Origin: an uncultured Gemmatimonadales bacterium | Lineage (GTDB): Bacteria > Gemmatimonadota > Gemmatimonadetes > Gemmatimonadales > GWC2-71-9 | DNA: 64,000 nt | Reading direction: 5' to 3' | Assembly (NCBI GenBank): GCA_963795085.1 | Contig: CAWCFX010000001.1 | Coordinates: 32,001-96,000 of the forward strand | In this document: positions 1-64,000 of the stretch, one piece after another | Layout of the letters: the number at the start of each line of letters is the position of its first letter | Position numbering within the stretch: the stretch's first letter is position 1 | Made by a program: the position numbers and the translations under genes | The notes under the pieces: generated by a model | Database searches by the model: none | What the model saw: only the letters and a program-made list of their open reading frames with translations | Told to the model about the DNA's origin: nothing

Positions 1-101
1 ATGCCGCGGCCGGCAACCAGGGCGGCGCGCACCGCGGGATCCATGAGACCCCGATGCACCCGCTTGATCCAGATCCCCTGCAGGCGTCCCGGCATGGTCA
101 T
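1..101 (-). CDS. MOSC domain-containing protein (N-terminal part, runs off window)
   Basis: Manual translation MTMPGRLQGIWIKRVHRGLMDPAVRAALVAGRG resembles MOSC protein N-termini; ATGA overlap with the upstream hydrolase stop. Confidence 0.6.
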   Translation of the reverse strand, partial: MTMPGRLQGIWIKRVHRGLMDPAVRAALVAGRG

Positions 102-1108
102 TCGGGGGCGACCTTCCGGGATCCTTCGGGCCATTGTCCCTCGAGGAACCGGCGCAGCGCCTGGGTCACTTCGGTTGGCCGGTCCAGCCAGCTGCGGTGA
201 CCGGCACCCGGAACGAGGAGGAGCCTCCCGTCGGCCGGGAGGCCTGCCCAGAGCCGGCTCCCTTCCAGGGAGACCCGGCTCCGTTCGCCTTCAACCACCA
301 GGACGGGGATCGTCACCCGCCGGAGTGCAGCGGAAAAGTCATACTCCGCGCCGAGCGCTCCCAGGGCGGCCATCCTCGCCAGCCGGCGATGCCGGAGCAC
401 CTGAGGGGGATAGTCGCAGGTGTCGCCACCGGCCGTCCGGGACCCGGGACCGCCTTCCTGGTACATCGGTCTCGAAAGTTCCTGGGATTCCCGGCAGAGA
501 TCGGAGAGCAGCGTGTCTCCGGCCACGGCCCAGAGACTGTCGATGCTGCGTAGCCGGCGCTCCACCTCGGGAGTTCGCTGGGCATCCATCAGCAGCAGTC
601 GCTTGACATACTGCAGGCCGCTGGGCGCCATCGGGCTCAACAGGATCATCCGCTCCACGCCCCGGGGTGTCGCGAGGGCATAGTGCAGCGCGATGGCCGC
701 TCCCCAACCGAATCCGGCCAGGGAAAACCGGCCCAGCCGAAAGTGCCGCCGTACCGCCTCCAGGTCCGCCACGTGCTTCTGCAGCGTGAGCCGCGATGCC
801 TGGCTCGCCAGTTCGGACTGTCCGGCACCCACCTGGTCGTACATGATGATGGTGTAACCGGCGCCGGCGAGGGCTTCCAGGTCGTAACCCTCGCGGAGAC
901 CGGTCGCCGGGCCTCCATGCAGGAAGATCAGCGTGTCCCGCCCCGAGCCCACCGTCCGGTAGAAGATCTGCAACCCGTCCGCCGCCCTGAGGGTGCCTTC
1001 GGTTGCCGAAGCGCCGGGAGTCGGGGAGAGCGTCTGCGCGGATGCGGAGACCGGGGCACCGAAGAGCGCCAGGCCCAGTGAGACGAGAAGGCGGTGTTGT
1101 CGTCGCAT
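98..1108 (-). CDS. Secreted alpha/beta-fold hydrolase, proline iminopeptidase-like, catalytic residues degenerate
   Basis: Signal peptide MRRQHRLLVSLGLALFGAPVSASAQ; HGGP, YDQxGxGxS and C-terminal AGH motifs; nucleophile elbow reads GFGWG. Confidence 0.8.
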   Translation of the reverse strand: MRRQHRLLVSLGLALFGAPVSASAQTLSPTPGASATEGTLRAADGLQIFYRTVGSGRDTLIFLHGGPATGLREGYDLEALAGAGYTIIMYDQVGAGQSELASQASRLTLQKHVADLEAVRRHFRLGRFSLAGFGWGAAIALHYALATPRGVERMILLSPMAPSGLQYVKRLLLMDAQRTPEVERRLRSIDSLWAVAGDTLLSDLCRESQELSRPMYQEGGPGSRTAGGDTCDYPPQVLRHRRLARMAALGALGAEYDFSAALRRVTIPVLVVEGERSRVSLEGSRLWAGLPADGRLLLVPGAGHRSWLDRPTEVTQALRRFLEGQWPEGSRKVAPE

Positions 1109-1155
1109 TGTATGGGGAAAATACAACTGGAACAGCGGTTGTGCGGCCGGAAGGG

Positions 1156-1671
1156 CTAAGCCTTGCCCACGGACCTGACGGAGGAGAGAAAAACGATTAC
1201 GAAGGCGGCGGTGGCGCTGACGACGCCGATGGCGAGCCCAATGGCGCCCCCGATGCCGAGGGCATCTGTCGCCAGCCAGGTCCAGGAAGGGAGACTGCCG
1301 GTCCCCGAGGCCAGGGTGAGTTGGGAAATCAGTTCCCCGGCGGCTCCGCCGAGGATGCTGGACCGATAGACCCACCCCGTGGAGGCATCATAGCTCCGTC
1401 CGGGCCGCAGGGCGCGATAGAGGAGGAGCAGCCCCGAGAGGCCCAGCGCCATGGCGGCGGCACCGGGCCGAACCAGCATCAGGATGGCCAGGGTAGCCGT
1501 GAGCGCCAGCAACACCAATCCAGCCGTAATGACCATGGGCCACCGCATGGCCTGGCGGGCCTCGCGGGAAGCTCTGGCGACTTCGGCTGGAAAGGCAGGG
1601 TAGGCAAGTCGGTGGCGGACCACGACATCCCCATCTACCGACTGCTCGAGCGGGAGACTCATGACACTCAT
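1156..1671 (-). CDS. Hypothetical membrane protein
   Basis: 171-aa ORF with several hydrophobic segments, co-oriented with neighbours. Confidence 0.55.
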   Translation of the reverse strand: MSVMSLPLEQSVDGDVVVRHRLAYPAFPAEVARASREARQAMRWPMVITAGLVLLALTATLAILMLVRPGAAAMALGLSGLLLLYRALRPGRSYDASTGWVYRSSILGGAAGELISQLTLASGTGSLPSWTWLATDALGIGGAIGLAIGVVSATAAFVIVFLSSVRSVGKA

Positions 1672-1853
1672 TCTGGGAAAGCTGGCGTGCTGGAGAGACC
1701 GAACTGACGCTCTCTAAATCGCACCGTTGGGTGAATTCGTCAAGGGGGGAAATTGGAGCGGGGGGGGTGTGACATCGAGTGGTGGAGGCGTACTACGAAA
1801 GTTTATTGGGTGCCGTACCACCACCACAATCCAAAGCCCTACGCGCCTGGAGT

Positions 1854-2123
1854 TCAGCGCCTGCGGGCCTGCTGAATAAACGCCCCGACCAGGGGATGGA
1901 GTGCCCCGGCCAGGGCACGGCGTTCCGGCTGAAAGAGAGTGGCCACAAAGTAGGGGTGGCCCGGAATTTCAATCGCGCGAGCCTCGCCGGCTTCATCGAC
2001 AGCGCCGATCCGTAGGCCGTCCTCCCGCGGAGCGAACACGAGGTCCCGAACAAAGGGGGCAAGAGGGTAAGTGGTCCAGGGGGCAAGGGGCTTGAGGTCT
2101 CGCGCAATTCGCGTGGTCTTCAT
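1854..2123 (-). pseudogene. Internally deleted CTP-synthase-like glutamine amidotransferase remnant
   Basis: MKTTRIA start with ATGA overlap, then the C-terminal motif GLRIGAVDEAGEARAIEIPGHPYFVATLFQPE; only 89 aa and no catalytic Cys region. Confidence 0.6.
2056..2087. repeat. Degenerate 8-mer tandem repeat (GGGGCAAG-like x4)
   Basis: ggggcaag agggtaag tggtccag ggggcaag. Confidence 0.55.
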
Positions 2124-2488
2124 CCGGGCACCCGGGCCCGCCGCACGATCCACAGGACTCCGAGCCCCGCCACGCCCGACAGGATCATGACGGCGATGCC
2201 CTCTCCGATGGTGGCGCCGCCCCAGGCGATGGGTGCCAGGCCGCCCGAGACGGCCATCGCGGCAAACCATGCCGTCATGACCGGCCGCAGGCCGCGCCAC
2301 CCGAACAGGAGCGACAGGAGACCCAGCAGGGCGAGCACGCCGTAGAGCAACTGGGTGATTCCGGAGAGCTGCTGCAGGGAGGTTTCGGCGTTCACCCAGT
2401 CCTGGACGCCGTTCCAGGCTCCCAGGAGGCCGATGCCGGTCAGCAGGAGAAGAGAGAGAGCGAGCCAGAGATCAACACGTCGTCGCAT
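2120..2488 (-). CDS. Hypothetical 4-TM membrane protein
   Basis: 122 aa, four hydrophobic helices, operon-like spacing. Confidence 0.7.
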   Translation of the reverse strand: MRRRVDLWLALSLLLLTGIGLLGAWNGVQDWVNAETSLQQLSGITQLLYGVLALLGLLSLLFGWRGLRPVMTAWFAAMAVSGGLAPIAWGGATIGEGIAVMILSGVAGLGVLWIVRRARVPG

Positions 2489-2500
2489 GCGGCGTCCGGG

Positions 2501-3049
2501 TCAGGGGCCGGCTTTCGTCCAAACGATCTGGCCGGCGATGGCGTCGAACACTTCACGCAGGGTCCACAGTTCGACCGGTCCGACATAGCCGTAGTCGTAC
2601 ACCATTCGGGTGCCGGCATCCCGCCGGAACGCCCCCAGTACCGCGCCCGGAAGGTCGGTGTAGGTCGCCTTGAAGGAATCGGGCATGGCCATGAACTCGA
2701 ATCGGTCAAGCAGCCAGGCAAGCCGCCCATAATCCTGGATCGTGATCCGGCCGTGATATTCTCCCTCCCGCTCCACGAACCGGATTCCCCGGTAACGCGC
2801 CGTGCCGCCGCGGTGGAACACCGCCTCGTAGCTCGGGCAGGTGCCGAAGCAGGGGTCCCGCCGGAGGTAGATCGAGTCGTACGGCAGGCGGGCCCAGAGC
2901 GAATCTTCGCTCTCGACGCCCACGCCCGGCTGCCGGAGGAAATCATACGGGTCGGGGGCAGCCGCCCTGCAGCCCAGTGCGGCGACGAGGAACAGGACCG
3001 GGGCCAGGGATGCCGGGCGGGGATTGGAGACGGGACAGGCCTTGCGCAT
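2501..3049 (-). CDS. DUF6438-like lipoprotein
   Basis: Lipobox ALGC; motif SIYLRRDPCFGTCPSYEAVFHRGGTARYRG and TDLP. Confidence 0.75.
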   Translation of the reverse strand: MRKACPVSNPRPASLAPVLFLVAALGCRAAAPDPYDFLRQPGVGVESEDSLWARLPYDSIYLRRDPCFGTCPSYEAVFHRGGTARYRGIRFVEREGEYHGRITIQDYGRLAWLLDRFEFMAMPDSFKATYTDLPGAVLGAFRRDAGTRMVYDYGYVGPVELWTLREVFDAIAGQIVWTKAGP

Positions 3050-3052
3050 CAG

Positions 3053-3634
3053 TCAGTTGGCATGACAGGAGACATCGATCGCTCCCACTCGCCCCTGGCG
3101 AAGTTCGAACCGGAGGGCGCAGGAATCGTCGGTCGTGAAGGGATAGGCCAGGATACCGGCGCCCTCAGCCTTGCCTTTCCCATAGACCTGCTCCACCTCC
3201 GACGTCGAGGCCCCGACCCGGACCGCATCTCCCGTAATGCAGGACGCGGCGGTGCAATGGAGTCCGACGACTCGATGTTCCACCAGCCGGACACTGAGTC
3301 CCGGATACTCAGCGACGATCGCACTGTCTCCCAGCGCTTCGTCCCAGGTTGTCCGGGAGCTGCGGGGCGCGCCGAGCAGGCGGTTCAATTCATCGCCCGA
3401 GGAGCCCCAGAGTACTCCATTCACCACGGCGCGCTCTACGGTAATGCGCGACCCGGTGAGGCCGGAGGAATCCGCCGGCAGCGGCAAGGTATCGCCGGCG
3501 GGGCGGGCCGTGGTGTCCCCGGCCGGGACCAGGCCCCGGGCATCGGGCAGGGAATCGGCACCCGCGCGCGAATTGTCCCTGGAGCACGCCGTGATGGCGA
3601 GGAGAGCAAGGGCGAAGGTCCGAATGGTGGTCAT
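3053..3634 (-). CDS. Hypothetical lipoprotein
   Basis: MTTIRTFALALLAITAC lipoprotein signal; four mature-domain Cys. Confidence 0.7.
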   Translation of the reverse strand: MTTIRTFALALLAITACSRDNSRAGADSLPDARGLVPAGDTTARPAGDTLPLPADSSGLTGSRITVERAVVNGVLWGSSGDELNRLLGAPRSSRTTWDEALGDSAIVAEYPGLSVRLVEHRVVGLHCTAASCITGDAVRVGASTSEVEQVYGKGKAEGAGILAYPFTTDDSCALRFELRQGRVGAIDVSCHAN

Positions 3635-3716
3635 GGATTCGCTCCAGTTGGGGGTCGTTGGCGCTATTGGCGGTGCCAAGGTAACAGCCGGTCGCGGCCG
3701 TCCCGTGCGACCTGGC

Positions 3717-4475
3717 TCACGCTTCGGGTTTCCTTCCGGCCAGCACGCCCAGCGGCCACCGTACGACCTGGGGAGTGGCTGGGTCGCCCCATACTCTTCC
3801 CAGCGCGCCGGACAGTGCCGGGACCGGGTCGGTTCCGGTCTCCGCCCGGCAGCGCTTCACCGCGGACCAGGTGGCCACGTATCCGAGGAGCTGCGGGAGG
3901 GTCCAGGTGACAGCCATGTCAAAGGGGGGCGGCTCCACCCGGTCGAAGGGAAGAGTTATGGAGCGATAGCCGTCCTCCACCAGCCGGCGGTTATCCGGCC
4001 ACCACCTGGTGATCTCGCCGTAGTAGAAATCGCGAAGGACCTGGTTGACGTCCGGCTGGTCCACCTGGAAGGCACCGTAGGTCCAGATCGCCAGGACACC
4101 ACCGGGCCGCAGTACCCGGTTCACGGCCTTGAAGAAAGAATCCAGGTCCATCCAGTGGAGCGCCTGCGCAACGGTCACCGCATCTGCGGTGGCATCCGCA
4201 AGCGTTGGAGCGCCCGCTTCTTCGACCCGGTATTCCACGCCGGGGTGCGGAATCGCCCGGCCGATCTGGCCGGCACTCGCGTCGGTCGCGATGACCCGGT
4301 CAAAATACCCGGCGAGAGCCACGGCCGCCTGGCCGTTGCCGGTCGCCGCGTCCCACGCCAGCCGGCGGCCCGGGGCGATGGCGGCGACCCAGCGAAAGAG
4401 TTCGTCGGGGTACCGGGGCCGGTACTTCGCATAGGACTCGGCGTCCTGGCCAAAGTGATCGGGGGCCCGGTACAC
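3717..4475 (-). CDS. Class I SAM-dependent methyltransferase
   Basis: YAKYRPRYP, WDAATGNGQ (motif I), VAQALHW, LRPGG. Confidence 0.9.
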   Translation of the reverse strand: MYRAPDHFGQDAESYAKYRPRYPDELFRWVAAIAPGRRLAWDAATGNGQAAVALAGYFDRVIATDASAGQIGRAIPHPGVEYRVEEAGAPTLADATADAVTVAQALHWMDLDSFFKAVNRVLRPGGVLAIWTYGAFQVDQPDVNQVLRDFYYGEITRWWPDNRRLVEDGYRSITLPFDRVEPPPFDMAVTWTLPQLLGYVATWSAVKRCRAETGTDPVPALSGALGRVWGDPATPQVVRWPLGVLAGRKPEA

Positions 4476-4481
4476 TTGCGC

Positions 4482-4949
4482 TCAGTAGGACCGGTTCTCG
4501 AACCCGACCAGGATCTGGCTGACAGTGCCGGTGATGCCGATGAGACGGAACTCCGCAAAGGGTGTGATGCCCCGGAGGGGAATTCGGAAGCCGCCCTGCG
4601 CCATCCAGCCAAAGTCCGTCTGGGTGAAGGGCCCGACTTCGCGATAGCTCATGCCGGCGCCGCCGCCGAGGTAGGGCTGCACCCTCCATGGCGCGGGCGA
4701 CCATTGGGCCCCCAGCAGCGCGAAGACGGTGGTGCCCGGCTCTTCGATGACCGTGGTGACCGCGAGCTGGGTCCGGGTTCCCGGCGCGATACTCACCCCC
4801 AGGTGGGCGCCGAGCAGTTTCTGGGTCTGGTCATCGGAGACATCGGCACCGCCGTGGAGGCCCAGGGTCCAGCGCCCCGCGGCGTGCTGCGCCTGGCTGG
4901 AAGAGATGGCGAGGAGGGAAAGGAGCACGAGCAGGAAGCAGGAGCGCAT
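4482..4949 (-). CDS. Small outer-membrane beta-barrel protein
   Basis: Signal peptide; QPYLGGGAG and alternating beta-strand pattern. Confidence 0.7.
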   Translation of the reverse strand: MRSCFLLVLLSLLAISSSQAQHAAGRWTLGLHGGADVSDDQTQKLLGAHLGVSIAPGTRTQLAVTTVIEEPGTTVFALLGAQWSPAPWRVQPYLGGGAGMSYREVGPFTQTDFGWMAQGGFRIPLRGITPFAEFRLIGITGTVSQILVGFENRSY

Positions 4950-4958
4950 TTGATAACC

Positions 4959-6095
4959 TCAGCGGGGCGGGGCTTCAAGGAACAGGGCTGCCAGCCGGGG
5001 AGCATCTCTGGTAAAGGTACGGTCGCTGTTGACCAGCATGGCGATGACCAGTCGCTCTTCGGGATAGATCTGGAGGGAGGCCGTGCCGCCCATGGCGCCG
5101 CCGGTGTGGCCGACCCGGCGCCGGCCGCCCGGTTCGGTGACGATGGACCAGCCCAGTCCGTAGCCGGTTGGTTTCCCGTCGCGGGTCTGCTGCGAGGTCC
5201 AGAGCAGCGCCACCGTTTCCGGGCGGAGGAGGCGATGGGTCAGGATCGCATCGCCAAAGCGGGCCAGGTCCTCGCTGGTGGACAGGAACCCGCCGCCCGC
5301 CCACTTGTAGCTGTTGTCAACATAGGGGGCGTTCAGCATGCGCCCGGGCGGCTCGACCCAGGCGTAGAAGTCGGCCCGGTGGGGAATGATGCTGTCGGCG
5401 AATTCCGGGTAAGTTTGCGCCAGGCCGGCCAGCTGGAAGACCGAATCGCGCATGTACGTGAGGAACGGCATGCCCGAGGCGCCTTCGACCACGGCGGAAA
5501 GCAGGTTCCAGCCGTAGGAGGAATACTGGTAGCGGGTCCCCGGCTCGAAGAGCAGGGAGTCGCCGCTGAACATGGCCAGCCCTTCATTCACCGTCTGGTA
5601 ATGTCGCTGGTTCGCGAATTCGCCCTGGCGATAATGCCGGATGCCCGCGAGGTGGCCGGCCAGCTGTCGCACCGTGACCGGGTAGCGTTTGACTGGAAAC
5701 GAGGGAACGTAGCGCTGGACCTCACGGTCGAGATCGAGGCGGCCCTGCTCCACCAGCCGGCCCAGGGCGGCGGCGGTGAGTGGCTTGGAGACGCTGCCGA
5801 TGCGGAACACGGTGTGCGGCGCCGCCGGCACCGCCTGCTCGATGTCGGCGAGTCCGAATCCCTCGCTCCAGACCAGCTCGCCGTTGATCATGACCGCCAC
5901 CGTGGCGCCGGGCGAACCCAGCTCGGCCATTCGGCCGGCGACCAGGCGGCGGGCCTGTTCGATCGCTGCCTGCCGGGCGACCGGTGCCTGGGCCACCTGT
6001 GCGGCCAGAGGCGCGGACCCGAGCGCCAGGGCAAGGGCGAGAAAGGCGGTTGTGGCAGGGACGCGGCGGGTGTTTCTTCGGGGCCTGAGCTTCAC
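4959..6095 (-). CDS. Serine hydrolase, beta-lactamase (class C/LACTB-like) family
   Basis: FRIGSVSK (SxxK), YQYSS, GHTGG; GTG start overlapping cupin stop with GGAGG RBS. Confidence 0.9.
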   Translation of the reverse strand: MKLRPRRNTRRVPATTAFLALALALGSAPLAAQVAQAPVARQAAIEQARRLVAGRMAELGSPGATVAVMINGELVWSEGFGLADIEQAVPAAPHTVFRIGSVSKPLTAAALGRLVEQGRLDLDREVQRYVPSFPVKRYPVTVRQLAGHLAGIRHYRQGEFANQRHYQTVNEGLAMFSGDSLLFEPGTRYQYSSYGWNLLSAVVEGASGMPFLTYMRDSVFQLAGLAQTYPEFADSIIPHRADFYAWVEPPGRMLNAPYVDNSYKWAGGGFLSTSEDLARFGDAILTHRLLRPETVALLWTSQQTRDGKPTGYGLGWSIVTEPGGRRRVGHTGGAMGGTASLQIYPEERLVIAMLVNSDRTFTRDAPRLAALFLEAPPR

Positions 6096-6508
6096 CTGTG
6101 GTCCTCCCGGTCGTAGGGGATGATGTTCTGCCACTCGCTGGCGTCGGAGCGGGCGACCACGGCAATAACCGGGTCGGACTGGCTCAGGTTAAAGACCTCG
6201 TGCGGGACGCCGGGCTCGATGAAGATGAAATCGCCTGCGGCATTCTCAACCACCTCGACCAGCCCGGGTCCGTACTCGTGGCGGACCCGGCCTTCCAGGA
6301 TGTAGAGCATCACCTCGAACCCCACGTGGATGTGGGCGTAGGCGACCCCGCCAGGCGGGATGGTCGCCACGTTCATGGAAAGCTGCCGGGCCGGGACGTT
6401 CTTCTCCGAGAGCCCGGCCTTATAATGGATACCGTTCCAGTCCCGGCAGTTGCCGCCCGCCCGGATGACGAAAATACCGGCGTGACCCTCCGCCTTGGGC
6501 AGATCCAT
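6092..6508 (-). CDS. Cupin domain protein
   Basis: AHIHVGFE...GDFIFIEPGVPH cupin metal motifs. Confidence 0.85.
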   Translation of the reverse strand: MDLPKAEGHAGIFVIRAGGNCRDWNGIHYKAGLSEKNVPARQLSMNVATIPPGGVAYAHIHVGFEVMLYILEGRVRHEYGPGLVEVVENAAGDFIFIEPGVPHEVFNLSQSDPVIAVVARSDASEWQNIIPYDREDHR

Positions 6509-6531
6509 GTTGCAAACCAATCAGGTAACGG

Positions 6532-6915
6532 GTGACAGGTAACCGGGTTTCTGCGCTACGGCTTCTGGGACGGGCCCTGCTGCTGCGCTGTCCCCACTGC
6601 GGGGCGCGGGGAACCTGGCATTCCTACTACCGCCAGAAAGACCGCTGCCCGGGCTGCGGCCTGGTCTTCAACCGGGGAGAGCAGGGCTATATCGTCGGCG
6701 CCTACATGTTCAACATCGTGGCGGCGGAACTCGTCTTCGCTGCGCTCCTGGTCGGCGTGCTGCTGCGTACCTGGCCGCGCCCGCCCTGGACCTGGCTGAC
6801 CTGGGGCGGAGCAGCCCTCATGGTGCTGCTCCCGCTGATATTCTATCCGTTCTCCCGTACCCTGTTTCTGGCGTTTGACCTGATCTTCCGTTCCCACCGG
6901 GACGAGGCGTCCTGA
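6532..6915 (+). CDS. DUF983-like membrane protein
   Basis: RCPHCG...CPGCG zinc-ribbon followed by two TM helices. Confidence 0.8.
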   Translation: MTGNRVSALRLLGRALLLRCPHCGARGTWHSYYRQKDRCPGCGLVFNRGEQGYIVGAYMFNIVAAELVFAALLVGVLLRTWPRPPWTWLTWGGAALMVLLPLIFYPFSRTLFLAFDLIFRSHRDEAS

Positions 6916-6942
6916 CCACTTGCCCCGCCTGCTTCTCACGTC

Positions 6943-7368
6943 TCACTTCGCGAACACCTGGCTCATGTCCCGGAAGCTCTTGAACTCGAGTGCGTTGCCC
7001 GCCGGGTCGAGAAAGAACATGGTGGCCTGCTCTCCCACCTGGCCCTGGAAGCGGATGCCCGGCTCAATGATGAACCGGGTGTCACGGGCGCGGAGCCGGT
7101 CCGCCAGCGCGTGCCACGCGGACCACTCCAGGATGACCCCGAAGTGACGGACCGGTACGTCGTGCCCGTCCACCGGGTTCGCAGCGGCGGCGCCGGTCTC
7201 TTCCGGGGCCAGGTGGGCGACCACCTGGTGCCCATAGAAATCAAAGTCGATCCACCGGTCGGAACTGCGGCCTTCCGCGCAACCCAGCACACCACCGTAG
7301 AAGGCGCGTGCCTGCTCGAGGTCGTCCACGGGAAATGCCAGGTGGAAAAGCGGAGTGGTCCGGGTCAT
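6943..7368 (-). CDS. VOC/glyoxalase family protein
   Basis: [10 protein letters not shown]...HFGVIL...[12 protein letters not shown]. Confidence 0.9.
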
Positions 7369-7847
7369 GGGCTGGTTCGACTTCCCGTAACGTTGAAAGT
7401 GCAGGCAATACTGGACAGGATGGGCTGGTACCCCGCATAAGGATCGAAGGCCCGGCCGCTAAAGGCGAGATTGTCATCGAGGCTGCCCCGAATCTCCATG
7501 CCGTAGCCGAGCGAATCCTGCCGGACCAGGTGGAGAAGGACGGAGCGGTTCTGCACGTTGATCGTCCCATAGACGGTGCCCGACATGCCGCCGGCCGAAG
7601 TCCAGAGATCGGTAAAAGTGAGTGAACCCGCAGGCAACACGTCGTCCTCGGACCCGGATACCCCTACGGTAAAGTCGCGGTCTGCGATGCTGTCCGCGCA
7701 GGGCAGGCTGTCGCCCAGCGCGAGCGTCCAGGTCCCGGCGAGGCTGCTGACCGCAATACCGCCGCCGCCGCTGGTCGCGGCATCCTGACCGCACCCCAAC
7801 GTCGCCAGGAGTACGGCCGGCATCAGAAGCCGGTGCAGCCCACGCAT
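7365..7847 (-). CDS. Hypothetical lipoprotein
   Basis: [19 protein letters not shown] lipobox, GGAGG RBS, ATGA overlap with VOC gene. Confidence 0.7.
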
Positions 7848-7860
7848 TGGGTTCCTCCGG

Positions 7861-9240
7861 TTATCGCCCTGAACGACCGCGGCCACCGCTCCCGCTCCCC
7901 CGGCCACCCTGGCCGCCCCGACCGCCACGGCCGCCACCGCCGCTTCCACCGGTCCGGTTCCCACCGGGACGGTTTCCGCCCGGTGTCCCCTGCCTGGCGG
8001 CGGCGGTCGCCCGCCGCTCGGCGTTGATCTTCGCCCGGGCCCGGTCCTCCGCCTTCCTGGCCTTGATCGCGGCGATCCGTTCCGCCAGGGGGACCTCGAA
8101 CGTGGCGTCGGGCGCCGCCTTGTAATTGAAGTCCGGCAGCAGCACCTGGGGAAGCCGCTTGCCCACCACCCGCTCGATGCGCCGGAGATCGCCTTCCTCC
8201 GCTGGCGCCATGAAGGTGAAGGCATCCCCCGTCAGCTCGGCCCGCGCCGTCCGGCCCACCCGGTGGATATAGTCCTCGGGGACCGCCGGCACATCGAAGT
8301 TCACCACGTGGCCCAGGGCCTCGATGTCGATGCCGCGGGCCGCGATGTCGGTGGCCACCAGCACCCGGTACTTGCCGCTCTTGAACCCGGCGAGCGCCTC
8401 GGTCCGCTGCGGCTGCGACCGGTTGCCATGAATCCGCTCGGCCTTGATGCCGTGTTTCACCAGGAACTTGGTCAGCCGGTCGGCGCGATGCTTGGTCCGG
8501 GTGAAGACCAGCGCCTCTTCCATGTCGCCCCGCTTGAGCAGGGCCAGGAACAGTTCCGACTTGAGTTCCTGGGGGACCGGGTACACCGCCTGGGTAATGC
8601 CAACCGCGGGCGCCGCCTGGCGCTGCTGGTTGATAGTGACCGGGTTCTTGAGCATTTCCCGGGTGAGGGTCCGGATCTCCGGCGGCATGGTGGCGCTGAA
8701 GAACAGGGTCTGCCGTCGAGCCGGGAGGTGGCGCAGCACCCGGCGGATGTCGGGCAGGAACCCCATGTCCAGCATCCGGTCCGCTTCGTCAAAGACCAGG
8801 AACTCCAGGCCGGCCAGCTTCGCGTAGGGCGCCTTGAAATGATCGAGCAGGCGGCCCGGCGTCGCGATCAACACGTCCACCCCGGTGCGGAAAGCATGTT
8901 CCTGCGGTCCCATCCCGACACCGCCATACACCGCGGCGGCGCTCACCGGGGTGTGCACCGCCAGGTCGTTGAGGTCGGCGAGGATCTGGGCGGCGAGTTC
9001 CCGGGTCGGCGTCAGCACCAGCGCCCGGGTAATTCCCCGCGGCTTGTCGATCAATTGGTGGAGAATCGGCAGCAGAAACGCCGCCGTCTTCCCGCTGCCG
9101 GTCATGGCGCAGGCGAGCACGTCCCGGCCCTCCAGCGCGGGGGGAATCGCGTCGTTCTGGATCGGGGTCGGCTTGGGAAACCCCAGTTCCTTCAGGCCGC
9201 GAAGCAGGCTGGGGTGGAGCTTAAGAGAACTGAACGGCAC
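7861..9240 (-). CDS. rhlE: DEAD-box ATP-dependent RNA helicase (RhlE-like)
   Basis: Q motif, TGSGKT, PTRELA, DEAD, SAT, ARGID, HRVGRTAR; Gly/Arg-rich tail; GTG start 9240 with GAGG RBS (ATG 9249 alternative). Confidence 0.95.
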   Translation of the reverse strand: MPFSSLKLHPSLLRGLKELGFPKPTPIQNDAIPPALEGRDVLACAMTGSGKTAAFLLPILHQLIDKPRGITRALVLTPTRELAAQILADLNDLAVHTPVSAAAVYGGVGMGPQEHAFRTGVDVLIATPGRLLDHFKAPYAKLAGLEFLVFDEADRMLDMGFLPDIRRVLRHLPARRQTLFFSATMPPEIRTLTREMLKNPVTINQQRQAAPAVGITQAVYPVPQELKSELFLALLKRGDMEEALVFTRTKHRADRLTKFLVKHGIKAERIHGNRSQPQRTEALAGFKSGKYRVLVATDIAARGIDIEALGHVVNFDVPAVPEDYIHRVGRTARAELTGDAFTFMAPAEEGDLRRIERVVGKRLPQVLLPDFNYKAAPDATFEVPLAERIAAIKARKAEDRARAKINAERRATAAARQGTPGGNRPGGNRTGGSGGGGRGGRGGQGGRGSGSGGRGRSGR

Positions 9241-9292
9241 TGGGAACATCCTCTCAGGTAAAGAACAGGTCCAGGCAGCGCGCCCACTGCAT

Positions 9293-9975
9293 CAATCACG
9301 AATGCACGAACTACAAACTGCAAAAGCGTGAACTACAAAGTTCCAAAAAATATAAAAAACAAAACGCTCTCGGGGGCTGACCCCGCCTGATCACGAAAAC
9401 ACGAACTACAAACTGCAAGAGCGTGAACTACAAAGTTCCAAAATAGATAAAAAACAAAACGCTCTCGGGGGCTGACCCCGCCTGATCACGAAAGCACGAA
9501 CTACAAACTGCAAAAGCGTGAACTACAAAGTTCCAAAATAGATAAAAAACAAAACGCTCTCGGGGGCTGACCCTGCCTGATCACGAAAGCACGAACTACA
9601 AACTGCAAAAGCGGCAACGACAAAGGACGAAACAGGAAAAACAAAATACTGTCGGGGGCTGACCCTGCAGCGCCGAAACAGAAACGAGCTACGCAGAGGG
9701 TAACAGCCTTGACTGAACAAAGAAAAAGACATTGACAAAAACAGCAACGAAACAGCTACCTGCCCTGATTCCGGTCCTCTTTGATGGTTTCGTCCTTTGT
9801 AGTCCGGTTGTTTGTCTTTCCCGTCGTTCTCTTAAGGCTTCGTCTTTTGTAGTCCGGTTGCTTGTCGTTGATAAAGGCGCCGGGGTCAGGTTTACGCTTC
9901 TTCTTTCGTTGTTCGTGTTTTCGTGATTGCAGGCACAAGCGGCACGGCTCAAACTGCCAATCACGAATGCACGAA
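9293..9975. repeat. AT-rich mosaic repeat array: three 95-bp tandem units, one diverged unit, and an inverted distal arm
   Basis: Units start at 9295, 9390, 9485, 9580; 18-bp direct repeat caatcacgaatgcacgaa at 9293 and 9958. Confidence 0.95.
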
Positions 9976-9983
9976 GGAAATCC

Positions 9984-10277
9984 TCAAGTCCGCTCCCTGG
10001 ATTCCAGCCGCGCGCCGATGAAGTACAGCATGCCTGCGTTCACCGCGTAGGAAGCGAGCAGGACGGGCCATAGCGACGGGGTTCCGGGCTCGATGACGCC
10101 GCCCACGGTGCGGGTCCAGGGCAGGCCGAGGGCGATCAGGGCCGGTCCGGGGAAATCGAAACGGGCGGGGGTGAAGATCGCGTGGTAGGAGACAAACCCC
10201 AGGGCGGCCGAGAGCAGGAGGATGTAACCGGCCGCCGCGCGCCTGCCCCAGCGGGAATGTCCCCAGGACATACTCAA
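9984..10277 (-). CDS. Small hypothetical membrane protein
   Basis: 97 aa, 2-3 TM segments, directly downstream of TetR. Confidence 0.6.
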   Translation of the reverse strand: MSMSWGHSRWGRRAAAGYILLLSAALGFVSYHAIFTPARFDFPGPALIALGLPWTRTVGGVIEPGTPSLWPVLLASYAVNAGMLYFIGARLESRERT

Positions 10278-10283
10278 TCGGAA

Positions 10284-10919
10284 TCAGTGCTCCGTCTTGG
10301 CGGCGATGGCATCCCAGGCGGCCTCCAGGGCCATGCTGACCTGGGGGTGGTCGCCGGTCCATTCCCGGGCGCAGATCCGGATGGCCACGAACTCGACCAG
10401 GGCGAACCAGACCGAGGCCCACAGTTCTGCGGGGCCCGCCCGCACGATCCCGTCCGACTTGCCCATCGCGATCACCTGCTGCAACGCTTCTGACAACTCC
10501 CGGGCGGCTTCCCGGCTCTTGTCGTCCAGGTGGGTATCGTCATGCGGATAGAACAGCATGCGGACGACGGCCGGGTCCCGCTCGGCGGCATCGACAAGGG
10601 CCCGGGCGAAACGGACCAGCCGTTCGGCGGGCCGGAGCGATTTGTCGGCGTCCATGTCCCGGATCTGCCGGGTGGCCCAGCGCTGGGCCCCCCGGTAGAT
10701 CTCGTTGAGCAGGTGCTCCTTGCCGGTGAAGTGGCGGTAAATGGTGCCCTCCGCCACCCCGGCCCGTTCGGCGATCATCGGGGTCGTGGTGCCCCGGAAG
10801 CCCACCGTGGTATAGAGGTCGAGCGCCGCCCGGTGGAGCCGCTGCCGGGTCGCTTCGCCGTCGCGCTTGGCGGGAGAACCGGGAGGGGTGGGCGGGGGGG
10901 GGCTGGGCGGCGCACTCAT
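10284..10919 (-). CDS. TetR/AcrR family transcriptional regulator
   Basis: GFRGTTTPMIAERAGVAEGTIYRHFTGKEHL HTH. Confidence 0.92.
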   Translation of the reverse strand: MSAPPSPPPPTPPGSPAKRDGEATRQRLHRAALDLYTTVGFRGTTTPMIAERAGVAEGTIYRHFTGKEHLLNEIYRGAQRWATRQIRDMDADKSLRPAERLVRFARALVDAAERDPAVVRMLFYPHDDTHLDDKSREAARELSEALQQVIAMGKSDGIVRAGPAELWASVWFALVEFVAIRICAREWTGDHPQVSMALEAAWDAIAAKTEH

Positions 10920-11002
10920 GGAGCCCAATCTAACCGAATGAATCGGGAAGAGCAGGGAAGGCGGTTACTTTGCGGCAGACTGGCCGTTGAAACTGGAGGA
11001 GG

Positions 11003-11521
11003 ATGCAGGTGTTGAATTTCCCCGAGCTCTGGAAGCACGCGCTGACGTACCAGGAGTTTGTCGAAGGGAGCGGTGCGAACCGGGGACTCTGGGAGGGCCT
11101 CTACCGGCTGGCCCGGCTGCCTCCCTGGTCGCTGGCGCCCGATGGGCGGGCCCGGAGGCTGCTCGTGCTGGTCGAAGACTGGTGCGGGGACGCGTCCAAC
11201 ACGGTGCCCGTCCTGGCGCGTTGGGCAGAAGCGATGGCGGAGGCCGAGTTGAAGGTGCTCCCGCGAGACCAATATCCCGAGGTCATGGACCGCTACCTGA
11301 CCAACGGGTCTCGCTCCATTCCCATCGTCATCGTCCTGGACCGTGGCCTGGCCGAGCTGGGGCACTGGGGACCGCGGCCGGCCGAGCTGCAGCAGTGGGT
11401 CATGGCAAACCGGACGGTAATGCCCAAGGCGGAGCTATATCCCGAGGTACGTAAATGGTACGCCCGGGACCGGGGAGAGACGACGCTCAAAGAGGTGTTG
11501 GCAGTCGGCAGTGATCGGTAA
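11003..11521 (+). CDS. Thioredoxin-like protein (WCGD type)
   Basis: EDWCGDA, YLTNGSRSIP, WGPRP motifs. Confidence 0.85.
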   Translation: MQVLNFPELWKHALTYQEFVEGSGANRGLWEGLYRLARLPPWSLAPDGRARRLLVLVEDWCGDASNTVPVLARWAEAMAEAELKVLPRDQYPEVMDRYLTNGSRSIPIVIVLDRGLAELGHWGPRPAELQQWVMANRTVMPKAELYPEVRKWYARDRGETTLKEVLAVGSDR

Positions 11522-11528
11522 GCAGGGA

Positions 11529-11555
11529 CACTCAGCACTCAGTACTCAGTACTCC
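11529..11555. repeat. 7-mer tandem repeat (YACTCAG x~4)
   Basis: cactcag cactcag tactcag tactcc between convergent genes. Confidence 0.8.
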
Positions 11556-11561
11556 GTAGTT

Positions 11562-12707
11562 CTAGAACAACCACCCTCCGTTCATCGTGAAGTTCCAGCC
11601 CTCGTCGCCCCTGGCGAGGTTGAAGGTAAAGATGGTGGACCGCAGGATCCGCATGGCGATGCCCCCGCCTCCGCCGACCTTCAGGTCGTCCGTGGTCAGC
11701 CGGAAAGCCTCCTGTTCGAACACCCGTCCCGCATCCACGAAGGCGACCGCGCTGATGGCGCCCAGGGTGGCGAGGTCCAGGATATTGTGGCGGATTTCCA
11801 GGTTGCCGAAGAGCACGCCTTCCCCGGTAAACCGGCCTTCATCGTAGGCGCGGTGGGTGTCGTCGCCGCCGAAGATGGTGATGGTGTTCTCCCACATGGG
11901 CAGTTCGAACCGGGCGTGCAGCGGAGGCCCGTCGGTCATGCCGGCTCCGCCGATTCGCGCCCCGATCACGGTTCCTTCACGCGGGGAGACAAATCCGCGA
12001 ATGGCGCCGTGCACCCGCCGGTAGCCGGTACCGCCGCTCCCCGCGGCGACGCCGGCTTCGGCGAAAATGCCCCGCGTCGTATTGAACTCGCTGTCCCGGG
12101 TGTCCAGAATCAGGGTGACCCGGCCGGTGACGTCATCGTCCTTTACCTCGCGGGCAAACTGGGAGCGAAACACCGATGGCCCCGGCAGGTCGCTCATCAG
12201 GCTCCGCTGGTACCCCACCGCCCCGCTGATGTGCAGCGGCCCGGTGATCCGCCGGGTGATCTCGCCGTTGACCAGCATGCGCTTCCGCCGCATCCGGTAA
12301 TAGAAAGGCTGGTTGTCGTTGACGCTGTCGGCATCGAACGTCGAGTTGTTGCCGATGCCGAAGAAGCCGAGCCGCGCTTCCCGCACCAGGGAGGCCGTGG
12401 CCGCCAGCCGCCAGCCGTCCTTGAGAGCCGGCACCCGCAGCAGCGCGGTGGCGAAGTAGCTGCTGTTGAGGCTGGCGCCCAGGTCGAGGCTCAGGTTGCC
12501 GAGGAAGGGGAACGGGGAGAGATAGTCGTCCACCGGCCGGGTCCATTGCAGCTTGACGGCGGCCATGGGAAAATCGTTGGCACCGCTGGTGATGTACGGG
12601 TAGCGGCTGTCCACCCATTCCTGGGCTTGCGCGCGGCCGGCGGTCGCCAGCAGGATCGCCGCCAGCGCCGTCGCCCGAATCCAGCGGTTGGCGGGAATGG
12701 CGCGCAT
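11562..12707 (-). CDS. Omp85/BamA-TamA family surface-antigen barrel without POTRA domains
   Basis: Signal peptide; DTRD, HRAYDEGRF, FVDAGRV, C-terminal aromatic residue (WLF). Confidence 0.8.
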   Translation of the reverse strand: MRAIPANRWIRATALAAILLATAGRAQAQEWVDSRYPYITSGANDFPMAAVKLQWTRPVDDYLSPFPFLGNLSLDLGASLNSSYFATALLRVPALKDGWRLAATASLVREARLGFFGIGNNSTFDADSVNDNQPFYYRMRRKRMLVNGEITRRITGPLHISGAVGYQRSLMSDLPGPSVFRSQFAREVKDDDVTGRVTLILDTRDSEFNTTRGIFAEAGVAAGSGGTGYRRVHGAIRGFVSPREGTVIGARIGGAGMTDGPPLHARFELPMWENTITIFGGDDTHRAYDEGRFTGEGVLFGNLEIRHNILDLATLGAISAVAFVDAGRVFEQEAFRLTTDDLKVGGGGGIAMRILRSTIFTFNLARGDEGWNFTMNGGWLF

Positions 12708-13747
12708 CAGCGGGGTCCCTGGTAGAGGTAGGCGGTGTCCGGGGAGGAGGCCCCGGTGCCGTCGTGCACCGCGTACTTGGACGGGAACATCGAGGCCGCC
12801 CCGTACTCGCCCCGCTTGTTGAGGGCATAGAAGGTCAGCTGGAAGCGGGGCTGCCCCCGTTCGTCGAGGAGCCGGGGCGGGGTCATGGCGACCACCCGCC
12901 GGCAGGTTTCCAGCGCGGCATCCGCCGGTTTCATCCCCCGCCGCATGTTCTCCACGGTCAGGAACCCGCCGCAGACCATGATGTTGGATTCGCCCCGTCC
13001 GGTCGAGCCGGCGGCGCCGATCTCGTTATCGGTGTACTGCCCGGCTCCGATAATCGGAGAATCTCCCACCCGTCCCGGGATTTTCCAGGCCAGGCCGCTG
13101 GTGGTGGTCACGGAGGAAATGTCGCCGGCGGCGTTGATCACGTTCAAGTTGATGGTCCCGGTGGGGCGGCCCACCACCATCGACTCATTCTCCGGGACGT
13201 TGAGATAGTCATCCTCCGCGCCCCGGTTGGCCCGCCACGTCAGCCAGGCCTGCCGGCTCTCCGGGGTCATCAGGTCCTCTTCCTTGAACCCGTAGGACAG
13301 GGCGAACCGCTTCGCCCCCTCGCCAACCAGCATGATGTGGTTAGTGTACTTGAGGACCAGCTTGGCGACCTCGCTCGGGGTCTTGATCCCTTCGAGCGAG
13401 CCCACCGCCCCCGCGCGCCGGGTCGGGCCGTGCATGCACGACGCGTCCAGCTGGACGATGCCCTCTTCGTTGGGGAGGCCGCCGTAGCCGACCGAGGAGT
13501 CGCCGGGATCGAGCTCCTGGATCTTGACGCCTGCCACGGCGGCATCGAGCGTGTCACTGCCCCCCACCACCAGTTCGACCGCCCGGGTCACCGGCGCCAG
13601 GCTGTTATTGGAGGAGATCGCCACCGGGCGGGCTGGCGGCCGCCTGATAACCGCCGGGGCCGCCAGCGCGGAGCCGGGCAGCGCCGCGGCGGCCACGAGC
13701 GCGCCGCTGGACTCGAGAAACCGCCGGCGGGAAACGGGATAGGGCAC
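12707..13747 (-). CDS. Tat-exported Ntn-hydrolase: isoaspartyl peptidase / L-asparaginase / glycosylasparaginase family
   Basis: SRRRFL Tat motif; SVGYGGLPN, LDASCMHG, TGTI autocleavage Thr, TTTSG, GRVGDSPIIGAG. Confidence 0.9.
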   Translation of the reverse strand: MPYPVSRRRFLESSGALVAAAALPGSALAAPAVIRRPPARPVAISSNNSLAPVTRAVELVVGGSDTLDAAVAGVKIQELDPGDSSVGYGGLPNEEGIVQLDASCMHGPTRRAGAVGSLEGIKTPSEVAKLVLKYTNHIMLVGEGAKRFALSYGFKEEDLMTPESRQAWLTWRANRGAEDDYLNVPENESMVVGRPTGTINLNVINAAGDISSVTTTSGLAWKIPGRVGDSPIIGAGQYTDNEIGAAGSTGRGESNIMVCGGFLTVENMRRGMKPADAALETCRRVVAMTPPRLLDERGQPRFQLTFYALNKRGEYGAASMFPSKYAVHDGTGASSPDTAYLYQGPR

Positions 13748-13794
13748 AGACACACTCCATGAGTTCGGGGGCTTGCCCAGCAAAATCGAATGGG

Positions 13795-13823
13795 ATAAAA
13801 GACGACTCTTCCAGCCCTGTCAA
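13795..13823 (-). promoter_or_regulatory. Putative sigma70 promoter for the asparaginase gene
   Basis: TTGACA-N17-TTTTAT on the minus strand. Confidence 0.45.
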
Positions 13824-13916
13824 CTATAGGCGCTGGGGATGGTCGAGGTGGTGGGCCGGATCACAGGGCCGGGCCCGGCGCTCGACTTTGCGCCAGCCCG
13901 GACCCGTGGCTCCGGA

Positions 13917-15275
13917 TCAGTAGCCCGGATTCTGCACGATATTGGGGGCCACGTCGATCTCCGAGAGTGGAATCGGATACAGCGTCTGGAAGGCGGGAAT
14001 GCCCAGTACCGTTTCCGCGACCCCGCGGCGGGTCAGGTCGGACCACCGGTCCCCTTCCATGGCCAGCTCGAGGAACCGCTGCCGGTCGATCTCGGCCAGC
14101 ACGTCGGCCTGGGTGGTTACCTCGACGCCCAGCGTGAGCGGCGCCAGCCCGGCCCGGACCCGGATCTTGTTCACTTCATCCAGGGCCGGCTGCAACTGGC
14201 TCATTCGCGCCAGCGCTTCCGCCTTGATCAGGAGCACCTCGGCAAAGCGGATGGCGTGAATATCTTCCCCTCCGGCGGTGGTGGGATACCGGGTGCCCCA
14301 GGCATCCGGCTCAGTCAGCGGCAGGAAGGAGCCGGTGATCGACCAGGTGAGCCGGGCGTCGGTCGAGGGATCGTAGGGGTCGACAAAGGCGTCGATCAGC
14401 TCCTGGCTGGGAGCCAGCTCACACCCGCCGCCGACGTCGCAGGAAATCCAGTAGTACATGTACTGGTACTGGATGTCGGTAAAGGTAACCTTGAAGATGT
14501 CCTCCGGCGTGTCCTGGCCGTCGGCATCGAACAGGTCGCTGAAACTGGCGGCCAGGTCGTAGCCCCGTGCGATCACCGCGTTCGCGCTGCTGTTCGCGTT
14601 GGCGTAGTCCTCGAGGAACAGATACACCCGGGCCTGCAAGGCATCGACGGCGCCCAGGGTGGCATGGTTCGCCGGCGCGGTGCTGGTCATCAGCGACCCG
14701 GCCTGCTGCAGGTCGCTCAGGATCTGGGCATAGGTCTCCGCCTCGGTGCTCCGGGCAATCTGGGAGGCCTCCTCCACGCTGGCCGCCGGCTCCAGCCGCA
14801 GCGGCACCCCGCCGAACACCTTCACCAGGTTGTGGTAGTGGAGCGCGCGGAGGAAGTACGCCTCGCCCAGGATCTGGTCCCGCTCGGCCGGGTCGAGCCC
14901 GGTGACCGAGGGGACCCGATCGATCAGGACGTTGGCCCGGTGAATCGCGGCATAGATCGACGCCCAGATGTCCTCGATCACCCCGTTGTTCGACAGCAGC
15001 TGGTTGGCATCGGCGTCGGCGTAGCTGTTGGAGGTGCCATCGTCGTCGTGGACCGAGTTGTCGGACGACAGGTCGCCGAAGAGATAGAAGTCACCGCCGT
15101 AGTAGCTGTCCTCCTGCAGCGCTGCATAGGCTCCCGCGAGCGCCGCGCGGGCGCCTTCCGGGGTCGTGATGGCAATATCCTCCGGCAGTTCGTCCACCGG
15201 GTTCTGGTCGAGGAGCGAGTCGCAGCCGGCCAGGGCAACGGCCAGCAGGAGCGCGGTCCCGGTCTTTTTCAGCAT
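13917..15275 (-). CDS. susD: RagB/SusD family nutrient-binding lipoprotein
   Basis: Lipobox LAGC; GEAYFLRALHYHNLV, IRFAEVLLIKAEA, ELAMEGDRWSDL, QNPGY C-terminus. Confidence 0.93.
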   Translation of the reverse strand: MLKKTGTALLLAVALAGCDSLLDQNPVDELPEDIAITTPEGARAALAGAYAALQEDSYYGGDFYLFGDLSSDNSVHDDDGTSNSYADADANQLLSNNGVIEDIWASIYAAIHRANVLIDRVPSVTGLDPAERDQILGEAYFLRALHYHNLVKVFGGVPLRLEPAASVEEASQIARSTEAETYAQILSDLQQAGSLMTSTAPANHATLGAVDALQARVYLFLEDYANANSSANAVIARGYDLAASFSDLFDADGQDTPEDIFKVTFTDIQYQYMYYWISCDVGGGCELAPSQELIDAFVDPYDPSTDARLTWSITGSFLPLTEPDAWGTRYPTTAGGEDIHAIRFAEVLLIKAEALARMSQLQPALDEVNKIRVRAGLAPLTLGVEVTTQADVLAEIDRQRFLELAMEGDRWSDLTRRGVAETVLGIPAFQTLYPIPLSEIDVAPNIVQNPGY

Positions 15276-15319
15276 GGGGAAGGTCCTCGCCACGGAATGA
15301 AAGAGTTGGCTGGTCATGG

Positions 15320-18300
15320 TTACCACCCCGCCTGGATGCCGAAGATCCACGTCCGGGCCAGCGGATAGGCATAGAAGTCGCTGCCGAGGGAGATGTTGGC
15401 CCCCGATCCGTTGCTGTTGAGGTCCGGGTCATAGCCGGTGTAATCAGAGCTGGTGATCAGGTTCCGGCCGGTGATGTACACCCGGGCCTGTTCGAAGCCG
15501 AGAATGCCGCCGATCCGCAGGGGAACATCGTAGCCCAGCGTGAGGTCCTGCAGCCGCCAGTAGGACGCATCCTCGACAAACCGGCTGGAGACTACCCGGG
15601 CGTTGGAGGTGCCGTCATAGCTGGCCCTGGGCACCTCGGTGACGTCGCCCGGCTGCTGCCAGCGGTCCATCTGGTCGGCGAACTGGTTGTCCTCGTAGTA
15701 GCCACCCGCTCCGCTGAAAATCCGCATGGCGTTGAAGATCTCCCCGCCCTGGCTGAAGGTGACGAAGACGCTGAGGTCGAAGCGGCCGTAGCTCAGGTTG
15801 TTGGTGAGCCCGCCGACATAGTCGGGATGGGGGCTGCCCACGATCTGCCGGTCGTCGGCGGTGATACTGCCGTCGCCGTCGGTGTCCTCGTAGATGGCAT
15901 CGCCGGTCTGGGGATCTACGCCCATGAACCGGAGCGCGTAAAAGGCGCCCAGCGGCTGGCCCACCTCGACCCGGTTGATGCTGCGAATGCCGGCCGTGAA
16001 CGGCTCGTCGTTGAAGAGCTTGGTGACCTCGTTCCGGTTGGCGGCCAGGTTGAGGGAAGTGGCCCACCGGAAGCCGCCGGGCCGCGACCGCTCGATGTTG
16101 ACGGTCTCCAGCTGAACCTCGAAGCCGTTGTTCTCCATGTTGCCCACGTTGTCGGTGATGCTGGAGAACCCGCTGGTGGTGGTAATCGGGCGGGCCAGCA
16201 GCATGTCCCGGGTCAGTTTCCGGTAGTAATCGATGCTGAACCCGATCCGGCCCCGGAACATCTCGGCGTCGAGGCCGACATTGAACTGCCGGGTGGACTC
16301 CCACTTGAGGTCCGGATTGGCCAGGTTGGCCGGGGCCAGGCCGCCCTCGCTGCCATAGTTGGAAGTGAAGAAGGTGCCCTGCCAGGAGTAGTTGCCGATC
16401 TCCTGGTTGCCGGTGAGCCCCAGGCTGGTCCGGATCTTCAGGTGCTCGAAGGTGCTCGAACCGGCCATGAACGATTCTTCGCTCAGGACCCAGCCTGCCG
16501 AGGCCGCGGGGAAGACGCCCCACTTGTTGTTGGCGCCGAACCGGGACGACCCATCGCCCCGGAGGCTGGCGCCCAGCAGGTACTTTCCGCGGAGAGCGTA
16601 ATTGGCCCGTCCGAAAAACGAGATCAGGTTGCTTTCGTTCCGGGACCCGTCGAACGTCACCGGGGTGGTGGCGTTGCGGACCTGGGTAAACCGGTCGTTG
16701 GTAAGTCCTTCCCCGCGGATAAAGTTCAGCTCTCCCCGGTTGAGTTCCAGCGCTCCGCCCCCTGTCACCTGGAAACTCTGTCGCTCGCCCAGGCCCGGGG
16801 TGTACGTGAGGAAGCTCTCCATCACGTACCGGTTCGCGTTGGAGTAGGCGCTCTTGGCGATGCCGTTGGCGCTCTGGGCATAGGTGCCCTCCACCCGGGG
16901 GCTTTCGTACTGGGACTCCCGCAGGTTGAGCAGGTCAACCCCGCCGCGAGCGGTGAACAGCAGCCCGTGCCGCATGTTCCACCGGGCCTCCGCATTACCG
17001 ACAATCCGGAGGGTACGGGCCTGGGCCGTATTGAGGCTGGCCAGCGCCACGCTATTGGGGTACTGGAGCCCGTCGGTGAGACCGCTGAACTCGCCGTCCG
17101 GCCGCCGGACGGCCACCAGCGGCTGGTTCCCCACCACGTTGGTAATAATGCCGGTCGAGCTGCCGTCGTTTTCGATCCGGTCGTTGACCTCTCCGGAAAT
17201 GCCCAGCGACGTGCTCAGCGAAAACCGGTCGATCGACCCGAAATCCAGGTTCGCCCGCCCCGACGCACGCCGGTAGGCCGACCCGATCACGATGCCGTTC
17301 TGGTCGAAATAGCTGCCCGAGAGCCGGTAGCGCATCCGCTCGTCACCGCCGGTCAGGCCCAGCTCGGTGTTGCTGAGCGGCGCCCGCCGCAGCACGGCGT
17401 CCTGCCAGTCGGTGTTGATCTGGTCATCCACGCCCGCCACCCCGAAGTAGTCGGAGCCGTAGCCGTCGTTCTCCGCGGCTTCGTTGAAATACTCGAGATA
17501 CTGCGCCGAGTTCAGCAGGTCGAGCCGCTTGGATACCGCCTGGGTCCCGATGTAGCTGCTGATCGTCGCCCGGGTCCGGCCGGCGACTCCGCGCTTGGTG
17601 GTGATCAGCACCACGCCGTTGGATCCCCGGGAGCCGTAGATCGCCGCGCCCGCCGCGTCCTTGAGGATGTCGATCGAGGCGATGTCGTTGGCACTCAGCC
17701 CGGTTACCCCGGTAATGCTCTGGCCCCCCATGTCGAGCTGGGCCAGCGCCTCGGACGTCATCGGAATGCCGTCCACGACATACAGCGGCTGGTTGCTGGC
17801 CAGCACCGAGGCGGAGCCCCGGATCCGCACCGTCAGGCCGTTGCCCGGGTTGCCGGCGTTCTGCACCACGGTAACGCCGGCCGCGTTCCCCATCAGGCCC
17901 GCGTCGGGACTGGCCGCCGACGGATCGAGTTGCTCGCCCCCGACCGAACTGACCGCGTTGGCGAGATCGGCACGCCGCATGGTGCCGTAGCCGACCACGA
18001 CCAGGTCATCCAGCCGCACGACCCGATGCTGGAGCCGGAAATCCGCGACGGCTTCCTGGGTCGCCGACACAGTGATCTCCCGCTCGGAGGCCAGGTAGCC
18101 CACCATTCGCACTCGCAGCGCCTGGGTCCCGGCCGGGACGCCGGTGAGAGCATAGGTGCCACTGGAGCGGGTAATCGTGCGGATGTCCGTGCCGACGACC
18201 GAAATCTCGGCACCGTCGATGGGCACGCCGCCGGCCGAGTCGGTAATGGTTCCGCGTACCGTACCGGTCTGCGCGAAGGCGGGTTGGGCCAGGACCGGCA

Positions 18301-18346
18301 GGGCTCCCAGCAACAGCAGGAACAGCAGCAAACGTCGGATGGTCAT
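15320..18346 (-). CDS. susC: SusC/RagA TonB-dependent outer-membrane transporter
   Basis: VVVGYG, IRG..S, QPLYVVDG, ILKDAAGAAIYGSRGSNGVVLITTKRG, NPDLKWE, YPLART; GGAGG RBS. Confidence 0.95.
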   Translation of the reverse strand: MTIRRLLLFLLLLGALPVLAQPAFAQTGTVRGTITDSAGGVPIDGAEISVVGTDIRTITRSSGTYALTGVPAGTQALRVRMVGYLASEREITVSATQEAVADFRLQHRVVRLDDLVVVGYGTMRRADLANAVSSVGGEQLDPSAASPDAGLMGNAAGVTVVQNAGNPGNGLTVRIRGSASVLASNQPLYVVDGIPMTSEALAQLDMGGQSITGVTGLSANDIASIDILKDAAGAAIYGSRGSNGVVLITTKRGVAGRTRATISSYIGTQAVSKRLDLLNSAQYLEYFNEAAENDGYGSDYFGVAGVDDQINTDWQDAVLRRAPLSNTELGLTGGDERMRYRLSGSYFDQNGIVIGSAYRRASGRANLDFGSIDRFSLSTSLGISGEVNDRIENDGSSTGIITNVVGNQPLVAVRRPDGEFSGLTDGLQYPNSVALASLNTAQARTLRIVGNAEARWNMRHGLLFTARGGVDLLNLRESQYESPRVEGTYAQSANGIAKSAYSNANRYVMESFLTYTPGLGERQSFQVTGGGALELNRGELNFIRGEGLTNDRFTQVRNATTPVTFDGSRNESNLISFFGRANYALRGKYLLGASLRGDGSSRFGANNKWGVFPAASAGWVLSEESFMAGSSTFEHLKIRTSLGLTGNQEIGNYSWQGTFFTSNYGSEGGLAPANLANPDLKWESTRQFNVGLDAEMFRGRIGFSIDYYRKLTRDMLLARPITTTSGFSSITDNVGNMENNGFEVQLETVNIERSRPGGFRWATSLNLAANRNEVTKLFNDEPFTAGIRSINRVEVGQPLGAFYALRFMGVDPQTGDAIYEDTDGDGSITADDRQIVGSPHPDYVGGLTNNLSYGRFDLSVFVTFSQGGEIFNAMRIFSGAGGYYEDNQFADQMDRWQQPGDVTEVPRASYDGTSNARVVSSRFVEDASYWRLQDLTLGYDVPLRIGGILGFEQARVYITGRNLITSSDYTGYDPDLNSNGSGANISLGSDFYAYPLARTWIFGIQAGW

Positions 18347-18383
18347 GAGATGCCTCCGGAGGGTGTACGGCATGCCGTGATCG

Positions 18384-19292
18384 TCATGGTGAATCGGTGG
18401 GTGAGGGAAGACGGGCCCGGCCGCGGGCCGGATCGAACCGGCTGCCGGGAGGGAGGACATGGGTGACCAGGCCGGAAACACCGAGCAGGGTCTGGTCCGG
18501 TGGAGTGATACGGGCCTGCCTGGCATCGTAGATGACCACCGATCCGAGGCCGACCACCAGCCAGGTGCCATCGGGGCCGACTTCCAGGGCGGTGCTTTCG
18601 TCAATGCCGACGCCCAGCAGGCCGGGGCGTTCCAGGACCACGCTCAACAGCCGGTTGTGGCGCTCCCGGGCGATGAAATGCTGGTCCACGACCGTGCCAG
18701 GAAGGAATCCGAACCCTGGAGCGATCTCGATGCTTGCCCGGGTGATGCTGGAGAAGGTGTCGCCGTAGTAACCACTGGTATCCGGGGGAGAACGGAGCTG
18801 GTTCCCGGTGATCATGGAGTCCGACATGATGGCGGCGCCCGCAGAGGTTCCGCCGACTACCGCTCCAGCCCGGTAGCGGGCCCGAATGGCACGAAGGACG
18901 GGCGTGCCCTGCAGGACCGCGGTGAGGCGGGCCTGGTCGCCGCCGGTAAACCAGATGCCGGTCGCCCCGGCCACCAGGGCTTCCGCCTGCTCCTGCAGCG
19001 CCTCCTCGCGGGTCACCAGGAGGACCGTGGCGGTCGCACCCAGCGCCTCCAGGTCGGCGGCCTTCTCGCGGCCCGCCTCCAGCGGTGCTCCGCTGGCCAG
19101 CGGCACCACCACGATGCGGGCCGATCCGGCGCCTCCGGCCAGCTGGACGAATCGGCTCACCATGGCCGGCGTTTGTCCGCCGCCGCCCACGATGAACAGG
19201 GAACCCTGGCCGGCTCCCTGGAATGAAAGCGCCGTGGCCGACAGCAGCAGGGTGGTAACGATCACGAGGGTCCCCCTGGCGCACGATGCCAC
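18384..19292 (-). CDS. cphB: Secreted cyanophycinase (peptidase S51)
   Basis: IVGGG, FTGGDQ, GGTSAGA (Ser), DQHF (His), RERHNRL, GIDESTA (Glu); hydrophobic N-terminus; alternative GTG start at 19265 overlaps the IclR stop. Confidence 0.9.
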   Translation of the reverse strand: MASCARGTLVIVTTLLLSATALSFQGAGQGSLFIVGGGGQTPAMVSRFVQLAGGAGSARIVVVPLASGAPLEAGREKAADLEALGATATVLLVTREEALQEQAEALVAGATGIWFTGGDQARLTAVLQGTPVLRAIRARYRAGAVVGGTSAGAAIMSDSMITGNQLRSPPDTSGYYGDTFSSITRASIEIAPGFGFLPGTVVDQHFIARERHNRLLSVVLERPGLLGVGIDESTALEVGPDGTWLVVGLGSVVIYDARQARITPPDQTLLGVSGLVTHVLPPGSRFDPARGRARLPSPTDSP

Positions 19293-20062
19293 CCGGCGCC
19301 CAGGCTCCGGGACACCCGCCCGGCTGCCTCGCCGAGCAGCCGGGCCATGCGGGTTATCGCCTCGGGGCCGAACCGGGCGGCGGGGCCGCCCACGCTCATG
19401 GCCGCGATCACCTGCGCCTCGTGGTTCCGAACCGCCGCGCCCAGCGCCACGTACCCCATCTCCAGCTCTTCGATCGCCGTGGCGTACCCGCGCTCAAGCA
19501 CCGCGGCCAGCTCGGTGCCCAGCCGGGCCTGGCTGGTGATGGTATTCGGCGTGAGCCGGGCCAGCCTGAATCCGGCGGGCCGCTCGGGGCCGAGCGCGGC
19601 CAGGAGGACCTTCCCGGTGGAAGTGGCGTGGGCCGGCCAGCGGCTCCCCACGATGGGCGCCGGGCTGAGCTTGTGCCGGCCCTGGACCTCGTCGAGCACC
19701 AGTACGTCGGTGCCGGCGAGGATCTCGAGGCTGGTGGTTTCCCCGGTCACCCGGGCCAGCTCGACCAGCTCGGCATGCGCGACCCGCTGGAGCGTGTTCG
19801 TTCGCTGCGCCAGCGATCCCAGTTCAATGGCCCTCGGCCCCAGGTGGAAAGTCCCGGTGGTGCGGTTGCGGACCACCAGCCCCTCGCGCTCCAGGGCGGT
19901 CAGGATCCGGAGCGCGGTGCTCCGGGTAAGCGAGACCGAGCGGGCGACATCGGCCAGCGCCCACTCGGGCGCCGCGTCGCTGAAGACGCGCAGGATGCCA
20001 AACGCCCGGGTGAGCGCTTGAGTGCCCTGCTGGGGTCGAGACAATGTGGCACGGATGTTCAC
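19262..20062 (-). CDS. IclR family transcriptional regulator
   Basis: N-terminal HTH; PAHATSTGKVLLA, TPNTIT, RGYA..EE motifs. Confidence 0.93.
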   Translation of the reverse strand: MNIRATLSRPQQGTQALTRAFGILRVFSDAAPEWALADVARSVSLTRSTALRILTALEREGLVVRNRTTGTFHLGPRAIELGSLAQRTNTLQRVAHAELVELARVTGETTSLEILAGTDVLVLDEVQGRHKLSPAPIVGSRWPAHATSTGKVLLAALGPERPAGFRLARLTPNTITSQARLGTELAAVLERGYATAIEELEMGYVALGAAVRNHEAQVIAAMSVGGPAARFGPEAITRMARLLGEAAGRVSRSLGAGWHRAPGGPS

Positions 20063-20071
20063 TATATGGAT
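20057..20071. promoter_or_regulatory. Candidate IclR operator (imperfect palindrome)
   Basis: gttcactatatggat at the IclR start; TTGACG -35 at 20095-20100 on the minus strand. Confidence 0.45.
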
Positions 20072-20139
20072 AATGTCGGGCTCGACAGAGATGCCGTCAA
20101 GACCCTAAGTTCCGGAGCCTCTTATCTTTTCCGGTACCG

Positions 20140-20796
20140 ATGCCGCGAATCTTCTTCTGGGATGCCGACACCCAGCACGACTTCATGCACGCCGACGGCC
20201 GGCTCTACGTCCCCGGCAGCCAGGAGATCATCCCCGCGCTGGCCGGCCTGACCCGGTACGCGCACGACCGCGGCATCCGGATCATCGCGACCGCCGAGGA
20301 TCATCTGGCGGGCCACCGGGAACTGAGCGATCAGCCCGACTACGTGGAGACCTTTCCTCCCCACTGCATGCGGGGCACCCCGGGACAGGCCAGGATCCCG
20401 GAGACGGCGCTGCGGAACCCGCTGGTCCTGGAACCCGAGATCAGCGCCGCCGCGGCCGCCGACCGGGCGCCCGGCCACGACGGCGACCTCCTGTTCCACA
20501 AGCACTGGTTTGATCCCTTCACTAATCCTCACCTGCTGCCGGTTCTGCGGGCGCTCGATCCCGACGTGATCGTGATGTACGGCGTGGCCCAGGACACGAG
20601 CGCCCGGCATGCGGTGGAGGGCCTCGCCCGCCACCGGCCGCACACCCGCCTGTATTTCGTGGTGGATGCCTCCCGCGCCCTGCGGCCGGAGGTCGGAGAG
20701 CACCTGCTCAAGGAGTGGGCGGAAGAGGGCGTCCGGCTGGTTCGGGCCGCCGAGATCCTCGAGGATGGTATCCTGGGCCGGTACCTGGATGCCTGA
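20140..20796 (+). CDS. Isochorismatase / nicotinamidase-like cysteine hydrolase family protein
   Basis: DTQHDF, GRLYVPG, EDH, FPPHC, FHK; nucleophile position reads GVAQDTS. Confidence 0.85.
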   Translation: MPRIFFWDADTQHDFMHADGRLYVPGSQEIIPALAGLTRYAHDRGIRIIATAEDHLAGHRELSDQPDYVETFPPHCMRGTPGQARIPETALRNPLVLEPEISAAAAADRAPGHDGDLLFHKHWFDPFTNPHLLPVLRALDPDVIVMYGVAQDTSARHAVEGLARHRPHTRLYFVVDASRALRPEVGEHLLKEWAEEGVRLVRAAEILEDGILGRYLDA

Positions 20797-21844
20797 ACCG
20801 GCCATCCGCGGCTTTCTCCCCGATATCGCCGATGATGCCGGGCCTGCCGGTGTGCCACGGGCCGAGCCCCTCGCGCTGCAGGCCCTGCTGCGAGACCTCT
20901 TTCGGACCACCCGCCCGGTAGCGCTGGTGCCCGCCTCCTCCGGGGGCATGATGGAAGCCGCTATCCGAAACGGCGTCCAGGAGCGGGTCCTGGTAGTGAT
21001 CGGCGGAGAAGACGGCGCCCGCTTCGCCGGCGTAGCGGAGTCCTGCGGCAAGGACGTAGTCCGGGCCATGGTGCCGCCGGGACGGACCCTGGAAGCCGAG
21101 CACCTGGCCCAGTTTCTCGACGGGCCCGAAGTGGACGCGGTCGCGCTGGTGCATGCGGAGACCTCAACTGGCGCGCTGGCCCCGCTGAGCGACTTGGCGC
21201 GGGTGGTGCACGCCCGGAAGGACGTTCACCTCCTGGTAGATACCACAGGCTCCCTTGGGGCCTCTCCGGTGGAGACCGACGGGTGGCAGCTCGACTTCGC
21301 CTTTTCATCGTCCGAGAAGGGCCTGGCCCTGCCACCCGGACTCGGGCTGGGCGTTGCCAGCAGCCGGCTGCTCGCCCGGGCGGCGAACCTCCCCGGCCGG
21401 GGCCGCTACTTTGACCTCGTTCGCCTCTCCCAGGCGGCTGGCGAAACCGGGTTTCCCGAGATCCTGCCCCACACGGACGCGCTGGCCGCCCGGCTGGAAC
21501 AGATCCGGGCCAGCGGAGGCTTGGAGGCCCGCTGGAAGCGCCACCACGAGATGCTCAACCTGGTCGAGGAGTGGGTTCTGCTCCGACCCCCGTTCCAGCT
21601 GCTCGCGCCGGAGGGCCGGCGATCGTGGTCGGTGTCGTGCCTGCGGCTCCCGCCGGGGCTGGTGGGCGACGAAGTCGTGCAGGCCATGCGGGCAAAAGGG
21701 TGGCGCATCGGGACGGGATGGGGGGATTTGCGGATCTCAACCCTCCGAATCGGCCACATGGGAGAAGCCACACCGGCTGACCTCAGCCATCTCCTGAGCG
21801 ACCTGGGTGAGGTCACGGCCGCGAAACTCGCGCCCAGTATGTGA
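20789..21844 (+). CDS. Class V PLP-dependent aminotransferase (serine/alanine-glyoxylate-like)
   Basis: VHAETSTG, LLVD, SSEKGLALPPG, LRIGHMG; N-terminus looks shortened. Confidence 0.85.
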   Translation: MPEPAIRGFLPDIADDAGPAGVPRAEPLALQALLRDLFRTTRPVALVPASSGGMMEAAIRNGVQERVLVVIGGEDGARFAGVAESCGKDVVRAMVPPGRTLEAEHLAQFLDGPEVDAVALVHAETSTGALAPLSDLARVVHARKDVHLLVDTTGSLGASPVETDGWQLDFAFSSSEKGLALPPGLGLGVASSRLLARAANLPGRGRYFDLVRLSQAAGETGFPEILPHTDALAARLEQIRASGGLEARWKRHHEMLNLVEEWVLLRPPFQLLAPEGRRSWSVSCLRLPPGLVGDEVVQAMRAKGWRIGTGWGDLRISTLRIGHMGEATPADLSHLLSDLGEVTAAKLAPSM

Positions 21845-21881
21845 CATTCTTCACAGCCGGGGGTGGGGGCCGCCCTATCTT
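21840..21881 (+). promoter_or_regulatory. CRP/FNR-family box plus -10 element (class II-like promoter)
   Basis: Perfect TGTGA-cattct-TCACA at 21840-21855; TATCTT at 21876-21881. Confidence 0.7.
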
Positions 21882-21884
21882 AGC

Positions 21885-21973
21885 GAAAGAGCTCTGACGG
21901 CGTTTCCGCAAAGATGCCAGGGCATCGAGAGTAAACGCGGCTTTCGACCCAGGTAGTGCCGTCGGGTTCTTTC
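21885..21973 (+). ncRNA. Candidate structured sRNA 1
   Basis: ~16-bp closing stem 21885-21901/21958-21973 enclosing ccgc/gcgg and gatgcc/ggcatc helices; no ORF. Confidence 0.5.
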
Positions 21974-22064
21974 CCCTCACACCTCCAGTCAGTACAATCC
22001 TCGCTCCTTCCTTCCGACGAACCGGGCTCGCGTTGGCCCGTTTCGGCCGCCCGGCCTCCGGCAA

Positions 22065-22107
22065 TGTGATCCAGTTCACCGCAGGCGCCCCGGCAATGCG
22101 GCATCTT
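22065..22107 (+). promoter_or_regulatory. Second CRP/FNR-family box plus -10-like element
   Basis: TGTGA-tccagt-TCACC at 22065-22080; CATCTT at 22102-22107. Confidence 0.55.
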
Positions 22108-22113
22108 CCGTCA

Positions 22114-22283
22114 CCGAGATAGGCGCAGGGTGGCCGAGAGAGACTACCTGCACTGCCTCCCCACGAGGCGAAGCGCCAGTCTCTTCACATAGATGGACGG
22201 CCGTTGTACGAGATCACTAGCGAAAACGCCGGGCGCCCCCCGCCCACGTTCCAGCTACTCCCGTACAACGGCCGTCTTTTTTT
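22114..22283 (+). ncRNA. Candidate structured sRNA 2
   Basis: gagagact/agtctct stem with inner hairpins, then a 15-bp perfect stem and T7; no credible ORF. Confidence 0.5.
22196..22283 (+). terminator. Large-loop intrinsic terminator-like hairpin
   Basis: gacggccgttgtacg / cgtacaacggccgtc perfect 15-bp inverted repeat followed by TTTTTTT. Confidence 0.7.
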
Positions 22284-22303
22284 CATCCATTCCCTGACGC
22301 CGG

Positions 22304-23617
22304 CTACCGCTTCTCTTTTCCATTACCGGCCAGCTTGAACCGCTGGACCGACGTGGTCAGCTTTCCGCTGGCGGTGGCCAACTGGGTCGCCGAGTGGGCG
22401 ATCTCCACCGTGGAGGCGCTCAGCTCCTGGGCGGAGGCCGCGATCTCTTCGGCGGCGGCCGCAAACTCCTCGGTTCCCTCGGTGACCCCACTCATCCGGT
22501 TGGCGATCCCGTCCACCAGCTGGCGCACTTCGCCGGCGGAGGTCGAGATCTGGCGGGTCCACAGGTCGTTGGCCTCGGCTTCACTCGCGACCTGGCTTAA
22601 CCCGAGGACGGCGGTGTTGGCGGCGTCCCGGGCGGCCGCTCCGCCCTGGCCCAGCCGGAGCAGCCGGTCGCGGGCCGTCTTTACCCGGGCTTGCACCAGG
22701 TCGACCGTCTGGCTGGTCGTGGTGGCCGCCTGGGCGGCCTGCCCCGCCAGCTTGCGCACCTCTTCGGCGACCACCGCGAATCCCCGCCCCTCGGAGCCGG
22801 CCCGGGCGGCCTCGATGCCGGCGTTGAGCGCGAGCATGTGAGTCTGCCGGGCGATGGCCTTGGTCTGGGCCACGAATTTTTCGATCTCTTCCGATGCGGT
22901 GGCGAGGGCTTCCGCCTCGGTGGCCCCCAGCTCGATCTCCTCGGTGAGACTGCGCAGCTGGAGGGAACTGGCGTTCAACTGGTCCTGGTGGGACCGGGCA
23001 GTGCGCGCGAGCGAGGCGTTCCGGTCGGCGGCCTCCCGGGCGCCCTCGGCGAGTGTGCGGGCGATGGTGAGGATCCGGGCGGCGTCCTGGGCGGCCTCCC
23101 GCACCAGGGCCGCCTGCTTGTTGGCCCGGTCGGTCAGGTCCCCACAGGTTCCCGCGACCTCCTGGGTGGAGGCGCTCATCTGCTGGGTCGAGGCGGAAAT
23201 CTGGGTGGCCAGCGTCACGGCATCGCCGGCCGAGGTTCTGATGGACTCGACCAGCCCCCGCAGTTCGGAAACCATGAAGTTCACGCCGTCCACCAGGGTG
23301 AGCACTTCGCCGCTGGCCTGGTGCACCGCCACCCTGTCCCGGGTCAGGTCGCCCTGGGCGACGTCGCCCACGGTGGCGTCCAGCGTGACCAGCGGCTGGA
23401 CCACCCGCCGCTTCAGCCGGAGGACGATGTAGGCGAGGGTGATCCCCATGATCCCGCCGATCAGCAGGAGCTGTCTCCAGCTTCGGGTCACCAGGCTCAG
23501 CGGGGTCATCCCCAGCGCCTGGCTGAAAAGCAGGATGACGAGTACGAGGAATACCAGGGTCGCTCCGACCGCCAGCAGCGACATCATGCGAATCAGGGAG
23601 TAGCTCTTCTTAGCCAT
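22304..23617 (-). CDS. Methyl-accepting chemotaxis protein (2 TM, HAMP, signalling domain)
   Basis: [37 protein letters not shown]. Confidence 0.93.
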
Positions 23618-23724
23618 TGACCGGTTCGGGGAGGATGGCGGAAGCTAGAAGAACGGGGGCAAGCGGGCCAGTGGCCCGGAAGGCCGCGCTGCCGCCCTGC
23701 CCGCGGGCCGTCTAGATTCCCGGC

Positions 23725-26163
23725 ATGTCCGAAGCGATTTATCAGCCCGATGCCGTCGAGGCCAAGTGGCAGGCCCGCTGGGCGGAGCGGCGCACCAACG
23801 AGCCCGATCTGGCCGGGGCGGCACGGCCTTTCTACAACCTCATGATGTTTCCCTATCCCTCCGCGGAGGGGCTGCACGTGGGGAACATGTTCGCCTTTAC
23901 CGGCAGCGATATCTACGGCCGGTTCAAGCGGCTGCAGGGCTACCAGGTCTTCGAGCCGATCGGGTTCGATGCTTTCGGCATCCACTCCGAGAACTTCGCC
24001 ATCAAGCAGGGCATTCATCCCGGCGAGCTGATCCCCCGGAACATCACGACCTTCCGGCGGCAGCTGCGGCGCATCGGGGGCATGTTCGACTGGCGGCACG
24101 AACTGTCCACCACGGATCCCGGGTACTACCGCTGGACCCAGTGGATTTTCCTGCAGCTGTTCAAGCATGGCAAGGCCTACAAGAAACGGGGCGCCGTCAA
24201 CTGGTGCCCCGAGTGCAAGACCGTCCTGGCCAATGAACAGGTCATCAATGGCTTCTGCGAACGCCATCCGGAGACCCGGGTGGAGCAGCGGTTGCTGGAG
24301 CAGTGGTTCTTCCGGATCAGCGAGTATGCGCCCCGGCTGCTCGACAACCTGGACCGGCTCGACTGGTCGGACAGCACCCGGCAGGCCCAGCGAAACTGGC
24401 TGGGCCGCTCCGAAGGCGCCCAGGTCGTGTTCGAGGCGACGGACCCCGCGGGCTCCGGGGTGCCCCTGGACGTGTTCACCACCCGGCCCGATACCATTTT
24501 TGGGGCCACCTACCTCGTGCTGGCCCCGGAGCATCCCGCCGTCACGGGCCTGACCGGGCCGGCGCAGGCGGCCGCCGTGCGCGCCTATCTCGAGCGCACC
24601 GCCGGGATGGACCTGGTGACCAGGAAAACGGTCAAGGAAAAGACCGGCGAGTTTCTCGGTACTTACGCCATCAACCCGGCCACCGGGCACCGTATCCCGG
24701 TGTGGATCGCCGACTACGTCCTGACCGATTACGGCACCGGGGCCATCATGGCCGTGCCGGGCCACGATGAACGCGACTTCGAGTTCGCCCGGAAGTTTGG
24801 TCTCCCGGTTACCCGGGTGGTCGCCGGGCCGGGCCAGGACGGGGGCACCCCGCTCGAGGAGCCGTACACCGATGCCGAGGGAGTGCTGGTGAACTCGGGC
24901 AGCCTGGACGGCATGCCGGTCCCGGAGGCAATCCGGGCGGCGGTGGCCATGCTGGCGGCAAGGGGAGCCGGGCGGGGCGTGGTCAACTACAGGCTTCACG
25001 ATTGGTGCATCTCCCGGCAGCGCTACTGGGGCCCGCCCATCCCGATCATCTATTGCGATCGCTGCGGGACCGTACCGGTGCCGGAACGCGACCTGCCGGT
25101 CATCCTCCCCCCGATCGACGACTTCCGCCCTGACGATACCGGCGTCTCGCCCCTCGCCCGGCACGAAGAGTGGTACTACGTGCCCTGCCCCGCCTGCGGC
25201 GAGCGGGCCCGCCGGGAGACCGATGTTTCCGACACCTTCCTGGATTCCTCGTGGTACTACCTGCGGTATCCGAGCACCGAGTTCGCGGACCGGCCGTTCG
25301 ACCCGGCGCTGTCCCGGAAATGGCTCCCGGTCGCGACCTATATCGGGGGCAACGAGCACGCGGTGCTCCACCTGCTCTATTCCCGGTTCATCGCGATGGT
25401 GCTGCAGGAGGCGGGGCTGGTGGAGTTCGAAGAGCCGTTCACCCGGTTCCGGGCCCACGGTACGATCGTGAAAGATGGCGCCAAGATGTCCAAGTCGCGG
25501 GGCAACGTGGTGGTACCCGACGAGTACATCAACCGCTGGGGCGCCGACACCTTCCGCATGTACCTCATGTCGCTGGGCCCCTTCCAGGAGGGTGGCGATT
25601 TCCGGGACGCGGGGATCAGCGGGCCCCGCCGGTTCCTGGACAAGGTCTGGCAGCTGGTCTCGGAAACGCTGGCGACCGATGCCTGCGGTGAGATCACCCA
25701 CCGGGTGCTGGTCAAGTGGCATCGGACCAAGGCCAAGGTGGCCGAGGACATGGAGGAGCTCAAGTACAACACCGCCATCGCGGCGATGATGGAGCTGGTC
25801 AACGCCCTCCGGGAGGAAAACTGCTGTGAGCGGCAGATCGTGGAAGACCTGGTCGTGATGCTGGCGCCGATTACGCCCCACTTCGCCGAGGAGAACTGGG
25901 AGCGGCTCGGCCACGGCGGATCGGTGTTCGAGGCCCGCTGGCCCGGGTGGGATTCCGCACTGCTGGTGGAGGGGACGGTAGAGGTGGTGGTCCAGGTGGG
26001 AGGCAAGACCCGCAGCAAGGTCTCGGTGCCGCGCAACGCGGGGCAGGACGAGGTGCTCGCCGCCGCCCTCGGCGACGAGGCCACCCGCCGGTTTACGGAT
26101 GGCAGGTCGACCCGGAAAGTCGTCTATGTCCCCAACCGCTTGATCAACATCGTGGTCCAGTAG
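23725..26163 (+). CDS. leuS: Leucine--tRNA ligase
   Basis: MFPYPS.EGLHVGN (HIGH-like), FTTRPDT, GTGAIMAVPGHDERD, DWCISRQRYWG, KMSKS. Confidence 0.98.
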   Translation: MSEAIYQPDAVEAKWQARWAERRTNEPDLAGAARPFYNLMMFPYPSAEGLHVGNMFAFTGSDIYGRFKRLQGYQVFEPIGFDAFGIHSENFAIKQGIHPGELIPRNITTFRRQLRRIGGMFDWRHELSTTDPGYYRWTQWIFLQLFKHGKAYKKRGAVNWCPECKTVLANEQVINGFCERHPETRVEQRLLEQWFFRISEYAPRLLDNLDRLDWSDSTRQAQRNWLGRSEGAQVVFEATDPAGSGVPLDVFTTRPDTIFGATYLVLAPEHPAVTGLTGPAQAAAVRAYLERTAGMDLVTRKTVKEKTGEFLGTYAINPATGHRIPVWIADYVLTDYGTGAIMAVPGHDERDFEFARKFGLPVTRVVAGPGQDGGTPLEEPYTDAEGVLVNSGSLDGMPVPEAIRAAVAMLAARGAGRGVVNYRLHDWCISRQRYWGPPIPIIYCDRCGTVPVPERDLPVILPPIDDFRPDDTGVSPLARHEEWYYVPCPACGERARRETDVSDTFLDSSWYYLRYPSTEFADRPFDPALSRKWLPVATYIGGNEHAVLHLLYSRFIAMVLQEAGLVEFEEPFTRFRAHGTIVKDGAKMSKSRGNVVVPDEYINRWGADTFRMYLMSLGPFQEGGDFRDAGISGPRRFLDKVWQLVSETLATDACGEITHRVLVKWHRTKAKVAEDMEELKYNTAIAAMMELVNALREENCCERQIVEDLVVMLAPITPHFAEENWERLGHGGSVFEARWPGWDSALLVEGTVEVVVQVGGKTRSKVSVPRNAGQDEVLAAALGDEATRRFTDGRSTRKVVYVPNRLINIVVQ

Positions 26164-26176
26164 CCGGGCGGGCCGG

Positions 26177-27298
26177 CTACAGCAGCTTCACCAGCCACTC
26201 ACCGACGAAGTACCCCACGATCGCCACACCGAGACCCACGATGAACATATCCATGCCGCTCTTGATGACGCCGCGCCCGGTGAAGAAGCTGCGCGCGGCG
26301 CCCACGCCGAAGTGGGAGAGCATGGAGATGGCGAAGGACGTCCAGATTGCCGACGGGCCCGTCAGGAACAGGAACGGCGCGACGGGAATGAACGCGCCGA
26401 AGGCGGTCGCGGTCCCGGTGATCCATGCTTCCCGCAGCGGGGTGGAACTGGCCTCGCCGATCTTGAGTTCCTCGCGGACTTTCTCCTCGAGGGCCCGGTC
26501 GGGATCGGTCATCACCGAGGTCGCCAGCGCCGAGGCCTGTTCCTCCGGAATCCCCTTGGCCTGGTAGAGCAGGGAAAGCTCTTCGCGTTCGATTTCCGGC
26601 ATCAGCCGGATCTCTTCCTTTTCCATCGCGATTTCGTGCTCGAACACCTCCCGCTCGCTCTTGGCGGCGAGGTAGCCCGAGGACCCCATCGACAGGGCAT
26701 CGGCGACCATGCCGGCGACCCCGGCCACCATGACGGCGTGGCCGGTGGTGCCGAGCGACTCCTGAGCGCCGATCATCCCGGCCACCAGCCCGAAATTGGC
26801 CGTGAGACCGTCGTTGAATCCGTACACCACGTTCCGGAGGAAGCCGCCGGCCCCGGTCTTGTGCCAGGGTTCGCTGCTCGCGCCGCTCAGCCCCGCCAGC
26901 GACTCGGCGTGCTGGGCCGATTCCCGGGCCAGGGTGAGCGCGGTCGGCGCGACGGCGCTTTCCGGAGACTGCCGATAGAGGCTGAGGTAACTCTTGACCT
27001 CCCGCCCCTCCTCTTCGAGCAGCATGGGAAGCACCGACCGAACGCCGAACTTCCGGGCGATCCAGATAGTGGTACGCGCCCTGAGGCTGGGACGATGATC
27101 GGGGACCGCATGGCCATGTTCCCGCAGCAGTTGCGCCCACATGGCGACATGGCGGTCCTCGACATCCGAGAGACGGCGGTAGATGTCTGCCCGCTTCGGG
27201 TCCGGCTCGGCGGCCGCTAGTTCCCGATACAGGAACGAAGCGTCAGCTTCGTCGGCAAAGTGATGCAGCCAGTTTGATGGGGCGGGAGACGGGGCCAT
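26177..27298 (-). CDS. VIT1/CCC1 transporter with N-terminal ferritin/rubrerythrin-like domain
   Basis: ExxH motifs (EDRH), RNVVYGFNDGL, ALSMGSSGYLAAKSE. Confidence 0.9.
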   Translation of the reverse strand: MAPSPAPSNWLHHFADEADASFLYRELAAAEPDPKRADIYRRLSDVEDRHVAMWAQLLREHGHAVPDHRPSLRARTTIWIARKFGVRSVLPMLLEEEGREVKSYLSLYRQSPESAVAPTALTLARESAQHAESLAGLSGASSEPWHKTGAGGFLRNVVYGFNDGLTANFGLVAGMIGAQESLGTTGHAVMVAGVAGMVADALSMGSSGYLAAKSEREVFEHEIAMEKEEIRLMPEIEREELSLLYQAKGIPEEQASALATSVMTDPDRALEEKVREELKIGEASSTPLREAWITGTATAFGAFIPVAPFLFLTGPSAIWTSFAISMLSHFGVGAARSFFTGRGVIKSGMDMFIVGLGVAIVGYFVGEWLVKLL

Positions 27299-27395
27299 GG
27301 GGGAAATCTAACCGGTCCGCTTGACGGCCCGGTGTCGCGGGGGGCATACTGACTGGGCGGCCCCGGCCGCATGCCCCCACTCCAGGAGAGTTCCC

Positions 27396-28781
27396 ATGTC
27401 CCCCAGTGCGTTTCGCACGTGGCGTTCCGTCGCGGCCGCCGGCGCCATTCTCGCGGTCGCCGCCTGCGCGGACCAGCCCACCGCGCCTCCCGCGGCGCCG
27501 CCCTCCCAGGCTCGCGTCACCGCCGCCACCCTGACCCCGGTGCCCGGCCGATTCATCGTCCTGACCGAGCCCGGACGCCCTAGCGCCGTCGCCGGCCTGG
27601 CCAGTGCGTATCCCGGCCAGGTCGAACAGACCCACCGCGAAGCCGGTATTCTCCTGCTGCGTGACTTGACGGCAACCCAGCTTTCCAGCCTGTCGGCGAC
27701 GCCCCAGGTGACCCGGGTCGTCCAGGACATGTCGCTCCTGTGGATTCCGCCCGCCAGCGATATGCGCGCCGCTGTCATGGAAGCCAGTTCCGGTGTGGCC
27801 GCCCAGGGGACCGACCAGAGCGGAGCCCAGTTCTACGCGTTTCAGTGGAACATCCGCCAGGTCCAGGCGCCGGCGGCCTGGAACGCCACCCCCGGCGGAC
27901 TGGGAAAAATGGTGTGCGTGCTTGATACCGGGGTGGACCCGGGTCATCTGGATACCAATGGCAAGGTGGACCTGGGCCGCAGTGCTTCCATGGTCGCATC
28001 AGAGCCGTTCATCGAGGACCTCAACTTCCACGGCACCTTTGTCTCGGCGCTGGTCAGCAGTCGCGGCATCGCCATGGCCTCGGTGGCCCCCGACGCCATG
28101 CTCTGCGCCGTCAAGGTGCTCAACGTCAACGGTAGCGGTTCCTTCGGCGACGTGATCAACGGCATCCTCTTCGCCGCCGGCAACGGCTCGGATGTGATCA
28201 ACATGAGCCTGGGCGCCTACATCGACCGGTCAGTCCCGGGATCCGATGTCCTGACGGACGCCCTTCAGCGCGCCATCAACATCGCCACCGACCGCGGAGT
28301 CCTGGTCGTGACCTCGAGCGGAAACGACGGGATCAACCTCGACGAGGACGGCCCCCAGTTCGCCCATATCCCTTCCCAGCTTCGCAACGTGATCAGCGTG
28401 GGGGGGACCGCGCCCATCAACCAGCAGAACTTTGACCTGCTGGCCTCGTACTCGAACTTCGGCGGCCGCACCGGCCTGCACCTGGTCGCGCCCGGGGGTG
28501 ACCTGGTAGCCGGAGGCGCGACACCGGACCTGGTGCTCTCCGCCTGTAGTCGCTACAGCGTCTTTTTCAACTGCGGCAGCGGTCTCAGCTACCTGTTCGG
28601 AGCAGGCACCAGTTTCGCTTCCCCGGTCGTCGCCGGCGCGGCGGCGGTGGTGGAGTCCCAGCAGGGCCCGCTCTCGCCGACAGCGTTGGGCGCCTGCGTC
28701 ATCCGATCGGCTGACCCCGTGGGCCCGGCCCGGATCTTCGGCAACGGGAGGCTCAACGTGATGGCCGCATCCGGCTGCTGA
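27396..28781 (+). CDS. S8 subtilisin-like serine protease lipoprotein
   Basis: Lipobox VAAC; LDTG (Asp), HGT (His), SSGN, GTSFA (Ser); AGGAG RBS. Confidence 0.92.
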   Translation: MSPSAFRTWRSVAAAGAILAVAACADQPTAPPAAPPSQARVTAATLTPVPGRFIVLTEPGRPSAVAGLASAYPGQVEQTHREAGILLLRDLTATQLSSLSATPQVTRVVQDMSLLWIPPASDMRAAVMEASSGVAAQGTDQSGAQFYAFQWNIRQVQAPAAWNATPGGLGKMVCVLDTGVDPGHLDTNGKVDLGRSASMVASEPFIEDLNFHGTFVSALVSSRGIAMASVAPDAMLCAVKVLNVNGSGSFGDVINGILFAAGNGSDVINMSLGAYIDRSVPGSDVLTDALQRAINIATDRGVLVVTSSGNDGINLDEDGPQFAHIPSQLRNVISVGGTAPINQQNFDLLASYSNFGGRTGLHLVAPGGDLVAGGATPDLVLSACSRYSVFFNCGSGLSYLFGAGTSFASPVVAGAAAVVESQQGPLSPTALGACVIRSADPVGPARIFGNGRLNVMAASGC

Positions 28782-28820
28782 GCAGTTCTCAGCTGTACCA
28801 GCAGGATGCCTGACATGTTC

Positions 28821-28833
28821 CAAGTTGTTGATT
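28821..28833 (-). promoter_or_regulatory. IHF-consensus site
   Basis: Reverse complement AATCAACAACTTG matches WATCAANNNNTTR, within an AT-rich patch. Confidence 0.45.
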
Positions 28834-28928
28834 GGTATATACTTACAGGCTCCTCGGCCGCTGAACCCGGCGGCCCGAGGGGCCCGTAGTTTTTTATCGG
28901 AAGCTCGCTCATTCCCCGGTCCCACCCC

Positions 28929-28956
28929 TGCAACCAACGGGGCCATTCCCGCATCT
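28929..28956 (+). promoter_or_regulatory. Putative autoregulatory ECF promoter
   Basis: TGCAACC-N15-GCATCT, 10 nt upstream of the sigma ATG. Confidence 0.5.
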
Positions 28957-28966
28957 TTAACGAACC

Positions 28967-29506
28967 ATGGCCGAACTCCTCGCAATCGCGAACGCCGACG
29001 TTGTCCTGGCCCGGGCCCGCACCGGTGACGCCGAAGCTCTCGAGACCCTGTTCCGGGCCTACGAGGGGCCGGTGTACAACCTGGTTCGCCGGATCTGCCG
29101 GACCGCGGAGGACGCGGAGGACGTCCTGCAGGAGACGTTCTTTGAAGTCTGCCGCAACATCCGGCAGTACCGGGGCGAGGGCAGCCTCTGGGGCTGGATC
29201 CGTACGGTAGCGTCCAGCAAGGCATTGATGCGGCTGCGGCGCAACAAGTACCGGGACACCGACGATCTGGCGGACGAAATTTCACCGGCCCGGAAGGAAG
29301 ACACCCTGCTCCGCATGGACCTCGAAGCGGCCCTGGAGCGGTTGCCGGAAATGTCCCGCGCCGTGGTGTGGCTGCACGATGTCGAGGGGTACACCCATGA
29401 GGAAATCGCCGGGATGATGGGTAAGACGGTGAGCTTTTCGAAGTCGCAACTGGCGCGGGCCCATGCCCGGCTGCGACGGTGGTTGGGAGAGGAGGCTGTC
29501 GTATGA
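28967..29506 (+). CDS. ECF RNA polymerase sigma factor
   Basis: DAEDVLQETF region 2; LHDVEGYTHEEIA region 4. Confidence 0.93.
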   Translation: MAELLAIANADVVLARARTGDAEALETLFRAYEGPVYNLVRRICRTAEDAEDVLQETFFEVCRNIRQYRGEGSLWGWIRTVASSKALMRLRRNKYRDTDDLADEISPARKEDTLLRMDLEAALERLPEMSRAVVWLHDVEGYTHEEIAGMMGKTVSFSKSQLARAHARLRRWLGEEAVV

Positions 29507-30111
29507 ATCATCTGAACATGGAACAACTGATCCAGTTGCGCGGGCCGGCCACCGATCCGGGGACCGGTGATGCCCGGGCGCACCTGGATACCTGCCCTGC
29601 CTGCCAGGCTGAACTCGATCGTCTGCACCAGCGGGTGGCGCGGTTGCGCGCCCTGCCATCGATGCGGCCCGCCCGCGATGCCTGGCCTTCCGTCCGGACG
29701 CGGGTGGCCGCCGAGCGGCACCAGCAGCAGACCCGCTGGATGGGCATTGCCGGACTCGCCATGGCCGCCGCGGTGATCCTCGCGGTCATCGTGACCGATG
29801 TGTCCAATGTCGAAGATCTCGGTGCATCCACGGCGGTGGCGATCGACTCGGCCAAGGCGCAGTCGCGGCAACTGGAGAGTGCCATTCAGCAGTACGACCC
29901 GGAACGCAGGGTGACCGACGGCCGGACCGCCAGGGTGGCCGCCGAGCTGGAGTACCAGATCGCCGAACTGGACCGCGAACTGCAGCGGGTCCAGCTGGCG
30001 GAAGACCTGGCCCGGGAACAGCGGACTCTGCGCCTCTGGCGCCAGCGGGTTGGACTGCTGGACGCGCTGGTGGACGTCCACGTCACCCGCGCCAGCAACG
30101 TGGGATTGTAG
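29503..30111 (+). CDS. Zinc-finger (ZAS) transmembrane anti-sigma factor
   Basis: HLDTCPAC (HxxxCxxC), one TM, coiled-coil C-terminus; ATGA overlap with sigma. Confidence 0.8.
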   Translation: MNHLNMEQLIQLRGPATDPGTGDARAHLDTCPACQAELDRLHQRVARLRALPSMRPARDAWPSVRTRVAAERHQQQTRWMGIAGLAMAAAVILAVIVTDVSNVEDLGASTAVAIDSAKAQSRQLESAIQQYDPERRVTDGRTARVAAELEYQIAELDRELQRVQLAEDLAREQRTLRLWRQRVGLLDALVDVHVTRASNVGL

Positions 30112-30121
30112 GATCCGGCCC

Positions 30122-30991
30122 ATGACACGAGAACGCGCCTGGATGGCGGTGGCCCTGGCGGCCGGCATGGCGGCTTCGGCTTCGGCCCAGGAACGGGAGC
30201 GGGTGCCCCCGCCCACCGTCCAGGAACGGATCCGGGTCGGCCCCACCGGCGACCGCGTCTACCGTTTCAGTAACCGGGGCAAGATGGGTATCACGGTCAA
30301 CATCCGTCCCCAGGCCACCGACTCCATCGGGGCGCTGGTGGACGCGGTGAGTCCCGGAAGCCCGGCCTTCAAGGCAGGAATCCAGGCCGGTGACCTCATC
30401 GTCCGGTTCAACGGCCAGTCAGTTGTGACCCTGGCCCGCGAGGGGCGGAAGCCGTCTCCCGGCCTCGCCCTCCTCGAGGTCGCTTCAACCCTGAACGCGG
30501 GAGATACGGCACGGGTGGACTACCGGCGGGGCCGCAGTCGCGGCAACGCCACCATCGTGCTCGAGCCGGCTTCGGAGTACGCCTTCACCACCCAGTTCCT
30601 GGAGCGGGGCCCGGGCGAGGACGTGTTTATCGCGCGAGAATGGTCGGAAGGCATGCCGCCCGCCCTCAGTATGCAGGAAGAGTCTTTCGAGCGGGTCCCG
30701 TTCATGCTGCCTTACAAGAGCATCGCCACGCTCGAGCTGGCTCCCATGAACGCCGGCCTGGGGCAGTACTTCGGGGTGTCCACCGGCGTACTGGTGATCA
30801 ATACCCCCGATGGGTCCAGCCTGAATCTCAAGAGCGGGGACGTGGTGATGACCATCGATGGCCGACGGGTCTCCAGCCCCAACCAGCTGTTTCGCGTACT
30901 TCGCAGCTACGATCGGGGTGAGCCGTTCCGGCTCGAGGTGATGCGCATGAAGCGAAAGGAAGTGGTGCGGGCTACCCTGGAGGACCGCTGA
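30122..30991 (+). CDS. Secreted tandem-PDZ protein
   Basis: Signal peptide; VSPGSPAFKAGIQAGDLIVRFNG and LKSGDVVMTIDG; no protease domain seen. Confidence 0.85.
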   Translation: MTRERAWMAVALAAGMAASASAQERERVPPPTVQERIRVGPTGDRVYRFSNRGKMGITVNIRPQATDSIGALVDAVSPGSPAFKAGIQAGDLIVRFNGQSVVTLAREGRKPSPGLALLEVASTLNAGDTARVDYRRGRSRGNATIVLEPASEYAFTTQFLERGPGEDVFIAREWSEGMPPALSMQEESFERVPFMLPYKSIATLELAPMNAGLGQYFGVSTGVLVINTPDGSSLNLKSGDVVMTIDGRRVSSPNQLFRVLRSYDRGEPFRLEVMRMKRKEVVRATLEDR

Positions 30992-31023
30992 GTTCCCGGC
31001 GCCCGCACCGGAGTTAAAAGACG

Positions 31024-31058
31024 AAGGCACGAGATCTCATGGATTTCGTGCCTTTTTT
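31024..31058 (+). terminator. Intrinsic terminator built from a GCACGA repeat pair
   Basis: aaggcacgagatc-tcatg-gatttcgtgcctt plus T run, between convergent genes. Confidence 0.75.
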
Positions 31059-31078
31059 GCCGGGGCCGCGCGGCTGGC

Positions 31079-31321
31079 CTATTCCTGCTGCTGGGGCGCA
31101 AACAGGAAGGTTTCCATGTTGCTGAAGAGGAACTCCTTGGCCTTGGCATCGCGCGGGTCCAGCGCGTAATGATTCATCAACTGCTTCTGGGTGGTCAGCC
31201 ACTCCTGCCAGCAGGCATTGCAGATCTGCTGAAAGACCTTGAGGCCGATCTCGTTCTGAAAGGGGCGAAACGGCATCTGCTCACGTTCCTGCCCGCACCG
31301 GGTGCATGGGATGTCTGCCAT
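31079..31321 (-). CDS. yggX: Fe(II)-trafficking / oxidative damage protection protein (YggX family)
   Basis: GLKVFQQIC..CWQEWLTTQKQLMNHYALD...AKEFL...METFLF. Confidence 0.85.
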   Translation of the reverse strand: MADIPCTRCGQEREQMPFRPFQNEIGLKVFQQICNACWQEWLTTQKQLMNHYALDPRDAKAKEFLFSNMETFLFAPQQQE

Positions 31322-31339
31322 GAGCGAAAGCTAGCAGGC

Positions 31340-31624
31340 TCAGCGAGTGACCGCAGTCCCCCGCCGCAGGGCCTTTACGCCGCTGGCCGTGCCGAGTCCG
31401 GCCCCAATGCCAAACAGGGCGCTGGCGGTTGCGGTCACCAGGGGAAGGGCCGAGATCGGCCAGGTCAGCAGCATCCCCAGCGCGGCGATGAAGAAGGGTG
31501 CGGCCGGGTTGTAGATGGCGTCCACGAAGCGAAGCCGGCGAGCCACGAAACGGCGGGTGGCCAGAAAACCAACCAGGCCGGCGGCGAGGGTAATGGCGGC
31601 ACTGACCCAGGAAAAGATGAACAT
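31340..31624 (-). CDS. Small hypothetical membrane protein
   Basis: 94 aa, ARRFVARRLRFVDA motif, 3 TM. Confidence 0.7.
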   Translation of the reverse strand: MFIFSWVSAAITLAAGLVGFLATRRFVARRLRFVDAIYNPAAPFFIAALGMLLTWPISALPLVTATASALFGIGAGLGTASGVKALRRGTAVTR

Positions 31625-31754
31625 AGGTTGCTCACGCGTAGGAGTTTAGCGAACTTGTGTGTTCCAGTACGGAACGCCTCGCGGCCAAGTTTCACCCATT
31701 CCGTGGGCACCGACCCACGACCAGCCGGCCCTCTCGTCCTCCAGGGCCGCGGTA

Positions 31755-32747
31755 TTACCATCGGATCGCCGCACTCCCCCACATGAACCCGCTCCCAAAG
31801 GCGGTGACCACCAGCAGATCCCCGGGTTCCAGCCGCCCGGCCTTGACGCATTCATCGAGGGCAATCGGTATCGTGGCCGCGGTCGTGTTGCCGTAGTACA
31901 TGATGTTATTGAAGACCTGGTCGTCCCGCAGCTGCAGGCTCTTCTGGACGCCTTCCGCGATGCGGAGGTTGGCCTGGTGCGCGACCAGGAGCCTGATGTC
32001 CGGGGGCGAATGACCGATGGCCGCGAGTACGGCCCGGACCGATTCGGGCATCCGGGTGACCGCGTGGCGAAAGACCTCCCGTCCGTCCATCTGCAGGAAA
32101 TACCGTCCTTCCTTCAGGTGCTCCTGCGATACCCGTGGGTGATACATCGAACCGGGGCCGTCCACCCAGAGCAACTCGGCCTGGTCTCCGTCGCTGTGCA
32201 GGTCGAAGGCGAGGATGCCGCGCTCCAGGTCGGCGCTGGGGCCCAGCACCGCGGCACCGGCTCCGTCGGCAAAGATGACCGCGGTGTTGCGCCCCCGGGT
32301 ACTCACATCCATGCCGGTGGACTGGACTTCGGCGCCGATCACCAGGACGTGGCGGTACTGTCCGCTCCGGATCCACCCGTCCGCCACCGACAGCCCGTAG
32401 ACGAAACCGCTGCACTGGGTCCGGATGTCCAGCGCGGGGATGGGACCGGCGCCCAGGGCGCGCTGCACGTACACGCCTCCGCCGGGAATGAAGTGGTCGG
32501 GGGTGCTGGTGGCATAGATGAGGGCGTCGATATCACCCGGATCGAGCCCGGCGGCCGCGACGGCCTTGCGGGACGCGGCGAGCGCCAGGCTCACCCCGGT
32601 TTCCCCCTCCCGGACCCAGCGCCTCTCCTGGATGCCGGTTCGGGTGCGGATCCACTCGTCGGAGGTGTCCATCACCCGCGCCAGCTCATCATTGGTCACC
32701 ACCCGGTCGGGCACCTGGAAACCGGTGCCGAGAATCATGCTGCGCAT
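31755..32747 (-). CDS. fabH: 3-oxoacyl-ACP synthase III family
   Basis: DTSDEWIRTRTGI, QCSGF (Cys), HQAN, GNT, AFGSG. Confidence 0.93.
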   Translation of the reverse strand: MRSMILGTGFQVPDRVVTNDELARVMDTSDEWIRTRTGIQERRWVREGETGVSLALAASRKAVAAAGLDPGDIDALIYATSTPDHFIPGGGVYVQRALGAGPIPALDIRTQCSGFVYGLSVADGWIRSGQYRHVLVIGAEVQSTGMDVSTRGRNTAVIFADGAGAAVLGPSADLERGILAFDLHSDGDQAELLWVDGPGSMYHPRVSQEHLKEGRYFLQMDGREVFRHAVTRMPESVRAVLAAIGHSPPDIRLLVAHQANLRIAEGVQKSLQLRDDQVFNNIMYYGNTTAATIPIALDECVKAGRLEPGDLLVVTAFGSGFMWGSAAIRW

Positions 32748-32794
32748 GGAGGATCTGCCGTTTGAAGAATCATGATGTCCCCCCACGGAAGTGA

Positions 32795-34033
32795 TCAGGC
32801 GGCACGATGGGCGCGGACCAGCCCCGCGATCCAGATCCAGGCCGTCCAACTTACCATCTGCAACAGCCCCAGGCCGCGCCAGCTTTCCCAGATGACGGCG
32901 GCGGGGGTGAGAATCCAGGGCCACCACGAATCCACCCGGAGATGATGCCGCTCGGCAATCTGCACGGCATGGGTGCCGCCGCTCGCGAGGGCCTGCAGGA
33001 GGTCGTCGCAGGCGGCGGGCTGGTCAGCACGCCAGCCCGGCACCAGGACCAGGTTCCAGGCCGGGACCGTCGCTCCCCACCCGTGGCTGTCGGTCACGGC
33101 AAGCAGCAGCAGGTTGTAGCGCCGGGCCAAGGCGACGACCTCGGCGCGCCGCCGAGCCGAGAAGTCGGCGGCCCGGGGCGAGGCATTGACGATCTCGAAC
33201 CCGGCCACACCCGCCTGGACAAACGCATCGAGGTTGGCCCAGTGGTTCCGGTCGTACTCGGGAAGGGAAGCGATCGCCAGCCCGCCATACCGGCTCCGCG
33301 CCTCAGCGAGAAATGTCAGCACCCCGGCGAGGGAATCGGGGTACTGTTTCCGGTCCACCTCGCCGGTCGCGCCCAGCAGGACGATATGGGCCCGCCAGGT
33401 GCTCACCTCGATGCCGGGGCAGAGGCGGGTGCTGCCCGGTCGCGCCCACGCCCCGGGAAACCCGGCGACAGTATTGTGGTCGGTAATGAACGCGACATCG
33501 AACCCCGCCCGGTGATGCCACCGGCGGCTGGCCTCCGCGTCAAAGCCCTTCATGAGCGTCGCACGGACATCATGAGAGGCGTTGGTGTGGGCGTGGAAAT
33601 CAGCCGCGGCGAGGCGAGGGGGCAGCCCGGCGAGCGAGACCATGGGCCGGTGCCAGAGCATGCCCGCGGCGACGAAGGCCCCCAGGAGGACGAGCCAGAG
33701 GGCAGCGGCGCCGGCCTCCCGGATGAAGCCGATCGGCGGGCCGGCATCGGGTTCCGCCCCGCCCCGGCGATAGGCGGCGAGGATCCGCCAGGCCAGGAAG
33801 AGCACGGCCAGTCCCGCCAGGAATCCCTGGAGCCGCTCCATGCTCAGCATCGAGACGCCGTCCCACAGGTCGAAGAGTGGAGCGAACACCAGGTGGAGCC
33901 CTGGATAGGCGAGGTGGATGCCTTCCGGCAGAGGGTCGCCCAGCGGATCGGCCAGGGGAGGCGCCCGGAGAACCCGCGCCGCGATCAGGCCGAGCGTGAG
34001 GACGATAGAAACGAGCGGGAGTCGGCGCAGCAA
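32795..34033 (-). CDS. Membrane-anchored PHP-domain metallophosphoesterase
   Basis: DFHAHT, ITDHN, GIEVS, TDSHG plus TM segments. Confidence 0.8.
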   Translation of the reverse strand: MLRRLPLVSIVLTLGLIAARVLRAPPLADPLGDPLPEGIHLAYPGLHLVFAPLFDLWDGVSMLSMERLQGFLAGLAVLFLAWRILAAYRRGGAEPDAGPPIGFIREAGAAALWLVLLGAFVAAGMLWHRPMVSLAGLPPRLAAADFHAHTNASHDVRATLMKGFDAEASRRWHHRAGFDVAFITDHNTVAGFPGAWARPGSTRLCPGIEVSTWRAHIVLLGATGEVDRKQYPDSLAGVLTFLAEARSRYGGLAIASLPEYDRNHWANLDAFVQAGVAGFEIVNASPRAADFSARRRAEVVALARRYNLLLLAVTDSHGWGATVPAWNLVLVPGWRADQPAACDDLLQALASGGTHAVQIAERHHLRVDSWWPWILTPAAVIWESWRGLGLLQMVSWTAWIWIAGLVRAHRAA

Positions 34034-34073
34034 TCGATCAGGCTCGCTCGGTGAAGGGTGCTATACTTGATCC

Positions 34074-34316
34074 ATGACCAACTGGGATTCCGAACTCCCC
34101 GACGAGCCTGAAGATAGCGACCAGCCGACCGACACGGACGCCACGGTGAGCTGTCCCTATTGCGGGGAGACCGTGGAAATGACGCTGGATCCGGGGGGTG
34201 GGACGGTGCAGGACTACGTTGAGGACTGCCAGGTGTGCTGTCAACCTTGGCGGGTGATGGTGACCTACCACCGCGACGGCCACGCGGACGTTGTCGTGGA
34301 GCAGGCCGACGGCTGA
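34074..34316 (+). CDS. CPXCG motif cysteine-rich protein
   Basis: CPYCGE...YVEDCQVCCQP; TGnTATACT 6 nt before the ATG. Confidence 0.88.
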   Translation: MTNWDSELPDEPEDSDQPTDTDATVSCPYCGETVEMTLDPGGGTVQDYVEDCQVCCQPWRVMVTYHRDGHADVVVEQADG

Positions 34317-34331
34317 GCGCCGGCGCGGGGG

Positions 34332-35066
34332 TCAGACGCCTCCCAGCCATGGGTATCCCATGTTTTCCCAGTAGCCTCCCGGCCGGGCGGCGGTGAATTC
34401 CACCCGGGCCAGGTACTTGGTGAGCTTGTAGCCGAGTTTGACCGGCGAATAGAGGCGGAGCGGAGCCCCCCGTGCAGGGGTGAGCAGCTGATCGTTGAAC
34501 GCGTAGGCCAGGATGGTCTGGGGATGCAGGGCGCTCTTCAGGTCCCACCCGTTGTAGTACTGGCGGCCGCTCCGGTCGTAGTCGAACGAATCGAACTGGG
34601 CGTACCCGGCCCGGTCGGTCGGCTCCACCAGCGCCGCCACCGCCGAGAAGGGCACCCCGGTCCAGGTACCAATCGCGGTCCATCCCTCCACACAATGGTG
34701 TTTGACGGTGTACGTGATTCGGGGCAACTGCCGAATCATCTCGAGCGTCAGCCGGGTCGGCCGTCGCACTTCGCCGGCTACCTCCAGCGCCCATTGGCCG
34801 GGATCGCCGGGGACTGGAGGGTTGGGCCGCTGCACGAAATACGTGGGGAAATCGCGGGTCCGGCGGCTCGTGGGATACTCCCGGGCCAGCCGGCCGGACG
34901 AATGAAAGACGTGCTCTCCCACCCAGTCGTTGACTCGCGAGAAGGCCCGGAGCCGGGGCTCCAGCGCGGAGCCACCGTCCCAGCCGCAGGCCGCCGCCAG
35001 GGATGCCGGACCTGCCACCATTCCGAGTTTGAAGAAATCCCTCCGGTCCATCTTCCGGTCAGTCAT
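34332..35066 (-). CDS. Tat-exported molybdopterin oxidoreductase (sulfite oxidase/MsrP-like)
   Basis: DRRDFFK; HCVEGW Moco Cys; GAPLRL, KLGYK, GGYWE. Confidence 0.9.
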   Translation of the reverse strand: MTDRKMDRRDFFKLGMVAGPASLAAACGWDGGSALEPRLRAFSRVNDWVGEHVFHSSGRLAREYPTSRRTRDFPTYFVQRPNPPVPGDPGQWALEVAGEVRRPTRLTLEMIRQLPRITYTVKHHCVEGWTAIGTWTGVPFSAVAALVEPTDRAGYAQFDSFDYDRSGRQYYNGWDLKSALHPQTILAYAFNDQLLTPARGAPLRLYSPVKLGYKLTKYLARVEFTAARPGGYWENMGYPWLGGV

Positions 35067-35784
35067 GACTGGGAAACCTCCCGCGGTACCGTCCCGTGAT
35101 CATGGCCCGGAGCGAGGCTGGATCGACCACGAAGATCAGCAGCACGTGCAGCAGCGTAAACGCCACGAAGATCCAGACGGTGAGGAAGTGCCAGTACCGG
35201 GTCAGCTCGTAGCCGCCGAAAAGGGCGGTGAGCCACCAGAGTTGCACCGGTTTGTAGATGGCGAACCCGGTCAGCACCGCCAGCGCGCCGACGACAAAGA
35301 TCAACGTGTAGGCCAGTTTCTGGAGTGCGTTGTGCTTTCCCTGCGGCGGGTGGTCCTTCCGCAGCCGGAAGTAGTAGAGCTGCATCTGGAGTGCGGGCCG
35401 GACGTCGCGGGGGCGGAAGGCCAGAGATCGCCACTCTCCGGAGATGACGAGGTAGAGGAGATACGCCAGGCCGGTGAGCACGAAGGGCCAGGCCAGCGCG
35501 AAATGCCAGTTCAGTCCGCCGGCGAGCCATCCGCCCAGCCGGGCCCATTCCGGGGCGGAGGGAGTGCCCTGGATGATCTCCACCGGGTTGGGCGCCCCGT
35601 AGGAGGCGTCCCGGGGGCCGAACCGCTGGTAGGCGTTGTAGATCTGCAGGCCGCTCCCCACCATACCCACGAGGAGGATGGCGTTGGCCCAGTGGGTGAC
35701 CCGCACCAGCCAATGATGCCGCTTGACGGTGGGTCGGGATGTGGAGACTGCAGCCGCAGCGGGCAGCGCTTCGAGTTGGCTCAA
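35059..35784 (-). CDS. Di-heme cytochrome b membrane partner (Ni-hydrogenase cyt b family)
   Basis: VRVTHW, NWHF, HNALQKLAY, YWHF...LHV. Confidence 0.88.
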   Translation of the reverse strand: MSQLEALPAAAAVSTSRPTVKRHHWLVRVTHWANAILLVGMVGSGLQIYNAYQRFGPRDASYGAPNPVEIIQGTPSAPEWARLGGWLAGGLNWHFALAWPFVLTGLAYLLYLVISGEWRSLAFRPRDVRPALQMQLYYFRLRKDHPPQGKHNALQKLAYTLIFVVGALAVLTGFAIYKPVQLWWLTALFGGYELTRYWHFLTVWIFVAFTLLHVLLIFVVDPASLRAMITGRYRGRFPSHD

Positions 35785-35902
35785 CGCACGACCTGGGTCA
35801 GATGGGAATGGGTTACCAGATCATTAAACGCCCGGGGGCCGGATTTGGATCCAGGCGAGGGGGCAAGACCGCCCAGTGCTAACTCCCTTTTGCCGCCCTG
35901 TT

Positions 35903-38206
35903 CTACCGCCTGAACTGATACGCCAGCTTCACGAAGAACCCGTCGTTGACCCGCTCCAAGTCGCCGAAGCCGAGGGTCCGCCTCGAGACCATCGAACTGC
36001 CGTAGCCAAGGAAAGCCACCGTGCCCGGGCTGGGTTCGAACGAGGCCAGCAGGTCGAGGCGGAACCGGTTGTCCTGTTCGGGGCCCACCGGAGCCCCATC
36101 GATGAGAATGGGAAACCCGGTGCGGGGATCGCGGAGCGCGGAGGTGCGCTCCGAGAGATAATCCCCCACGATCCTGAAAAAGAGCGCCCGGGTGGGCTGG
36201 TACTCTACCTTCAGCCGGGGGACGATGGTCCTGGCGAACTCGCTGCCGTCTTCCTCCCGAGTGATCCGGCCGACCTCGGTGCTGAACTCGATTCGGAGCC
36301 CCGCGGTGGGACGCAGCCCGAGGAAGACATCGATTTCCGTCTCGGTGGACGTGCCCCCCTCGTCGAAAATCGCTCCACGGCCGTAGGAGAAGCCGATCCC
36401 GGCGTCGAAGGCCTGGAAGGTCGGGGTTTCGATGTCGATGGAGCCGTTGAAGCCGGAGACGCCCCGGGCCAGCTGGAAGGGCTGCACGCCGCCCGGGCCG
36501 GTGTCGACCTGATACCCGGAAAAGTCGGACGGCTCGAAGTCCACGAAGGCCCGGTTCAGTTCGAGGTCCACCTCCCAGCCTCCCCGGAGCTGGAGATTGC
36601 CGCCCACCTGGTCGTTGCCCTCGATCGCGTCCCCGAACATATCGCCGTAGCGCCAGATCCGGCTGGGCCCGAACGTAATTCGGAGGTTCTCCAGGAAGGC
36701 CCCCCGGTCACCGTACCAGCTGAGCCGGTTGAATGCCCTGGCCGTTGTCACGTCCGTGCGGTTCACAAATCCGGACCGGGTGCGGAAATCTTCGCCGATG
36801 GCGTTGACCTGGTAGTTGAAACCCCAGGCCCGGCCGGTGCGGTCGAACTCAAGTTTCCAGATGGGGGAGGTGCGGAGCTCGCCGCCGCCCCGGCGGTCCC
36901 AGGACCCTCCCAGTTGGGCCTCGAAATAATAGAGCCGGGCGAAGACGTAGCGCACGTCGCCCGCCACCACCCGGTTGAAGTCCGACGACCCGAACACGCT
37001 CCGGTCGGTGACGGTGATCCCGGCGAGCGAGTTGGACCCAAAGTCGCGCCGCAGCCGGGTCACGTTGAACAGCACGTCGTCGTTCTCGCCGTCCCCATCC
37101 TCATCCACCTGGTCGAGCGCCGTGAGATAGGCAACGCCAAAATCGCCGAATTTTCCGGTGACCTTGGTACCCACGATGGGATTGACGATCTGCCGGGTAT
37201 AGACCAGCTGGTTGGCGGTGCTGAACAACTCGATGCCCTCGAGAAAAAATGGCCGCTTCTCCGGGAAGAACAGCGCGAACCGCTGGTTGACTGTTACCTG
37301 GCTGACGTCCGATTCGACCTGGCTGAAGTCGGGGTTGACGGTGGCGTCGAGGGAAATGCTGGTGAGGCCGAGGCGCAGGTTGAGCCCCACCTCGGGGTCG
37401 ATGTCCTCCCGCGCAAAGCGCCCGCTCCCCGGGTCGCGGAACCCGTTGCCCGAGGCCGTCACGAAGGGCTGGGCCTCGACCACCAGGCCGCGCCGCAGGT
37501 CGTGCAGGCCATCTATGGTGCCGGCCTGGAGGAGGAAGCTGGCCCCGGCCCGCCGTACATCGGTCCAGGTGTCGTTATACCCGGTGCGCTGGGTCCTGCG
37601 AAGGAAGTTGATTCCCCACTTCTGCGGCCCATTGCCGGGGTAGCGGAGACTCTTGAAGGGGATCCTGACCTCCACCACGTACCCCGAGTCCGTCACCTGT
37701 CCCCGGCTGTCGTAGAGATAGTCCGGATTCCGGTCCACGCTGCCGCCGAAGATGTTGCCGGCGCTGGTCGCCCCCTCGCTCCGGACCCCGTCCTGCTGGA
37801 TGCCCAGCGGATTCACCCCGAAGAAGAAGGCCCGGCGCCGGTCGTTGAAGGTGTCCAGGTAGATGATGATGTGGTCGTCCGAGTCGATGTTGTCGCGATC
37901 GGCCCGGGTGGCCCGTATGGCGGAGGGCTGCCGGTCGTACGCCAGGATCCCGAAATAAATGGCGTCCGGCGCGTACCACACCCGCACCTCGGTCCGCTCC
38001 TCGGCGGGGCGGCCGTCCACCGGCTCGTACTGGGAGAACCCGGTCAGCCGCGCCGCCTGCCTCCAGGCCGGCTCATCGAGCCGGCCATCTACCACCACGG
38101 CCGGTGCCTCGACCCGGGGGATCGTTACGGTGGGCCGGGTCCGGCCATCATTGGCCGGCATGGTGTCCGGGTTCTGGAGAACCAGCAACAGGGCGAGCGA
38201 CAGCAC
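35903..38206 (-). CDS. CBM9-like / DUF5916 outer-membrane protein
   Basis: VDGRLDEPAW, YLDTFNDRR, NPDFSQVESD, FFPEKRPFFLEG; C-terminal KLAYQF. Confidence 0.85.
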   Translation of the reverse strand: MLSLALLLVLQNPDTMPANDGRTRPTVTIPRVEAPAVVVDGRLDEPAWRQAARLTGFSQYEPVDGRPAEERTEVRVWYAPDAIYFGILAYDRQPSAIRATRADRDNIDSDDHIIIYLDTFNDRRRAFFFGVNPLGIQQDGVRSEGATSAGNIFGGSVDRNPDYLYDSRGQVTDSGYVVEVRIPFKSLRYPGNGPQKWGINFLRRTQRTGYNDTWTDVRRAGASFLLQAGTIDGLHDLRRGLVVEAQPFVTASGNGFRDPGSGRFAREDIDPEVGLNLRLGLTSISLDATVNPDFSQVESDVSQVTVNQRFALFFPEKRPFFLEGIELFSTANQLVYTRQIVNPIVGTKVTGKFGDFGVAYLTALDQVDEDGDGENDDVLFNVTRLRRDFGSNSLAGITVTDRSVFGSSDFNRVVAGDVRYVFARLYYFEAQLGGSWDRRGGGELRTSPIWKLEFDRTGRAWGFNYQVNAIGEDFRTRSGFVNRTDVTTARAFNRLSWYGDRGAFLENLRITFGPSRIWRYGDMFGDAIEGNDQVGGNLQLRGGWEVDLELNRAFVDFEPSDFSGYQVDTGPGGVQPFQLARGVSGFNGSIDIETPTFQAFDAGIGFSYGRGAIFDEGGTSTETEIDVFLGLRPTAGLRIEFSTEVGRITREEDGSEFARTIVPRLKVEYQPTRALFFRIVGDYLSERTSALRDPRTGFPILIDGAPVGPEQDNRFRLDLLASFEPSPGTVAFLGYGSSMVSRRTLGFGDLERVNDGFFVKLAYQFRR

Positions 38207-38241
38207 GAAGGGTGCCTTGTAAGGGATGGGGAAATCTAGAT

Positions 38242-38384
38242 AATTGAGGGAATTGAGGGAATTGAGGGAATTGAGGGAATTGAGGGAATGTGGGAATTGA
38301 GGGAATTGTAGAAATGAGCTTCAATTCCACAATTCCCTCAATTCCACAATTCCCTCAATTCCAACATTCCCTCAATCATTTCCC

Positions 38385-38385
<1 letters not shown>
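38242..38385. repeat. 9-mer microsatellite (AATTGAGGG)n followed by its inverted complement
   Basis: Five perfect copies 38242-38286 plus variants; aattccctc/aattccac copies 38323-38375. Confidence 0.92.
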
Positions 38386-39601
<1,216 letters not shown>

Positions 39602-39605
<4 letters not shown>

Positions 39606-41119
39606 GGCCGGGCCGCCGTGCTGGGAGTCGTCGCGGTGCCGCCGGTGGTGGTGGTGCTCTGGCGCATGCCTCCCATGCTCCCGCCTCCGGTCACCCGCTC
39701 CATCCGTTCCCGCCATTCTTCCTGGGACGCGACCAGGCTGGCGCTGGGAAGCACCAGTACCGAATCCGACGGCGAAAGGCCCTCGACGATTTCGCTGTAA
39801 TCCATGTCGGTCAGGCCGGTCCGCACGTTGACCGCGAACGGTTTGCCATCGCGCAGGACGAAGACCACGTACCGGCCTCCAAACTGGTAGTCATTGGTCT
39901 GGGTCCGGGACCGGCCGCCGCTCCCGCCCCCGCTCATGCCGGCGAACACCTTGCGGAGCAGGGAACTCTCTTCCGCGCTGACCTGCCCGCCGCCCATCCG
40001 CTTCTTCATGATCTCGGAGACCTGGGCCTCGGTCACCCCCTCGGGGAGCGTGATGCTGCGGCCGTCCGGCAGCCGCATGGTATTGGCAGCGGCCTGCTTC
40101 GCCGTGTCCCCGCCCGCGGTCCGGGCCCCCATCGAGTCCTGCCGGGTGGAGACCTGCGCCAGCTGCTCCTCGACGAGCTTCGGGTCGATCCCCAGGACCA
40201 GGGCCGCAGAACCCATGTCCCGGGTGGTCCGGAGGGCGGCATTGGGGATCGCCATGACCTGGTCCCGGCGCCCGACGTGCACTTCCACCTCGGCGTTCAT
40301 CCCCGGACGGAGCAGGCCCTCCCGGTTCTGGATCCGGATGAGCACCGGGAACATGGTGACGTTCTGCTCGGTCACCGCCTGCGGTTCCACTTTGAGCACG
40401 GTGCCCTCGAAGGGCCGGTTGGGAAAGGCTTCGACCGTCACCGTGGCCCGGAGCCCTGGCTGGATCTTGCCGATGTCGGTCTCGTCCACCAGGGCGCGCA
40501 CCTGGACCAGGCTCAGGTCGGCCATCTTGAGGAGCACGGTCCCCCCGCCGACATCGTTGGTCGGCGACGAAATGACCTGCCCCCGCTCGACGTTCTTCTC
40601 GATGATCACCCCGGAGATGGGAGCCCGCACGTCGGTGTCCTCCAGGCGGATGCGGGCATTCTCAAGCGAGACCACGGCGCGTACCGAGTCGGCGATGGCG
40701 TTGGCGTAGGTGAGCTGGGCCGCCTCGTACTCCGTCTCGGTGATGGACCGGGACTGGTAGAGTTCGTCGCTCCGCCGCTTGGTGGCGCGGGCGTTGGCCA
40801 GGGTGGCCCGGGCCACTTCGAATTCGGCCTGGGTCTGGTCCATGGTGTTGCGAGCCGTGCGCGGATCCACCTTGACCATCAGCTGGCCGCGGGGCACCTG
40901 CTGCCCGGTCTCGACCATGATCTGAAGGATCTCGCCGGAGGCCTTGGACTTGACCTCCACGGTGGTGTCGGGCTGCACGGTGCCCGCCGCCCGGGCGGAG
41001 ACCACGATGTCGCGCTGGACGACCGGCACCGCCTGGTACATGGCGGGCGCCACGACCTCTTCCTTTTTACAGGCGAGGACGGTCAGGAGGGCGAGGCCGG
41101 TCAGGATGTTCAGTCGCAT
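39602..41119 (-). CDS. MacA-like periplasmic adaptor lipoprotein
   Basis: Lipobox VLAC; VKSKASGEI, VRAPISG, VDETDIG, LRPGMNA. Confidence 0.92.
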
Positions 41120-41156
41120 AATTCCGGAATTCCAGGTTGAAGAAACGTACCGCATG

Positions 41157-41916
41157 CTAGTGCTTGCCCGGCGTCGCGAAGTCGCGGTGCACCCGGCCGT
41201 CGAGGATATGGACCTGGCGGTCGGCGTGCTCGGCGATGTCGTGCTCGTGGGTCACCAGCACGATGGTCTGGCCGCCCCCATGCAGGTTCTCGAACAGCGC
41301 CATGATCTCCTGCCCGGTGGTCGAGTCGAGATTGCCGGTCGGCTCGTCGGCCAGCAGGATGCTGGGGTTGTTAACCAGGGCCCGGGCGATCGCCACCCGC
41401 TGGCGCTGGCCGCCGGAAAGCTCGTTGGGCTTGTGGCCCATCCGGTCCTTGAGGCCGACCCGGGTGAGCGATTCTTCCGCCATTTGCCGCCGCTCCTTGC
41501 CAGCACATACCGGCGTAGACCAGCGGCAGCTCCACGTTGTGCAGCGCCGAAGCCCGGGGCAGCAGGTTGAAGGTCTGGAAGACGAAGCCGATCTCCCGGT
41601 TGCGAATCCTGGCGAGCTGGTTGTCGTTCAACTCGGATACCCGGTAGCCGTTGAGCCAGTACTCGCCCTCGGTCGGCGTATCCAGGCAGCCGATCATGTT
41701 CATCAGCGTGGACTTGCCGGAACCCGAGGGGCCCATGATGGCCACGAACTCGTTCTTCCGGATCACCACGTCCAGCCCGCGGAGGGCCCGGACGATCTCC
41801 TCGCCCATGACGTACTCGCGCTTGAGATTCCGGGTGACGATGACGGCATCCCGGGGGACATCGGCCGGGAGCTGGGCCATCCGTTCGGCGGTCGAGTCCA
41901 TCGTGGCGGGGCTCAT
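41157..41916 (-). pseudogene. ABC transporter ATP-binding protein (MacB/LolD-like) with frameshift near 41505
   Basis: Walker A GPSGSGKS in one frame; LSGGQ, LADEPTG and VTH in another; removing one base restores [17 protein letters not shown]. Confidence 0.85.
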
Positions 41917-43223
41917 AGGGGCCTTCCAATAAGGGCTTCGATCTGGGCTTTGGCGCGAAGGTAGTCGAACCGCGCATTCACGGCGTCCACTTCGGCCTGG
42001 GCCAGGGTTTCCTGCGAGGTCAGCAGCTCGACGATGGTCGCGGCACCCAGCCGGTAACGCTCCTGCTGCACCCGGAGATCCTCCTCCGCCGCGCGGACGC
42101 TGATCTGGGTGATCTCGATCCGCACCCGGGCCGCATCGAGCAGGGCCATCTGGGTCGTCAGCGAGGCCTGGATCTGCCGCCGGGAGTCCTCGGCGTTGGC
42201 TTCGGCCACGAACAGGTTGCTCTGCTGGACGGTGACGTTCCGCTCCCGGGTAAACCGGTTGAAGATAGGCCAGGAGACCTGGAGGTTCACCGACCGGTTC
42301 TGGAACAGGTCGTAATCGTTCCGGTTGCTGCCGTTGTAGTTGTAGTTGGCGCCGAGGCTGACCGTGGGCCAGTAGGAGGAGCGGGACGCGGCCAGGGTGG
42401 CTTCCGCCGCCATCCGGTTGGCCTCGCTGCTCTGCACCCGGGGCGACTGCGATTCGGCCTCGGCCTTGAGCGTGGTGGTATCCACGGCGGTCACCACCCG
42501 GTAGAACGATGAGTCGTCCACCGCCTGGACCCGCCTGTCCACGCCGATCAGCCGGCCGAGGTTGGCTTCCGCCTGGGCCAGCGAGGCCTGGGCGTTCACC
42601 AGCTGCAGCCGGGCGGTGCCCAGGGTCACCAGGGATCGGAGCGAGTCCGAGCGGGTTGCCGATCCGCTGCCCAGCTTGGCGATCGCGATCTTGAGCTGCT
42701 CCTCGGCCCGGCGGACTCCCGCATCGCGGACGCCCATGAGCTGGGCCGCATACAGCGCATTGAGGAACTCCTGCGTGGTATTCAGCTTGGACTGAAAGCG
42801 GGCGTCCACCAGGGTGGCATCGGCCGCCGCGCCCGTGGCCTTGGCGGCGCGGACGTCGGCTCCCCGGCGAAAGCCGGTGAACAGGTCCATGCTGGCCGAG
42901 AGTCCTGCGCTCACGCTGGTGCTGCTGCTGCTGCCGCTGATAATCTGGCCGGTGACCGGGTCGGTGCGCGACTGGCCCTCGGAGAAGCTGTTGCCGGCGC
43001 TGGTCGAGGCGGTCAGGCTGGGAAGAAACTGCCCGTATGCGGCCCGCAACTGGGCGTCCGCATTGCGGACGCTCCCCTCGGCCTGGATGACGGCCGGCTG
43101 GACCCGGTCGGCCAGCCGGATGGCCTCGTCGAGTGTCACCGTCGGCCGGGGCTGCGGCTGCTGGGCGGTGAGCGGCGCCACCGGCGCCAGAACGAGAAAC
43201 GAAAGACCCAATCGAAAACGCAT
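41913..43223 (-). CDS. TolC family outer-membrane efflux protein
   Basis: Signal peptide; LPSL/WPTV repeat halves, [14 protein letters not shown]. Confidence 0.9.
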
Positions 43224-43224
43224 G

Positions 43225-43626
43225 TTACTCCTTCGGCCTGCGGCGGTCGTAGTCCCGGCGCTCTTTTTCGAAGCGCGCGATCATCTCGGTGTATTTGCTC
43301 TGCTGCTCGGGGGTCAGCTGGCGGCGGATGTCATTACTGATGGAGTCCTTGATTGTTTCAAACCGGGACCCCAGGTGACGCCACACGGAGTCCATCTTCG
43401 GCTTGTACCGCTCGAGAATGGCTTCGACACTGTCCCGCTGCTCCCGGGTCAGGTCCAGTTTCCGCGCCATGTACTCGATATGGTCGCCTGAGTCATGGCG
43501 TCCATGGGCATTCCGCCCCCGGTGCCCATCGCCCCGCTCGGCGACCGCCACGGCGGCGCCGCCGGCCAGGGCGCCTACCGCAAAGGTGGCGAGCAGCAGC
43601 AGAGTGGCTTTCCAGGTTGTCTTCAT
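43225..43626 (-). CDS. Spy/CpxP-like periplasmic protein
   Basis: N-terminal TM, His-rich linker, LDLTREQ and LTPEQ motifs. Confidence 0.75.
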   Translation of the reverse strand: MKTTWKATLLLLATFAVGALAGGAAVAVAERGDGHRGRNAHGRHDSGDHIEYMARKLDLTREQRDSVEAILERYKPKMDSVWRHLGSRFETIKDSISNDIRRQLTPEQQSKYTEMIARFEKERRDYDRRRPKE

Positions 43627-43644
43627 TCAAACTCCATCGAAAGT

Positions 43645-43676
43645 GGGCCAGGGGGCCAGAGGGCCAGCGGTCCAGG
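43645..43676. repeat. 8-mer tandem repeat (GGGCCAGN x4)
   Basis: gggccagg gggccaga gggccagc ggtccagg. Confidence 0.65.
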
Positions 43677-43708
43677 AAGATTCATCGAACTCAGGTGGTG
43701 TCGAACGA

Positions 43709-44047
43709 CTACCGCTCCAGCACCACCTGCAGCATCATCTCGTTGTCCATCTGGACCGAGCTGAACAGCGTCTCCGGCGCGTCCCCGGGGAGAATGGCCT
43801 CGGCCAGGCTGGGCGCGTCGGTCACCGGGTTGAACGCGAGCCAGAGGGTCATCCCCAGCAGAAACGCGATCGCTGCGGCAATGCCGGGCCGGGCCCAGCG
43901 CCCGAGTACCGCCCAGCTATCATCGTCGGCGGCGATCCGCACCATCACCGCGCGGACGAAGCCGGCGTGGTCACCCGGCGCTAACGTCTCCCGGAGCAAA
44001 TCCCCCAGCCGGGCGTCGCGCTCGTGCTCGAACGGATTGCCAGTCAT
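43709..44047 (-). CDS. Putative single-TM anti-sigma factor
   Basis: ATGA-coupled to ECF sigma; one TM helix. Confidence 0.65.
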   Translation of the reverse strand: MTGNPFEHERDARLGDLLRETLAPGDHAGFVRAVMVRIAADDDSWAVLGRWARPGIAAAIAFLLGMTLWLAFNPVTDAPSLAEAILPGDAPETLFSSVQMDNEMMLQVVLER

Positions 44048-44586
44048 TCTTCGGCCTCCTTGAATTCGGCCAGGGCCCGGCGCAGTGCGCGGCGGGCGTG
44101 AAACACATCCGAACGGACGGTGCCTTCCGGGATCCCCAGCAGCTCCGCGATATCGGCATGGGGGTACCCTTCCGCGTCGAACAGGGTCACCGCCACCCGC
44201 TGCCGCTCGGGTAAGTCCGCCAGGGCGGCCGCCAGCCGGGCCCGGAGAATGCCGCGGTCGGTTTCCCGCTCTGGGGAGACCGTCGTCGAGGGAGCGCTCA
44301 CCGGGATCTCCTCGGTCGTCCGGACCCGCCGCTTGCGGCGGAAATCGGCTGCGGCATTCATCACGATCCGCATCAGCCAGGGCGCGAAGGGCCGGGCCTG
44401 ATCGAACTTGTCCAGGTTCCGCCAGGCGAGCAGGAATCCATCCTGGGAGGCATCGTCGGCGTCGGCTTCGTGCTGGAGAACGGTGCGAGCGAGGCGGCGC
44501 GCCGCGGCGGCATGTCGGTTCACCAACTCGCCAAAGGCCTCTCGGTCGCCCCGGGCGGCCCGCTGGGCGAGTTCGGTGTCGCTCAC
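44044..44586 (-). CDS. ECF RNA polymerase sigma factor
   Basis: DADDASQDGF, FAPWLMRI, IAELLGIPEGTVRS. Confidence 0.93.
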   Translation of the reverse strand: MSDTELAQRAARGDREAFGELVNRHAAAARRLARTVLQHEADADDASQDGFLLAWRNLDKFDQARPFAPWLMRIVMNAAADFRRKRRVRTTEEIPVSAPSTTVSPERETDRGILRARLAAALADLPERQRVAVTLFDAEGYPHADIAELLGIPEGTVRSDVFHARRALRRALAEFKEAEE

Positions 44587-44592
44587 GTGGGG

Positions 44593-44620
44593 TTTACGCG
44601 AGGTGAGGAAGAATCGTTGA
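44593..44620 (-). promoter_or_regulatory. Putative autoregulatory ECF promoter (leaderless)
   Basis: tcAAC-N17-CGTaaa, ending 6 nt before the GTG start. Confidence 0.6.
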
Positions 44621-44735
44621 GCGGCGGAGTGGACATGACACTAAGAACAATAGCGGGGTGGGCGGGAGGACGGAAATGCTTACATCCCAATCAATTAGGG
44701 AGCACCGCTCGGGGATTGCCCACCTGCCGTGCGAT

Positions 44736-46181
44736 CTACCCGCTCCGCCTCCGCAGCGCCTCGCGGGTCGCCGCCACCGCCAGCCACACGCACAACGCGC
44801 CGAAAGCGTAGGCCGCGGTTTTGGGGAGTAGAATGAAAAAGCCCGCGAGCACCACCAGCGCCAGCGCCACCGGCCCGTAAATGGACCGGCGCGCCCCGGT
44901 GACCACGGTCCACAGCGCCACCACCGCGCGGCGGCGGCCTTCCCGGCGGCTCCGCTGGTGCTCGACAGGATGTTCGTCCGGCCGCTGGCGGGCGAGAGTG
45001 GACGGCAGCACCCGCTGAAATCGCTCCGGGGCGCGCACTTTGCCACGCACGATCTCCGCGCTCCTGGCGATGTCCTTCCGGAACTGGTCCTCCATCTGCT
45101 GCGCCAGGTCCCGGTCTTCGATCAGCACGTCCAGTTCGTAATTGCCGAGCAGGCTGGAGGCATTGAGGTTACTGGTGCCGATCCGGGTCCAGCAGGTGTC
45201 GGCCACGATGGTCTTGGCATGCAGCATGGGGCCTTCCCATTCAAAGATCCGGATCCCGGAGCGGAGCAGGTCGCGGTAGCCGATCCGGGTAAAGTTCCGG
45301 ACCAGCGCGACGTCGCTCGACCCCGGCACCAGCATCCGGATGTCCACCCCGTCCCGGGCCGCGTCCACGAAGGCCTGGAAGAGGCGCGGCGGCGGCACCA
45401 TGTAGGCGTCGGTGATCCACAGGCGCCGGACGGTGCTCGCCGCGAGCATCTCCAGCACCTTGTAGGTCCGCTCCCGCCCCGGCTTTCCTATGATCGTGCG
45501 GACCGACGCGTCGCCGCAGGACGGCACCTCGCCTACCGCTTCACTCTCCGCGATGGGCGGCCCGCAGGAGGCCCAGATGCTCTCGAAAGCCCGATCGAGG
45601 GACACTGCCGCGGGTCCCCGGACCTCGATCGCGGTGTCCCGCCACGGCAGGATGCCCCTGGCGGAATCCCCCACCCATTCGTCGCCGATGCAGAGGCCGC
45701 CGGTGACGGCGCGAGCGCTGTCTCCCACCACCAGCTTGCGGTGATTGCGGGAGAGGTTATCGAAAGCGTCCAGCAGCTTGGGCGGCTTGAACGCCCGGAC
45801 TTCCACCCCCGCAGACCGGAGAAAGCGCCAGAGCTTGCCCCTGGTGGCCATGCTGCCGAGCCAGTCATAGAGGACCCGCACGGTGACGCCTTCGCGGGCC
45901 CGGGTGGCGAGCGCTTCGGCGAACCGCCATCCGGTTGCATCGCTGCGAAAGATGTAGTTCTCGAAATGAATGCGGCGGCGGGCGGTCGCGATGATATCCA
46001 GCATGGCCGCGTAGCATTCCGGGCCATCGATCAGGAGCCGGACGTCGTTTCCGGGGATGGGGCGGTGGCCGGCGGCGCGGTCGATCGCCTTGTCGAGCGA
46101 GCCGGACATGGCCCGCTCCAACTGGCTGGAAGAACTGGGCTGGGCGGTCACGGTCGGTAGGTTCCCCTGGTTTGGCGCCAC
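44736..46181 (-). CDS. cls: Cardiolipin synthase-like phospholipase D
   Basis: Two HKD motifs: NHRKLVVGD and LHAKTIVAD; start position uncertain. Confidence 0.9.
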   Translation of the reverse strand: MAPNQGNLPTVTAQPSSSSQLERAMSGSLDKAIDRAAGHRPIPGNDVRLLIDGPECYAAMLDIIATARRRIHFENYIFRSDATGWRFAEALATRAREGVTVRVLYDWLGSMATRGKLWRFLRSAGVEVRAFKPPKLLDAFDNLSRNHRKLVVGDSARAVTGGLCIGDEWVGDSARGILPWRDTAIEVRGPAAVSLDRAFESIWASCGPPIAESEAVGEVPSCGDASVRTIIGKPGRERTYKVLEMLAASTVRRLWITDAYMVPPPRLFQAFVDAARDGVDIRMLVPGSSDVALVRNFTRIGYRDLLRSGIRIFEWEGPMLHAKTIVADTCWTRIGTSNLNASSLLGNYELDVLIEDRDLAQQMEDQFRKDIARSAEIVRGKVRAPERFQRVLPSTLARQRPDEHPVEHQRSRREGRRRAVVALWTVVTGARRSIYGPVALALVVLAGFFILLPKTAAYAFGALCVWLAVAATREALRRRSG

Positions 46182-46206
46182 CGAGCCCGGCTACACCCGG
46201 AGGAGA

Positions 46207-46797
46207 TTACGGCTGGCTGCCGGCGCCGAGGCCGAGACGGTCTTCGTGGGGCCGGAGGGCACTGAGCACGAAGGCGATATGATCATCGAGGGAAACCCCT
46301 ATTTCCGCCGCGCCCTGGATCACATCGTCCCGGTTTACTCCGCGGGCAAATCCCTTGTCCTTGAGTTTCTTGCGGACGCTTTTCACTTCGAGGTCGGCCA
46401 GGCTCCGGGAGGGACGGACCAGCGCGCAGGCCACCAGGAACCCCGAGAGTTCGTCCACCGCAAAGAGGGATCGCGCGAGCGGGGTCTCCCGGGGAACTCC
46501 GGTGTAGGCGGCATGGCCCAGGATGGCCCGCTGCCACTCCTCCGGGAAGCCCTCGGCGGCGAGAATTCGCACCCCTTCGGCCGGATGCTCGTCCACCGGG
46601 CTGTGGGCGTCGTTGGGGAACCGCTCGTAGTCGAAGTCATGCAGCAGGCCGACGATGCCCCATGCCTCAGGGTCGGCGCCCTCTCCGATCGCCATCGCCC
46701 GCATGGCGATCTCCACGGCGTACATGTGCCTGCGGAGCGCCTCGGACGCCGTGTACTCGTGCATGATGGCGAGGGCGCGGTCCCGGTTCCATGTCAT
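46207..46797 (-). CDS. HD-domain phosphohydrolase
   Basis: RRHMYAVE, GLLHDFDYE, AILGH, AVDELSG. Confidence 0.88.
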   Translation of the reverse strand: MTWNRDRALAIMHEYTASEALRRHMYAVEIAMRAMAIGEGADPEAWGIVGLLHDFDYERFPNDAHSPVDEHPAEGVRILAAEGFPEEWQRAILGHAAYTGVPRETPLARSLFAVDELSGFLVACALVRPSRSLADLEVKSVRKKLKDKGFARGVNRDDVIQGAAEIGVSLDDHIAFVLSALRPHEDRLGLGAGSQP

Positions 46798-46836
46798 GTG
46801 TGTCGGTGTCCCCATTGCTCGGTCCAGTCCTGTCCA

Positions 46837-46940
46837 CTGTCCCACTGTCCGACTGTCCCACTGTCCGACTGTCCGACTGTCCGACGGTCCCACCGTCCCA
46901 CTGTCCCACTGTCCCACTGTCCCACTGTCCCACTGTCCCA
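46837..46940. repeat. 8-mer microsatellite (CTGTCCSA) x13
   Basis: Thirteen consecutive ctgtccca/ctgtccga-type units. Confidence 0.95.
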
Positions 46941-46964
46941 CTCCCTTACCCTCTTACCCCCTTG

Positions 46965-47387
46965 TCAATTGGGCGGCCCGCCGAACACCTGCCCCTTGTC
47001 CACCTGGGCCGCGGTCAGCGGGACCCGGGCGCCGGGGGTGCCGTCGAGGCTGATCTCGAAGGCATACTGCCCTGGCCGGGGCAGCGGGATGTCGAAGACC
47101 AGCACCGCTCCGGCTTCCAGCTCGGTGACGCCGGCCACCGGCTCGCCGAACTGCACGGTGCCTTCCCCGCCCATCAACTCCTGCCCGTCGCCGTCGGTGA
47201 ACTTGATGCGGATCGAGTGGGTGCCGATCTCGGTGCGCCGGCCCCGTACCCGCAGCACCAGGTGGGTGCGGGCGTTAACCGTGGGGAACGCGGTGACCCA
47301 GACATGCTGGAAAATCCCGATGATCGAGAGCTTGCCCTGCTGGTCAATGAGGGCGTAATCGGCGAGAACCGCGAAGTCGAGATGCAA
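46965..47387 (-). CDS. Conserved hypothetical protein (DUF6941-like)
   Basis: LADYA...GKLSIIGIF...PGQYAFEISLDG. Confidence 0.75.
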   Translation of the reverse strand: MHLDFAVLADYALIDQQGKLSIIGIFQHVWVTAFPTVNARTHLVLRVRGRRTEIGTHSIRIKFTDGDGQELMGGEGTVQFGEPVAGVTELEAGAVLVFDIPLPRPGQYAFEISLDGTPGARVPLTAAQVDKGQVFGGPPN

Positions 47388-47834
47388 TCAGGCGACCCGG
47401 ATGGAGGTGATGACATCGTTCTGCTTGATCGCTTTGACCACGTCCATGCCGTCCTTCACCTGGCCGAACACCGTGTGCACCCGGTCGAGGTGCGACTGGG
47501 GGGCATGACAGATGAAGAATTGGCTGCCGCCAGTGTCCTTGCCGGCGTGGGCCATGGAGAGAGTTCCCGCGACGTGCTTGTGGGTATTGCGGCTGGTTTC
47601 GCACTTGATCTTGTAGCCGGGGCCCCCGGTCCCCACCCGGGGATTGTTGGGGTCGCGGGAGAGCGGGTCGCCGCCCTGGATCATGAAATTGGAGATGACC
47701 CGGTGAAAGCGGGTGCCATCGTAGAACTCGCTGTTTGCCAGCTTTTCGAAGTTGGCGACGGTGTCGGGGGCTTCTTCGTCGAACAGCTCGGCCGTGACGG
47801 TGCCACGGGAGGTCTCTATGGTAGCGGTCTTCAT
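47388..47834 (-). CDS. Cyclophilin-type peptidyl-prolyl isomerase
   Basis: [36 protein letters not shown]. Confidence 0.95.
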
Positions 47835-47946
47835 CGAATCGCTCGTGGTGAAAGGTGGCGGAGTTGCTGCAAAGTAGCGGGGCCGGGGGCCGGCCGGGCA
47901 GGGGGACGCGCGGTCCGGGCTCGCGGCGGGAGACCGTGCCGACTCA

Positions 47947-50010
47947 TCAGCGGGGGCGCAGGCTCCGCAGCAGCTCTTCCCAGGCGCGATCGGTTTCCAC
48001 GGGCCGGTGACAGCTGGCGCCGGTGCAGGCGTAGGCGGCCACCGCGGGACCTCCCTCCAGCAGGGCGGCCAGGCTGGGCGGCAGCCGGGCCGGATCCACC
48101 GTCTTTGGGGTCAGCCGTTGCACTACCTTGCGGGGAAGGAAGGTAGCGAGGGCCCGGCGGTGCATCCGGTCCGCCTCGATGTTACCCTCGGAACCTGCAA
48201 TCACCAGGTGGGTGGCCGGATGCAGTTGCCAGTCCACGCCCAGCAGGAAGGTTGCGCCATGGAGGGAGAGCTCGGATGCCTTACCGGCGAAGGCCCGGAC
48301 GAGCGCGTCACGGCGTTCCCGCCAGCGCGGATCCATGGTGAGTTCGAAGAGTCGCGACAGGACCACCGCGGCAACGCCATTCGGCGATGGCGTGGGAGCG
48401 TCCTGCACCGGCTTGGCCGGCACCGGCAGCATCCCCGCCTGGTTCGGCGACGGCACCGCGTCGAAGAGCCCGCCCGAGCCGGGGTCCCAGTAGTCGCGCC
48501 ATACCCGCTCCATGATGGAATGGCTCCAGGAAAGCCATCCCTCCAGGCCGGTGGCCTCATGGGCATCCAGGGCCGCGGCGGCCGTATTCACCTGGTCTTC
48601 CAGCAATCCGGTGATTCCGCCCGGGGCATGAGCCAGGGCATCCGGCTCCGGATTCTCACGCCGGATCCGCTCCAGCGTCCGCAGGGCGTGGTCGCGGGCC
48701 CCGGGGTCCTCCAGCACGGTTCCCGCCCGGAGCATCGCGCCGGCCATCATGGCGTTCCAGTTGGTGTACCGGGTGCGGTCAATGAACGGAGTCGGCCGTG
48801 CGGCGCGGGCGACCCGGAGTTTCTGCCGGGCGGCGTCCAGCAGGCGGCCGGCCGTGTCCAGCGGATGCTGCAACTGGGCAGCGACCGTCTCCAGCGGCAG
48901 CGCAATGAACAGCACGTTCTTGCCGGGGTTGTGGTGCATCTCGCCGGCGGTGCCTATGTCGTAGTACGCGGCGGCGACCTCCAGCTCCTCGGCGCTCAGG
49001 ACAGCTTCCGCCTCCTGGTAGGTCCAGGTGAAGTAGTCTCCATCGTCGTCCAGGCCGACATCGGCGTCCTGGCTGGCCGCATACCCGCCCTCCGGGTCCG
49101 CCAGGACTTCCCCGACCCAGCGCACCGTGTCGGCCGCCGCGGCGCGGTACTCATCCCTCCCGAATACCGAAAACGCATCGAGGTAGGCCCGGAGCAGCTC
49201 CGAGTTGTCGTAGGACATTTTCTCGAAGTGGGGAACCATCCAGCGGGCATCGGTGCTGTAGCGGTGGAACCCCCCGCCCAGCTGATCATGGATGCCGCCC
49301 CGGGCCATCGCCAGCAGCTTGACCTCGATCATATCCCGTACGACCGGCTCGGGATGGTCCCACCAGCGATGCAGCAGGAGCCCGATGGCAGCCGGATGGG
49401 GAAACTTGGGAGCCGAGCCGAATCCGCCGTGGGTGAAGTCGAAGACCCGCTCCATCGCCCGCACCGCGCCGGCCAGCAGGGCCGCGCTGGCCTCGCCCGG
49501 GCCCGATTCATCCAGGGACTCGGCGATCAGGTCCCGGATCGCGGCGGCCTGGGTGGTGACCTGGGTCCGCTGCTCCCGGTAGACCCGCAGCACCTGCTCC
49601 AGGACCGAGCGAAATCCGGGGCGCCCGAACTTGCCGTCCGGAGGAAAGTAGGTGCCGCCGTAGAACGTCTCGCCCGCCGGCGTCAGGAACGCGGTGAGTG
49701 GCCAGCCACCCTGCCCGGTGAACGATTGCACCGCGCGCTGGTACCGGGCATCCACGTCGGGTCGCTCGTCCCGGTCCACTTTCACGCAGACAAAATTCTC
49801 GTTCAGAAACTCGGCCAGCGCCGGGTCTTCATACGACTCGCCGTCCATCACGTGGCACCAGTGGCACCAGACCGCACCGATGTCCAGGAGAATGGGGCGG
49901 TCGCCCGATGCCGCGGCGGCAAACGCGTCGTCACTCCACGAGTACCAGTGCACCGGCTGGTGGGCGGCCGACTTGAGATAGGCAGAGGTGGCGGAGTCGA
50001 GGTGGTTCAT
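47947..50010 (-). CDS. Thioredoxin-domain protein, YyaL/SPATA20 family
   Basis: [35 protein letters not shown]. Confidence 0.92.
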
Positions 50011-50151
50011 TGGGTCAATCTACGGTGGTGAAGCCTTGAACGGTGTGATTGAAGCCACTAGCGGCAACACCGGCATCCGATGCTCAAACATTCATCATGA
50101 AGGCACGAAAGAGAATCGACGAAGTCCTGGGTGCGGAGGCCGAGCAATGTT

Positions 50152-50883
50152 TCAGCCTTTTTTATGTTTTCGTGCTTTCGTGACGGCCTTTTTTTCAAAC
50201 TTCCCGGATGCCCACGTTTCACCGGACGGACATATATCCACCAGCACGCACCGGTCATGCTGGGGGCGCCGCGCGATACACACCTGGCGCCCGTGCTCGA
50301 TCAGCAGATGGGAGACCAGGGTCCAGTCCTCCCGCGGAATCACCGCCATCAGGTCCTGCTCGATCTTTTCCGCGTCGGTGTGCGGGGTGAGGCCCAGCAG
50401 CCCGCTGAGGCGGGTCACATGGGTGTCCACCGTGATCCCCTCGTTCATGCCGAAGGCATTTCCCAGGACCACGTTGGCAGTCTTGCGGCCGACGCCGGGC
50501 AGGGCGCGCAGCTCTTCCATGCTCCGCGGGAGTTCGCCGCCGTGCCTGGCCACGACTGCCTGGGCCATGCCGATGAGGCTCTTCGCCTTGTTGCGGAAGA
50601 ACCCGGTGGAGCGGATCAGCTCCTCCAGTGCCGGCGTTTCGGCCCGGGCCAGCTCATAGACGGATGGGTAACGGGTAAAGAGCGCGGGGGTGACCATGTT
50701 CACCCGGACATCGGTGCATTGCGCCGACAGGATGGTGGCGACGAGCAGCTGGTAGGGCGACTGGTGGACCAGCGCGCAGTGGGCGTCCGGGTATTCCGCC
50801 TTGAGCCGGCGCAGCACTTCGAGCGGCGGGGCCCCCGCCGGACGGCGCTTCCGGCGCGGCTTGCTCGCGCGCGCTGGAGTCAC
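50152..50883 (-). CDS. nth: Endonuclease III
   Basis: ILSAQCTD, HhH LPGVGRKTAN, VDTH; Fe-S motif C-x6-H-x2-C-x5-C; GTGA overlap with polX. Confidence 0.93.
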   Translation of the reverse strand: MTPARASKPRRKRRPAGAPPLEVLRRLKAEYPDAHCALVHQSPYQLLVATILSAQCTDVRVNMVTPALFTRYPSVYELARAETPALEELIRSTGFFRNKAKSLIGMAQAVVARHGGELPRSMEELRALPGVGRKTANVVLGNAFGMNEGITVDTHVTRLSGLLGLTPHTDAEKIEQDLMAVIPREDWTLVSHLLIEHGRQVCIARRPQHDRCVLVDICPSGETWASGKFEKKAVTKARKHKKG

Positions 50884-52625
50884 CGGCCGGCGACCCGGGC
50901 TTCCTGCCCGGCATGGCCGCCGACCCGGGCAAGGAATGCCCCGAGGGGGAGTGCGTTCAGCACGTGCTGCGGGGTGAGCCACCCTTTCCGCGCGATGCCG
51001 ATGCCGTTGTCCACATGGCGTAAGGTGGGAATGCTGTGGGCATCGGCGCCGATGGAGATCATGATGCCGCGGTCTCCGGCCTTCCTCAGGATTCGCCAGT
51101 CGAGGTCCAGCCGGTGAGGATCCGCGTTCAACTCCATCGCGATTCCCTTCTCAGCGGCCTTCTCCATGACGGCATCGAGGTCGATCGGGTACGGGTTCCG
51201 GGCCAGCAGCAGCCGTCCGGTCGGGTGGCCGATGATCGACACGAAGGGGTTGTCCATCGCGGCAAGCATCCGGCGGGTCATCTCCGCCTCGTTCATGTTG
51301 AAGCGGCTGTGGATCGAGGCGATGACAAAATCCAGCTTGCTCAGCACGGCTTCGTCGTAATCCACCCGGCCATCGGCCAGGATGTCGGCCTCGATGCCTT
51401 TCAGCACCCGGATGCCGGCCAGCCGCCCGTTGACCTCGTCGATCTCGTCACCCTGCCGGGCAAGATCATCGGCGGAGAGACCCCCGGCATAGGCGGCGCT
51501 CATGCTGTGATCGGTGATGCCCACGTAGCTGTACCCCGCCGCCTGGCAGGCCAGCGCCAGTTGCTCCACGGTCGAGGTGCCGTCGGAATAGTTCGTGTGA
51601 CAGTGCAGAAGCCCGTGCAGGTCTTCGCGCTGCACCAGCCGGGGCAGCGCGTTCCGCGCAGCGGCTTCGACCTCGCCGGCACCTTCCCGCAATTCGGGCG
51701 GCACCGAAGCCAGGCCCAGCTGGCGGTAGAAGGCGTCCTCGTCGGCGGTCGGGACGAAGGTGCTGCCTTTCCAGAGCGCTGCCCCGTCAAGGGCATGCCC
51801 GGTCTCCCGGGCCCGGGCCGCGAGCTGCTCCAGGTGGGACTCGCTGCCGGTGGCCTGCACCAGGACGGCCCCGGCGTTGACAGCCGTGGTGACCACGATC
51901 TGGGCGGCCGACCCGCCGGCAAAACGCAGGGTGACCCGCCGCTCATCCTGCCCGGAGAACTCGTTGACACCCGGCAGGGTGCGCAGCCGTTTGAAGATCT
52001 CCTCCGGCGGCACCGATGCGACGAGCACGAGGACGATGTCCCGCACCAGTTCGCAGCGCCGGCGCACCTCTCCCGCGACGACGACCTGGAGGACGCCAGG
52101 GATCCTTTCCAGGTCCTGGCGAAAGGCGTTGGCCTCTTCGTCGGCGTGGTGGGCCAGCCGGAACCCGCTGGTCTGCCTCAGGAACGCGATGCTCTTGAGC
52201 AGGTTCTCGGCGGTCTTGGGACCAAACCGGGGGAGGCCGGACAGCCGTCCATCCCGGGCCGCCGCTTCGAGCTCGGGGATCGAATCGATGCCGAGCGTAT
52301 CGTGGATCTGGCGAATCTTGGCGACGCCGAGGCCGGAAATGGAAAGCATCTCGACCAGGCCCGCCGGAATCTGCTCCCGTAATTCTTCCAGAAGCGAGGA
52401 CCGTCCGGTCCGGGCCAGCTCGCTCACGATCTGCAGGGTGGCGGGCCCGATGCCTCGGGCCGCCGCCAGGGATCCGTCTTCGAGGGCGGGCTCCAGTTCC
52501 CCGGGAAGGCTTCGTAACACTCGCGCGGCGGTGACAAAGGCCCGCACCCGGAAGGCGTTCTCGCCCTTCAGTTCCATGAAGGACGCGATCTGCTCCAGGG
52601 TGTAGGCCGCGGTGCGTTTGTCCAT
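50880..52625 (-). CDS. polX: PolX-PHP DNA polymerase/3'-5' exonuclease (non-canonical polymerase site)
   Basis: GENAFRVRAF, HhH motifs, QATGS, PPELRE; PHP motifs HCHT, TDHS, GHP, DAH. Confidence 0.92.
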   Translation of the reverse strand: MDKRTAAYTLEQIASFMELKGENAFRVRAFVTAARVLRSLPGELEPALEDGSLAAARGIGPATLQIVSELARTGRSSLLEELREQIPAGLVEMLSISGLGVAKIRQIHDTLGIDSIPELEAAARDGRLSGLPRFGPKTAENLLKSIAFLRQTSGFRLAHHADEEANAFRQDLERIPGVLQVVVAGEVRRRCELVRDIVLVLVASVPPEEIFKRLRTLPGVNEFSGQDERRVTLRFAGGSAAQIVVTTAVNAGAVLVQATGSESHLEQLAARARETGHALDGAALWKGSTFVPTADEDAFYRQLGLASVPPELREGAGEVEAAARNALPRLVQREDLHGLLHCHTNYSDGTSTVEQLALACQAAGYSYVGITDHSMSAAYAGGLSADDLARQGDEIDEVNGRLAGIRVLKGIEADILADGRVDYDEAVLSKLDFVIASIHSRFNMNEAEMTRRMLAAMDNPFVSIIGHPTGRLLLARNPYPIDLDAVMEKAAEKGIAMELNADPHRLDLDWRILRKAGDRGIMISIGADAHSIPTLRHVDNGIGIARKGWLTPQHVLNALPLGAFLARVGGHAGQEARVAGR

Positions 52626-53284
52626 CAGGCTGCCCGTTCCGGCTGCCGGGCCACGTCCGAGGCGCGGGCGCCCAGCTCGACCAGCTCGGCCGCCCCGTCC
52701 ACCGAGTAGAGGTTGGCGGCCGCCCCGCCGGGAAGCAACGGCGCGAACAAGTGGGTGCCATCGGGACGGGTGGCCTGGCCCAACCGGGGACCGCTCACCT
52801 CGGCGACGCTGAACCCCACCCGGTCGGGGTGCAGACCGAAGATGCCGAGCACCCGGTACTCCTCTCCGACGGGCGTGACGAACACGCCGTCCAGCGGTTC
52901 ATGGGGCGCGCCTTCGTTGATCTGGGCCCACAGGGTTCGTTCCGGGAACTGGATGTAGGTGGTCGGGAAGTGGCCATTGCCCTTGCCGCTCCGGGACAGC
53001 AACTCCTCGGTTTGCTCCTGGGAGAGCTGCACGACCCGTTGGCCGTCGTTCCAGAAGAGGTAGGCGTTGTGCAGCAGGGCGACGTGCTGGTCCACCGCCT
53101 CGCCAACGCCTTCATCGGGGACGATATCCCGGAGCACCTGCACCACGTGGCGGTCGAGCAGAAAGGCATCGCGGTTGGCGGGATCCACCGAGGCGTTTTC
53201 CAGCGAACTCCTGATCTCCGGGAATCGCTCCCGGGCGATTCCCTCGAAAACCAGGTGGAACGGAGAAGGGCGTGGTGCAGTCAT
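52625..53284 (-). CDS. Hypothetical protein
   Basis: 219-aa ORF translationally coupled to polX (TGATG); TACTTT 6 nt before the ATG. Confidence 0.7.
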   Translation of the reverse strand: MTAPRPSPFHLVFEGIARERFPEIRSSLENASVDPANRDAFLLDRHVVQVLRDIVPDEGVGEAVDQHVALLHNAYLFWNDGQRVVQLSQEQTEELLSRSGKGNGHFPTTYIQFPERTLWAQINEGAPHEPLDGVFVTPVGEEYRVLGIFGLHPDRVGFSVAEVSGPRLGQATRPDGTHLFAPLLPGGAAANLYSVDGAAELVELGARASDVARQPERAA

Positions 53285-53318
53285 TCAGGTAAAGTAATGC
53301 CGCCGGGGGGCGGCGTGA

Positions 53319-54149
53319 CTAGCGGGGCAGAAAGTCGTGCAGAAGTTGTTTAAACGCTTGTGGAGCCTCGACATAGGGTACGTGGCCAGAGCCGGCCAGA
53401 AGGTGGAAGGGCGCGTGAAGAATCTCCGCCGTGGCCCGGGCCGTCGCCGCCGGGATGGGATCGCAGTCGCCGTGGAGGACGATGGCCGGTACGTGCAGCC
53501 CGGCCAGGGCGGGGCGCAGGTCGTAATCGCCCAGGCTGGTCCAGACTTCTTCCATCGTGCGCCCGGTGACGCGGAAGGGCGTCATGTCCCGTGCTTTGTC
53601 CGGGTCACAGAAGTAGGCGGCCACCGACAGATCGAAGACCTGGCGCCGGTATCGTTCCGGCGCCTGTTCGCGGAGACCACTTTCCCGGAGCTGGCGCCGC
53701 TGGTCCTGGAGGGCCGGGTCGAGGTTCCGCTCCGCGAAAATCGCTTCGAACTCCGCACGGGCTTCCCGCCAGGCGGGCGCGTGCGATACCAGGGCCAGGT
53801 GGCTCACCTGCCGCGGGTAGCGGGTGGCGTAGAGCAGCGCCAGCAGGCCGCCCCAGGAATAGCCGGCGATCGCCAGCCGGTCGAGTCCCCAGGTCTCCCG
53901 CAGCGCTTCGAGGTCTTCCACCTGTTCCTCCCAGCCCACCGGCACCTCCCGCTCCACCGGCGACTGGCCACCCCCCCGCTGGTCGTAGTAGATGAGGGTT
54001 CGCCCCTCGGCCAGCACGTCAAAACCGGGGCGCAGGTAGTCGTGATGCGCACCGGGCCCCCCGTGAAGCACCACGACGGGGGGACCCGATCCCACGCGGC
54101 GCTCGAACAGGTCCACGCCGCGGATGTTGCGGGAGGTGGTCTCAGCCAT
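53319..54149 (-). CDS. Alpha/beta hydrolase (proline iminopeptidase-like)
   Basis: HGGPG, YDQRGGG, GYSWG, GDCD, GH. Confidence 0.9.
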   Translation of the reverse strand: MAETTSRNIRGVDLFERRVGSGPPVVVLHGGPGAHHDYLRPGFDVLAEGRTLIYYDQRGGGQSPVEREVPVGWEEQVEDLEALRETWGLDRLAIAGYSWGGLLALLYATRYPRQVSHLALVSHAPAWREARAEFEAIFAERNLDPALQDQRRQLRESGLREQAPERYRRQVFDLSVAAYFCDPDKARDMTPFRVTGRTMEEVWTSLGDYDLRPALAGLHVPAIVLHGDCDPIPAATARATAEILHAPFHLLAGSGHVPYVEAPQAFKQLLHDFLPR

Positions 54150-55068
54150 AGCTCTCGGTCACGATCCTCACGCTTTCCGAATGAATCGCCGCGATGTCCT
54201 CGACCGACCTGGCGTAGCCGCCGGCCATCGTGAGCACCAGCGGCAGGCCCCGGGCCCGCACGGCGCCGGCCACCAGCCGGTCCCGCTCCGCCAGCCCTTC
54301 GCGGGTCAGTCCCAGCCGGCCGAACCGGTCCTCGCGGTAGGCGTCGGACCCCGCGAGGTAGAACACCAGGTCCGGCGCCCCCGCATCGAGCACCGGCTCC
54401 AGGTGCTGCCGGAGGGTCGCCAGGTAGGCGGCGTCCTCGCAGCCGTCGTCCAGTTCCACGTCGAGGGTACTGGGTTCCCTGTGGAAAGGGTAGTTCTTCC
54501 GGCCATGCATGGAAAAGGTAAAGACATCGGGGTCGCCCGCGAATATCCGGGCGGTGCCGTTGCCCTGGTGGACATCGAGGTCCAGGACGAGCACCCGGCC
54601 GATGCGTCCTTCCCGCTCCAGCACGCGGGTGGCGACCGCGACATCGTTGAATACGCAGAACCCCTCACCGTGGCCGGGAAAGGCGTGGTGCGTCCCGCCG
54701 GCCAGGGTGATGCCGGCTCCCCGGTCCAGGGCATCGCGGGCGGCCTCGAGAGTCGCCTGGACCGTGCGCAGGGACCGCTCCCGCAGCTGTTCGCTCCAGG
54801 GGAAGCCGAGCCGGCGGGCGTCTGCCGCCGGCAGGGTGCCGTGCAGGATCTGGTCGAGATACTCTGGCGTGTGCACCAGGGCGAGGGCCCAGCGTTCGGC
54901 GCGATCGGGCTCGAGGATGGCGTCCGCGGGAAGGATTCCGCGCCGGATGACCGCGTCCCGGATCAGCGGGTACTTCGCGATGGGAAAACGGTGCCCGGGC
55001 GGCAGGTCTATCGTGAAACGGGCCGACGACCAGGCCCGGAGGGAAAGCCTGCTATCGGCCACCGGCAA
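54142..55068 (-). CDS. Histone deacetylase-like amidohydrolase
   Basis: GHRFP, GGTHHA, GFCVFND, DLDVHQGNGT, GGY. Confidence 0.93.
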   Translation of the reverse strand: MPVADSRLSLRAWSSARFTIDLPPGHRFPIAKYPLIRDAVIRRGILPADAILEPDRAERWALALVHTPEYLDQILHGTLPAADARRLGFPWSEQLRERSLRTVQATLEAARDALDRGAGITLAGGTHHAFPGHGEGFCVFNDVAVATRVLEREGRIGRVLVLDLDVHQGNGTARIFAGDPDVFTFSMHGRKNYPFHREPSTLDVELDDGCEDAAYLATLRQHLEPVLDAGAPDLVFYLAGSDAYREDRFGRLGLTREGLAERDRLVAGAVRARGLPLVLTMAGGYARSVEDIAAIHSESVRIVTESYG

Positions 55069-55086
55069 TCGGCAATCGGCGATGGC
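55053..55086. repeat. 7-mer tandem repeat (AATCGGC-like x4-5)
   Basis: tatcggc caccggc aatcggc aatcggc gatggc. Confidence 0.7.
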
Positions 55087-55089
55087 TGG

Positions 55090-55548
55090 TCACAACAACA
55101 CCGCCAGCGCGTCCGCGATCTGTTTGACGGCCGCTTCTTCCTCGATGGCGAACGGATTGGGGACGTCGCTGTCCACGTCGACCTGGCCCAGGATGAGGGC
55201 ACCCCGGCGGATGAGCACCACCAGCTCGGAACGGGTGAACGCGTTGCAGGCGATGTAATTGGTGATGGCCCGGACATCGCCCACGTTCTGATCTTCGCCG
55301 GTGGCCACCGCGGTGCCGCAGACGCCGTGGCCCACCGCAATCCGGGTGTGCTCGGTTTCCCGGCCGGCGTACGCCTCGAGGACCAGGTCCTCGCCGTGGA
55401 GCATGTAGAGGTACACCGAGGTGTACGGCGCGCCCGCCGCCTGCATCCGGTCGGCGGCAAGCTGAAGCAGGGCCTGGCGGCCGACTTCGCGGGCGAAGGC
55501 GCCCCGGAGGGCGGCGACGATACGTTCGGGGTCGAGGACCGAGGGCAT
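55090..55548 (-). CDS. GAF-domain protein, free Met-R-sulfoxide reductase-like
   Basis: HTRI..G.GVCG, NYIAC, RSELVV, DVDS. Confidence 0.85.
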   Translation of the reverse strand: MPSVLDPERIVAALRGAFAREVGRQALLQLAADRMQAAGAPYTSVYLYMLHGEDLVLEAYAGRETEHTRIAVGHGVCGTAVATGEDQNVGDVRAITNYIACNAFTRSELVVLIRRGALILGQVDVDSDVPNPFAIEEEAAVKQIADALAVLL

Positions 55549-55559
55549 GCTGTGGGTCT

Positions 55560-56825
55560 CTAGGTTGAGCGGGATCCCAGGGTGGCGGTCACGGTCTGCC
55601 GGTTTCCGTTCCGGATGAATTCGAGCTGGACCTCGTCCCCGGCCCGGTGGGCACGGAGCGCATCGGTCATGGCCTGCAGGTCCTGGACCGGATGATCGCC
55701 GATCCGCACCAGGATATCGCCCTCGACCAGGCCGGCTTTCTCGGCGGGGCTTCCGGCCCGCACGCCGGAGATCCGCACCCCGCCGGGATTCTCAGTCATG
55801 TCCGGCACCGTCCCCAGGTAGGCTCCGTAGCCGGGGGTGGCGACGGCCCCGGCGTGCGGATTGGGCGGCGCCGCGTCCACGAAGGTGAGCGGCGCGGCGC
55901 GTTCCGCCAGGGCTCGCACGATGCTCGCGGTATAGTCGGCGACCCGGACCAGCCCGTCCACGTTGATCAGGTTCCAGTCATCGCTGGTACGGTGGTAGTC
56001 CTCGTGGAGATCGGTGAACAGGTGCAGCACCGGCCGCTTGGCCGCGAAGAAGGACGCCTGGTCGCTGGGGCCGTAGCCATCGCCCTGTTTCTTGAGGTCG
56101 AACCCGGCGTACCAGTTCAGCGAGTCGAGCAGCGCGGGAAACTCCCGGGCCGTTTCGACGCCGTACGCCACCAGCCGCCGGTTCTTCAGCCGTCCCACCA
56201 TGTCCATGTTGATCATGGCCACGGTGGCCATGAGCGGGTAGAGCGGCTGCTTCACATACCAGGCCGAGCCCAGCAGGCCCAGCTCCTCCCCGCTGAAGGC
56301 GATGAACACCACGGTGCGCGCCGGCGGATGCATCGCAAGGCGGGAGGCAATGTGGATCAGGGCGGCGGTGCCGGAAGCATTGTCGTCCGCGCCGTTATGG
56401 ACCTGGCCGCGGACGTCGGGGTCGAGCGCGCCTGACCCGGGCCCGCCCAGGCCCAGGTGGTCATAGTGCGCCCCCACGATGACGATCTCGTGGCGCCGAG
56501 CGGGGTCCCGGCCCGGCAGGACCCCGATCACGTTCCGGGCCCGGACCTCTCCCAGCCGGAGCTGGGCGACGGCCGGCGCATCGCGGGCAACCGTGAAAGT
56601 CTGGAACCAGCCCTGGGAGGAGGGCTGCAGTCCGGCCGCCGCAAACCGGCGGGCAATGTACTCGGCGGCGCTATCGGCGCCCCGGCTGCCGATGAGACGG
56701 CCGGCCAGCTCATCGGAGGCCAGGTAGCGGACGTCCGCCAGCAGCGTGTAGGCCTCTGGTGTGGTCTGGGCGGCGGCGGGCAGGGCCAGCAGCAGGGCAA
56801 GGAGGGCAGGCTTCAGTGATGTCAT
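55560..56825 (-). CDS. M28 family peptidase with C-terminal PDZ
   Basis: GAHYDH, NGADDNASG, GEELGLLGS, DMVG, YH; PDZ GSPAEKAGL. Confidence 0.92.
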   Translation of the reverse strand: MTSLKPALLALLLALPAAAQTTPEAYTLLADVRYLASDELAGRLIGSRGADSAAEYIARRFAAAGLQPSSQGWFQTFTVARDAPAVAQLRLGEVRARNVIGVLPGRDPARRHEIVIVGAHYDHLGLGGPGSGALDPDVRGQVHNGADDNASGTAALIHIASRLAMHPPARTVVFIAFSGEELGLLGSAWYVKQPLYPLMATVAMINMDMVGRLKNRRLVAYGVETAREFPALLDSLNWYAGFDLKKQGDGYGPSDQASFFAAKRPVLHLFTDLHEDYHRTSDDWNLINVDGLVRVADYTASIVRALAERAAPLTFVDAAPPNPHAGAVATPGYGAYLGTVPDMTENPGGVRISGVRAGSPAEKAGLVEGDILVRIGDHPVQDLQAMTDALRAHRAGDEVQLEFIRNGNRQTVTATLGSRST

Positions 56826-56953
56826 GGAGCAGGAAATCTAACGGGAACCGCCGGATTTTGGGCAGGGAATCTCGATTTTCAGGCGTTTCAGCGTTGCCGC
56901 ACCTTCGCTGGGGCTATATCTTGACTGTGGCGCCGGTTAGCCGGCTCCTACCC

Positions 56954-58531
56954 ATGACGAGATCCTCAGCCATTGCCGACTGCTTCGCGCGGGTGGTCTT
57001 CCTTCTTCGAGACGTTCCAGATGACCGGGATGCCCAGAAGGACGCGTTCCGTGCGCTCCTGATCCGGATCACGGACCAGCCACTCCGCATTGCGGTCGGC
57101 AACGGCCGCCTCCTGGTCGACGACGAAGTCGTGGAGCCGGAAACGCCCGGCACCGTCGCCTTGCGGCGCCAGTTGCTGGGCCACGGGGTCGGCGCGCTCT
57201 CGATCCCTCCGGGGCTCAATCCCGGGCAGGTGCTTACCGTGGTCCGGGCGATGGCCGCCCCCGTCGGCGCCTTTCCCCGCCTGCAGCAGCTTGCCGATCA
57301 TTTCACCGTCTCCGGCGTGGATGGCGTGGTCATCACGCCGCCGCTGCCGTCCGCGTCCGTCAATGCGACCGAGCCGGTTTCCCGGAACACGCCGCCCAGG
57401 GCCGTGGCGCCGCCCGCCCTGCCGGATCCCGAGGAGGCCGCCGATGACGCGGGCGAGATTGCCGCGCTGGGCCCCGATGCCGCCAACGAGGAGTCGGTCG
57501 GGCTGCTGCACTTCGTCACCCTGGAGATGAAGTCCATCGGCCGGCTGGACGAGTTGCTGATCGAACTGGAGCGCCATCCCAGTTCGGCCGACACCGGGGA
57601 ACTGCTGAACGAGGTGCTGGCGTTTGGCGAAGGGGCCAGCCAGAAGGAGGAATGGGAGGAACTGGCCCGGGTGGGGGCGGCCCTGGTGCGGCTGGAGAGC
57701 CAGGCCAGCGACGAATCGCAGCGGCGCCTCTACGGGATCGCGCTGCGGCGCCTGATCTCTCCTTCCAGCCTGGAGCAGATCGCCCGGCTGCTGCCGCTGA
57801 GCGAGCAGCGGGAGACCGCCATCACCACTCTCCGTCGGATGGGCGCCGACGCTACCGAGGTGCTGGTCCAGTTGCTGATCGCCGAAACCGACGTGGGCCG
57901 CCGGCGGGTGTACTTCAACGCCGTGACCCAGATGACCGAGGGGTCCGAACTCCTGGTCCACATGCTGGGCCACGACGAGTGGTTCGTGGTGCGGAACGTC
58001 GCCGAGCTGTGCGGTGAGATGATGCTGGAGGAGGCGGTGCCCAGCCTGTCCCGGCTGCTCAGCCACAGCGACGAACGGGTGCGCCGGGCGGCGGCCGGTG
58101 CGCTGGGGCGGATCGGATCCGCGGCGACCCTGGAGCCGCTGCGCAACGCCCTCCAGGACACCAGCGCCATGGTCCGGCTGCAGGCCGCGTCGGCGGTGGA
58201 AGGCACCCGGGGCAAGAGCCTGGTCCCCGCCCTGATTCGTCTGCTGGAGGACGAAAGCCATCCCGACGTTCAGCGGGAAATGCTGCATGCCCTCGGCCGC
58301 ACCGGCACCCCGGAGGCGGTGGAGGCGCTGGTCCGGGCCAGCCAGCCGGCGCGCGGTCTGTTCAAGAAAAAGTCCACCGCGCTCAGGGCCGAGGCGGTCG
58401 AAGGGCTCCGGCTGGCCGGCGGGCCGGAGGCCGCCGCCGCGCTCAAGGACCTGCAGAAAGACAAAGAGGACGCCGTCCGTCATGCGGCGGTTTACGCCCT
58501 CAAGACCGTGCTGCAAACTCCCCGGAACTGA
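56954..58531 (+). CDS. HEAT-repeat protein
   Basis: WFVVRNVAEL, DERVRRAAAGALG, VRLQAA and similar repeats. Confidence 0.85.
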   Translation: MTRSSAIADCFARVVFLLRDVPDDRDAQKDAFRALLIRITDQPLRIAVGNGRLLVDDEVVEPETPGTVALRRQLLGHGVGALSIPPGLNPGQVLTVVRAMAAPVGAFPRLQQLADHFTVSGVDGVVITPPLPSASVNATEPVSRNTPPRAVAPPALPDPEEAADDAGEIAALGPDAANEESVGLLHFVTLEMKSIGRLDELLIELERHPSSADTGELLNEVLAFGEGASQKEEWEELARVGAALVRLESQASDESQRRLYGIALRRLISPSSLEQIARLLPLSEQRETAITTLRRMGADATEVLVQLLIAETDVGRRRVYFNAVTQMTEGSELLVHMLGHDEWFVVRNVAELCGEMMLEEAVPSLSRLLSHSDERVRRAAAGALGRIGSAATLEPLRNALQDTSAMVRLQAASAVEGTRGKSLVPALIRLLEDESHPDVQREMLHALGRTGTPEAVEALVRASQPARGLFKKKSTALRAEAVEGLRLAGGPEAAAALKDLQKDKEDAVRHAAVYALKTVLQTPRN

Positions 58532-58617
58532 GTCCGCCGCCAGCCCGGTACGACCAAGCTCGAACTACCACAGAACAGGCCCATTTCTCTCGGACGCCAG
58601 CCCTGCCCGAGACAACA

Positions 58618-58660
58618 AAGCACGAAATGGTCCCGCCCATCTCTCCCGGATTTCGTGCTT
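58618..58660. repeat. GCACGAA inverted-repeat pair (terminator-like) between convergent genes
   Basis: aagcacgaaat / atttcgtgctt. Confidence 0.65.
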
Positions 58661-58668
58661 GGTCGTCC

Positions 58669-59736
58669 CTACCGGGGGACCAGGTCGGTCCCGCTTCCTA
58701 CTTTTCTGGCAAAGGCGGCCAGCACCCGGGCCGCCTGTTCCACGTCCGATAGCGCGATCATCTCGTTGGGGCTGTGCATGTAGCGGAGGGGGACCGACAC
58801 CAGGCCGGTTGCCACGCCGCGGTGCGCGGTGAAGATGGCGTCGGCATCAGTGCCGGTCCACCGCGGGGCGGCATGCAAGGCGAACGGGATCTTCTCGGCT
58901 TCGGCTGCTTCGACCAGCAGGTTGAACACCCCGCTGTTGATCGCGGAACCGCGGCTCAGGACCGGACCCCCGCCCAGCTTGATCTCCCCGTGCTGTTTCT
59001 TTTCGATGCCGGGGCAGTCGGTGGCGTGGGTGACATCCACCACGATCGCGATGTCCGCCTCCAGGCCGGTCGCCGAGGTCCGGGCGCCCCCGCCGGTGTA
59101 GGAGATCTCTTCCTGGGTGGTCGCCACCGCGGTCACCGTCACGGTGGGGCGCTCGGCCGCCAGCAGCCGGAGGGCTTCCAGCACCACGAAGGCGCCGATC
59201 CGGTTGTCGAGGCTCCGGCTGACCAGCCGGCCTCCCGGATATTCCTCGACGCCGGCGGCCAGGACCCCGGCATCGCCCACCCGCACCCGGGCCGTTGCCT
59301 CTTCCCGGGTATTGGCGCCTATATCAATCCAGAGGTCGCTGGTCCGGGAGACCTTTTCCCGGTCCTCCTTTTCCATCAGGTGAATGGCCTTCTTGCCGAT
59401 CACCCCGTGCACGGTTTCGCTCCGGCCCAGGAGCAGCACCCGCTGCCCCACGAATACCTGGGAATCCCATCCACCGATCGTGTCGAAGTAAACAAATCCC
59501 TCGGCGTCCACGTGAGTGACCATGATGCCGATCTCGTCGATATGGCCGGCGAACATGATGCTGGGACGTGCCTCTCCCGAGAGCGTTGCGTAGGAATTGC
59601 CGCCGTTGTCAGCCCGGACCTGGTCGGCAAACTTTTCGGCCTCGGACCGCCACAGCCGCGCGGGCAGGCTCTCGAAGCAGGAGGGCCCGGGAGAATCCAG
59701 CAACTTCTTGAGGAGGGCGAGGGAAGACGTTTCCAT
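58669..59736 (-). CDS. M42 family aminopeptidase
   Basis: GHIDEIG, LDNR, QEE, VDV, GTDA, RYMHS. Confidence 0.93.
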   Translation of the reverse strand: METSSLALLKKLLDSPGPSCFESLPARLWRSEAEKFADQVRADNGGNSYATLSGEARPSIMFAGHIDEIGIMVTHVDAEGFVYFDTIGGWDSQVFVGQRVLLLGRSETVHGVIGKKAIHLMEKEDREKVSRTSDLWIDIGANTREEATARVRVGDAGVLAAGVEEYPGGRLVSRSLDNRIGAFVVLEALRLLAAERPTVTVTAVATTQEEISYTGGGARTSATGLEADIAIVVDVTHATDCPGIEKKQHGEIKLGGGPVLSRGSAINSGVFNLLVEAAEAEKIPFALHAAPRWTGTDADAIFTAHRGVATGLVSVPLRYMHSPNEMIALSDVEQAARVLAAFARKVGSGTDLVPR

Positions 59737-59836
59737 GTCGTTGTTCTATCTGTCGTCGGGATACCCATCACTACCGGTTGAACTGCCGTATATCGGCCCC
59801 TGGCCGGAATACTTGAACCTTCCCGGGAACCCCTCC

Positions 59837-59864
59837 CACTGCCCACTCCTCACTCCTGACTCCT
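59837..59864. repeat. 7-mer tandem repeat (CACTCCT x~4)
   Basis: cactgcc cactcct cactcct gactcct. Confidence 0.65.
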
Positions 59865-59869
59865 CGTTT

Positions 59870-62059
59870 CTATCTCTTTCCCGCCACCCGCCACAGCATC
59901 GCCCCCATGGCCAGGAAAATGGCCATGGCCACCAGGTCGCTGGCGGCAAAGGCGCCCAGCCCGCTCTCCACTCCTGCCAGGTGGGCCAGGTAGTCCGCGG
60001 CCGGGATGTTGGCCGCCGCGGCGCGGCTGTTCAGGATAGTGGCGAGGCCCGCGACGAAGATACCCGCGATGGCGCCTCCGGCGATGAGCCCGCTGGAGAA
60101 CAGGACACCCGGGCCTGATTCCAGTTCGGCAATAGATTCGGTGCCGGGGCTCTTTTTCCGTTCCACCAGCCAGCGGATGACGCCGCCGGCAAACATGGCG
60201 GAGGAGGTCGAGATCGGCAGATACACCCCCACGGCGATGGGCAGCGACTGGAGACCCATGAGTTCAATGCCGATGGTGATGAAAACGCCGAGAAGCACCA
60301 GGGTCCAGGGCAGCTTCTGGGTCAGGATCCCGTCGGTGACCAGGGCCATGATGGTGGCCTTGGGGCTGTCCAGCTTGGTAATGGGCTTGCCGTTCAGCTC
60401 GCGGACCCGGCCCCCGATCCCGGGGTCCACCAGGAAGGCAACTTCCCGGGTCTGGGGATCCACCAGATACTTCCCGGCGGTGATGCCCTGGGTGATCACG
60501 TTGACCCGGACCACGCGGTATTCTTTTCCCTGGTGCTGCATCATCTCGCCGGTGGCGGTGATAGAGCGGTCCGGCGAGTTCCCTTCCGGGATCTCCAGGG
60601 CCACGCCGGGATGGGGTTCGGGGACAATGTTGGTGTAGGTGCTGTTGAGCAGGGTGAGGGTCCACCCGATGACCAGGGCGGACGTGAGTGCGCCGATCAT
60701 GATGCCGACCTGCTGCTTCCAGGGCGTGGCGCCGACGAGGAAGCCGGTCTTGAGATCCTGCGAAGTCGCCCCGGCGTTGCCCGCGGCCACCGCGATGACG
60801 GCGGCCAGCGAAATGGCCCCCACCCGGTGATCCACTCCGGTCCACCCGATAATGAGAAAAATGAAGCAGATCCCGATCAGGGCGGCGATGGTCATTCCGG
60901 AAATCGGGTTGGCGCTGGAGCCGATCTCGCCAGTGATCCGGGAAGAGACGGTGACGAAAAAGAACCCGAACACGATGATCAGGACCGCGCCCAGCAGGTT
61001 GACGGCCAGGGTGGGCAGCAGGGTCAGGGCCAGGGCCAGGACGATGGCACCGAGAACGGTAATCCAGACCGGCAGGTCGAGGTCGGTGCGGATGCGCTCG
61101 GCCGCAACGCCCATACTGCCCCGCAGGTCCTGGAACCCGGAGCGGAACGCCCCGACGATGGTCGGCAGCGACCGGATCAGCGCGATGATGCCGGCGGAGG
61201 CCACCGCCCCGGCGCCGATGAAGAAGATGTAGTTGGCGCGAATCTCGCCCGGGCTCATCCCGGAAATCAGCGTGGCGCCGGGAAAGAGCGGGGTGGTCAG
61301 CCCCTCGCCGAAGAACTTGATGGCCGGCACCAGCACCAGGTAGGCCAGCGTCCCCCCGGCAAACAGGTACCCCGCGATCCGCGGCCCAATGATGTAGCCG
61401 ACGCCCATCAGTTCCGGGGAGACCTCCGTGCTGGCGACGGCCCCGGGATAGGCCCGGGTGGCGAACGAGGGGTACTCCTTCCAGGCCTTGAGGCCGGCCA
61501 TCAGGAACTTGTACCCGAAGGCGAGCCCAAAGGCCTGGAACAGCAGGCGGGCCTGCAGCCCCCCCCGTTCGCCGGCCTTCAGCACCTCGGCACACGCGGT
61601 GCCCTCCGGGTAGGTGAGTTTCCCGTGTTCCTTGACGATCAGGGCGCGGCGCAGGGGAATCATCATCAACACCCCGAGGATGCCGCCGACCACCGCGAGG
61701 ACCGCCACCTTCCCCACGCTCAGGTCATACCCCATCAGGAGAATCGCCGGAACGGTGAAGACGATACCGGCAGCGATGGACTCGCCGGCCGACCCGGTCG
61801 TCTGGACCATGTTGTTTTCCAGGATGGTGCTGCCGAACCGGCGAAAAAAAGCCACCGCAATGACCGCGATGGGAATGGACGCCGAGACCGTCAGGCCGAT
61901 CTTGAGCGCCAGGTAGACGCTGGACGCGGCGAAGACCACCCCCAGCAGGGCCCCCAGCACGACGGCCCGGGTGGTGAACTCCCGGGGAGCCTCGGCGGCG
62001 GAGACATACGGCTGAAAGACCGGGTCCTCGGTCGGAGCGGGACTCGCTGTGGGCGGCAT
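59870..62059 (-). CDS. OPT family oligopeptide transporter
   Basis: EFTTRA, LKIGLTVSASIP, ENNMVQT, YPEG.ACA, QDLKTG, AVGVYLP. Confidence 0.95.
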   Translation of the reverse strand: MPPTASPAPTEDPVFQPYVSAAEAPREFTTRAVVLGALLGVVFAASSVYLALKIGLTVSASIPIAVIAVAFFRRFGSTILENNMVQTTGSAGESIAAGIVFTVPAILLMGYDLSVGKVAVLAVVGGILGVLMMIPLRRALIVKEHGKLTYPEGTACAEVLKAGERGGLQARLLFQAFGLAFGYKFLMAGLKAWKEYPSFATRAYPGAVASTEVSPELMGVGYIIGPRIAGYLFAGGTLAYLVLVPAIKFFGEGLTTPLFPGATLISGMSPGEIRANYIFFIGAGAVASAGIIALIRSLPTIVGAFRSGFQDLRGSMGVAAERIRTDLDLPVWITVLGAIVLALALTLLPTLAVNLLGAVLIIVFGFFFVTVSSRITGEIGSSANPISGMTIAALIGICFIFLIIGWTGVDHRVGAISLAAVIAVAAGNAGATSQDLKTGFLVGATPWKQQVGIMIGALTSALVIGWTLTLLNSTYTNIVPEPHPGVALEIPEGNSPDRSITATGEMMQHQGKEYRVVRVNVITQGITAGKYLVDPQTREVAFLVDPGIGGRVRELNGKPITKLDSPKATIMALVTDGILTQKLPWTLVLLGVFITIGIELMGLQSLPIAVGVYLPISTSSAMFAGGVIRWLVERKKSPGTESIAELESGPGVLFSSGLIAGGAIAGIFVAGLATILNSRAAAANIPAADYLAHLAGVESGLGAFAASDLVAMAIFLAMGAMLWRVAGKR

Positions 62060-62134
62060 GCGGGTTTCCTCGACGGGTTAAGCGGGGAGATAGGGGCGCC
62101 CCAAGCTACGCCGGGACAGTGAGTTCGTCCAGCG

Positions 62135-62193
62135 TGTGGCCCAGGTCACGTGTGAGCACAGTCACTGTGAAAAGCCTCCCGATGGTCCAAACT
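62135..62193 (+). promoter_or_regulatory. Tandem CRP/FNR-like boxes and -10-like element upstream of the stress-gene cluster
   Basis: TGTGG-N6-TCACG 62135-62150; TGTGA-N6-TCACT 62151-62166; CAAACT 62188-62193. Confidence 0.5.
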
Positions 62194-62256
62194 CCATCCA
62201 CATCAGGAAGACATTCCATCGCTGGCCGCACGTTCACGTTCGAAAGGGTGTTTCCA

Positions 62257-62406
62257 ATGCTCGAAACGATCTTCGTGATTCTCCTGGTGCTCTGGCTGCT
62301 GGGCATGGTCACGTCGTACACGCTCGGCGGGTTCATACACGTCCTCCTGGTGCTGGCGATCGTCGCCATCGTGGTACGCGTGATCCAGGGGCGGCGACCA
62401 ATTTAG
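62257..62406 (+). CDS. lmo0937-family small membrane protein
   Basis: MLETIFVILLVLWLLGMVTSYTLGGFIHVLLVLAIV. Confidence 0.88.
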   Translation: MLETIFVILLVLWLLGMVTSYTLGGFIHVLLVLAIVAIVVRVIQGRRPI

Positions 62407-62444
62407 GCAACCAGTTTCTCACCCATCAACAACAGGAGCCGGAC

Positions 62445-62963
62445 ATGGCTGACAATAGAGAGAAGAACCGGAAGGACGAGCCGGATGCCAACCGTGACCC
62501 GATCACGGGAGCCCCGGGCTCGCACCCGGTGGGAACCGGGCTGGGCGCGGCCGGCGGGGCCGCGGCGGGTGCCGCCCTGGGCGCGGCGGCAGGCCCGGTG
62601 GGCGCGGTGGTCGGCGGCGCGGTCGGTGCGGTCGCCGGCGGGCTGGCCGGCAAAGGCGCCGCGGAAGCCGTGAACCCCACGGTGGAGGACACCTACTGGC
62701 GCGAGAACTACGCCAGCCGTCCCTACGTGACCCCGGGAACGGACTACGATACCTACGCCCCCGCCTACCGCTACGGCTGGGAGTCCCGCGGCCATTTCAT
62801 CGGCAGCAGCTTCGATGAGGTGGAATCGGACCTGGGCCGGGAGTGGGACAAGGCGAAGGGCAAGTCCAGCCTCGGCTGGGACCGCGCCCGGGAAGCCGCG
62901 CGGGACGCGTGGCACCGGGTCGAACGGGCCCTTCCGGGCGACGCCGACAACGACGGCAGGTAG
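62445..62963 (+). CDS. Glycine-zipper stress-type protein
   Basis: ANRDPITGAPGSHPVGTG, Gly zipper, EDTYWR, AYRYG, ARDAW; AGGAG RBS. Confidence 0.85.
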   Translation: MADNREKNRKDEPDANRDPITGAPGSHPVGTGLGAAGGAAAGAALGAAAGPVGAVVGGAVGAVAGGLAGKGAAEAVNPTVEDTYWRENYASRPYVTPGTDYDTYAPAYRYGWESRGHFIGSSFDEVESDLGREWDKAKGKSSLGWDRAREAARDAWHRVERALPGDADNDGR

Positions 62964-63029
62964 GAAGTGCCGGGACTCGAGATCGTGCTCCCCCGGGGGC
63001 ATCAACCCAGGCCGCGTCAAAGGACTACC

Positions 63030-63251
63030 ATGAAACCGGCAGGAATCGCAGGAGTCGTGCTGATCATCCTCGGCGTGCTGGCGCTCGTCTTCAAGGGCTT
63101 CAGCTTTACCGACCGGGACAGCCACGATCTCGGGCCCATTGATATCGTCACCGAACAGAAGGAGACGGTGCCGGTCTCGCCCATCCTGGGCGGACTGGCC
63201 ATCGTCGGCGGTGTCGTGCTTCTGGTGGTGTCACGACGAACGAAGGCGTAG
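63030..63251 (+). CDS. Small 2-TM membrane protein (DUF3185-like)
   Basis: GVVLIILGVLAL...DLGP...PILGGLAIVGG. Confidence 0.8.
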   Translation: MKPAGIAGVVLIILGVLALVFKGFSFTDRDSHDLGPIDIVTEQKETVPVSPILGGLAIVGGVVLLVVSRRTKA

Positions 63252-63257
63252 GGAAAA

Positions 63258-63290
63258 GGGGGCCAGGGGGCAAGTCAGCCCCTGGCCCCC
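63258..63290. terminator. GC-rich hairpin between convergent genes
   Basis: gggggccagggg / cccctggccccc 12-bp perfect stem; no T-tract. Confidence 0.55.
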
Positions 63291-63303
63291 GTCCCACTCG
63301 CCA

Positions 63304-64000
63304 TCAGGAACTCGGAATCCGGTCGAGCCGAGCCGCCGCTTCCCGCAGCATCTCCTCCGTTTTGCAGAAGGCAAATCGCACCAGCGTTCGCCCCATCGAC
63401 TTGTCGCTGAAGAAGCTGGAGCCGGGGACCGGGGTCACCCCGACCTCCTCGGTGAGCCAGTAGCTGAACTCCACGTCCCCCAGGCTGCTCAGCCGGGAGA
63501 AATCCGCCAGCACGTAATAGGCGCCTTCCGGAGGGGTCAGCGCGAAGCCGGCGCCCGACAAGACCCCGCACAGGAGGTCGCGGCGGGCCCGGTACCCGGT
63601 GGAGAGGGCGGCATAGAACGCCGCATCGCACCGCTCCAGGGCGACGGCCACCGCCTCCTGGAGGGGGGCCGGCGACCCCACGGTAAGGAAGTCGTGCACC
63701 TTGCGGATTGCATCCGTCTCCTCCGGCGGGGCGATGATCCACCCCACCCGCCACCCGGTGACGCTGAAGGTCTTGGAAGCACCGCTGATGGTGATGGCAA
63801 GGTCGCGCATCCCGGGAAGCGTGGCGATGGGAAGGTGGGGCCCGTCGTAGCGAATATGCTCGTAGATTTCGTCCGTCACCGCGTAGATGCCGTGGCGGAC
63901 ACAGAGGCGGGCGATCCCGTTAAGCTCGGCCTCGGTCAGCACCCGGCCGGTGGGATTGCTGGGGGTATTCACGATGATCGCGCGAGTTCGGGGGCTGATC
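63304..64000 (-). CDS. Class I/II PLP aminotransferase (partial, start outside window)
   Basis: NTPSNPTG, DEIY, SKTFSVTGWRVG, VRFAFCK. Confidence 0.93.
   Translation of the reverse strand, partial: ISPRTRAIIVNTPSNPTGRVLTEAELNGIARLCVRHGIYAVTDEIYEHIRYDGPHLPIATLPGMRDLAITISGASKTFSVTGWRVGWIIAPPEETDAIRKVHDFLTVGSPAPLQEAVAVALERCDAAFYAALSTGYRARRDLLCGVLSGAGFALTPPEGAYYVLADFSRLSSLGDVEFSYWLTEEVGVTPVPGSSFFSDKSMGRTLVRFAFCKTEEMLREAAARLDRIPSS

Follow-up and report, generated by a model that had tools for sequence, protein, structure and literature searches.

RagAB of Porphyromonas gingivalis is a SusCD-type peptide importer, taking up oligopeptides produced by gingipains. For cyanophycin, Ben Hania et al. 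2017 (as cited in PMC10206079) proposed a "cyanophycin utilization locus" in Salinivirga cyanobacteriivorans, an isolate of the Bacteroidetes. Its description in PMC10206079 names iadA as a component; that paper also describes cyanophycinase as an exo-enzyme. CphE, an extracellular cyanophycinase of about 45 kDa, is reported from Pseudomonas anguilliseptica and P. alcaligenes in PMC3235067, which also gives six residues of CphB that are critical for cyanophycinase activity and for formation of the pocket. According to two further reports, some S51 enzymes act on microcin C-type compounds (10.1101/2022.03.27.485901), and SusCD pairs are already on record in Gemmatimonadota (bioRxiv 10.1101/2022.08.12.503676).

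We analysed a window of 64,000 nt from a soil-type Gemmatimonadota genome of 3.89 Mb that is 93% complete; all coordinates are positions within this window, not within the whole contig. A first-pass annotation had described six co-oriented genes here as a single pathway. All six are real, lie on the minus strand and carry the domains that it assigned, as judged by Pfam and NCBIfam matches. They are not one conserved unit: the genes for the Ntn hydrolase and the Omp85-family barrel adjoin S51 in none of 80 related loci, and in 20 relatives these two lie in the flanking context that they have in the window, without the other four genes. What is conserved is a four-gene cassette, IclR–S51–SusC–SusD (13917–20062), probably a self-regulated operon. 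On balance, we think it fairly likely that this cassette lets the cell collect cyanophycin or soluble pieces of the polymer. It was inserted beside an older Ntn–Omp85 pair.

The IclR–S51–SusC–SusD cassette

The S51 gene (18384..19292, minus strand; PF03575, TIGR02069) encodes an exported cyanophycinase, with an alternative start at 19265 that yields the 293-aa database form. It scores 186.5 bits on the TIGR02069 cyanophycinase model, against an NCBIfam cut-off of 126.6, and its nearest solved structures are the cyanophycinases 7uqv and 3en0. In the 302-aa numbering, the catalytic triad consists of Ser150, His205 and Glu232; Gln120, Asp203, Gln204, Arg209, Arg211 and Arg214 are kept as well, and the CphB pocket residues are present, six of six. 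The N-terminus resembles a plain signal peptide without a lipobox, which together with the triad agrees with the original description of a signal-bearing S51 enzyme with intact Ser-His-Glu. When read by eye, the N-termini of all 80 S51 homologues were hydrophobic or lipobox-like. The genome contains only this one cyanophycinase copy.

The SusC/RagA-type TonB-dependent outer-membrane transporter (15320..18346, minus strand) scores 748.5 bits on TIGR04056 against a cut-off of 368, carries the TIGR04057 signature, and has the Pfam domains CarboxypepD_reg, Plug and barrel. Its open frame reaches 18604, with the signal-peptide start (MTIRR...) at 18346. The last gene of the cassette encodes a SusD/RagB-type surface lipoprotein (13917..15275, minus strand; PF14322, PF07980) whose N-terminus, MLKKTGTALLLAVALAGC, contains a lipobox (LAGC); these matches confirm the SusC/SusD pair. 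Of 401 genomes of the phylum, 42 have a SusD orthologue (E<=1e-80), and among the 120 homologues listed, all those with a named source are from Gemmatimonadota.

The first gene encodes an IclR-family regulator (19262..20062, minus strand; PF09339, PF01614) that reaches none of the NCBIfam equivalog cut-offs. Upstream of it, promoter-like hexamers read by eye (TTGACG, 19 nt, CATTAT; 20070..20100, minus strand) end 7 nt 5' of the GTG start. Because a consensus scan did not report this site, we treat a promoter there only as a lead; when the region was scanned for promoters and terminators in general, sites were no more numerous than in its shuffles. Directly 3' of the SusD stop, folding places a GC-rich hairpin without a T tract (13856..13915, minus strand). 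The 101-nt stretch containing it has a folding energy of -47.4 kcal/mol (z -2.21), matched by 5 of 200 shuffles, and might tentatively be taken as the end of the operon.

SusC and SusD follow S51 in 24 of the 80 related loci, or in 23 of 76 once loci whose downstream flank is shorter than 1.5 kb are set aside. The SusC homologues directly 3' of S51 in related loci are 45-59% identical to that in the window. An IclR homologue lies upstream of S51 in 18 of the 24 linked loci, and in 8 of the 10 loci readable by the gene caller the gene beyond SusD is on the opposite strand. Six of 12 further loci around low-scoring TIGR02069 matches in genomes of the phylum also have the SusCD-linked form, with no Ntn or Omp85 gene nearby in those six. 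Across 401 sampled Gemmatimonadota genomes, 19 have an S51 gene within about 6 kb of a SusD orthologue. On a quick S51 tree that includes near-duplicate rows, one clade of 37 rows (SH-aLRT 80) holds 29 SusCD-linked rows, and the SusCD-linked label changes 8 times as compared to a shuffled mean of 27.5, with none of 500 shuffles as low. The proposal that S51 and SusC/SusD occur together in a phylum outside Bacteroidota therefore holds up, with a tight and recurrent linkage that includes IclR; a synteny check finds the two together in 24 of 80 loci, while the asparaginase-2 (Ntn) gene joins them in none.

The linkage is not universal. Longimicrobium has S51s closely related to that of the window without SusCD, and two genomes (G147 and G272) have IclR-SusC-SusD without S51. 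Among 26 further loci of SusC/SusD homologues, 2 are linked to S51, 4 are cut by a contig end and 20 lack S51; the SusCD homologues without S51 have SusD identities of 41-57%, and they lie beside a mixed set of genes (gamma-glutamyltranspeptidase, Met-zincin, beta-lactamase fold, sulfatase). Since these homologues often lack S51 and have such varied neighbours, the wider transporter family is not specific for cyanophycin.

The Ntn–Omp85 pair and the insertion slot

The Ntn hydrolase gene (12707..13783, minus strand) matches PF01112 at 187.4 bits. It had been described as a Tat-exported asparaginase-2 family enzyme of the IaaA type. The family stands; its Tat motif, SRRRFLE, reaches 22.1 bits on PF10518, slightly below the cut-off of 22.7. 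The IaaA identity does not stand, as the IaaA (beta-aspartyl-peptidase) model gives 103.5 bits against a cut-off of 567, and the protein falls in the glycosylasparaginase branch. Its stop codon overlaps the start of its partner (TGATG), a POTRA-less Omp85-family barrel (11562..12707, minus strand) for which PF01103 is the sole domain found (33.5 bits, cut-off 24). The nearest Atlas clusters to the barrel consist of Omp85 proteins from Gemmatimonadota, 372-393 aa long, and a search by sequence found no solved relative.

This pair is older than the cassette, independent of it and separately promoted. The promoter candidate that had been noted for the Ntn gene is present (TTGACA ... TTTATCCC; 13792..13823, minus strand), with TTGACA at 13823-13818. 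Among 20 relatives without the cassette at that place, 16 have a TTGAC hexamer upstream of the Ntn orthologue, in most of them as AAGTTGACA followed by TAAATCCC about 17-19 nt on. In the 20 relatives the gene order is o757, MCP, aminotransferase, isochorismatase, variable genes, Ntn, Omp85, thioredoxin-like and TetR. In the window, the isochorismatase-family gene (20140..20796, plus strand; PF00857) marks the far side of the slot. In relatives this gene, backed by the aminotransferase and MCP genes, is separated from Ntn by 1-4 kb that hold other, variable genes, and the slot is free of cassette genes in all 20. The cassette was thus inserted into a variable slot between the isochorismatase/aminotransferase operon and the Ntn–Omp85 pair. 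For the Ntn and Omp85 genes, the proposed cluster is not conserved, and they have a promoter-like motif of their own.

We give about an even chance to a reading in which the pair is a separate system for salvage of N-linked glycans or asparagine derivatives, or one that displays the hydrolase on the cell surface through the barrel, with no link to cyanophycin. By far the best solved relatives of the enzyme are glycosylasparaginases (203 bits over the full length against that of Flavobacterium, as compared to about 100 bits against isoaspartyl peptidases), and Omp85 adjoins Ntn in 17 of the 20 relatives. The distribution of the pair is also independent of cyanophycinase: Ntn orthologues are present in 277 of 401 Gemmatimonadota genomes and in 138 of 165 within the family, including genomes such as G001, G004 and G007 that have no cyanophycinase match at E<=1e-30. 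However, the scissile motif is Thr-Gly-Thr or a close variant, rather than His-Asp-Thr, in all 21 Ntn sequences, and in all 21 the glycosylasparaginase Trp11 is replaced by a gap and Phe13 by Asn, Ser or Gly. These two aromatic residues, lost here, stack against the sugar in glycosylasparaginase. Nor does a glycosidase or glycan-related gene lie beside the pair in the loci read.

Cyanophycin metabolism and the proposed pathway

The statement that the window has no cphA synthetase agrees with our search and extends to the whole 3.89-Mb genome (93% complete), where none scored over the cut-off. For iadA, likewise, the highest score in the genome was 32.9 bits, where the cut-off is 331. The genome yielded no AstE/AspA-type CphZ marker, and Ntn is its only PF01112 gene. 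Given that no iadA or CphZ-type gene was found, Ntn is the only candidate of a known type for splitting beta-Asp-Arg in this genome, and it is possible that the neighbouring enzyme does so.

The stronger claim, that the six-gene pathway holds in this genome, with the periplasmic Ntn hydrolase recruited as a beta-Asp-Arg dipeptidase and the juxtaposition functional, we consider unlikely. The Tat motif would put the enzyme in the periplasm, the compartment into which SusC delivers, its Gly-Thr scissile bond is of the IaaA type, the two aromatic residues are missing, and low beta-aspartyl dipeptidase activity is possible in glycosylasparaginases according to PMC10206079 (citing Noronkoski 1998). 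Of five further genomes with the cassette that were tested, four have iadA over the cut-off; in the four with listed cyanophycinase positions (G198, G122, G351 and G398), iadA adjoins cytoplasmic cphB and cphA. Against recruitment, the adjacency is found in this genome only (0 of 80 S51 loci, 0 of 20 Ntn loci), the orthologues are near-universal in the family with or without cyanophycinase, the gene has its own conserved promoter-like motif behind the hairpin, the enzyme fails the beta-aspartyl-peptidase model, and at 93% completeness the absence of iadA is not proven.

Also unlikely is a RagAB-like cassette for the import of peptides in general or of other beta-aspartyl compounds, with S51 acting in the periplasm on small imported peptides and cyanophycin not its natural substrate. 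The varied or absent peptidase-like neighbours of SusCD homologues, the plain signal peptide and the long end branch of the window S51 (0.56 on the quick tree) fit this reading. So does the breadth of family S51, whose members include PepE, an aspartyl dipeptidase, and further enzymes that do not act on cyanophycin; the window S51 has a weak PRK05282 match. Against it, all six critical CphB residues are kept, and the score is far above the cyanophycinase equivalog cut-off, with only 27.4 bits for PepE. The frequency of cphA in the phylum (104 of 401 genomes) also suggests that such communities should offer the polymer.

For cyanophycin harvest by the four-gene cassette, the analysis shows gene content, conservation, insertion, and the catalytic and pocket residues; which substrate is used, which way it flows and how the operon is regulated are inferred. 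Cyanophycin, or soluble fragments, released by other cells would be the material harvested. The Sec-exported S51 would cut beta-Asp-Arg units off the polymer, and the SusD lipoprotein, together with SusC as a TonB-driven barrel, would capture the substrate or the products and carry them across the outer membrane, with IclR switching the operon. Because the signal peptide is plain, without a lipobox, S51 could act either before or after passage through SusC. The conserved cassette encodes neither a dipeptidase nor an inner-membrane transporter, and the pathway is therefore incomplete as encoded; nor does it encode a surface endo-enzyme to cut large polymer into SusC-sized pieces. As the genome has no synthetase, scavenging of polymer from elsewhere, as first suggested, is a sensible reading and probably the role of the cassette. 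Among the other SusCD-linked genomes, 13 of 18 make cyanophycin themselves; a part in turnover of own or kin polymer is inseparable from scavenging.

Comparison with described systems

Like the glycosylasparaginase of Flavobacterium (Elizabethkingia; 1p4k, 9gaf, 2gaw), the Ntn enzyme is an exported Ntn hydrolase with a Thr nucleophile, and the two have the GRVGDSPIIGAG and TG.GE motifs in common; it differs in its Tat leader, in Thr-Gly-Thr for His-Asp-Thr and in its pairing, within this bacterial family, with an Omp85-like barrel. RagAB resembles the cassette in its SusC/SusD-like pair, in a substrate of peptide rather than glycan type and in a locus without CAZymes. It belongs to another phylum, and takes ordinary oligopeptides, whereas the partner enzyme of the cassette is a beta-peptide-specific exopeptidase.

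CphE and the CphB of Synechocystis (3en0) are, like the window S51, serine peptidases of family S51 with a Ser-His-Glu triad, and the pocket Gln, Asp, Arg, Arg and Arg are common to all three. CphE shares the Sec-type leader with the window S51, which at about 300 aa compares with about 45 kDa for CphE. Gln204 of the window enzyme corresponds to Gln173 of CphB, while CphE has Thr at that place. The window S51 lies in an operon with SusCD; such an operon is not reported for CphE.

The Salinivirga locus, as described in PMC10206079, also clusters cyanophycinase gene(s) with a transporter, also belongs to a scavenger rather than a maker, and is likewise predicted from a genome. In contrast to that locus, the conserved unit of the cassette has no iadA/iaaA dipeptidase or inner-membrane permease; it lies in Gemmatimonadota, consists of only four genes with a single S51 and an IclR-type regulator, and occurs in a phylum where most of the other linked genomes also make cyanophycin.

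Gene content and the S51 enzyme

Searches with Pfam and NCBIfam models confirmed the six minus-strand genes that the first-pass annotation had described between 11562 and 20062, with the domains it had named, in a window whose G+C content is 66-70%. An IclR regulator (19262-20062; PF09339, PF01614) is followed by an exported S51 peptidase (18384-19292), SusC (15320-18346) and SusD (13917-15275); we refer to these four genes as the cassette. SusC scores 748.5 bits against TIGR04056 (cut-off 368.25), carries the TIGR04057 signature (58.7 versus 46.2 bits) and has the plug and barrel domains PF07715 and PF00593; its open frame is longer, with a signal peptide (MTIRRLLLF...) from 18346. A gap of 44 nt separates the SusC stop from the start of SusD, which matches PF14322 (102 bits) and PF07980 (101 bits) and has a predicted lipobox (LAGC, read by eye) at its start; the identical 452-aa form is a database gene call. 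The source names attached to homologues (Longimicrobium, Gemmatimonadales and Gemmatimonadaceae) put the genome in Gemmatimonadota. The locus had been described as PUL-like; it is not a polysaccharide utilization locus in the strict sense of a SusCD pair with carbohydrate-active enzymes, as neither the six genes nor the scanned neighbours of related cassettes gave a match to a domain of glycoside hydrolases, lyases or esterases.

Beyond IclR, an isochorismatase-family gene (20140-20796) precedes an ORF at 20609-21844, whose relatives cover only about its last 76%; the real start is probably near 20900. Because it overlaps both of these genes and belongs to no family, a 315-aa minus-strand ORF (20122-21069) is probably spurious.

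By every available sequence test the S51 peptidase is a cyanophycinase, with hydrolysis of cyanophycin to beta-Asp-Arg as its predicted activity. It passes the TIGR02069 equivalog cut-off of 126.6 bits with 186.5 bits as a protein and 186.7 bits in the genome search, and its closest solved relatives are the cyanophycinases 7uqv and 3en0. The Ser-His-Glu triad is intact, as had been claimed: Ser150 (GTSAGA), His205 (DQHF) and Glu232 (GIDE) coincide with the corresponding residues of 3en0 and 7uqv in the alignments. The accessible portion of PMC3235067 names Gln101, Asp172, Gln173, Arg178, Arg180 and Arg183, around Ser132, as critical for CphB activity. All six are kept in the alignment of S51 to 3en0 (Gln120, Asp203, Gln204, Arg209, Arg211 and Arg214), and the triad and pocket residues are invariant across 28 aligned homologues. 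Inspection by eye also bore out a signal-peptide-like N terminus; N termini are hydrophobic in all 80 extracted relatives (the best 80 of 588), some with a cysteine at the lipobox position.

Conservation of the cassette

Using the S51-homologue alignment as an anchor, we collected 80 loci from species-representative genomes, the best 80 of 588 relatives. SusC and SusD (42-58% identity by tblastn) lie beside S51 in 24 of these best 80, or in 23 of 76 once loci with less than 1.5 kb of flank downstream are set aside; we call such loci linked. Of the 24, 18 also have an IclR homologue, and in two S51 is divergent from IclR-SusC-SusD. The synteny search proposed in the first-pass annotation, for S51 together with SusC/SusD and an asparaginase-2 enzyme, thus gave a divided answer: the S51-SusC/SusD linkage recurs, but neither the Ntn hydrolase nor the Omp85-like barrel has a match at any of the 80 loci (again the best 80 of 588), so the six genes do not form a conserved whole.

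Cyanophycinase genes above the TIGR02069 cut-off occur in 209 of 401 sampled genomes of the phylum and SusD orthologues (E<=1e-80) in 42 of 401, and S51 and SusD lie within approximately 6 kb of each other in at least 19 of 401, the window's genome included. Three of the genomes behind these phylum tallies, and behind those of the Ntn hydrolase and cphA, carry an unpublished flag (G057, G182 and G157); none of our statements depends on them individually. A SusCD-linked cyanophycinase outside Bacteroidota, as first proposed, is therefore a recurrent arrangement in Gemmatimonadota. Around low-scoring cyanophycinase matches in phylum genomes we found the linked form in 6 of 12 further loci, elsewhere in the chromosome; four of these genomes belong to the window's family (G198, G122, G351 and G398) and two to a sister family (G228 and G283). 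In a quick IQ-TREE analysis of 97 S51 rows, at least one pair of which is the same genome twice, the SusCD-linked rows cluster. Of the 37 rows in one clade (SH-aLRT 80), to which the window belongs, 29 are linked, 5 are unlinked and 3 are undecidable. The linkage label requires 8 changes on the tree compared with a mean of 27.5 after shuffling, with none of 500 shuffles that low.

The gene that follows SusD lies on the opposite strand in 8 of 10 linked loci readable by a crude GC3-based gene picker (3 of 13 were unreadable); these opposite-strand genes encode beta-lactamase fold, MsrA, M20 and Rce1-like proteins, and the remaining two encode an M14 carboxypeptidase-domain protein and a histidine kinase. 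At one locus (L017:15457-18165) the gene immediately after SusD, in the same orientation, encodes a 902-aa Peptidase_M14-domain protein (PF00246, not of the AstE/AspA type). Since CphZ dipeptidases are described as M14-family in the part of PMC9974463 available to us, this protein might be a locus-encoded second step.

In several Gemmatimonadales genomes (loci L012, L019, L023, L025 and L086) two further genes recur around the cassette: upstream, a divergent FAD-dependent oxidoreductase (PF01266), and downstream, at a distance of a few genes, the alpha subunit of a Rieske ring-hydroxylating oxygenase. At four loci from Acidobacteriota MAGs (L055, L058, L061 and L069), an exported S51 homologue adjoins a CarboxypepD_reg plus OMP_b-brl_4 barrel and a sulfatase-TPR fusion, with an additional amino-acid permease at L058. 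In these loci the same enzyme may have another partner in the outer membrane.

SusC/SusD homologues of this type are not confined to cyanophycinase loci. Among 26 further SusCD-homologue loci (41-57% SusD identity), 2 are linked, 4 are cut off by the end of a contig and 20 lack an S51 in reach, and on account of those 20 we no longer let the SusD orthologue stand in for the cassette. The genes around these further loci are of mixed kinds: gamma-glutamyltranspeptidase, Met-zincin, beta-lactamase fold, sulfatase and kinases. IclR-SusC-SusD occurs without S51 at L130 (genome G147) and L131 (genome G272); a different contig of G147 does carry a close S51 (61% identity), and at L131 a PD40 plus gamma-glutamyltranspeptidase fusion lies two genes past SusD, behind a class-V aminotransferase gene.

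The Ntn hydrolase and the Omp85-like barrel

The remaining two genes are an Asparaginase_2-type Ntn hydrolase (12707-13783) with a twin-arginine motif (SRRRFLE; PF10518 at 22.1 bits, slightly below its cut-off of 22.7) and an Omp85-family barrel (11562-12707), both on the minus strand, the ATG of the barrel overlapping the Ntn stop as TGATG. The reading of the hydrolase as an IaaA-type isoaspartyl peptidase was not upheld, with 103.5 bits against PRK10226 (IaaA/EcAIII) falling below the cut-off of 567. It matches the Flavobacterium glycosylasparaginase (EC 3.5.1.26) over its full length at 203 bits and the solved human and E. coli isoaspartyl peptidases at approximately 97-101 bits. Its Thr210 aligns to the nucleophile of the Flavobacterium enzyme, and the GRVGDSP and STGRGE motifs, of the Asp-binding Arg/Asp/Gly type, are kept. 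Unlike glycosylasparaginase, in which the processing motif is His-Asp-Thr, it has Thr-Gly-Thr (or a close variant), and in all 21 Ntn orthologues Trp11 is replaced by a gap and Phe13 by Asn, Ser or Gly; we take these two aromatic residues to be the ones that stack against the sugar. Given the 203-bit likeness combined with the motif and aromatic losses, we place the enzyme within the glycosylasparaginase group, as a branch distinct from the others. The barrel, 381 aa including its signal peptide, scores 33.5 bits against PF01103 (cut-off 24) and 102.7 bits against NF047779, below the cut-off of 200; the Pfam scan found no POTRA family in it, and a sequence search returned no solved relative at E<=0.1. 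Possible roles for it are that of a channel or that of a partner in the export of the Ntn enzyme.

A complete pathway would need a second step after the cyanophycinase, and among the cassette genes there is no dipeptidase and no carrier for the inner membrane. The source assembly (3.89 Mb in 6 contigs, 93% complete) contains one cyanophycinase gene. As first reported, the window has no cphA, and genome-wide none exceeds the cut-off (best match 62 versus 850 bits), so that the genome looks like that of a pure cyanophycin consumer. No iadA above the cut-off is present in this 93%-complete assembly (best 32.9 versus 331 bits), PF04952, the AstE/AspA-type marker of CphZ, was found neither there nor in five other cassette-bearing genomes, and the Ntn neighbour is the only Asparaginase_2 gene. 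The Ntn enzyme is therefore the only second-step candidate of a known type in this genome. According to the available text of PMC10206079, glycosylasparaginases can have low beta-aspartyl dipeptidase activity.

In the five other cassette-bearing genomes, iadA exceeds the cut-off in four and falls just under it in one (306 bits), cphA exceeds it in all five, and the Ntn family occurs in four. In G198, G122, G351 and G398, iadA has a cyanophycinase and cphA as immediate neighbours, and this whole cluster is missing from the window's genome. The clusters in G198 (L122, G198:C1:1415000-1431000) and G122 (L123, G122:C3:2638000-2654000) contain iadA, cyanophycinase, cphA1 and a second, Mur-ligase-only gene resembling cphA2; the iadA-adjacent cyanophycinase of G198 has no signal peptide.

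We consider it unlikely that the originally proposed pathway operates even in the window's genome alone, with the Ntn neighbour performing the second step. The broader proposal, that the glycosylasparaginase-like Ntn enzymes of Gemmatimonadota are periplasmic beta-aspartyl (beta-Asp-Arg) dipeptidases and not glycosylasparaginases, is likewise doubtful. In its favour are the Tat leader, the Gly-Thr scissile bond, the lost aromatic pair, the pairing with a POTRA-less Omp85 barrel and the presence of orthologues in 277 of 401 genomes. If it were true, the Ntn family would be the fourth for the last step of cyanophycin breakdown, beyond IadA, IaaA and CphZ, and in the window's genome it would be physically joined to the SusCD-cyanophycinase cassette, giving a complete periplasmic pathway.

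The reading we prefer is that the pair and the cassette are separate units. Ntn orthologues, counted at E<=1e-60, occur in 138 of the 165 genomes of the window's family, and they are found also in genomes without a cyanophycinase match at E<=1e-30 (for example, G001, G004 and G007). We compared 17-kb stretches around 20 Ntn orthologues (L090-L109) with the window. An Omp85-like gene directly follows Ntn in 17 of the 20, and the flanks are shared: o757, MCP, class-V aminotransferase and isochorismatase-like genes on one side, thioredoxin-like and TetR genes on the other. None of the 20 loci has a match to IclR, S51, SusC or SusD; the gap between the isochorismatase-like gene and Ntn holds a QRPTase_N-domain protein, an M28 peptidase or a 221-aa family-less protein. 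In other words, this interval is a variable slot, occupied in the window by the four-gene cassette.

The first-pass annotation had noted that Ntn has its own TTGACA promoter candidate and might be regulated separately, and the candidate is supported by comparison: TTGAC lies upstream of Ntn in 16 of the 20 relatives, mostly as AAGTTGACA then TAAATCCC, and the window retains a promoter-like TAGTTGACA ... TTTATCCC at 13823-13792. A GC-rich hairpin follows the SusD stop, upstream of this motif (-47.4 kcal/mol; z -2.2, which is weak). A consensus scan returned 1 promoter-like site versus 1.1 expected and 3 terminator-like sites versus 3.5. At the cassette borders we found no flanking mobile-element scars, only short direct and inverted repeats at chance level, and no clear jump in composition at the cassette. 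From the shared flanks, the absence of the cassette at the Ntn loci and the kept motif, it follows that the pair is the older element, with a promoter-like signal of its own, and that one insertion brought the cassette next to it. A six-gene operon as a conserved unit is ruled out by 0 of 80 S51 loci (the best 80 of 588), 0 of 20 Ntn loci and Ntn's own motif.

In public reads (four coded runs, X1-X4, with short, low-depth pieces), a 195-nt contig of X1 spans 19980-20174, the IclR/isochorismatase junction, with 4 differences, and a strain that is nearly identical and shares this cassette border is therefore represented there. A 236-nt contig covers 13834-14064 at the end of SusD; no piece among the listed short, low-depth X1-X4 contigs bridges SusD and Ntn. 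A look for RNA runs covering window 12700-20100 turned up none.

Cyanophycin as a resource and comparison with known loci

Cyanophycin is usually regarded as a cyanobacterial reserve. We found that cphA exceeds its cut-off in 104 of the 401 Gemmatimonadota genomes sampled, including 63 of the 165 in the window's family, and that it is present in 13 of 18 other genomes with a linked cassette; thus cyanophycin is made by kin of the window's organism. Because of these producers and the recurring exported cyanophycinase wired to a SusCD gate, our results suggest that soils and sediments have a trade in cyanophycin as a nitrogen and carbon resource, in which producers, recyclers and pure scavengers take part. 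The idea of a SusCD "utilisation locus" for a polyamide would accordingly reach beyond Bacteroidota, with a different type of regulator. Setting the Ntn-Omp85 pair apart from the cassette guards against the propagation of an incorrect pathway annotation.

Gemmatimonadota MAGs with SusCD pairs have been reported in bioRxiv 10.1101/2022.08.12.503676. The literature on gemmatimonad cyanophycinases and SusCD, including PMC8880816 and judged mainly by titles and the beginnings of abstracts, does not describe the cassette. Experimental testing of any cyanophycin utilisation locus appears to be absent from the literature as partially accessible to us, and the compact four-gene unit is directly amenable to it.

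The locus of Ben Hania 2017, as outlined in the available text of PMC10206079, comprises genes for cyanophycinase, plus iadA and a transporter. Like that locus, the window's cphA-less genome clusters a cyanophycinase with a transporter; unlike it, as outlined there, the cassette has no iadA or iaaA, and the Ntn neighbour is not IaaA by model. To the predicted cyanophycin utilization loci the cassette thus adds one that has no dipeptidase, belongs to a different phylum, and consists of a minimal gene set headed by an IclR regulator.
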